A stretch of DNA of 35,338 nt from Acidimicrobiia bacterium (GTDB taxonomy: Bacteria; Actinomycetota; Acidimicrobiia; Spongiisociales; SHLN01). The stretch's first letter is position 1, and each line of letters opens with the position of its first letter. Both the position numbers and the translations under genes were made by a program. The notes under the pieces were generated by a model, which searched no databases, had not been told where the DNA came from, and saw only the letters and a program-made list of their open reading frames with translations. This document shows positions 1 to 35,338 of the stretch, piece after piece. Where the stretch lies: contig JBPCTX010000288.1 of the NCBI GenBank assembly GCA_051011455.1, positions 1-35,338 of the forward strand. Direction: 5' to 3'.

Positions 1-1
1 G

Positions 2-2044
2 ACTGAGGCCGAGATGAGCGAACTCGTCGTTCGGACTGTTCCGGGGATTCCTGAGGACACCGCGGCAGCCATCGTGGCCCGCGCCGAAGGGATGCCTCTC
101 TATGCGGTCGAGATGATTCGAATGCTCGTCGGTGAAGGTGACATCGCGGCCGAGGACGGGGAGTACCAGTTCACCGGCGAGGTGACCAAGCTGGCCATCC
201 CGGAGTCACTGCAGGCGGTGATCGGGGCCCGCATCGACCGCCTCGACGCAGGTCTGCGCAAGTTGCTGCAGGATGGCGCCATCCTCGGGCAGTCCTTTAC
301 ACCGGCCGGCCTGGCCGCACTCTCGGGTGTTGGCGGTTCAGACCTGGAGACAGCATTGGTGGATCTGGCACGTCGTGAGTTGATCGAGCCGGTACGAGAT
401 CCCCGCTCTCCCGAGCGGGGCCAGTACCGGTTTGTGCAAGGCCTGATTCGAGAGGTCGTGATCGGCCGCATGAGTCGCGATTCCAGGCGTGAGCGGCACA
501 TCGACGCCGCAGTCCACTTCGAGTCGCTCGAGGATCCCGAGCTGGCAGTGGTCGTGGCGAGCCACTACCTGGACGCCTTCGAGGCCACCCCGGATGGGCA
601 GGAGGCGACCGATCTACGCAGCCGGGCTCTCGATACACTGACCGCCTCCGTCGACCGGGTCGCTTCCCTTCGATCCCACGAGCAAGTCTTCGCGATGTGT
701 CAGCAAGCGCTGGAGCTAACCGCAGAAGACAGTGAGCGAGCGCCTTTCTGGGAGCGATTGACGGACGCAGCCGCCAAGCTGGCCGACGTCGATTCGGTGC
801 GGCGTTATGGAAACCTGGCTCTTGACCACTACCGGGCCATTAACGATGAGGCCGGGGTAAACAGGCTGGTGCGGTTGCTGGCCTTCGCCCTCACCGAGCT
901 CCAGATCCCCACCGAGGCACTCGATTTGTTGGCAGAGCACCTGCAGGACCGGGACCTCAATGAGGATGCTGAGTTGGCAAGGGCCGGCGTGGTCTTCGCT
1001 CGCACACTGATGCTGGCCGGCAAATACGACGGGGCGGTGCGGGAAGCGGATCGGGCGCTGGCGGCCACCGAGCGCCTCGGCCTGGTGCCGGACACGATAG
1101 ACGGGATGATCACGCGGGCGACGCTGATCGGAGCGGCCGGCCGACGCCTCGAGGCCCGGGTGGTGCTGGAGGGAACCGTGGAGCTCGCTCGTGAGTGGGA
1201 TCTGCCCCATGCCTCGATCAGGAGCCTCAACAACTTGGGCTATCTATTCGGGCTAACCGATCCCGACTTTGCCTTCGATGCCATCAAATCGGCGCTGCAG
1301 GTATCACGCAAGATCGGCGACCGGACTCAATTTCTGTTCATGACTGGGCAGATGTTCGCGTGGCTGATAGGCCGTGGAGAACTCGCACAGATCGATGTCG
1401 CCCGCGCCGATCCGTTGCTGGAGGGCGCCCCCGAGTCGTTCCAGTCAACCGCCGATTCCTTCGGCGCGCTGGTCGCTCTCCTGCGAGGCCAGGATGACGA
1501 AGCCGAACGCCTGCGAGCCGAAGGTGAGACCCACCGGCAGGCACTCGACGTACAAGGGATTCTCCAGCTGGATGCGACAAACGCCTACTTCGTTGGCGAG
1601 CGGGAGGGCCCACGGGCTGGCTTCTCAGCTGCTATTGAGGTGGTGCGCGAGGGACATATGACGGGTGCCCTGAAGGCCTACCCCTGCGCCTGGTCCAATG
1701 CCCTCCTATCCGGCGACCTGAAGCTTGTGGATGAAGCGGCGCAGCTGGCAGCCGAGCACTACTCCGAGCCGTTCGATAGATACATCCGGGTTCTCCGACA
1801 GATGCCGGCTGTCCGGGAGGGAAATCCAGATGCGATCGCCGCTGCACTCGAAGCGGTTGCCATGCTCGAAGCGGCCAGCAATCCCATCAGCGCTATCGAG
1901 GCCCGGGCGGGCATCGCCCGGTTCCTGCCCACCGACCACCCGGACCGGCCGCACCTAATCGAAGCGGCGTTCCGAGGGTGCGATGAGCTCGGCCTCGACG
2001 GCACCCGGCGGCGCATCGAGAAGTATGTGGTTGGGGCCGGCTAG
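2..2044 (+). CDS. STAND-type NTPase, C-terminal arm plus TPR-like helical repeat region (5'-partial; N-terminus outside window)
   Basis: The frame is open from nt 2, with no stop before the ATG at 14, so the gene likely begins upstream. Segments 'AEGMPLYAVEMIRML' and 'IPESLQAVIGARIDRLD' resemble the region after the P-loop in AAA_16/MalT-LuxR-type and cyclase-fused STAND proteins. The C-terminus is long, Leu/Ala-rich and helical. Stop is TAG at 2042-2044. Confidence 0.65.
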   Translation, partial: TEAEMSELVVRTVPGIPEDTAAAIVARAEGMPLYAVEMIRMLVGEGDIAAEDGEYQFTGEVTKLAIPESLQAVIGARIDRLDAGLRKLLQDGAILGQSFTPAGLAALSGVGGSDLETALVDLARRELIEPVRDPRSPERGQYRFVQGLIREVVIGRMSRDSRRERHIDAAVHFESLEDPELAVVVASHYLDAFEATPDGQEATDLRSRALDTLTASVDRVASLRSHEQVFAMCQQALELTAEDSERAPFWERLTDAAAKLADVDSVRRYGNLALDHYRAINDEAGVNRLVRLLAFALTELQIPTEALDLLAEHLQDRDLNEDAELARAGVVFARTLMLAGKYDGAVREADRALAATERLGLVPDTIDGMITRATLIGAAGRRLEARVVLEGTVELAREWDLPHASIRSLNNLGYLFGLTDPDFAFDAIKSALQVSRKIGDRTQFLFMTGQMFAWLIGRGELAQIDVARADPLLEGAPESFQSTADSFGALVALLRGQDDEAERLRAEGETHRQALDVQGILQLDATNAYFVGEREGPRAGFSAAIEVVREGHMTGALKAYPCAWSNALLSGDLKLVDEAAQLAAEHYSEPFDRYIRVLRQMPAVREGNPDAIAAALEAVAMLEAASNPISAIEARAGIARFLPTDHPDRPHLIEAAFRGCDELGLDGTRRRIEKYVVGAG

Positions 2045-3711
2045 CTCCAGTCGACGCTTCCGGTGGTGGGAGTGAGGTGGATCCAGGTTCGGCCCAGGTC
2101 CATGGGGATCTCTCGTCCGTCCGGCCGCACGAACCTGAAGAACTCGGCGGTGTTGTCGCGTTCCCACGTGACCGGCCAGGCCTTGCCGTTGCGGAACACC
2201 ACCGCCTCGCCGCTGCCGACCACCTGGTAGTCGGGCACGGGTTGGCCGGCTGAGTCGAAGCGTCCAGTATCGATCTGCTCCACAAAGGCCACCACCACCG
2301 AGTCGGCGGTGATGGGAGCCGCGACAGTGTCGACCGATGGTGAACCCGATTGGCGACGGAAGTATGCGCCCCACCTGAACTCCCAAGAGAGGGTATTCGG
2401 CCCGGACATCGCTACATCGATGCTGGTAGCGGGCACGCCCTGGGAGGGGATCCAGGGGTCGTAGCGCAGCACCGGCTCAACCGTGCCCACCCAGCCGTCG
2501 GCGGGGAGCTGCTCGAAGTCGTACATCAAGTCGTATACCGGCGGCCGGCCCGCTTCCCGGTAGTAGCCGGGGATGCGGCCGTTGCCCTCGTCTACGGCTA
2601 CCTCTGACAGAGCTTGCCTGACCGCCGGCACACCGCCGCTGTGAAGCACTCGGGCATCAAAGACCTCTATCAACTTGGGGTCGACCTCACGAACGCTGCG
2701 CAGGGGCCCAACCGTGTCGGGATAGTCCGTTTGATAGAGGGCGATCCAACGTCCGACGCCGCCCTCGACGATGACTTCGATGACGAGATCGGCCTCGGCG
2801 ATGCCGGTTTGAGGGCGAGCCTTGAAGGAGTTGGAGATCTTGCCGATCACCACCCGCTGCGAGGCATCGCCACCAATGCGGCCCGTGAGCGGAGCGATAG
2901 CTGCGGTCTCGCTCACGTGGTGATGCAGATTTCCTGCCACCGGCTGCCACCTCGAACGGCCGAACGGGTAGCCGGCGAGGCCATCGCCGGTCCAGAGGAA
3001 GTTGTGGATGTGAACCATCGACGTGAAAGGACGAAAGGCACCGGGCGAGTCGGCTCCGTCGCCGTCCCAATCACCGATCACAAGTCGGTCTCTGGGGGCT
3101 CCGAAGTACAAAGACCCCGACGAGAGGCCCACGACACCGTCCGCCGGGTCGTTGCTGTAGAAGATGGAGGCCGAGCTAGTGCGGCGGAGGAAGATGCCGT
3201 CGCGCCCATTCCCATCCGGGTCGCCTGCGTAGGGGATGTCGGTATGGGTACCGAACCAGAAGACCTGGTCGGCGACGCTGGTGGCGTTGGTGCCGGACAG
3301 GAAGACTTGCCCCCCGCGGCTGAGCCCGAGAGTGTCGACTCCGTCCCCATCCCAGTCCCCGGCGAAGACTCGATCACCGGGAAGGCCGAAGTGGAACGAC
3401 AGGTCCGCCACCGCATCGCCACCAAAGGAAGGGATCTGGTTGGTCAGGTGCGCAGAGCCGTCCAACGGCCGGTACACGCCGGGTGTATCGATGCCGTCCC
3501 CGTCCCAATCGCCCAACAATGGGATATCGCCTTGGTTTCCGAATGAGAATGTGTAATCGATTTGGCCCGGCAGCTGGACGTGCCATTTCCCGCTCGGCTC
3601 CACCAGAACGACGCGTTCGTTGTCGCCGTCGGCGGCGGCAGCCGACGGCATCGGCAGGAGAGTCGATGCGAACGCGACCGTCAATGCCATGGTCCCGATC
3701 GCCCGTTTCAT
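2041..3711 (-). CDS. Secreted FG-GAP/VCBS-repeat protein fused to a DUF3048 domain
   Basis: N-terminal signal peptide 'MKRAIGTMALTVAFASTLLPMPSAAAADG'. Four or more repeats of type 'GDWDGDG(I/V/A)D(T/S)xG'. C-terminal half carries 'ARPQTGIAEADLVIEVIVEGGVGRWIALYQ...GPLRSVR', matching the DUF3048 signature as I recall it. Overlaps the convergent upstream gene by 4 nt. Confidence 0.75.
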   Translation of the reverse strand: MKRAIGTMALTVAFASTLLPMPSAAAADGDNERVVLVEPSGKWHVQLPGQIDYTFSFGNQGDIPLLGDWDGDGIDTPGVYRPLDGSAHLTNQIPSFGGDAVADLSFHFGLPGDRVFAGDWDGDGVDTLGLSRGGQVFLSGTNATSVADQVFWFGTHTDIPYAGDPDGNGRDGIFLRRTSSASIFYSNDPADGVVGLSSGSLYFGAPRDRLVIGDWDGDGADSPGAFRPFTSMVHIHNFLWTGDGLAGYPFGRSRWQPVAGNLHHHVSETAAIAPLTGRIGGDASQRVVIGKISNSFKARPQTGIAEADLVIEVIVEGGVGRWIALYQTDYPDTVGPLRSVREVDPKLIEVFDARVLHSGGVPAVRQALSEVAVDEGNGRIPGYYREAGRPPVYDLMYDFEQLPADGWVGTVEPVLRYDPWIPSQGVPATSIDVAMSGPNTLSWEFRWGAYFRRQSGSPSVDTVAAPITADSVVVAFVEQIDTGRFDSAGQPVPDYQVVGSGEAVVFRNGKAWPVTWERDNTAEFFRFVRPDGREIPMDLGRTWIHLTPTTGSVDWS

Positions 3712-3844
3712 CCCAGCTCCGCTCCTTCCCGCTGAGTGACCCTATCAACGTTGGCGGGTGGGCGGGCATCGTCTGCGACCAGGCAAATCCTCAAGCCCGC
3801 CGCGCCAGGATCCGATTACTGGTACATGACTCAGGGGAGCAACG

Positions 3845-4657
3845 ATGTCTGATCTCAGCGGGAATCTCGCCGCGTTCGGGCTGCGTCGCGTCCTCCAGCT
3901 CTTGCGGGACGCCGGCACCTCTGGGGAAATGCTGGTGGCAGGCGATGAGGTCAAGGGCCGCGTGTTGTTGAGAGAGGGGCGAATTGCCTACGCCACCACC
4001 GCGTCGGGCTCCGACACGGTGGCCGAGTTGGACTCCCTTCTCCGCAGCTACGAGAGCGAAGGTGCCGATGAGGGACTGCGGTCCCTGGAAGATGTCTTGC
4101 TGGAGAAGCTGGCCGATGTCACCCATGAGCTCATAGCTCTGCCGGCCGGCGTGTTCGAGGTCGTGGAGTCGTCCGTCGATCACGACGAGGAGGTCTATTC
4201 CTTCCCGGTGGATGACGTGCTGGAGCTCGTCGATGCCCGAATTCAGGAGTGGAACGCGATCCGGGAGCTGATTCCCTCCGACGAGGCCGTCTTACGTCTG
4301 GTCTCCCGTCTGCCAGATGAGAGCAGCGACGTGACCTTCGATGCAGCAACGTGGAGCCTGCTGGCCGCCATCGGTGGGGGCGCCTCGATGGCTGAGGTTG
4401 TTACTTCGCTTGGGACGAAGCAGATTCCAACGGCCAGAGGTCTCGTAGGCCTAATCGAGCGGGGCCTGATCGAAGTCGACACCGACCCCGTGGACACTGC
4501 GGTTGAGCCGGCGGTGGAACTGATGATGGAGGCTGAGCCCGAATTGCCCCGCCTCGAACCGGCCGAGGATCCCGTGACATTCTCGAGTGAGGACCTGAGC
4601 CGGGACGAGATCGACGACGTCATTCGCAACATCGGCAGGGGCATCTTCCCCGGCTGA
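3845..4657 (+). CDS. DUF4388 (PatA-N-like) domain protein with acidic C-terminal tail
   Basis: N-terminus 'LSGNLAAFGLRRVLQLLRDAGTSGEMLV...GRVLLREGRIAYA' fits the DUF4388 pattern. SD GGGGAG lies upstream of the ATG at 3845. Confidence 0.65.
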   Translation: MSDLSGNLAAFGLRRVLQLLRDAGTSGEMLVAGDEVKGRVLLREGRIAYATTASGSDTVAELDSLLRSYESEGADEGLRSLEDVLLEKLADVTHELIALPAGVFEVVESSVDHDEEVYSFPVDDVLELVDARIQEWNAIRELIPSDEAVLRLVSRLPDESSDVTFDAATWSLLAAIGGGASMAEVVTSLGTKQIPTARGLVGLIERGLIEVDTDPVDTAVEPAVELMMEAEPELPRLEPAEDPVTFSSEDLSRDEIDDVIRNIGRGIFPG

Positions 4658-4829
4658 ACGGGCCGACGAAGCCGCCGCCACCCTCATCGTGGCGCCCATC
4701 TCAAGCCGCCTTTCCCAACCCTGCTGGGCCTTCATGGTTTTTCGGTGAAGTGCCGATATTCCACCAACGGCTGCCGGACCGGTCCTCAAGGAAGGAGCCC
4801 GGCCCGAGGGCGGCAGAAGAGGAGTTGGC

Positions 4830-5378
4830 ATGGACTACGTGTACGGAGTGCTTCCCGGCCACTCCCGCGGCGAAGCGGAGCTGCTGGTGCTGCCTGAGGA
4901 ACGTGCGGAAGAGTTGGCGGAGATCAGAGATCTACTTCGGTCCCGGACCTGGGGAGAGCTCCGCAGCAAGGCCTCGCCGGGCCGCTACCGGGAACTGCTG
5001 GACAAGCTGGGTTACGGCGAGTTCGCTGAGTTGGCGGCAGAACTCAACATCGGAGCGGGGGTGCGGGGTGCGCTTGAGATGGCTCTGGCCGAATTCGATC
5101 CGCATGCAGTGCCACCCGGAGACGCTGAGCCGTTCGACGCCGACGAAGTGGCCGGCGACTCGGACGGCGAGTACCCGCCTGATCCCCACTACCTGCAGAA
5201 TCTGGTGGTGGCGCCGGAGATAGTGGACCGATGGGGCGAGCGATATCAAGGATCGCATCAGCTGAGTTGCGTGATGTTGCGGGCTGATGGCCTCAACGAT
5301 GTCATCAGCTCACTGGAAGCCGGCGGTCACACCTGCCGGGAGGACGCCGAGTTGATCAGGGCCGGCATCCGCCAGTAG
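4830..5378 (+). CDS. Hypothetical acidic protein (no recognisable family)
   Basis: 182-aa ORF with protein-like composition. SD GAGGAG lies 5 nt upstream of the ATG. It is on the same strand as the flanking DUF4388 and cyclase genes. Confidence 0.5.
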   Translation: MDYVYGVLPGHSRGEAELLVLPEERAEELAEIRDLLRSRTWGELRSKASPGRYRELLDKLGYGEFAELAAELNIGAGVRGALEMALAEFDPHAVPPGDAEPFDADEVAGDSDGEYPPDPHYLQNLVVAPEIVDRWGERYQGSHQLSCVMLRADGLNDVISSLEAGGHTCREDAELIRAGIRQ

Positions 5379-5509
5379 AGGGCGGGAACTGTGGAGGTCC
5401 GATCCACCGAACCGCCAGAGGCGGACGATTAGGTTCGACCCTGACGACAGTTGGGGACGACATCAAGAAACGGCTAGAAGCGATCAGCCTCCGGATCAGC
5501 TCGATAGGT

Positions 5510-6709
5510 GTGGCCCCGGATGATGGCGAGCATGTCATCCTCCAGAAGCAGTTGCTCCTCTTCTCTGCGGTGATGATCGGCGGCGCCGCCGCCGTGTGGG
5601 GCCTCCTCTACCTCGCTCTTGGCGAGCCGCTGGCAGGCTCGATTCCCTTGTCATACTCGATCCTGTCGGCTGGATCGATCGCTCTGTTCTCCAGACATAA
5701 GCGATACCGGCTGTTTCGGAGTAGCCAACTAGCGCTGACCCTGGTGCTGCCGTTCCTGCTGTCGGTAGCGCTTGGCGGGATAGCCAACTCGTCGGCGGTG
5801 GTGCTCTGGTCGCTGACCTCTCCACTGGGGGCGCTGGTGTTCGGGGGCCGGGCCCGTGGCTGGTTCGCCGGGTTTGTAGCCGCCGTGCTGGGCGCCGGGT
5901 TGCTGGAACCGGTGGTGGACGGGCCGGCCGGTCTCAGCTCCAGCACTATCACCATCTTCTTCGTCGCCAACATCCTCGGCGTGGCCACCGTGGCCTTCAT
6001 CCTGCTCCAATACTTCACCAGCCAGCGGGAGTCCGCCTTCAACCTGCTCGCAGATGAGCAGGAGAAGTCCGAAGCTCTCCTCCTCAACATTCTCCCCAAG
6101 CAGATCGCTGAGGCCCTCAAGGCTTCCCCGACCACGATCGCCGATCACTACGAGGGCGCCAGCGTGCTGTTCGCCGACGTCGTTGAGTTCACCCCGATGT
6201 CGGCGCTCATGACACCAACCGAACTAGTCGAGCTTCTCAACGACGTGTTCACCTACTTTGATGAGGTAGCCGACGAGATGGGCATCGAAAAGATCAAGAC
6301 CATCGGCGATGCCTATATGGCGGCGGCCGGGGTCCCGGATCCGCGACCGGACCATGCTCACGCTCTCACCAGGATGGCACTCCAGGTTCGCGACTACTTT
6401 GCCGCAGGCGAATTCGAGGGCAAGCGTCTGAGTTTTCGTATCGGAATCAACTCCGGGCCTCTAGTGGCAGGCGTGATTGGCACTCGCAAGTTCATCTACG
6501 ATCTGTGGGGCGATGCGGTCAACACCGCCAGCCGCATGGAGTCGCAAGGAACCCAGGGAGCAATTCAGATCACCCGCGCCACCTACGAGCTCATTAAGGA
6601 CGACTTCGAATGTGAGCCCCGCGGGACGGTGGCCGTCAAGGGCAAAGGCGAGATGGAGGTCTGGCACGTGGTGCGAGAGCGGCCGGCGATCAGGAGACCT
6701 CCGCGCTAG
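5510..6709 (+). CDS. Membrane-anchored class III adenylate cyclase (about 6 TM helices plus cyclase domain)
   Basis: Hydrophobic N-terminal half. The catalytic domain carries 'VLFADVVEFT', 'KTIGDAYMAAAG', 'IGINSGPLVAGVIG', 'YDLWGDAVNTASRMES'. The canonical Lys (KTIGD) and Asp (YDLWG) pair suggests ATP specificity. The GTG start at 5510 is uncertain. Confidence 0.9.
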   Translation: MAPDDGEHVILQKQLLLFSAVMIGGAAAVWGLLYLALGEPLAGSIPLSYSILSAGSIALFSRHKRYRLFRSSQLALTLVLPFLLSVALGGIANSSAVVLWSLTSPLGALVFGGRARGWFAGFVAAVLGAGLLEPVVDGPAGLSSSTITIFFVANILGVATVAFILLQYFTSQRESAFNLLADEQEKSEALLLNILPKQIAEALKASPTTIADHYEGASVLFADVVEFTPMSALMTPTELVELLNDVFTYFDEVADEMGIEKIKTIGDAYMAAAGVPDPRPDHAHALTRMALQVRDYFAAGEFEGKRLSFRIGINSGPLVAGVIGTRKFIYDLWGDAVNTASRMESQGTQGAIQITRATYELIKDDFECEPRGTVAVKGKGEMEVWHVVRERPAIRRPPR

Positions 6710-9345
6710 CCGTCGAGCACGCGAGCCACTGCCTCGTCCAGATCCCAGCGCCGGCCTTCGCTAAGAAGTGAGTCTGCGGAGCGAGACCCCAGGACTTCTC
6801 TGGCTTCGGCCGCGTATTCCCCCCACAGTCGCAACTCAAGGCTGTGGCCTCCCAGGCGGTCTCTCATTGCCCCGGTAGCACCTAGCAAACGGGCCGCGAC
6901 GTCAGTGCGGCCCTGTGCCAGTTCGACGGCGGCTGCCTGGTCCAGGGCATGAGCTGTGCAACCCTTGTTTCCGAGCTCGAACAGGGCCCTCACCGCTGCG
7001 GCCACGCTTGGGCGAGACTCGTCCACCTGTCCCATCACACGCTGGATGGCGCCGAGCGACTCGTGGAGGTGGCCGATCATGTTGCGGTCGCCGACCACTC
7101 GGCTCGAAGCCAGGAGGTTGTCGCACACGGCATATAGGCGCTCCAACTCGCCCTGGCTCAGGTCTCCCGGCCTACGGTTCTCTGCCAGGGTGGCGCCGGC
7201 CTCGATCCACTGTGCAAATCCGACGCCGGTGAAGTTGCCGCGGTCTGAGAACGCTTCCATCGCCTGTCCGGCCAGTTGCCGGGAAAGGGCGTAATCCTCA
7301 TCGAAAGTGGCCAGCAGCGCTCGGTAGCCCAGGGCCCACGCTTCATGGGTCCGGGAGCCGATCTCCCGCGCCGTGTGGAGCGCCTCGTCCAGCCGCGCGG
7401 TGGCACTGTCGTTCTCGCCGTGTTCCCAGGCGAACTGGGCAGCGCCAATCAGCACACCGACCCGGAGCTGTGGGTCAACATCTGCCTGTGCCAGGGCGGT
7501 CTTGAGCCAGGCGTCCCCTTCCTCGAAGTGTGAGTGAAGCCACCAGAAAGGCCAGATTGAGCGGGCAATTCGCAGGGCCGGCTCAGGTGTCCCTTCCATG
7601 ACCGTTCGTTCGAGAACCGCCCGCAGGTTGTCGTGATCAGCCTCTAACCGGGCAAGCCATTCGAGCTGGTCGGATGACCGCAACTTGCTGCTCGCTTGTT
7701 CGGCCAGGCGGACGAACCAGTTCTGATGGTTCTGGATGTAGTCAGCGTGCTCGCCGGCTTCCTCGAGGCGGGCGGCCGAGTACTCGCGAACCGTCTCCAG
7801 CAGCCGGTATCGCATTCCTCCCGGCCGCGATTCGGCCTCGACCATGGACTTGCGAGTCAGCTGAGAGACGAGATCGAGTATTTGGGCGGGTTCGATGGGG
7901 TCTCCCGGGCAAACTTCTTCCGCAGCCTCCAATGAGAAGTCGCCCCGGAAGACTGCCAATCTCCTGAGCAGTGCCTGCTCCGGGGCATCCAGCAGGTTGA
8001 AGCCCCAGTCCAGGGTGGCTTGCAGGGTCTGTTGGCGAGGGTCGGCGGTCCGGCTCCCTCCAGTCAGCAATGCGAATCGATCGCCAAGCCGGGCATCGAT
8101 CTGCTCCGGAGTCAGAACGTCCGACCGGGCGCCGGCCAGCTCGATTGCCAGAGGTATCCCGTCGAGACGGCGGCAGATTGACCCGATGGCTTCCTCGTTG
8201 TCGGGCGTGAGTATGAAGCCGTGACGGACGGAAGCGGCCCGCTCCACGAAGAGGGCGACCGAGTCGTACGCGATCGGCTCGTCGGTCTTTGAGGACGGAG
8301 TGGCAGGCGGGGTGGCTAGAGCCGGGATCGGCCATGTCGTTTCTCCCTCAACACGGAGGGGCTGGCGGCTGGTGGCAAGGATCTGGACATGCCGGCATGT
8401 GTCCAGCAGGAATCCGGCAGTATCGGCGCAGGCGTCGATTAGATGCTCGCAGTTATCCAGCACGAGCAGCAGTCGGTGGTCTCTGATCGTGGCGACCAAC
8501 GACTGCCTGAGATCGAGGGCGGCATGCTGGTCGACGTTCAGTGCGGCCGCCAAAGCCTGGTCAACCAGGGAGGAGTCTCGGAGCGGTCCCAGTTCGACTA
8601 TCCAGGTCCCGTGCGTGAACTGCTCGGCCCGGGCGGCAGTTTCAATGGCCAACCGGGTTTTGCCGGCACCACCGGGACCAAGAATCGTCACGAGTCGATT
8701 GTCGGCGACCAGCGCTGTGACTTCATCCAACTCCGATCTCCTGCCGATGAAGGCGGATGAGTATCCGGGGAGGTTGCCGGCCCCCACCTGGTCAGCGTTC
8801 AGGGGAGGAAAGCCGGCTTTTAGATCGGGGTGGACCAGCTGATAGAGAGTGTGCAACCCCGACAGTCCCCTGAGGTGCACCGACCCGGCTTCATCCAGCC
8901 GGGACCGATCCGGCAGGGTCCCAGCTGCAAGGTCCCGTGCCGACGATGAGACCAGGGTTTGGCCTCCGTGAGCTGCCCCCATGACCCGGGCTGTCTGATT
9001 CAGTGTCGGCCCGAAGTAGTCACCGCCGCGCTCTTCGGCGCTACCGGCGTGCAACCCCATTCGCACGTGTATTCCGGATGGAAACGGCCACGGCTCGGAC
9101 TCGATCGCCACCTGGCCGGCCAGGGCGGCAGCTACCGCATCGGCTGCCGAGGAGAATGCTGCTGCGAAGCCGTCTCCGGTGTGCTTGAACACCCGTCCGT
9201 TGTGCATCACTACCACTTCGCCGAGGAGCTGATCGTGACGGGCCAGAGCATCTGCCATCTCCCTCGGATGGATTTCCCATAGCGAGGTGCTGCCCTCAAT
9301 GTCGGTGAACAGGAAAGCAAACGTGCCAGAAACCGGGCCGGCCAT
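6706..9345 (-). CDS. Class III nucleotide cyclase - NB-ARC STAND ATPase - TPR protein
   Basis: Cyclase motifs: 'FLFTDIEGST', 'FKHTGDGFAAAF', 'VRMGLHAG', 'GPTLNQTARV'. Walker A is 'GPGGAGKTRLA' and Walker B is 'LLLVLDNCEH'. The NB-ARC GLPL-type motif 'LDGIPLAIELAG' is present. The C-terminus is TPR-like, and no LuxR HTH was recognised. The ATG at 9345 is preceded by AAAGGAGG; the ORF track's upstream GTG at 9366 is less likely. Confidence 0.9.
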   Translation of the reverse strand: MAGPVSGTFAFLFTDIEGSTSLWEIHPREMADALARHDQLLGEVVVMHNGRVFKHTGDGFAAAFSSAADAVAAALAGQVAIESEPWPFPSGIHVRMGLHAGSAEERGGDYFGPTLNQTARVMGAAHGGQTLVSSSARDLAAGTLPDRSRLDEAGSVHLRGLSGLHTLYQLVHPDLKAGFPPLNADQVGAGNLPGYSSAFIGRRSELDEVTALVADNRLVTILGPGGAGKTRLAIETAARAEQFTHGTWIVELGPLRDSSLVDQALAAALNVDQHAALDLRQSLVATIRDHRLLLVLDNCEHLIDACADTAGFLLDTCRHVQILATSRQPLRVEGETTWPIPALATPPATPSSKTDEPIAYDSVALFVERAASVRHGFILTPDNEEAIGSICRRLDGIPLAIELAGARSDVLTPEQIDARLGDRFALLTGGSRTADPRQQTLQATLDWGFNLLDAPEQALLRRLAVFRGDFSLEAAEEVCPGDPIEPAQILDLVSQLTRKSMVEAESRPGGMRYRLLETVREYSAARLEEAGEHADYIQNHQNWFVRLAEQASSKLRSSDQLEWLARLEADHDNLRAVLERTVMEGTPEPALRIARSIWPFWWLHSHFEEGDAWLKTALAQADVDPQLRVGVLIGAAQFAWEHGENDSATARLDEALHTAREIGSRTHEAWALGYRALLATFDEDYALSRQLAGQAMEAFSDRGNFTGVGFAQWIEAGATLAENRRPGDLSQGELERLYAVCDNLLASSRVVGDRNMIGHLHESLGAIQRVMGQVDESRPSVAAAVRALFELGNKGCTAHALDQAAAVELAQGRTDVAARLLGATGAMRDRLGGHSLELRLWGEYAAEAREVLGSRSADSLLSEGRRWDLDEAVARVLDG

Positions 9346-9389
9346 GGGCCTCCTTTCGCGATGCACCCTACCGACCGGCGGTCGACCGT

Positions 9390-10592
9390 TTAACCCACCA
9401 GCCGGGCCCCTGCCTTCCAGACTTGCTCGATTCCGTCGGGAAGCGACTCGAAGTCGAGCGGGTCCGAATTGGTGATGACGAAGTCGGCAAGTTTGCCGGG
9501 TTCCAGCGATCCAAGGTCCGAGTCCAGGCCCATTAGCCGGGCCGCGTTGATCGTGGCCGATGCCAGGGCCTCCTCCGGCGTCTGGCCGCCGGCCACCATC
9601 AGCGGGAGCTCTCCCAGATTCTCGCCGTGAGGAGTGACGGCGCTATCGGTTCCCATTGCGACGTTCACTCCGGCCTCGACGGCCCGCCGGAACGACTGGC
9701 GATGGATCTCGATGACTTCGCCGGCCTTGCGGAGGGAGGCGTCGGAAATCTGGGCCCCGGCCTCGACTGCCTTCTCAACACCCGTGGGAGCCAGCAACGT
9801 CGGGACCAGGTAGGTCCCGTGCTCCAGCATCAGCTCGATGGCCTCGTCGTCCAGGTAGATGCCGTGCTCGATGGAGCGGATGCCGGCCCTGACGGCGTTC
9901 TTGATGCCGTCGGCGGCCTGGGCGTGGGCCATGACCCAGATCCCGGCTTCGGCGGCCTCGGTGACCAGCACTTCCAGCTCGTCGGGACGGAAGTGGGCGT
10001 GAGTGGGCTCGTCGCGGGGTGAGAGCACTCCTCCCGAGGTGGCAACCTTCAGCACGTCCGCACCGGCCCGGATCAACTCTCGTGCCTTCTTTCGCACCTC
10101 GTCCGGCCCATCGGCAATACCGTTCGGGCGGCCGGGATACTGGGTGGCGAGTTGGACCGGAATCCCGGAGGGGTTCCACCCGTCGCCGTGGCCACCGGTC
10201 TGGCTGATCATGGCCAGCGAGATCTGCATGCGCGGCCCGGCCACCAGGCCATCCTCGACCGCCTCCTTCATTCCAAGGTCGGCGCCGCCCGCATCGCGGA
10301 CGGTGGTGATGCCGGCTTCGAGAGTTCGCTGCATGTTCCCGATTGCCAGGTAGAAGTTGTAGGACAGCGGCGTGTGGATGTGCCTCCAGAGATTGATGTG
10401 GGTGTAGGCAAGGTGGACGTGGCAGTCAATGAGCCCTGGCAGTAGAAACTTGCCGGAGCAGTCGATCGTCTCGTCACCGTCCAGGCCGCTGCCAACCTCG
10501 AGAACTCGTTCGCCCTCAAACGTCAGGTCGGCGTTGACCTGTCCGAGAACCGGGTCGACGATCGTGCCACCGCGCAGTACATATCGGGTCAT
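9390..10592 (-). CDS. Metal-dependent amidohydrolase (imidazolonepropionase/Xaa-Pro dipeptidase-like superfamily)
   Basis: 'MTRYVLRGGTIVDP...LPGLIDCHVHL' carries the HxH metal motif, followed by conserved His/Asp segments. The ATG at 10592 is preceded by SD AGGAGG. The track ORF (to 11051) extends through the divergent SDR gene and is rejected. Confidence 0.9.
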   Translation of the reverse strand: MTRYVLRGGTIVDPVLGQVNADLTFEGERVLEVGSGLDGDETIDCSGKFLLPGLIDCHVHLAYTHINLWRHIHTPLSYNFYLAIGNMQRTLEAGITTVRDAGGADLGMKEAVEDGLVAGPRMQISLAMISQTGGHGDGWNPSGIPVQLATQYPGRPNGIADGPDEVRKKARELIRAGADVLKVATSGGVLSPRDEPTHAHFRPDELEVLVTEAAEAGIWVMAHAQAADGIKNAVRAGIRSIEHGIYLDDEAIELMLEHGTYLVPTLLAPTGVEKAVEAGAQISDASLRKAGEVIEIHRQSFRRAVEAGVNVAMGTDSAVTPHGENLGELPLMVAGGQTPEEALASATINAARLMGLDSDLGSLEPGKLADFVITNSDPLDFESLPDGIEQVWKAGARLVG

Positions 10593-10706
10593 GGTGCCTC
10601 CTGAGCCAAACCCTATCGCTCGAGATGAGGTGGTCCGAGTGGCCAGCGGAGACCGATCCGTTAGTACTGTCTGCACGAGGGATCGCTGGGATTGGACGGA
10701 GGAGAT

Positions 10707-11492
10707 ATGAAGCTGGAAGGGAAGACTGCCTTCATCACGGGGGGCGGTTCCGGGATTGGGGCAGAGACCGCTCGACTCTTCGTCCGGGAGGGGGCGGCGG
10801 TCGCGATCGTCGACCGCACGGCCGAGGCGGCCGACCGGCTGGCCGAGGAACTCACCGACGACGGCGGATTCGCCAAGAGCTTCGCGATTGACGTGACGGA
10901 CGAAGCCGCCGTCACCGACGCACTGGCCGACACTGCAGAGACGTTCGGATCCCTCGATGTCGTCGTCAACAGCGCGATTCGGATGGCACCTGGAAAGCTG
11001 ATCGACCTCACGACTGAAGACTGGAAGAGCCTGATCGAGGTCGGCTTGCACGCCACCTTCGTGGTGGGACGGGAAGCGGCCCGGTTGATGATCCGACAGG
11101 GGACTGGTGGTTCAATCATCAATCTTTCGTCCAACGCCGGGCTGGCTCCCTATCCCGGAGCCGGGGCTTACTCGACCGCTAAGGCGGGCGTGATAATGCT
11201 CAGTAAGCAGCAGGCGATCGAGTGGGCCGAGCACGGCATCCGCTCCAACGCGATCTGCCCCGGTCATGTCGAGACCCCGCTCACCGCCTACCTGCAGGAT
11301 CCGGAAATCAGGGCCGGTCGGGAGGCCGTCACCCCCCTGGGGCGGATCGGGCAACCTGAGGACGTCGCCGCAGCCGCTCTCTACCTGGCCTCAGATGACT
11401 CCGGGTGGGTTACGGCCGAGGCACTGGTGGTAGACGGCGGAATTGTCTCCTCGATCTACAACCACATGCCGGGGCGCAAGTGGCGTGACTGA
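10707..11492 (+). CDS. SDR-family oxidoreductase
   Basis: 'GKTAFITGGGSGIGAETA' (TGxxxGxG Rossmann motif), 'NSAI', 'YSTAKAG' (YxxxK catalytic motif). The ATG at 10707 follows SD GGAGGAG. Confidence 0.9.
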   Translation: MKLEGKTAFITGGGSGIGAETARLFVREGAAVAIVDRTAEAADRLAEELTDDGGFAKSFAIDVTDEAAVTDALADTAETFGSLDVVVNSAIRMAPGKLIDLTTEDWKSLIEVGLHATFVVGREAARLMIRQGTGGSIINLSSNAGLAPYPGAGAYSTAKAGVIMLSKQQAIEWAEHGIRSNAICPGHVETPLTAYLQDPEIRAGREAVTPLGRIGQPEDVAAAALYLASDDSGWVTAEALVVDGGIVSSIYNHMPGRKWRD

Positions 11493-12084
11493 TCCTCAAG
11501 TGGATGAGCGCGAGGCCTGGAATCGCCGCTACGCCGAGGGCGACTACACCCCCCGGGCCCACCCGGCACCGTTCCTGGAGGAGTGGGTGGCGCGGCTGCC
11601 ACAGGGTCGGGCCCTCGATGTCGCTTGTGGGACGGGCAGAAACGCGCTTCGGCTGGCCGAAGCGGGCCTGCAAGTCGATGCGGTCGACATTTCTGAGGTG
11701 GCCGTCGGCAGGGCCCGCACCGAGGCCGACCGACGTGGTCTCGAACTCAACTGGCACGTCTCCAATATCGATGAGTTCGAGATCCCCCCGGCTGCCTATC
11801 AGTCCATCACTGTGATCCGTTATCGCAACAGGGCATTGTGGCCCAGGCTGATCGACGGGTTGGCTCCCGACGGATGGGTGCTGGTCGAGCATCACATCAA
11901 ATCGTGGCGGGAGGTATCGGGTCCCCAGAACCCGGAGTTCCGGCTAGATCCACAGGAGCTGCTGGAGGAGTTCGCTGGGCTGCGCGTCGTCTATTACGGC
12001 GAGAGCATCGAGCCGGCCGATGACGGTGGAAGCCACTACGCGCTGGCTCGCATGGTGGCCTGCAACGGTGATCCCGGGTTCTAG
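11485..12084 (+). CDS. Class I SAM-dependent methyltransferase
   Basis: 'ALDVACGTGRNALRLAEAGLQVDAVDIS' (motif I plus the acidic post-I residue). The proposed GTG start at 11485 overlaps the SDR stop, suggesting translational coupling. The exact start is uncertain (track gives 11443). Confidence 0.8.
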   Translation: MTDPQVDEREAWNRRYAEGDYTPRAHPAPFLEEWVARLPQGRALDVACGTGRNALRLAEAGLQVDAVDISEVAVGRARTEADRRGLELNWHVSNIDEFEIPPAAYQSITVIRYRNRALWPRLIDGLAPDGWVLVEHHIKSWREVSGPQNPEFRLDPQELLEEFAGLRVVYYGESIEPADDGGSHYALARMVACNGDPGF

Positions 12085-12094
12085 ACCCGATGCC

Positions 12095-13711
12095 CTACCC
12101 GGCGTCGCCGCCGGCCTGCTTGAGCGCTTCTCGCAAGGCCCGGCGGGCGGTCTCGATCTGGTCGGCGTCCAGGCTGGACAAATCGACACCCAGGCTGGCG
12201 GCCAGGCTCTCATCAGCCAGTCCGGTCTCACCTGCGGGCGCCTCCGGGTCCACAATCTCGTAGGTGCGAATCGGGTAGGCCAGGCCTTTCACCCTTAGCT
12301 CACCGACCGGACGGCACTCGATCTCGTCCTTGATCAACTCATAGGTGGTGTGGGAGAGGTGGATCTGGTCCGGCAATGCTGAGCTCTCCAATCGGGAGGC
12401 CGCGTTTACTTCCTTGCCGACGATGGTGTAGTCGAGGCGATCCTCGGAACCGAAATTGCCCACCGTGCAGTATCCGGTATTCATCCCCATCCTCACGTGG
12501 AGCTGGATCGCTCCGCTCACCCGCTGCCACTCGTCCTGCAGCTCCGCAGCCCGCTCGCGCATCGCAATGGCCATGCGGGCACAGGCCAGTGCATCGTCGC
12601 GGGCTCCCCGCGACTCGGGGTCACCGAAGAAGATCATTACTCCGTCCCCGATGAACTTGTCGACGGTTCCGCCGTGTTCAAGGGCGATGTTCGCCATTTC
12701 GCTCAGATAGCGGTTGAGCAACTCACTGAGCGGCTCCGCCTCCATGCGGTCGGACAGTTCCGTGAAGCCCTGGATGTCGGAGAAGAAGACGGTCAGCTCC
12801 TTGCGGTATGACTCCACACGAACATCGGTACGTCCTTCAAATATCGAGTCATAGACCTGCCGCGACAGGTACTTGGCCAGCTTGCCCGACAGTCCCTGCA
12901 GCATTTCGTTCTTCTCGGCCAGGGCGTGATTAGCCACACGGAGCTCGGCCTCGGCTTCCTTGCGCTGAGTTATGTCGCGAATGATGCCGCTGAAGAAAGT
13001 TTCGCCCTCGTTGGTCCACATGGCCAGTGACAGCTCCATCGGGAACTCAACTCCGTCCCGGGTGAGACCGGTCAGTTCGGCCGTGTGGCCGATGACATGC
13101 GTCTCTCCGGTTTCGACGACCCGGTGGATCCCAGCGTGGTGCTGGTCGCGGAACCGCTCGGGGATGATGGCCGTGAGCGGACGGCCGGCCATTTCCTCCA
13201 GGGTGTAGCCGAATAGCTCGGCGGCGTGGGCATTCCACAGCAAGACCCGGCCCTCGGAGTCGATGGTGATTATGGCATCGTTGGCCGACTCGAGGATGGC
13301 GCCGAGCCGGGCCTCGGAGTCGCTGAGAGCCGTGACTAGCCCGGCCCGCTCGGAGACGTCGCGGATGATGCCGCTGAAGAACCGATCCCCATCGGTCACC
13401 CAGGTAGCCAGTGCCAGCTCGATCGGGATCTCGGTTCCATCCTTCCTGAGCCCGGCAACCTCCACCGTCTGGCCGATGATGTGGGTCTCACCGGTCCCGA
13501 CCACCCGGGCCAGCCCTTCGTGGTGCTGGGTGTGGAACCGCTCGGGAATGATGATGGTGAGCAACTCACCAACCGCTTCCTGCTCCGAATGACCGAAGAT
13601 CGCCTCGGCAGCCGGGTTCCACGTGATGATTCTGCCGTCAGAGTCGGCCGTGATGATGGCATCGTTGGCAGATCGAATGATTGCCAGGAGTGTCTCGGTC
13701 TGGTCGATCAC
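12095..13711 (-). CDS. PAS-PAS-class III adenylate/guanylate cyclase
   Basis: Two near-duplicate PAS modules ('SANDAIIT.DS.GR...WN.AAE..FG'), a coiled linker, then cyclase motifs 'VFFSDIQGFT', 'KFIGDGVMIFFG', 'VRMGMNTG', 'DYTIVGKEVNAASRLES'. The Lys/Thr pair is class IIIb-like. GTG start. Confidence 0.9.
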   Translation of the reverse strand: MIDQTETLLAIIRSANDAIITADSDGRIITWNPAAEAIFGHSEQEAVGELLTIIIPERFHTQHHEGLARVVGTGETHIIGQTVEVAGLRKDGTEIPIELALATWVTDGDRFFSGIIRDVSERAGLVTALSDSEARLGAILESANDAIITIDSEGRVLLWNAHAAELFGYTLEEMAGRPLTAIIPERFRDQHHAGIHRVVETGETHVIGHTAELTGLTRDGVEFPMELSLAMWTNEGETFFSGIIRDITQRKEAEAELRVANHALAEKNEMLQGLSGKLAKYLSRQVYDSIFEGRTDVRVESYRKELTVFFSDIQGFTELSDRMEAEPLSELLNRYLSEMANIALEHGGTVDKFIGDGVMIFFGDPESRGARDDALACARMAIAMRERAAELQDEWQRVSGAIQLHVRMGMNTGYCTVGNFGSEDRLDYTIVGKEVNAASRLESSALPDQIHLSHTTYELIKDEIECRPVGELRVKGLAYPIRTYEIVDPEAPAGETGLADESLAASLGVDLSSLDADQIETARRALREALKQAGGDAG

Positions 13712-13744
13712 GGCCTGGATCGTACCAAGCGCATTCCTGGAAGG

Positions 13745-14713
13745 TCAGCGGGCGATGGTGAACTCGTCGAACACTGCGAACTCGTGATCGATGGCTCGCA
13801 GCACGAGCCGATCTTCGAATATGTTGAGGTCGACGAAATTCATCGTGGAGGTCGAGTAGTCGGTATAGCTGCGATTGCCGGTTCGACGGGTCCCCGCTCC
13901 ACCTCCACTCACCAGATAGGTGACGCCGTTGATGTCGACTGTGCGCTGATAGTCGTGATCGTGACCCGACAAGACCAGCTGGACGCCGTGCCGCTCGAAG
14001 ACAGGTGAGAACACCTCACGGACGTCCTGGTCCGGGCCCTGGTAGCCGGCTGAGTAGGGAGAGTGGTGTACCGCCACGATCTTCCAGGGTGCTCCCGACT
14101 CTGCGAGGGTTGTCTCCAGCCAGGCCAGCTGGTCCGGGTTGTCTACCTGGTTGCTGTCAAGGCCGACCAGGAGCACGTCGCCGATCCGGTCCGCCCACCA
14201 CAAGCCCGGCATGCCCAGGGCCTCCAGCTGCGCGCGGCCGCCGTCCTCGGCGAGGGCGTCGTGATTGCCGGCAATCGCATAGAGGTCGGCACCGGTGTCG
14301 AGCACTGCGCTGAATGGCTGGAACACGTACTCATCAAGGCGGGACGGGTCGCCGTAGGGGTACACATTGTCCCCCAGGAGGACCAGTGCGTCGAAAGGGT
14401 CGGACCGGCCTGCCACGTACATCGTGGAGGCCAGCCGCCACTCGAGGTCTCCGCCGTCTCCGACATCTCCCGCGACGGCCAGGCGGAGGTCGGGGAGTGA
14501 GCCGGCCGCGAACGGCACAAATTCGGCCTTGTCTTCAGGAGGGCCGATGGTGTGGGTGAGCCACGACCAGATCTGTCTCTGGTAGGCAATCCCGGTCACG
14601 AACAAAGCGGCGAGAATCAGAATCAGAATCGCCCGCCTGCGCCTGTGGGTAGGCCGGGAACGGAAGGGAGTCCGGGGCGGAGGCGGAACCGGGGGAGCGG
14701 TGATTGTGTCCAC
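13745..14713 (-). CDS. Membrane-anchored calcineurin-like metallophosphoesterase (purple-acid-phosphatase-like motifs)
   Basis: Arg-rich N-terminus plus one TM helix. Motifs 'GDVGDGGD', 'LGDNVYPYG', 'GNHD', 'VAVHHSPYS', 'SGHDHDYQR'. GTG start. Confidence 0.85.
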   Translation of the reverse strand: MDTITAPPVPPPPRTPFRSRPTHRRRRAILILILAALFVTGIAYQRQIWSWLTHTIGPPEDKAEFVPFAAGSLPDLRLAVAGDVGDGGDLEWRLASTMYVAGRSDPFDALVLLGDNVYPYGDPSRLDEYVFQPFSAVLDTGADLYAIAGNHDALAEDGGRAQLEALGMPGLWWADRIGDVLLVGLDSNQVDNPDQLAWLETTLAESGAPWKIVAVHHSPYSAGYQGPDQDVREVFSPVFERHGVQLVLSGHDHDYQRTVDINGVTYLVSGGGAGTRRTGNRSYTDYSTSTMNFVDLNIFEDRLVLRAIDHEFAVFDEFTIAR

Positions 14714-14802
14714 GTATCAGGCGATCGTTTCCTACTGAAGAGTCTACGACCTGACCGGGCAACGGGTACTCGCCGCCCCACACGCCAAGCCGCTGGACGA
14801 GG

Positions 14803-16482
14803 TTACGAGTGGTCGACCAGGGAGTGAGTCCGGGCCTCTCGATGCCGGGCCCGGTCCAGGAACCCGCTCTGGGGGGAGTCCTGGACTGCGGCCAGGAAGG
14901 CGGTTCCATCTACCTGCAACAGCCGGCAATCGGAGAGTGCGGTACAGGTGGCGTTGCGAGGGGCTCCCTCCAGAAGTCCAATCTCGCCGAAATAGTCGCC
15001 GGGGCCCAGTTCGGCGACTTCGATTGGGGCGTCAGAATCACCCCGGGCCGACACCGCCACGGTTCCTTCGACGATCACGTACATGGCGTCGGCGGTGTCG
15101 CCCTCAGTGATGATGGCGATGCCGGTGGCCGAGTTCAGTTGCTTGGCAGCCGAGGCCAGGTGCTCGATGCTCGGGCGGGCCAGGGCGCTGAACAACCGGG
15201 TCGATTCCAGAACCGAGATGCGATGGGCTACTTGACCTAGCCGTTCGGCCGACGTGCGATTGATGGCGGCCAGACGGGTGATGCCGGCGCCGAGTGTGAG
15301 AACCGGTCCGAGGCCGAGGAGAAGCAAGGTCGGCGTCAGCCCGATGACCTCGAGCAAGACTGGAGTAACCAGCGCGCCCAGGGAGATGGCTGCCAGCACC
15401 AGTCCGATGAAGACGCCGAACACCCTCGAAACCAGGTCTGAGGGCAGGGTCCTCTGCATCGCCGTCACTGCAAGCACATCCACCACCAGCGTGCCGGCTC
15501 CCCGTACCACCTGGAGTGCGAAGGCGATGGAAGGATTGTCGACCACCACCATGACGGCAGTCGGGATGGTGTAGGCGGCCATCCCGATCGCAATCACAGT
15601 GCCGAGGTCGGGTCGGGCAGCCAAGCGGTTGATGAAGGGCCCGGCCAATAGCCCGCCGACTCCGAGGGCGGCCAGCAAGTAGCCGAAGCCGGTGGCCCCG
15701 GTGCCAAGCCGCTCCTCGCTCAACACTATGAGCAAGACCGTGTCGGTTCCATAGAAGAAGCTGGCCGCCACGCTGAATCCGGCCAGCGAACGGGCCAGCC
15801 GCGACTCCGCCAGTGCCCTAAACCCAACCGCCATCTGGGCGATCGGACCCTTGCCGCCTCCCTCGGTCACGTCGGTCGGGTGACTCCTGGTGCGGACCCG
15901 GGCGGTAGCCAGAGCGGCGTACAAGAACGTGACTGCGTTGACCAGTAGTGCCACCGGGGGTGAAAACCACACCAGCAGGCCGGCCCCGATCGCCGGTCCA
16001 ACGATCACCGCACCGTTGTCGATCATGCCGTTGAGGGAGTTGGCCGCCGCCAGGTCCTTCTCGCCAACGATCTGTGGAGTCAGAGCGACGACGGCGGGCT
16101 CATAGACAGTTCCCTGAATGGTCCCGAGGGAGGCCATGGCCAGGGCCAGGACGACCGGACCATCGACGGCCACGATCGTGGCCAGCACGACGTGAGTCAG
16201 CGTTGACGTGAGGTTGAGGACGACGACGAGATTGCGTCGCTCGAACCGTTCGGCCAGCACGCCTCCATAGGCGCTGAAGAGAAGAGCGGGAAGGAAGCGG
16301 GCCAGGCTGGCGCCCGCCACCCAGGCGGCGGAGTGGGTGGTCTCGAAGACCCAGACGATAAGGGCAACGTTGTAGGCCCAGCTCCCGATGTTGGAGACGA
16401 CGAAGGCCGACGCCAACCACCGGTAGTCACGGTGAGCCAGGGCACTCCGGAAAGTCGCTCTGTCGTCTGCCATTGATCTCAT
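14803..16482 (-). CDS. MFS transporter fused to a C-terminal cyclic-nucleotide-binding (CAP_ED) domain
   Basis: About 12 hydrophobic helices in the N-terminal roughly 400 aa. The C-terminus carries 'GDYFGEIGLLEGAPRNATCTALSDCRLLQVDGTAF', the FGE...R(T/N)A phosphate-binding-cassette signature. Confidence 0.85.
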   Translation of the reverse strand: MRSMADDRATFRSALAHRDYRWLASAFVVSNIGSWAYNVALIVWVFETTHSAAWVAGASLARFLPALLFSAYGGVLAERFERRNLVVVLNLTSTLTHVVLATIVAVDGPVVLALAMASLGTIQGTVYEPAVVALTPQIVGEKDLAAANSLNGMIDNGAVIVGPAIGAGLLVWFSPPVALLVNAVTFLYAALATARVRTRSHPTDVTEGGGKGPIAQMAVGFRALAESRLARSLAGFSVAASFFYGTDTVLLIVLSEERLGTGATGFGYLLAALGVGGLLAGPFINRLAARPDLGTVIAIGMAAYTIPTAVMVVVDNPSIAFALQVVRGAGTLVVDVLAVTAMQRTLPSDLVSRVFGVFIGLVLAAISLGALVTPVLLEVIGLTPTLLLLGLGPVLTLGAGITRLAAINRTSAERLGQVAHRISVLESTRLFSALARPSIEHLASAAKQLNSATGIAIITEGDTADAMYVIVEGTVAVSARGDSDAPIEVAELGPGDYFGEIGLLEGAPRNATCTALSDCRLLQVDGTAFLAAVQDSPQSGFLDRARHREARTHSLVDHS

Positions 16483-16562
16483 CGCTCGACGGTGGGATGA
16501 GGCTAGAGGTCAGGGGGAGATCCTGCGCACCCGGCCCGCCGGTTGCCGGTGCTACTGGTGAC

Positions 16563-17378
16563 TCAACCCTGTGGGCCGAAGACTCGGATTTCGACGGCGC
16601 CGGTGTTGCCTCCGGTCGAGGTGTCGATGTCGAACCGCAGCAGTCGGCCGGTGATGTCGACACTGGTCATCCGGGACTGGGCCGGGGTACCGGCCGGGAA
16701 GGGGCCAAGCGCATCGCCTCCGTCGATGGTCACCGTGTATTCGGTGGTTACGGCGGTTCCGTCAGCCATCGATCGGGTAATGAAGTCGAATCCGCCCAGT
16801 AAGACATCGCTGCCCAGGTCGATGACGATGAATGCGGCGTCACCATCCCCACGGGTGGACCACTCGGTGGCCTGGTCGCCGTCGATGGCGCGGTCGGCCG
16901 AGAAGGCGTCGCTGAACTCGGAGCTGTAGTCGACCACCGTGGCCGCCAGCGCCAGGTTGGCGCCGGGGTCGAAGACCGGGTCATCGGTGGCGGCAGGCCT
17001 GTCCGCCGGGAGCGTGAACGTGGCCATATCGCTCTGGAACAAGCGGCCGTCGGCGGTGGTGCCCTGGACCGTGAAGTAGTAGGTCTCGCCGGCGGTGGCC
17101 CCGGGGAGGATGACATCGTGCTGGATGATTCCGGTGCCGTCCATGCTGAGCGAGTTGTTCTGGTTGCCGAGGGCCTCGGTTTCGCCCCAGGTGATGGAGC
17201 AGATGCTGGGCTCGGTGGTGGTTACCCGGAAGATGGCCCGGTTCGGGTCGAAGGGATCTGGCTCGAACGAGAATTCGCTCGCCTGGATCTCCGAGAAAGG
17301 CAGCACCTCGGAATCTGCTCCCGAGCTGCAAGCCGCAGCCAGAATTGCCAGCACGGCGATAGTCAGAGCGGTCCGCAT
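16563..17378 (-). CDS. Lipoprotein with Fn3-like domain and F5/8 type C (discoidin/CBM32-like) domain
   Basis: Lipobox 'LAILAAAC' follows the ATG at 17378. 'ITWGETE...HDVILPGATAGETYYFTV' is Fn3-like. 'AIDGDQATEWSTRG...FIVIDLG...GAVEIRVFG' fits the discoidin pattern. The track start at 17471 overlaps the divergent VOC gene. Confidence 0.7.
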   Translation of the reverse strand: MRTALTIAVLAILAAACSSGADSEVLPFSEIQASEFSFEPDPFDPNRAIFRVTTTEPSICSITWGETEALGNQNNSLSMDGTGIIQHDVILPGATAGETYYFTVQGTTADGRLFQSDMATFTLPADRPAATDDPVFDPGANLALAATVVDYSSEFSDAFSADRAIDGDQATEWSTRGDGDAAFIVIDLGSDVLLGGFDFITRSMADGTAVTTEYTVTIDGGDALGPFPAGTPAQSRMTSVDITGRLLRFDIDTSTGGNTGAVEIRVFGPQG

Positions 17379-17458
17379 GGGACGGTTATACCTTCCCGGC
17401 CGCAGTACCGGGAATGCGCCTGGCTCGGTAGGTAGGTTCGTTACGGAAAGGAGCACAC

Positions 17459-17827
17459 ATGTCACGTCCAATCCATTTCGAGCTGCCGGTGGAGGACCAG
17501 GCGAGGGCCGCAGCCTTCTACCAGTCCGCCTTCGGTTGGGAGATCCAGCAGTGGGAGGGTGCGCCCTATTGGCTGGCGACCACCGGTCCCGATTCGGAGC
17601 CCGGCATCAACGGCGCCCTAGGCGCAAAAGGGGATAGCTTCACGGTCCCCATGTTCGTGATCGGAGTGGAGGACCTGGAGGCGGCGATGGCTGCGGTCGA
17701 GGCGGCCGGGGCTTCCATCCTGGTCGGAAAGAGCCCGATCCCGGGTGTCGGCTATTCCGCCTACTTCATCGATCCCGAGGGAAACCAGGTGGGCCTCTTC
17801 GAATCCGACGAGTCGGCGACCGGGTAG
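17459..17827 (+). CDS. VOC (glyoxalase/bleomycin-resistance) family protein
   Basis: 'IHFELPVED...AFYQSAFGWEI' and 'GYSAYFIDPEGNQVGLFE'. SD AAAGGAG lies upstream of the ATG. Confidence 0.85.
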   Translation: MSRPIHFELPVEDQARAAAFYQSAFGWEIQQWEGAPYWLATTGPDSEPGINGALGAKGDSFTVPMFVIGVEDLEAAMAAVEAAGASILVGKSPIPGVGYSAYFIDPEGNQVGLFESDESATG

Positions 17828-17833
17828 CCCGAC

Positions 17834-18256
17834 TCAGACCCGCGGCAGCGGGCAGTAAACGAGCAACTCGACTCCCAGCGGGTCGGAGACGGAGCAATAC
17901 CGCACCGGCTCACCCATCAGTGTGTTGAAGGGCTCCGGGCCGGTTCCGCCGGCCGCGATGAAGGCCGCCTGCAGGCGATCGGCTTCGGCCGGTGTGGCAG
18001 TGATGAACGGGACTTCGACGTTGACCGGGTTGCCGTTCCGGCCCCGGAGCAGCGTGAGCCAGGTGTTTCCCACCTGCCACGACTTAGTGCTGTCCCCTTC
18101 AACGTAGATGGGTGGCCCGAGGACCTCGCTGTAATACCCGACCGCCTGCTCGTAGTCCTCGTAGAAGAGGGCCAGGCCGCGAACGCCGGCGAACTCGAAG
18201 CGCGGCGGAGGAGGAGGATCCACGATGTATTTGCTGCGGTATTCGTCGTAGTCCAT
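17834..18256 (-). CDS. VOC-like small protein (weak assignment)
   Basis: 'GLALFYEDYEQAVGYYSEVLG' and 'YCSVSDPLGVELLVY' look glyoxalase-fold-like. The ATG at 18256 is preferred over the TTG at 18289. Confidence 0.55.
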   Translation of the reverse strand: MDYDEYRSKYIVDPPPPPRFEFAGVRGLALFYEDYEQAVGYYSEVLGPPIYVEGDSTKSWQVGNTWLTLLRGRNGNPVNVEVPFITATPAEADRLQAAFIAAGGTGPEPFNTLMGEPVRYCSVSDPLGVELLVYCPLPRV

Positions 18257-18354
18257 GAGCCAGCCCCGACCTCGAATTGCGGTCCCCAAACTACGTCACC
18301 GGACCGATTGTTGGCGGCATCATTCCCGGGCGGACGCCTGGTTAACCTGACGCG

Positions 18355-18747
18355 ATGCCACGAAGAGTTCTCATCGCCAAGCCGGGTCTTGACGGGCACG
18401 ACCGGGGCGCCAAAGTCATCGCCCGGGCACTGCGGGACGGGGGAGTGGAGGTCATCTACTCGGGACTCCACCAGACGCCCGAGCAAATCGTCGAGACGGC
18501 CATCCAGGAGGACGTCGGAGGCGTGGGTCTCTCAGTCCTGTCAGGAGCTCACATGACCTTGTTTCCCAAGGTGGTCGAGGGCCTGCGGGCGAAGGGCGCT
18601 GACGACATCACCGTTTTTGGCGGCGGAATCATTCCCGAGGAGGACATTGCGCCTCTTCAGGCAGCCGGTCTGGCCGCTATCTTCACTCCGGGCGCTCCGC
18701 TGTCGGCGATCGTGGAGTGGGTCAACGAACACATCGCAGAAAGCTGA
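18355..18747 (+). CDS. Stand-alone cobalamin-binding subunit of an acyl-CoA (methylmalonyl-/isobutyryl-CoA) mutase
   Basis: '[32 protein letters not shown]' contains the DxHxxG B12-binding motif. The protein is 130 aa, the size of a small subunit. Confidence 0.9.
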
Positions 18748-18750
18748 GCA

Positions 18751-19899
18751 GTGGACCTCTTCGAATACCAAGGCAAGTCGCTGTTCGCCCGGATGGGCGT
18801 GCCGGTGCCGGAGGGTCGGTTGGCGGCGTCTCCGACTTTCGCTCGTACGGCCGCCGACGAGTTGGGCGGTCCGGTTGTAGTCAAGGCACAGGTTCAAGTG
18901 GGAGGCCGTGGCAAGGCCGGCGGGATCAAGCTGGTCGACTCGCCCCGCGGAGCAGAAGAGGCGGCGTCGCAGATTCTGGGGATGGACATCAAGGGTCACA
19001 CGGTCCACTCGGTATGGGTGGAACAGGCCTCGGATATCGCCGCCGAGTATTACGCCAGCTTCACACTGGATCGTTCGGCCAAGAAGCATCTGGCCATGGT
19101 CAGCGCCCAGGGGGGCGTCGACATCGAAGGCGTAGCCGAGTCCGATCCGGAGGCTGTCGTCAGGCTCCACATCGACCCAGTGGTCGGACTCACGGACTGG
19201 CAGGCTCGCGAGCTGGTGTACCGGGCCAAGCTGGAGCCAACGGCAGCCCGCAAGGCGGCGGCCGCTCTTAAGAAGCTGTACGAGGCGTTTGTCTCGCTCG
19301 ACTGTGACCTGGTCGAAGTCAATCCCCTCATCCTGACCACCGGGGGCGACGTGGTCGCTCTCGATGCCAAGGTCACCCTCGACGCCAACGCCTTCTACCG
19401 GCATCCGGACTTCGGCGAGTTCGAGGCAGCCTTTACCCGCGATCCGATCGAAGCCATGGCAATGGAAAGCGACCTGAACTTCATCAAACTGGATGGCAGC
19501 GTAGGGATCATTGGCAATGGCGCCGGCCTGGTGATGAGCACGCTGGACGTGGTCGACCTGGTCGGGGGGCGAGCCGCCAACTTCTTGGACGTCGGCGGCG
19601 GAGCCGGGGCCGACACCATCACCAACGCACTCGAGGTGCTGACCGGGGACAAGGCGGTCCGGTCGGTGCTCATCAACATCTTCGGGGGGATCACCCGCTG
19701 TGATCTGGTTGCTGAGGGAATCATTGAAGCGCTCGGTCGGCTCGATCTGCCTTGGCCGATTGTGGTTCGCCTCGATGGGACCAACGCAGAGGCAGGACGG
19801 GCCATCCTCGCCGACTCGCCCAACCAGAAACTGATTGCGGCCGCCACGATGCGGGAGGCAGCCGAGAGGGCGGTCGAATTGGCTGGAGGGGGTTCCTGA
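18751..19899 (+). CDS. sucC: Succinyl-CoA ligase (ADP-forming) beta subunit
   Basis: '[20 protein letters not shown]', '[16 protein letters not shown]', '[10 protein letters not shown]'. The GTG start lies 3 nt after the upstream stop. Confidence 0.95.
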
Positions 19900-20771
19900 T
19901 GGCCATCCTGGTAGATGAAGGCACCCGGCTGGTGGTGCAGGGTCTGACCGGCAAGGAGGGCCAGTTCCACGGCTTTCGGAACCGCGACTACGGCACCAAC
20001 CTGGTGGCAGGTGTCACCCCCGGCAAAGGCGACACCGACCTCGACGGAGTTCCCATCTTCAACACCATGGCTGAGGCGGTCGGGGCAACCGGGGCCAACA
20101 CCGCTATGACGTTTGTGCCGCCTCCCTTTGCGGCCGATGCCATCATGGAGGCGGCCGCGGCCGGCGTCGACCTGGTCGTCGCCATCACCGAGGGCATCCC
20201 GGCCCACGACGAGGCCAGGGTCTACAACTACATCACCCAGACCTCCGACACCCGCCTACTGGGTCCCAACTGCCCCGGCCTGCTTTCTCCCGGCAAGGCC
20301 AACGTCGGGATCATGCCACCCGAGATCGCCATGCCGGGACGGGTGGGAGTGGTTTCCCGGTCCGGCACACTGACCTACCAGGCCGTGCATGAGTTGACGG
20401 TGCTTGGGATCGGGCAGAGCAGCTGCATCGGTATCGGTGGCGATCCCGTGCCCGGCACCTCTTTCGTGGATGTGCTCGACCTGTTCCAGCAGGATGACGA
20501 AACCGACGCCATCGTGATGATCGGTGAGATCGGAGGCGACGCGGAGGAACAGGCGGCCGACTTCATCAGCGCCAAGGTCACCAAGCCTGTCGTCTCCTAT
20601 ATCGCGGGGGTCACCGCCCCACCCGGCAAGAAGATGGGCCACGCCGGTGCCATCATCTCCGGGAACAAGGGCACCGCCTCGGCCAAGATGGAGGCTCTGG
20701 CGGCTGTCGGGGCCACCGTGCTCGACGACCCCACCGAAATCGGAACGGCGATTCAGTCTGTGCTGGGCTGA
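19899..20771 (+). CDS. sucD: Succinyl-CoA ligase alpha subunit
   Basis: '[10 protein letters not shown]', 'SRSGTLTYQ', 'MGHAGAII' (phosphohistidine loop). The ATG overlaps the sucC TGA (TGATG). The track ORF from 19752 is an in-frame upstream extension inside sucC. Confidence 0.95.
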
Positions 20772-20816
20772 GCCCGGCGGGGTGACTCGGTCCACTCATC
20801 GGGCTGAGGTGAGCTG

Positions 20817-21410
20817 ATGGCGGAATTGCTGGCCGGTATGTCTCTGGGCTTCGCAGCCGGGGTCAGCCCCGGTCCGCTGCTCACGCTGGTCGTGGCGACC
20901 GCTCTCGAACACGGCCCGGCGGCCGCGATCCGGGTGTCATTCGCTCCGCTGGTCACCGATACCACGGTCATCCTGCTGGCTCTGGTTGTGCTCACCAATG
21001 TTCCGGATCGGGTCTTTACGGTGCTCGGCCTGATCGGCGGCGTCTATCTGATCGTGCTGGGGGTGGGGGAGTTGCGGGCGCAGCCCGCCACCGGCGATCC
21101 CGTCGAACGGGGACCGGCGGTTGACCTGATGCGGGGAATTGGAGTCAACTTTCTCAGCCCGCACCCCTGGCTGTTCTGGATCACTGCCGGTGGACCGTTG
21201 CTGGTGGAGGCCTGGCGCCGCGCTCCTGCCCGCGGTGCCGCCTTCCTGGTCGGGTTCTACGTGCTCATCGTCGGAACCAAGGCGACCATCGGATGGTTCA
21301 TCGGGCGCACCCGCCATCGGTTGGGCGCCACCTGGCGGCTTCGGCTGGTGCGGGTAGCCGGCGGTTTGCTGGTGACAATCGGGCTGCTGTTGATCGTCCA
21401 GCAGCTCTGA
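20817..21410 (+). CDS. LysE/RhtB-family amino-acid exporter
   Basis: 197 aa with about 6 hydrophobic helices. N-terminal 'GFAAGVSPGPLLTLV' fits the LysE-family motif. Confidence 0.8.
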   Translation: MAELLAGMSLGFAAGVSPGPLLTLVVATALEHGPAAAIRVSFAPLVTDTTVILLALVVLTNVPDRVFTVLGLIGGVYLIVLGVGELRAQPATGDPVERGPAVDLMRGIGVNFLSPHPWLFWITAGGPLLVEAWRRAPARGAAFLVGFYVLIVGTKATIGWFIGRTRHRLGATWRLRLVRVAGGLLVTIGLLLIVQQL

Positions 21411-21453
21411 TTCGCGCCCATCCCGGGGGCGGCGATAGGGGTCGAATTCGGGT

Positions 21454-21506
21454 TGTGACTTGCGTCCGGCGGGATGTGACTTGCGGCCCGGGACTCCGCT
21501 AGTCAC
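21454..21506 (+). promoter_or_regulatory. folD leader element: 11-nt direct repeat tgtgacttgcg x2 (21-nt period) plus inverted partial copy
   Basis: Copies at 21454-21464 and 21475-21485. ccgctagtcac ends at 21506 and can pair with either copy. Copy 2 gives the hairpin 21477-21506 (6 bp + T.T mismatch + 4 bp, 9-nt loop). Confidence 0.4.
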
Positions 21507-21524
21507 GGCCCTAGGCTGGACGGC

Positions 21525-22379
21525 ATGACAAAACTGCTCACTGGAAAAGAACCCGCTCAAGCCATCAAAGACGAAGTCGCAGAACGAATCACCGCATTAG
21601 GAAGGCGAGTCGGTCTCGCCACTGTGCTGGTCGGTGAGGACCCCGCCAGCGAGGTGTATGTGCGTATGAAGCACAAAGCCGCGGCCAAGGTCGGTATGTA
21701 TACCTACGACCATCACATCCCGGGAGACACACCGCAAGCAGAGGTCGAGGATCTGGTGCGAAGCCTCAACGCCGATCCTTCAGTCGACGGGATCCTGGTT
21801 CAGTTGCCTCTACCCGACGGCCTCAACCCGGACACCGTCATCGACATCATCGACCCCGGTAAGGATGCCGATGGTCTCCACCCGCATAGCCTGGGGCTGG
21901 TCGTGTTGGAGCGCAAAGGCGGGGCGGTTCCGGCCACGCCGCAGGGAATCATGCGGATGCTGGATTTCTACGACATCGAGACGGAAGGCAAGCTGGCAGT
22001 CATAATCGGCCGTTCCCGCCTTGTGGGACGCCCGATGGGGTTGCTGCTCAACCACAAGGCTGCCAACTCGACGGTCGTCTTTGCCCACTCCCGCACCAAG
22101 GATCTCCCTTCGATCACCGCCATGGCAGACATCTTGATCGTGGCGGCCGGCCGACCCGGACTGGTTACCGTCGAAGGCGTGAAGCCTGGGGCCGTAGTCG
22201 TGGATGTCGGCATCAATCGTGTCGACGACAAACTGGTCGGCGATGTCGACTTCGACTCGATTTCCGAGGTCGCCTCTGCCATCACTCCGGTGCCGGGTGG
22301 GGTCGGCCCGATGACCATCGCCAGCCTGCTGCTCAACACGGTCTCGTTGGCCGAGGCGAGGGCCGAAGCAGGCGGCTAG
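21525..22379 (+). CDS. folD: Bifunctional methylene-THF dehydrogenase / methenyl-THF cyclohydrolase
   Basis: 'LATVLVGEDPASEVYVRMKHKA', 'VDGILVQLPLP', 'GRSRLVGRPM', 'TPVPGGVGPMTIA'. Confidence 0.95.
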   Translation: MTKLLTGKEPAQAIKDEVAERITALGRRVGLATVLVGEDPASEVYVRMKHKAAAKVGMYTYDHHIPGDTPQAEVEDLVRSLNADPSVDGILVQLPLPDGLNPDTVIDIIDPGKDADGLHPHSLGLVVLERKGGAVPATPQGIMRMLDFYDIETEGKLAVIIGRSRLVGRPMGLLLNHKAANSTVVFAHSRTKDLPSITAMADILIVAAGRPGLVTVEGVKPGAVVVDVGINRVDDKLVGDVDFDSISEVASAITPVPGGVGPMTIASLLLNTVSLAEARAEAGG

Positions 22380-22420
22380 CACCGGACATTCCCAACTAAA
22401 CGAGACAGCTAGGAGAACTC

Positions 22421-23623
<1,203 letters not shown>

Positions 23624-23662
23624 GCCGGACTTCGTCCGGCTTGGGAGTTACTTCGTAACTCC
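23624..23662 (+). terminator. Twin stem-loops directly after the icd stop (no U-tract)
   Basis: gccggac-ttc-gtccggc (23624-23640, 7 bp) and ggagttac-ttc-gtaactcc (23644-23662, 8 bp). Both apices read ACTTCGT. Confidence 0.45.
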
Positions 23663-23685
23663 AGGCCCGGCGACCGCCAGAACTC

Positions 23686-23754
23686 AATAGGCAATAGGCG
23701 GTAACGCTGTCGGCTGTCGGCTGTCGGCTGTCGGCTGTCGGCTGTCGGCCGCTG
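23686..23754. repeat. Heptanucleotide tandem arrays: (aataggc)x2, then (gctgtcg)x6 plus one degenerate unit
   Basis: Read directly: aataggc at 23686-23692 and 23693-23699. Six perfect gctgtcg units at 23706-23747, then gccgctg. Lies in the icd-mdh intergenic region. Confidence 0.95.
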
Positions 23755-23789
23755 GCTACCCTTCGATTGGCCGACTAGAGGGAGAGATA

Positions 23790-24728
23790 ATGAGCAAGGT
23801 GACGGTCGTCGGGGCCGGGAAATACGGGTCGACTACGGCCATGCGATTGGCCGAGGCGGACATTGTTGACGAGGTCGTCATGACCGACATCGTGGAGGGA
23901 CTCCCGCAGGGATTGGCTCTCGACATCAACCAGTCACGCCCGCTGCTTGGTTATCGGACGTTGATCAAAGGCTCTAACGACTATGCCGACACCGCCGGTA
24001 GCGATGTCGTGGTCATCACCGCCGGCCTGCCCCGCAAACCAGGAATGAGCCGGATGGACTTGCTCGAAGTCAACGCCAGGATCGTCAAAGATGTGACGAC
24101 TCAGATCGCCGAGCACTCACCGGAGGCGATCATCATCAACGTCACCAACCCCCTCGACCACATGACGACACTGGCCGCCGAGGTCTCCGGTTTTGCCACC
24201 GAACGGGTTATGGGCCAGGCCGGAATGCTGGACTCGGCCCGCTTCGCCCACTTCATCGCCGAGGTGACCGGCACCGACATCATGTCTGTGTCCGCCCTCA
24301 CCCTCGGCAGCCACGGCGAGACCATGGTGCCGGTTCCCTCCCAGACCAAGGTAGGAGACAAGCTGGTGACGGACATACTCGATGCCGCTGCCGTGGATGA
24401 CCTGGTAGATCGCACCCGCAAAGGGGGCGCCGAGGTCGTTGCCCTCCTCAAGACGGGCAGCGCCTACTTCGCTCCCTCGGCCGCAGCCGCCAACATGGTC
24501 GAGGCCGTTATCGGGGACACAGGTGAGATGATGCCGGTGTGCGCCTGGATGGGTGGGGAGTACGGCATTTCCGACGTCTACCTGGGCGTTCCGGCCCGAC
24601 TCGGCAAAGAAGGCATCAAGGAGATCGTCGAGCTCCCTCTCACCGACACTGAGGCCGCCGCCCTCGCCGATGCCGCCACCGCCGTCAAAGAAAAGGTCGA
24701 CGAACTCCACCAACTAGATCTGGACTGA
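23790..24728 (+). CDS. mdh: Malate dehydrogenase (LDH-like MDH family)
   Basis: 'KVTVVGAGKYGSTTA', 'VVVITAGLPRKPGMSRMDL', 'NPLD', 'GSHGETMVP'. SD GAGGGAGAG. Confidence 0.95.
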   Translation: MSKVTVVGAGKYGSTTAMRLAEADIVDEVVMTDIVEGLPQGLALDINQSRPLLGYRTLIKGSNDYADTAGSDVVVITAGLPRKPGMSRMDLLEVNARIVKDVTTQIAEHSPEAIIINVTNPLDHMTTLAAEVSGFATERVMGQAGMLDSARFAHFIAEVTGTDIMSVSALTLGSHGETMVPVPSQTKVGDKLVTDILDAAAVDDLVDRTRKGGAEVVALLKTGSAYFAPSAAAANMVEAVIGDTGEMMPVCAWMGGEYGISDVYLGVPARLGKEGIKEIVELPLTDTEAAALADAATAVKEKVDELHQLDLD

Positions 24729-24734
24729 TTGGTC

Positions 24735-24811
24735 CCACCCCTCCCGCTTGCGGGAGGGCGGCAACACTGCGTGTTGCTGAGGGGAGGGGTGGGCAACCCG
24801 CAGGGTTGCCA
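24735..24811 (+). terminator. Multi-hairpin structured element after the mdh stop, with mutually exclusive pairings
   Basis: H1 24740-24759 (8 bp, CTTG loop). H2 24762-24778 (7 bp). H3 24793-24811 (8 bp). In addition, 24735-24746 (cccacccctccc) is perfectly complementary to 24783-24794 (gggaggggtggg), which competes with H1 and H3. No U-tract. Confidence 0.4.
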
Positions 24812-24840
24812 GCGCGTTCCTGTGTTATTGATTGGTAGAG

Positions 24841-24952
24841 CAGTAGGCAGTAAGCAGTAAGCAAGAATGATTGCTGATTGCTGATTGCTTGCGGATTGCT
24901 GGTTGCTGGTAGCTGGTAGCTGGTAGCTACCGCCCACTACCCTCTACCTCAA
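24841..24952. repeat. Composite heptanucleotide array (about 16 heptads in one continuous phase)
   Basis: gcagtag gcagtaa gcagtaa gcaagaa tgattgc tgattgc tgattgc ttgcgga ttgctgg ttgctgg tagctgg tagctgg tagctac cgcccac taccctc tacctca. Lies in the mdh-SCP2 intergenic region. Confidence 0.9.
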
Positions 24953-24976
24953 ATCACCAAGAAGGAGACAGTTTCT

Positions 24977-25363
24977 ATGTCCGTCAAGTTCCTCTCCGAG
25001 GACTGGCTCGCCGCAGCCAATACCACGCTGGCCGGTGACGGCGACTATCAGGCTGCGACGGCAGCCACCGACCTGACCCTGCAATTCGTTGTGACCGACG
25101 GTCCGGACGGTGACGTCGAGTACAACGTCGCAGTGGGCGGTGGGACCACCTCGTTCGCCGGTGGAGCCGCCGATGGCGCCGATGCAACTATTCGGAACAG
25201 CCACGAGACGGCGGTGGCGATCTCTAAGGGCGATCTCAACACCCAGGCTGCCTTCATCTCCGGCAAGCTCAAGGTCGAAGGCAATCTCGCCAAGATCATG
25301 ATGAACCAGGCCGCCCTGGCCGCCCTCGCCGACGCCCTCAAGGGCCTCGATATCGAGTACTAA
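24977..25363 (+). CDS. SCP2 sterol-binding-domain protein
   Basis: 'DLNTQAAFISGKLKVEGNLAKIMM' is the typical SCP2 C-terminal signature. SD AAGGAGA. TAA stop. Confidence 0.8.
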   Translation: MSVKFLSEDWLAAANTTLAGDGDYQAATAATDLTLQFVVTDGPDGDVEYNVAVGGGTTSFAGGAADGADATIRNSHETAVAISKGDLNTQAAFISGKLKVEGNLAKIMMNQAALAALADALKGLDIEY

Positions 25364-25426
25364 TCAGCTATCAGCTATCAGCTATCAGCTATCAGCTATG
25401 ACCGATGACCGATGACCGATGACTGC
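25364..25426. repeat. Heptanucleotide arrays (tcagcta)x5 then (tgaccga)x3 plus one degenerate unit, in one phase
   Basis: Starts at the first nucleotide after the SCP2 TAA stop. It fills most of the 80-nt gap to the convergent sdhB stop (25444). Confidence 0.95.
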
Positions 25427-25443
25427 GGCGTCGAAGACTCTGC

Positions 25444-26208
25444 TCAGCTCTTCTGACCCATCAGGCGGCGGCTCTTGACTTTGCCGCGGACGTAGTCGGC
25501 GTTCATCAGCGCTATGAAATCGATGCTGATGTCCTGTGGGCAAGCGGAGGCGCACTCGGCGATGTTGGTGCACGATCCGAAGAACTCTTCCATGGTGTCG
25601 ACCATGTTCACCGTGCGAGCCCACCGCTCCGGCTGTCCCTGGGGAAGCAGATTGAGGTGAGCGATCTTGGCAGCGGTGAAGAGTTGGGCGGCTCCGTTGG
25701 GGCAGGCCGCCACGCAGGCCCCACAGCCGATGCAAGCGGCCGCGTCCATGGCAGCGTCGGCGGCATCCTTCGGCACCGGGATCATGTTGGCGTCCGGGGC
25801 ACTGCCGGTTGGCACTGTGATGAACCCGCCCGACTCGATGATTCGGTCGAAGGCGCTCCGGTCCACCACCAGGTCCCTCACTATTGGGAAGCCAGCCGCC
25901 CGCCACGGTTCAACGGTGATCACATCGCCGTCTTCGAACTTGCGCATGTGTAGCTGGCAGGTAGCGGTCGATCGCTGCGGTCCGTGAGGAATCCCATCGA
26001 TCATGAGGCTGCACGTGCCGCAAATGCCCTCGCGGCAATCGTGATCGAACTCGATCGGGACCTCGTTGGCGTCGATCAGCTTCTCGTTGACGGTGTCCAG
26101 CATCTCCAGGAACGACATGTCCGGGCTGATGTCTGGCACGTCGTAGGTGCTGAACCCGCCTGCCCGCTCGGGGCCGTCCTGACGCCACACCTTGAGCGTG
26201 ATGTTCAC
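25444..26208 (-). CDS. sdhB: Succinate dehydrogenase/fumarate reductase iron-sulfur subunit
   Basis: Cys clusters 'CREGICGTC', '[12 protein letters not shown]', '[12 protein letters not shown]'. The GTG start at 26208 overlaps the sdhA TGA (GTGA). The track ORF to 26298 is an extension inside sdhA. Confidence 0.9.
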
Positions 26209-28121
26209 TTGTAGCTCCGGGTGGTGAGGGCGACGTTCTCGAATTCGAGCGCTTCCTTGTTCAACCGGGGCTCGGCATCCTGCCCGGCCCACTCCCACGA
26301 GGCCACGTAGGCGAACTCGTCATCGCGGCGCAGCGCCTCACCCTCCTCGGTCTGATGCTCCTCCCGGAAGTGGCCGCCGCATGACTCCTCGCGATTGAGC
26401 GCGTCACGGCACATGAGCTCGCCTAGCTCGAAGAAGTCAGCGACGCGGCCGGCCTTCTCAAGCGACTGGTTGAGGGTCTCGTTCTCGCCCAGGACCCGCA
26501 CGTCCCGGTAGAACTCGTCGCGCAGCGCGGGTATGTCGGCGAGTGCCCTCTCCAGCCCGGCCTGATTGCGGGCCATCCCGCAGTGCTCGAGCAGGATCTT
26601 CCCGAGCTCGCGATGGAACCAATCGACCGACCGGGATCCTTTGATGCTCGTGAACCGGTTGATTCGATCGACGACCTCGGATTCGGCCTCAGCGAACACC
26701 GGGTCGTCGGTGGGAACCGGATCGGTGTTCAAGTACCCGGCCAGGTAGTTGCCGATCGTGTAGGGAAGCACGAAGTAGCCGTCGGCCAGACCCTGCATCA
26801 GGGCGCTGGCACCCAGTCGATTGGCTCCATGGTCGCTGAAGTTGGCTTCACCGATTGAGTAGAGGCCGGGGACGGTGGTCATCAACTCGTAGTCCACCCA
26901 CAGGCCGCCCATCGTGTAGTGGGGGGCCGGGTAGATGCGCATGGGCACTTCGTAGGGGTTCTCGTCGGTGATGCGCTCGTACATTTCAAAGAGGTTGCTG
27001 TAGCGGGCCTCGATGACGTCGCGACCGAGCCGTTCAATCGAATCCCGGAAGTCCAGGTAGACGCCGTTGTGGAGCGGTCCCACCCCTTTGCTCAGGTCGA
27101 TCTGCTGCTTGGCGGCCCGTGAGGCCACGTCCCGGGGCACCAGGTTGCCAAAGGACGGATAGCGCCGTTCCAGGTAGTAGTCCCGCTCTGCTTCCGGGAT
27201 GTCTGCGGCCGGCCGCCCGTCCTCTGCCTTGTCCGGCACCCAGATCCGCCCGTCGTTGCGAAGGGACTCGGACATCAACGTCAGCTTCGACTGGAATTCG
27301 TCGCTGGCAGGGATGCAGGTCGGGTGGATCTGCGTGAAGCTGGCGTTGGCGAACTGAGCGCCCTTGCGATACGCCCGCCAGATAGCCGTCGTGTTGCAGG
27401 CCATTGCGTTGGTGCTGAGGTAGTACGCATTGCTATATCCACCGGTGGCCAGCACGACGGCGTGGGCGGAGTGCGTCGAGATCTCGCCGCTGGCCAGGTC
27501 CCTCACGACGACGCCGACGGCGCGCCCGTCTTTGAGGACGATCTCGAGCATCTCCGAGCGGGTGTGCAGCTTGACCGTGCCCAGACCCACCTGGCGGGCT
27601 AATGCCTGATACGAGCCGATCAACAACTGCTGGCCGGTCTGGCCCCTGGCGTAGAAGGTGCGCGAAACCTGTACCCCTCCAAAGGAGCGGTTGTCGAGCA
27701 GGCCGCCATACTCGCGGGCGAACGGGACGCCCTGGGCCGTGCACTGGTCGATGATCTCGTTGCTGACTTCGGCCAACCGGTAGACGTTGGCCTCTCGGGA
27801 GCGGTAGTCGCCGCCCTTGATGGTGTCGTAGAACAACCGCGAGATGCTGTCGCCGTCGCCGTGGTAGTTCTTGGCCGCATTTATGCCGCCCTGGGCCGCG
27901 ATGCTGTGAGCCCGCCGGGGGCTGTCGTGATAGGTGAAGGCGTCCACGTTGTAACCCAGCTCGCCAAAGGTGGCAGCGGCGGATGCGCCGGCCAGGCCGG
28001 TGCCGATCACAATGATCTTGAACTTGCGCTTGTTGGTGGGAGCAACCAGCTTCATGTCGAAGCGGTAGCTGTCCCACTTCTCCTTGAGGGGCCCGGCCGG
28101 GACTTTGCTGTCAAGCATCAT
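26205..28121 (-). CDS. sdhA: Succinate dehydrogenase/fumarate reductase flavoprotein subunit
   Basis: '[15 protein letters not shown]' (FAD dinucleotide fold), '[12 protein letters not shown]', 'HPTC', 'HYTMGGL'. The ATG at 28121 overlaps the sdhC TGA (ATGA). Confidence 0.95.
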
Positions 28122-28840
28122 GACCCGACCAGCCCGGTGGTAATCGCCAGAGGAATCGAGACGTTCCCGATAACGAGCAGGGCTGTGAACCCGATCGCGA
28201 AATTGCGGCGCCAGGCGTTGAAGCGAGGATTGGTGACGCCGAGGCTCTGGAACAGACTCCATGCCCCGTGGAGCAGATGGAGACCGAGTGCCAGGTTGGC
28301 GAAGATGTACCAGGCCGCCGTGGCCGGATTCTCGAGGCCCAGTATCAGGTTGTTGCGAGCTTCCCCGCGCACGAAATCGGGATGCAGCCAGGAGAACCCC
28401 CAGGTGAGGTGGGCGAGGTGATAGACGATGAATACCAGGACGATTAGTCCTGTCACCAGCATGTGGCGGGAGGCGAAACGCGATTCAATCCACTGCTGTC
28501 GCTCGTAGCCGATCGGACTGGCGTGCCGGTTCTTCCACCACAGAGTGAACCCGGCGTGTAGGTGGACTACGAAGGCGGCCAGCAGCCCCAATCGGGCCAC
28601 CCAGAGAATCAGAGTGCGAGAGAAGATCGGCTCGCCGATGTCCCGCAATCCTTCTGCATACTCGTCGAAGCGGGCCGGGTCCTCGTAGAGATGCAGGTTC
28701 CCGAACATGTGAAAGAAGACGAACCCGAGGCCGACGATCCCGGAGATTGCCATCACCCACTTGCGCCCGACGTTTGAGCCATAGAACTCAGCGAACCAGG
28801 GGAGCGGGCGTCTCTTGCTAGGGGACTGGGTGGTCGTCAT
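28118..28840 (-). CDS. sdhC: Succinate dehydrogenase cytochrome b subunit (single 5-TM, b558/Sdh1 type)
   Basis: Five hydrophobic helices with conserved His residues ('FFHMFGNLH', 'VVHLHAG', 'VYHLAHL', 'GLHLLHG'). Gene order is sdhC-A-B. The ATG at 28840 is preferred over the TTG at 28861. Confidence 0.85.
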
Positions 28841-28946
28841 AGCCAAGCCTGAAGCTAGCAATCGCTCGAGCGTTTCTGTAGTTCGCCTGCCAGCAGTCTC
28901 TGATCCCGCATCGTCCGCCGGGCAACGGGTAGCCGCTTGCCGCGAT

Positions 28947-28975
28947 TTGACCCGCGCGCGCGGGGAGCCTAAATT
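28947..28975 (+). promoter_or_regulatory. Candidate sigma-A-type promoter for whiB (TTGACC-N17-TAAATT)
   Basis: TTGACC at 28947-28952, a 17-nt GC-rich spacer, and TAAATT at 28970-28975, about 37 nt upstream of the TTG start. An AT-rich island with palindrome AATTAC-N6-GTAATT (28972-28989) overlaps the -10/+1 region. Confidence 0.4.

Positions 28976-35338: not shown

Follow-up and report, generated by a model that had tools for sequence, protein, structure and literature searches.

A heptanucleotide-armed hairpin in the mdh-SCP2 spacer of an Acidimicrobiia genome, probably a gene-less derivative of PF05635 cassettes

Background

Tandem repeats with a unit of seven nucleotides are over-represented in many bacteria, as the work of Mrazek 2007 is summarised in PMC4692102. 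These heptameric repeats are intergenic, vary between close relatives and are occasionally inverted (PMC4692102), and a post-transcriptional role has been suggested for one group of them, the TAACTGA repeats (PMC4679880). Heptameric repeats have been published for Geobacter as well. The STRR of Calothrix, likewise heptameric, have reportedly been on record since 1990, and we know of no established origin or function for the heptameric repeats of bacteria. Mosaic repeated elements of another kind, the REP/BIME of enterobacteria, are linked to the RAYT transposase.

Genes of the PF05635 family encode a four-helix bundle. The family, also called S23p or "23S rRNA intervening-sequence protein", is related to Avd of the diversity-generating retroelements (PMC10053308). 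In Coxiella, the S23p intervening sequence (IVS) has a 28-bp terminal stem that is cut by RNase III, and the number of its tandem heptameric repeats (GACAGAT) differs from strain to strain (PMC4990558).

Here we describe a spacer on a stretch of DNA of 35,338 nucleotides, hereafter the window, which is contig C288 of a metagenome-assembled Acidimicrobiia genome (2.61 Mb in 384 contigs, 64% G+C, assembly completeness 81%). The nearest relatives of this source genome are Acidimicrobiia metagenome assemblies. As in the 23S rRNA IVS of Coxiella burnetii and Leptospira, complementary arms are found around PF05635 genes, both on contigs C297 and C310 of the source genome and in a set of 26 loci in its relatives. 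The locus described here, like the Coxiella IVS, contains tandem heptamers, and the stems of the two are of similar length (about 24-28 bp). Unlike an S23p IVS, it has no ORF, its loop measures 6 nt, and it sits between protein-coding genes and not in a 23S rRNA helix; moreover, its arms are whole heptad arrays that are imperfectly complementary, and cleavage of its stem by RNase III is only hypothetical.

Period-7 arrays in the source genome are over-represented, intergenic and present in many copies, as are the STRR and the GGGAATC and GGGGAYT arrays of Xanthomonas and Nostoc (Rehm et al. 2015, PMC4692102), and they share with STRR-type arrays a variation of length and sequence between close relatives and the occasional occurrence as inverted pairs able to form stem-loops (PMC4692102). 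They differ from STRR-type arrays in occurring in Acidimicrobiia (Actinomycetota), in having a GCWG core instead of G-rich quadruplex formers, and in having a fixed order of arms and a conserved anchor; neither the Rehm nor the Mrazek paper describes a link to PF05635 cassettes. The TAACTGA repeats of marine Beggiatoaceae resemble them in that each genome has over 100 intergenic arrays of heptamers and in their patchy phylogeny (MacGregor 2015, PMC4679880), but those repeats have one unit and lie just upstream of start codons, whereas the arrays here have dozens of units and are enriched in convergent spacers and at the 3' ends of genes. With REP/BIME the arrays have in common that they are mosaic, hairpin-forming, multi-copy and preferentially located at gene 3' ends, our spacer being a mosaic of two dispersed modules. 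The modules are, however, tandem heptads and not single imperfect palindromes, and no Y1/RAYT transposase was found in the source genome. In the literature searched, STRR-like heptamer arrays and IVS-type hairpin cassettes appear not to have been described in the phylum, and the searchable literature yielded no paper linking PF05635 to genome-wide heptamer arrays.

Results

Layout of the mdh-SCP2 spacer

The locus is a spacer of 248 nt that leads from a malate/lactate dehydrogenase gene (mdh) to a gene of the SCP2 family, both encoded on the forward strand (Table 1). The module that begins directly after mdh ends in a stem-loop at 24792-24810 (ggcaaccc gca gggttgcc), after which comes a T-rich tail, gcgcgttcctgtgttattgatt. 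When this module was compared with its own genome by blastn, 20 further matching segments were retrieved from 13 other contigs, with identities of 84-100%, and copies are present in same-genus genomes too. Since this module is dispersed, and the heptad arrays that follow it are dispersed as well, the whole spacer is a mosaic of repeated modules.

Table 1. Features of the mdh-SCP2 spacer and of its flanking genes (positions in the window)
Feature	Position	Strand	Remarks
Malate/lactate dehydrogenase gene (mdh)	23790-24728	+	
Dispersed module	24729-24835	+	nested G+C-rich hairpins; starts directly after the mdh stop codon
Imperfect two-arm hairpin	24839-24900	+	24 pairs, -27.2 kcal/mol as RNA
Left (5') arm	24840-24867	+	gcagtag gcagtaa gcagtaa gcaagaa (GCAGYAR unit type)
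Hairpin loop	24865-24870	+	GAAUGA, 6 nt, in the minimum-energy fold
Right (3') arm, part 1	24868-24888	+	(tgattgc)3, GCTGATT in the GCTG register
Register break	24891-24894	+	4 nt (gcgg); alternatively an 18-nt duplication of 24871-24888
Right arm, part 2	24895-24930	+	attgctg gttgctg gtagctg gtagctg gtagcta c
TANNNT box	24938-24943	+	TACCCT; conserved; probable -10 element of the SCP2 promoter
SCP2-family gene	24977-25363	+	ATG within the feature 24962-24979; Shine-Dalgarno aaggag at 24962-24967

Downstream of the arrays, the alignment of SCP2 upstream regions revealed four positions (T24938, A24939, C24940 and T24943) that are invariant in 11 aligned relatives, the array-free ones included. 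The motif reads cTACCnT (cTACCaT) in the relatives and lies ~33 nt 5' of the SCP2 ATG, and the box is probably the -10 element of the SCP2 promoter. A scan of the spacer for sigma-70 promoter and terminator consensus sequences returned nothing useful, and a terminator scan of 23600-25500 detected no terminator on the + strand. The window contains no rRNA match, and the region gave no Rfam match at E <= 1.

Heptad arrays and their register

A head-to-tail period of 7 nt at 24840-24930 was detected by TRF and by a lag-7 identity track. A first-pass annotation of the window, made from the sequence alone, had reported tandem heptads at 24841-24952; the arrays are confirmed, being called by TRF as well, and they start at 24840, the earlier coordinates being off by +1. 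The same annotation had described 16 heptads that keep one register through five changes of unit. This description does not survive a closer comparison of the units, given that the register shifts by 4 nt, that the phase at the junction of the arms is undefined, and that the last three units are not heptads.

Specifically, (tgattgc)3 is followed by ttgcgga, (ttgctgg)2, (tagctgg)2 and tagctac, which ends at 24930. The GCT core of these right-arm units occupies register position 5 in (tgattgc)3 and position 2 from 24898 on; consecutive cores are spaced by 7, 7, 11, 7, 7, 7 and 7 nt, and the register thus shifts by 4 nt at 24888-24898. The identity of tgattgc to ttgctgg is 3/7 in register and 6/7 at rotation 4, and TRF needed 11-16% indels at the locus and also reported periods of 11 and 18. 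The simplest reading of the break would be a 4-nt insertion or an 18-nt duplication, and register breaks of this kind were seen in 22 of 70 long arrays genome-wide. At the junction from gcagtaR to tgattgc the arm type switches, with a best direct identity of 3/7. All rotations of a repeat unit being equally valid, the phase between two unrelated units such as these is undefined. True in-phase changes of unit at the locus are only gcagtag to gcagtaa and ttgctgg to tagctgg, both of which would be the product of a point mutation that was followed by whole-unit amplification. In the second part of the right arm the unit drifts by one base per step, from ATT to GTT to GTA, and each variant is amplified in phase. 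Units 14-16 (24931-24951), which had been counted as degenerate heptads, were rejected as such; they hold the TANNNT promoter-like box that is kept in array-free relatives.

Folding of the two arms

As RNA, the + strand of 24835-24900 folds with -27.2 kcal/mol (z = -4.15), an energy equalled by none of 200 dinucleotide shuffles. The fold of the minus-strand RNA is weak (-12.1 kcal/mol, z = -1.3), and so are the folds obtained with DNA parameters (-10.7 and -6.3 kcal/mol). A heptad-built hairpin that had been paired by hand in the first-pass annotation is reproduced almost exactly by the + strand RNA fold, with 24 pairs, the GAAUGA loop and the A.G mismatches, and comparison with shuffled controls on both strands upheld it on the + strand and gave only z = -1.3 on the other. 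The pairs comprise 20 Watson-Crick and 4 G.U pairs, the A.G mismatches fall at 24852/24883 and 24859/24876, and the minimum-energy fold has a 4-nt bulge at 24893-24896. Both the minimum-energy and the centroid folds of the whole spacer, folded as 256 nt, retain the hairpin.

The arms of the locus pair with 5 Watson-Crick and 1 G.U pair per 7, which is the best score among 30 oriented pairs of arrays and is tied with that of one other locus; in the unoriented set, 5 of 37 pairs reach 6 of 7. By z-score, the hairpin ranks second among the 37 paired-array loci of the genome. It is the favourable tail of a design with a CWG core in both arms, and not a separately selected structure. The 3' side of its stem continues into uugcugguugcugg with no U-run, which is not the make-up of an intrinsic terminator, and a specific role of the hairpin in an mdh-SCP2 transcript is not supported. 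Since it lies between a terminator-like module and the promoter-like box of SCP2, it may be little transcribed.

A genome-wide family of period-7 arrays

Perfect tandem arrays, defined by at least three copies, number 138 in the genome for period 7, as opposed to 6, 9 and 0 for periods 5, 6 and 8. A mechanism acting at period 7 had been proposed on the grounds that phase was preserved between different units; this argument falls with the register, and the bias towards period 7 shows at the scale of the genome. About 330 period-7 clusters were found by TRF, the locus being one of them, and of the 292 arrays with a TRF score of at least 36, 269 (92%) are non-coding. Most units, of which there are dozens of types, combine a GCWG core with three variable bases. 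According to the rough gene calls made for this analysis, arrays occupy 34% of the spacers between convergent genes, 12% of those between tandem genes and 7% of those between divergent genes (~14% overall); convergent spacers being the most array-rich, the arrays go with gene 3' ends. Contig ends were found inside an array in 36 of 768 cases.

Adjacent arrays of opposite type have a preferred order, with the CAG-type arm first and the CTG-type arm second in 37 cases and the other way round in 2, a classification that is identical on either strand. The left arm consists of GCAGYAR units in 30 of these 37 pairs. An anchor, TTCTGGCTGA, marks the start of the right arm at 81 sites, and the usual layout of the family is (GCAGTAR)n GCAGCAAC, a spacer of about 15 nt, TTCTGGCTGA and then (NNGCTGA)n. 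The locus matches this anchored family in both arms, while spacer and anchor are absent, as can be seen by comparing the copy on contig C374, cagtaagcaagaacgtTTCTGGCTGatagctg, with the locus, cagtaagcaagaaTGattgctgattgctg. Its loop is just 6 nt long because these two parts are missing. Two recently duplicated copies on contig C45, at 11504 and 11610, differ by a whole unit.

The complementarity between gene-less arms does not exceed that of arms re-paired at random (4.07 vs 4.16 of 7 among oriented pairs, not significant). The idea that adjacent arms are specially matched genome-wide was therefore rejected, as they did not differ from random partners once oriented, and an apparent under-matching was an artefact of mixed orientation. 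RNAalifold detected no conserved inter-arm helix and 0 covarying pairs in 27 copies of the family, and a conserved structured RNA in the left-arm/core/right-arm family was discarded on this result and on the lack of an Rfam match. Without arm matching or an inter-arm helix, the gene-less family is not simply a collapsed perfect hairpin, and the locus stands at the favourable end of the distribution. The 81%-complete genome yielded no Y1 transposase (PF01797), on which an element of the REP/RAYT type was rejected, and no reverse transcriptase, on which a retroelement or DGR origin was rejected.

Heptad arms around PF05635 genes

Two PF05635 genes were identified in the source genome, and both are bracketed by arrays. 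The cassette on C297 reads (ggacagc cgacagc gaacagc)-gene-(ccgctgt)9 and that on C310 reads (ctatcgg)12CCAGAAG-gene-(gacagct)5, the left arm of the latter being the reverse complement of the anchored right-arm type. Given that ~14% of spacers contain arrays, it is unlikely that two genes would be flanked on both sides by chance (roughly 4e-4). Among related genomes, PF05635 was found in 16 of 41 and was absent from G004, a genome of the same genus.

Pairing between flanks was analysed for 26 PF05635 loci from 14 genomes for which both flanks were available. Most of these loci in relatives sit between complementary heptad arms. The median duplex energy was -115 kcal/mol for flanks of the same gene versus -86 kcal/mol for mismatched flanks (Mann-Whitney P = 6e-9), and the true partner was ranked first of 26 in 11 loci and among the top three in 17. 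The units of the arms vary between cassettes and include accgccc/cggtggg, attcgca/gcgaatt, agacgga/cttccgt, gacggcg/ccgtccg and others. The arm units also differ between species for the PF05635 gene that G000, G003 and G001 have downstream of an ABC-ATPase gene; both arms are heptad arrays in G000 and G003, and pairing between the matched flanks is good at each of the three loci. The units of our locus recur in cassettes of relatives. Its left-arm unit, GCAGTAR, forms the upstream arm of a PF05635 cassette of the same-genus genome G001 (L187), the downstream arm of which is the complement, and its right-arm unit, GCTGATT, forms the downstream arm of a cassette of G005 (L184).

A pairing advantage of the sense strand was seen in 16 of the 26 loci, which is not significant. 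As there is no strand bias, the idea that the sense strand of the arms is selected as RNA was rejected, and an RNA-level role of the arms is unproven. Of 7 other genomes of the genus, 6 have RNase III; it was not found in the 81%-complete source assembly.

Arrays and PF05635 across genomes

Among genomes with PF05635, the density of perfect heptad arrays was 53 per Mb in G000, and sampling retrieved 6 arrays in 200 kb of G003, 11 in 200 kb of each of G020 and G022, and 2 in 94 kb of G025. Where PF05635 was not found, no perfect heptad array was retrieved in 200 kb of the same-genus genome G004, in 200 kb of each of G027 and G036, or in 100 kb of G037; the one exception was G009 (84% complete), with 2 arrays in 37 kb. 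In four of the five PF05635-negative genomes, the DNA that was sampled has no arrays, and matches to anchor plus array were obtained in 10 genomes, all of them PF05635-positive. The association between arrays and PF05635 is only suggestive, because the genomes are related and some of the assemblies are incomplete.

The orthologous spacer in relatives

In L138, the closest relative found (SCP2 91% identical), and in the same-genus G004, the orthologous spacer is about 60 nt long and has no arrays. In other relatives it is filled differently. That of G003 contains (acccaag)2, a terminator hairpin and then (gggactc)4, that of G002 contains (ccctcga)n, a hairpin and then (gacgagg)n, that of L131 reads (gcaRtaR)4-GCCAGAAC-...-(ctgctta)4, and still other units are found in L134 and L135. 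Over G002-G005, L131-L139 and L138, the spacer has other units or none, and thereby shows the rapid change of heptanucleotide repeats. Across 40 relatives, the distribution of GCAGYAR arrays and of anchored arrays is patchy, and the assembly index contained no exact copy of the SCP2 or mdh protein. Regarding the composite array to which the first-pass annotation had drawn attention, the comparison across relatives returned a different unit composition or no array at this spacer, and therefore this particular composite is not conserved or selected.

Discussion

We consider it reasonably probable that 24840-24930 is a gene-less hairpin element with heptameric arms, that it derives from PF05635 cassettes and that it is selfish or neutral. 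The observations on which this reading builds are the arms and their order, the bracketing of cassettes by arrays, the co-occurrence of arrays with PF05635, and the array-free spacer of the closest relative. As no PF05635 ORF lies between its arms, the locus cannot be a full member of the cassettes, but at most a derivative without the gene. Its two heptanucleotide arrays abut, the 5' arm being made of GCAGYAR units and the 3' arm of GCTGNNN units, and it would represent a miniature cassette in which the arms were kept and the gene and inner spacer were lost or never there, so that a loop of 6 nt is left. The arrays would grow, shrink and change unit by whole-unit events of the slippage type after point mutations. 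Changes of unit in phase would then be by-products of slippage, and other duplications would shift the register. Together with the hairpin module at 24729-24835, the element may have been inserted between the mdh stop codon and the SCP2 promoter, and it would be selfish or neutral and no dedicated regulator. If it were transcribed by read-through, its 24-bp stem would resemble the stem of an intervening sequence and might act as a target of RNase III or as a protector of 3' ends.

Some of these observations could also be produced by plain repeat dynamics, in which slippage favours 7-nt units, arrays arise in place wherever a spacer is dispensable, and neither the hairpin nor the proximity to PF05635 has any significance. 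The heptameric excess of many bacteria has been ascribed to a property of the polymerase (Mrazek 2007, as relayed in PMC4692102), and slippage of this sort is consistent with the different units of close relatives, with the recent duplicates on C45 that differ by whole units, with unit gradients that change by one base per step, and with the lack of specific matching between the arms of the gene-less family. It leaves unexplained, however, the 37-to-2 order of the arms, the anchor TTCTGGCTGA, which occurs at 81 sites and also in other species with other units, the complementarity of the arms around PF05635 genes, and the absence of arrays from the same-genus genome that lacks PF05635. We regard plain slippage as a rather unlikely account of the whole.

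The strong and strand-specific fold of the + strand (-27.2 vs -12.1 kcal/mol, with 4 G.U pairs), the + orientation of both flanking genes, and the orthologous spacers of G003 and G002, where heptad arrays flank a canonical terminator hairpin, would fit an RNA hairpin under local selection, one that terminates, attenuates, stabilises or serves to process the mdh-SCP2 intergenic transcript, the heptads being kept for this function. Such a function should nonetheless be considered very improbable, as the closest relative and G004 lack the hairpin and the units are unrelated in other relatives, the stem is not followed by a U-run and the + strand terminator scan was empty, no Rfam match was obtained, no covariation was detected in the family, and the position is 3' of a terminator-like module and 5' of the conserved -10-like box of SCP2. 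We consider it equally improbable that the arrays matter not as a hairpin but as period-7 tracks for a putative multimeric binder of nucleic acids, for example a PF05635 pentamer or an RNA binder resembling HutP or TRAP. A 4-nt GCWG core with 3 variable positions in dozens of unit types would suit such a binder, as would the co-occurrence of the arrays with PF05635 and the fact that Avd, to which PF05635 is related, serves diversity-generating retroelements as a nucleic-acid-associated accessory protein (PMC10053308). On the other hand, the arm units in relatives (accgccc, attcgca, agacgga and others) have no common core, which makes a single sequence-specific binder unlikely, and the property that is conserved is the complementarity of the arms and not the sequence of the unit.

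Taken by itself, the locus that we read as a gene-less derivative of PF05635 cassettes is an ordinary copy of a notable family. The family displays ordered pairs of arms, compensation at the level of arrays around PF05635 genes, and co-occurrence genome by genome, even within a genus. Its elements break assemblies, and spacers filled with arrays could pass for regulatory RNAs. The question of why the period is 7 also becomes testable, as one can ask whether the cassette or its protein generates or mobilises the arrays. In an extension of our reading that we put forward as speculative and consider unlikely at present, PF05635 proteins, as pentameric four-helix bundles, would act in trans as makers, spreaders or maintainers of heptamer-armed hairpins, and the excess of 7-nt repeats in bacteria would be their footprint. 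If this were true, the 7-nt excess in the cyanobacterial STRR, in Xanthomonas and in the Acidimicrobiia lineage would belong to one widespread and undescribed class of small hairpin cassettes together with gene-less copies of them, and loci such as 24840-24930 would be MITE-like relics of PF05635 hairpin cassettes.

The spacer mosaic and its dispersed hairpin module

The mosaic probably inserted between mdh and the SCP2-family gene consists of a hairpin module followed by a heptad element, and copies of the module were found on 13 other contigs of the source genome and in same-genus genomes. Some of these copies are followed by heptad arms and others are not. Compared with the array-free spacer of the closest relative found, L138 (ggcaccc|ctcactaccat), cccac(c) is present at both borders of the mosaic (window 24735-24741 and 24933-24937). 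These border repeats may be a target-site duplication, or else chance. A second paired-array element in the window was also predicted to fold as RNA (z = -4.2), with 23 pairs between its arms.

Coordinates of the heptad arrays and associated features
Feature	Position	Composition or locus
Composite heptad array, icd-mdh spacer	window 23685-23749	(caatagg)2-cggtaac-(gctgtcg)6
Nested G+C-rich hairpin module, dispersed	window 24729-24835	contains cccctcccgcttgcgggaggg / ggcaaccctgcgggttgc / gaggggaggggtg / gagcgcgttcctgtg...
TANNNT box with SCP2 start region	window 24938-24943 (with 24962-24979)	
Composite heptad array, beginning right at SCP2 stop codon	window 25363-25423	(atcagct)5(atgaccg)3
Second paired-array element	window 32432-32559	(ccagtcR)4, 43-nt spacer, (gctggta)8
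Two PF05635 genes of the source genome, heptad arms either side of each	C297:5324-5880, C310:1-545 (contigs)	L164, L165

PF05635 cassettes

The copy on contig C310 of PF05635 (the 23S rRNA intervening-sequence protein family) is interrupted, with a split HMM match and one in-frame TGA, and it adjoins a contig end composed of (ctatcgg)12. The cassette 5' leaders of six PF05635 loci (L167, L168, L174, L185, L187, and L192) share the motif cAGAGGGTCTTCc, beyond which a GATATC/TATCAC-like box is located at a distance of ~17 nt. Together, motif and box may represent a promoter internal to the cassette. The TTCTG of the cassette leader resembles the TTCTGGC anchor, i.e., the conserved start of the right arm, of elements without the gene.

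Transcription and orientation of SCP2

The TANNNT box (cTACCaT) lies ~33 nt before the SCP2 ATG, is conserved in 11 relatives, and is probably the gene's own promoter, so that co-transcription of mdh and SCP2 would not be obligatory. SCP2 also lies between two heptad arrays that are nearly complementary to each other, with (tagctgg)n on its upstream side and (atcagct)5 on its downstream side (window 24910-24930 and 25363-25399). In the related genome G002 (locus L085) and at locus L133 the gene is inverted relative to mdh, again with complementary arrays on both sides. This arrangement suggests that inversion of SCP2 was mediated by the flanking arrays.
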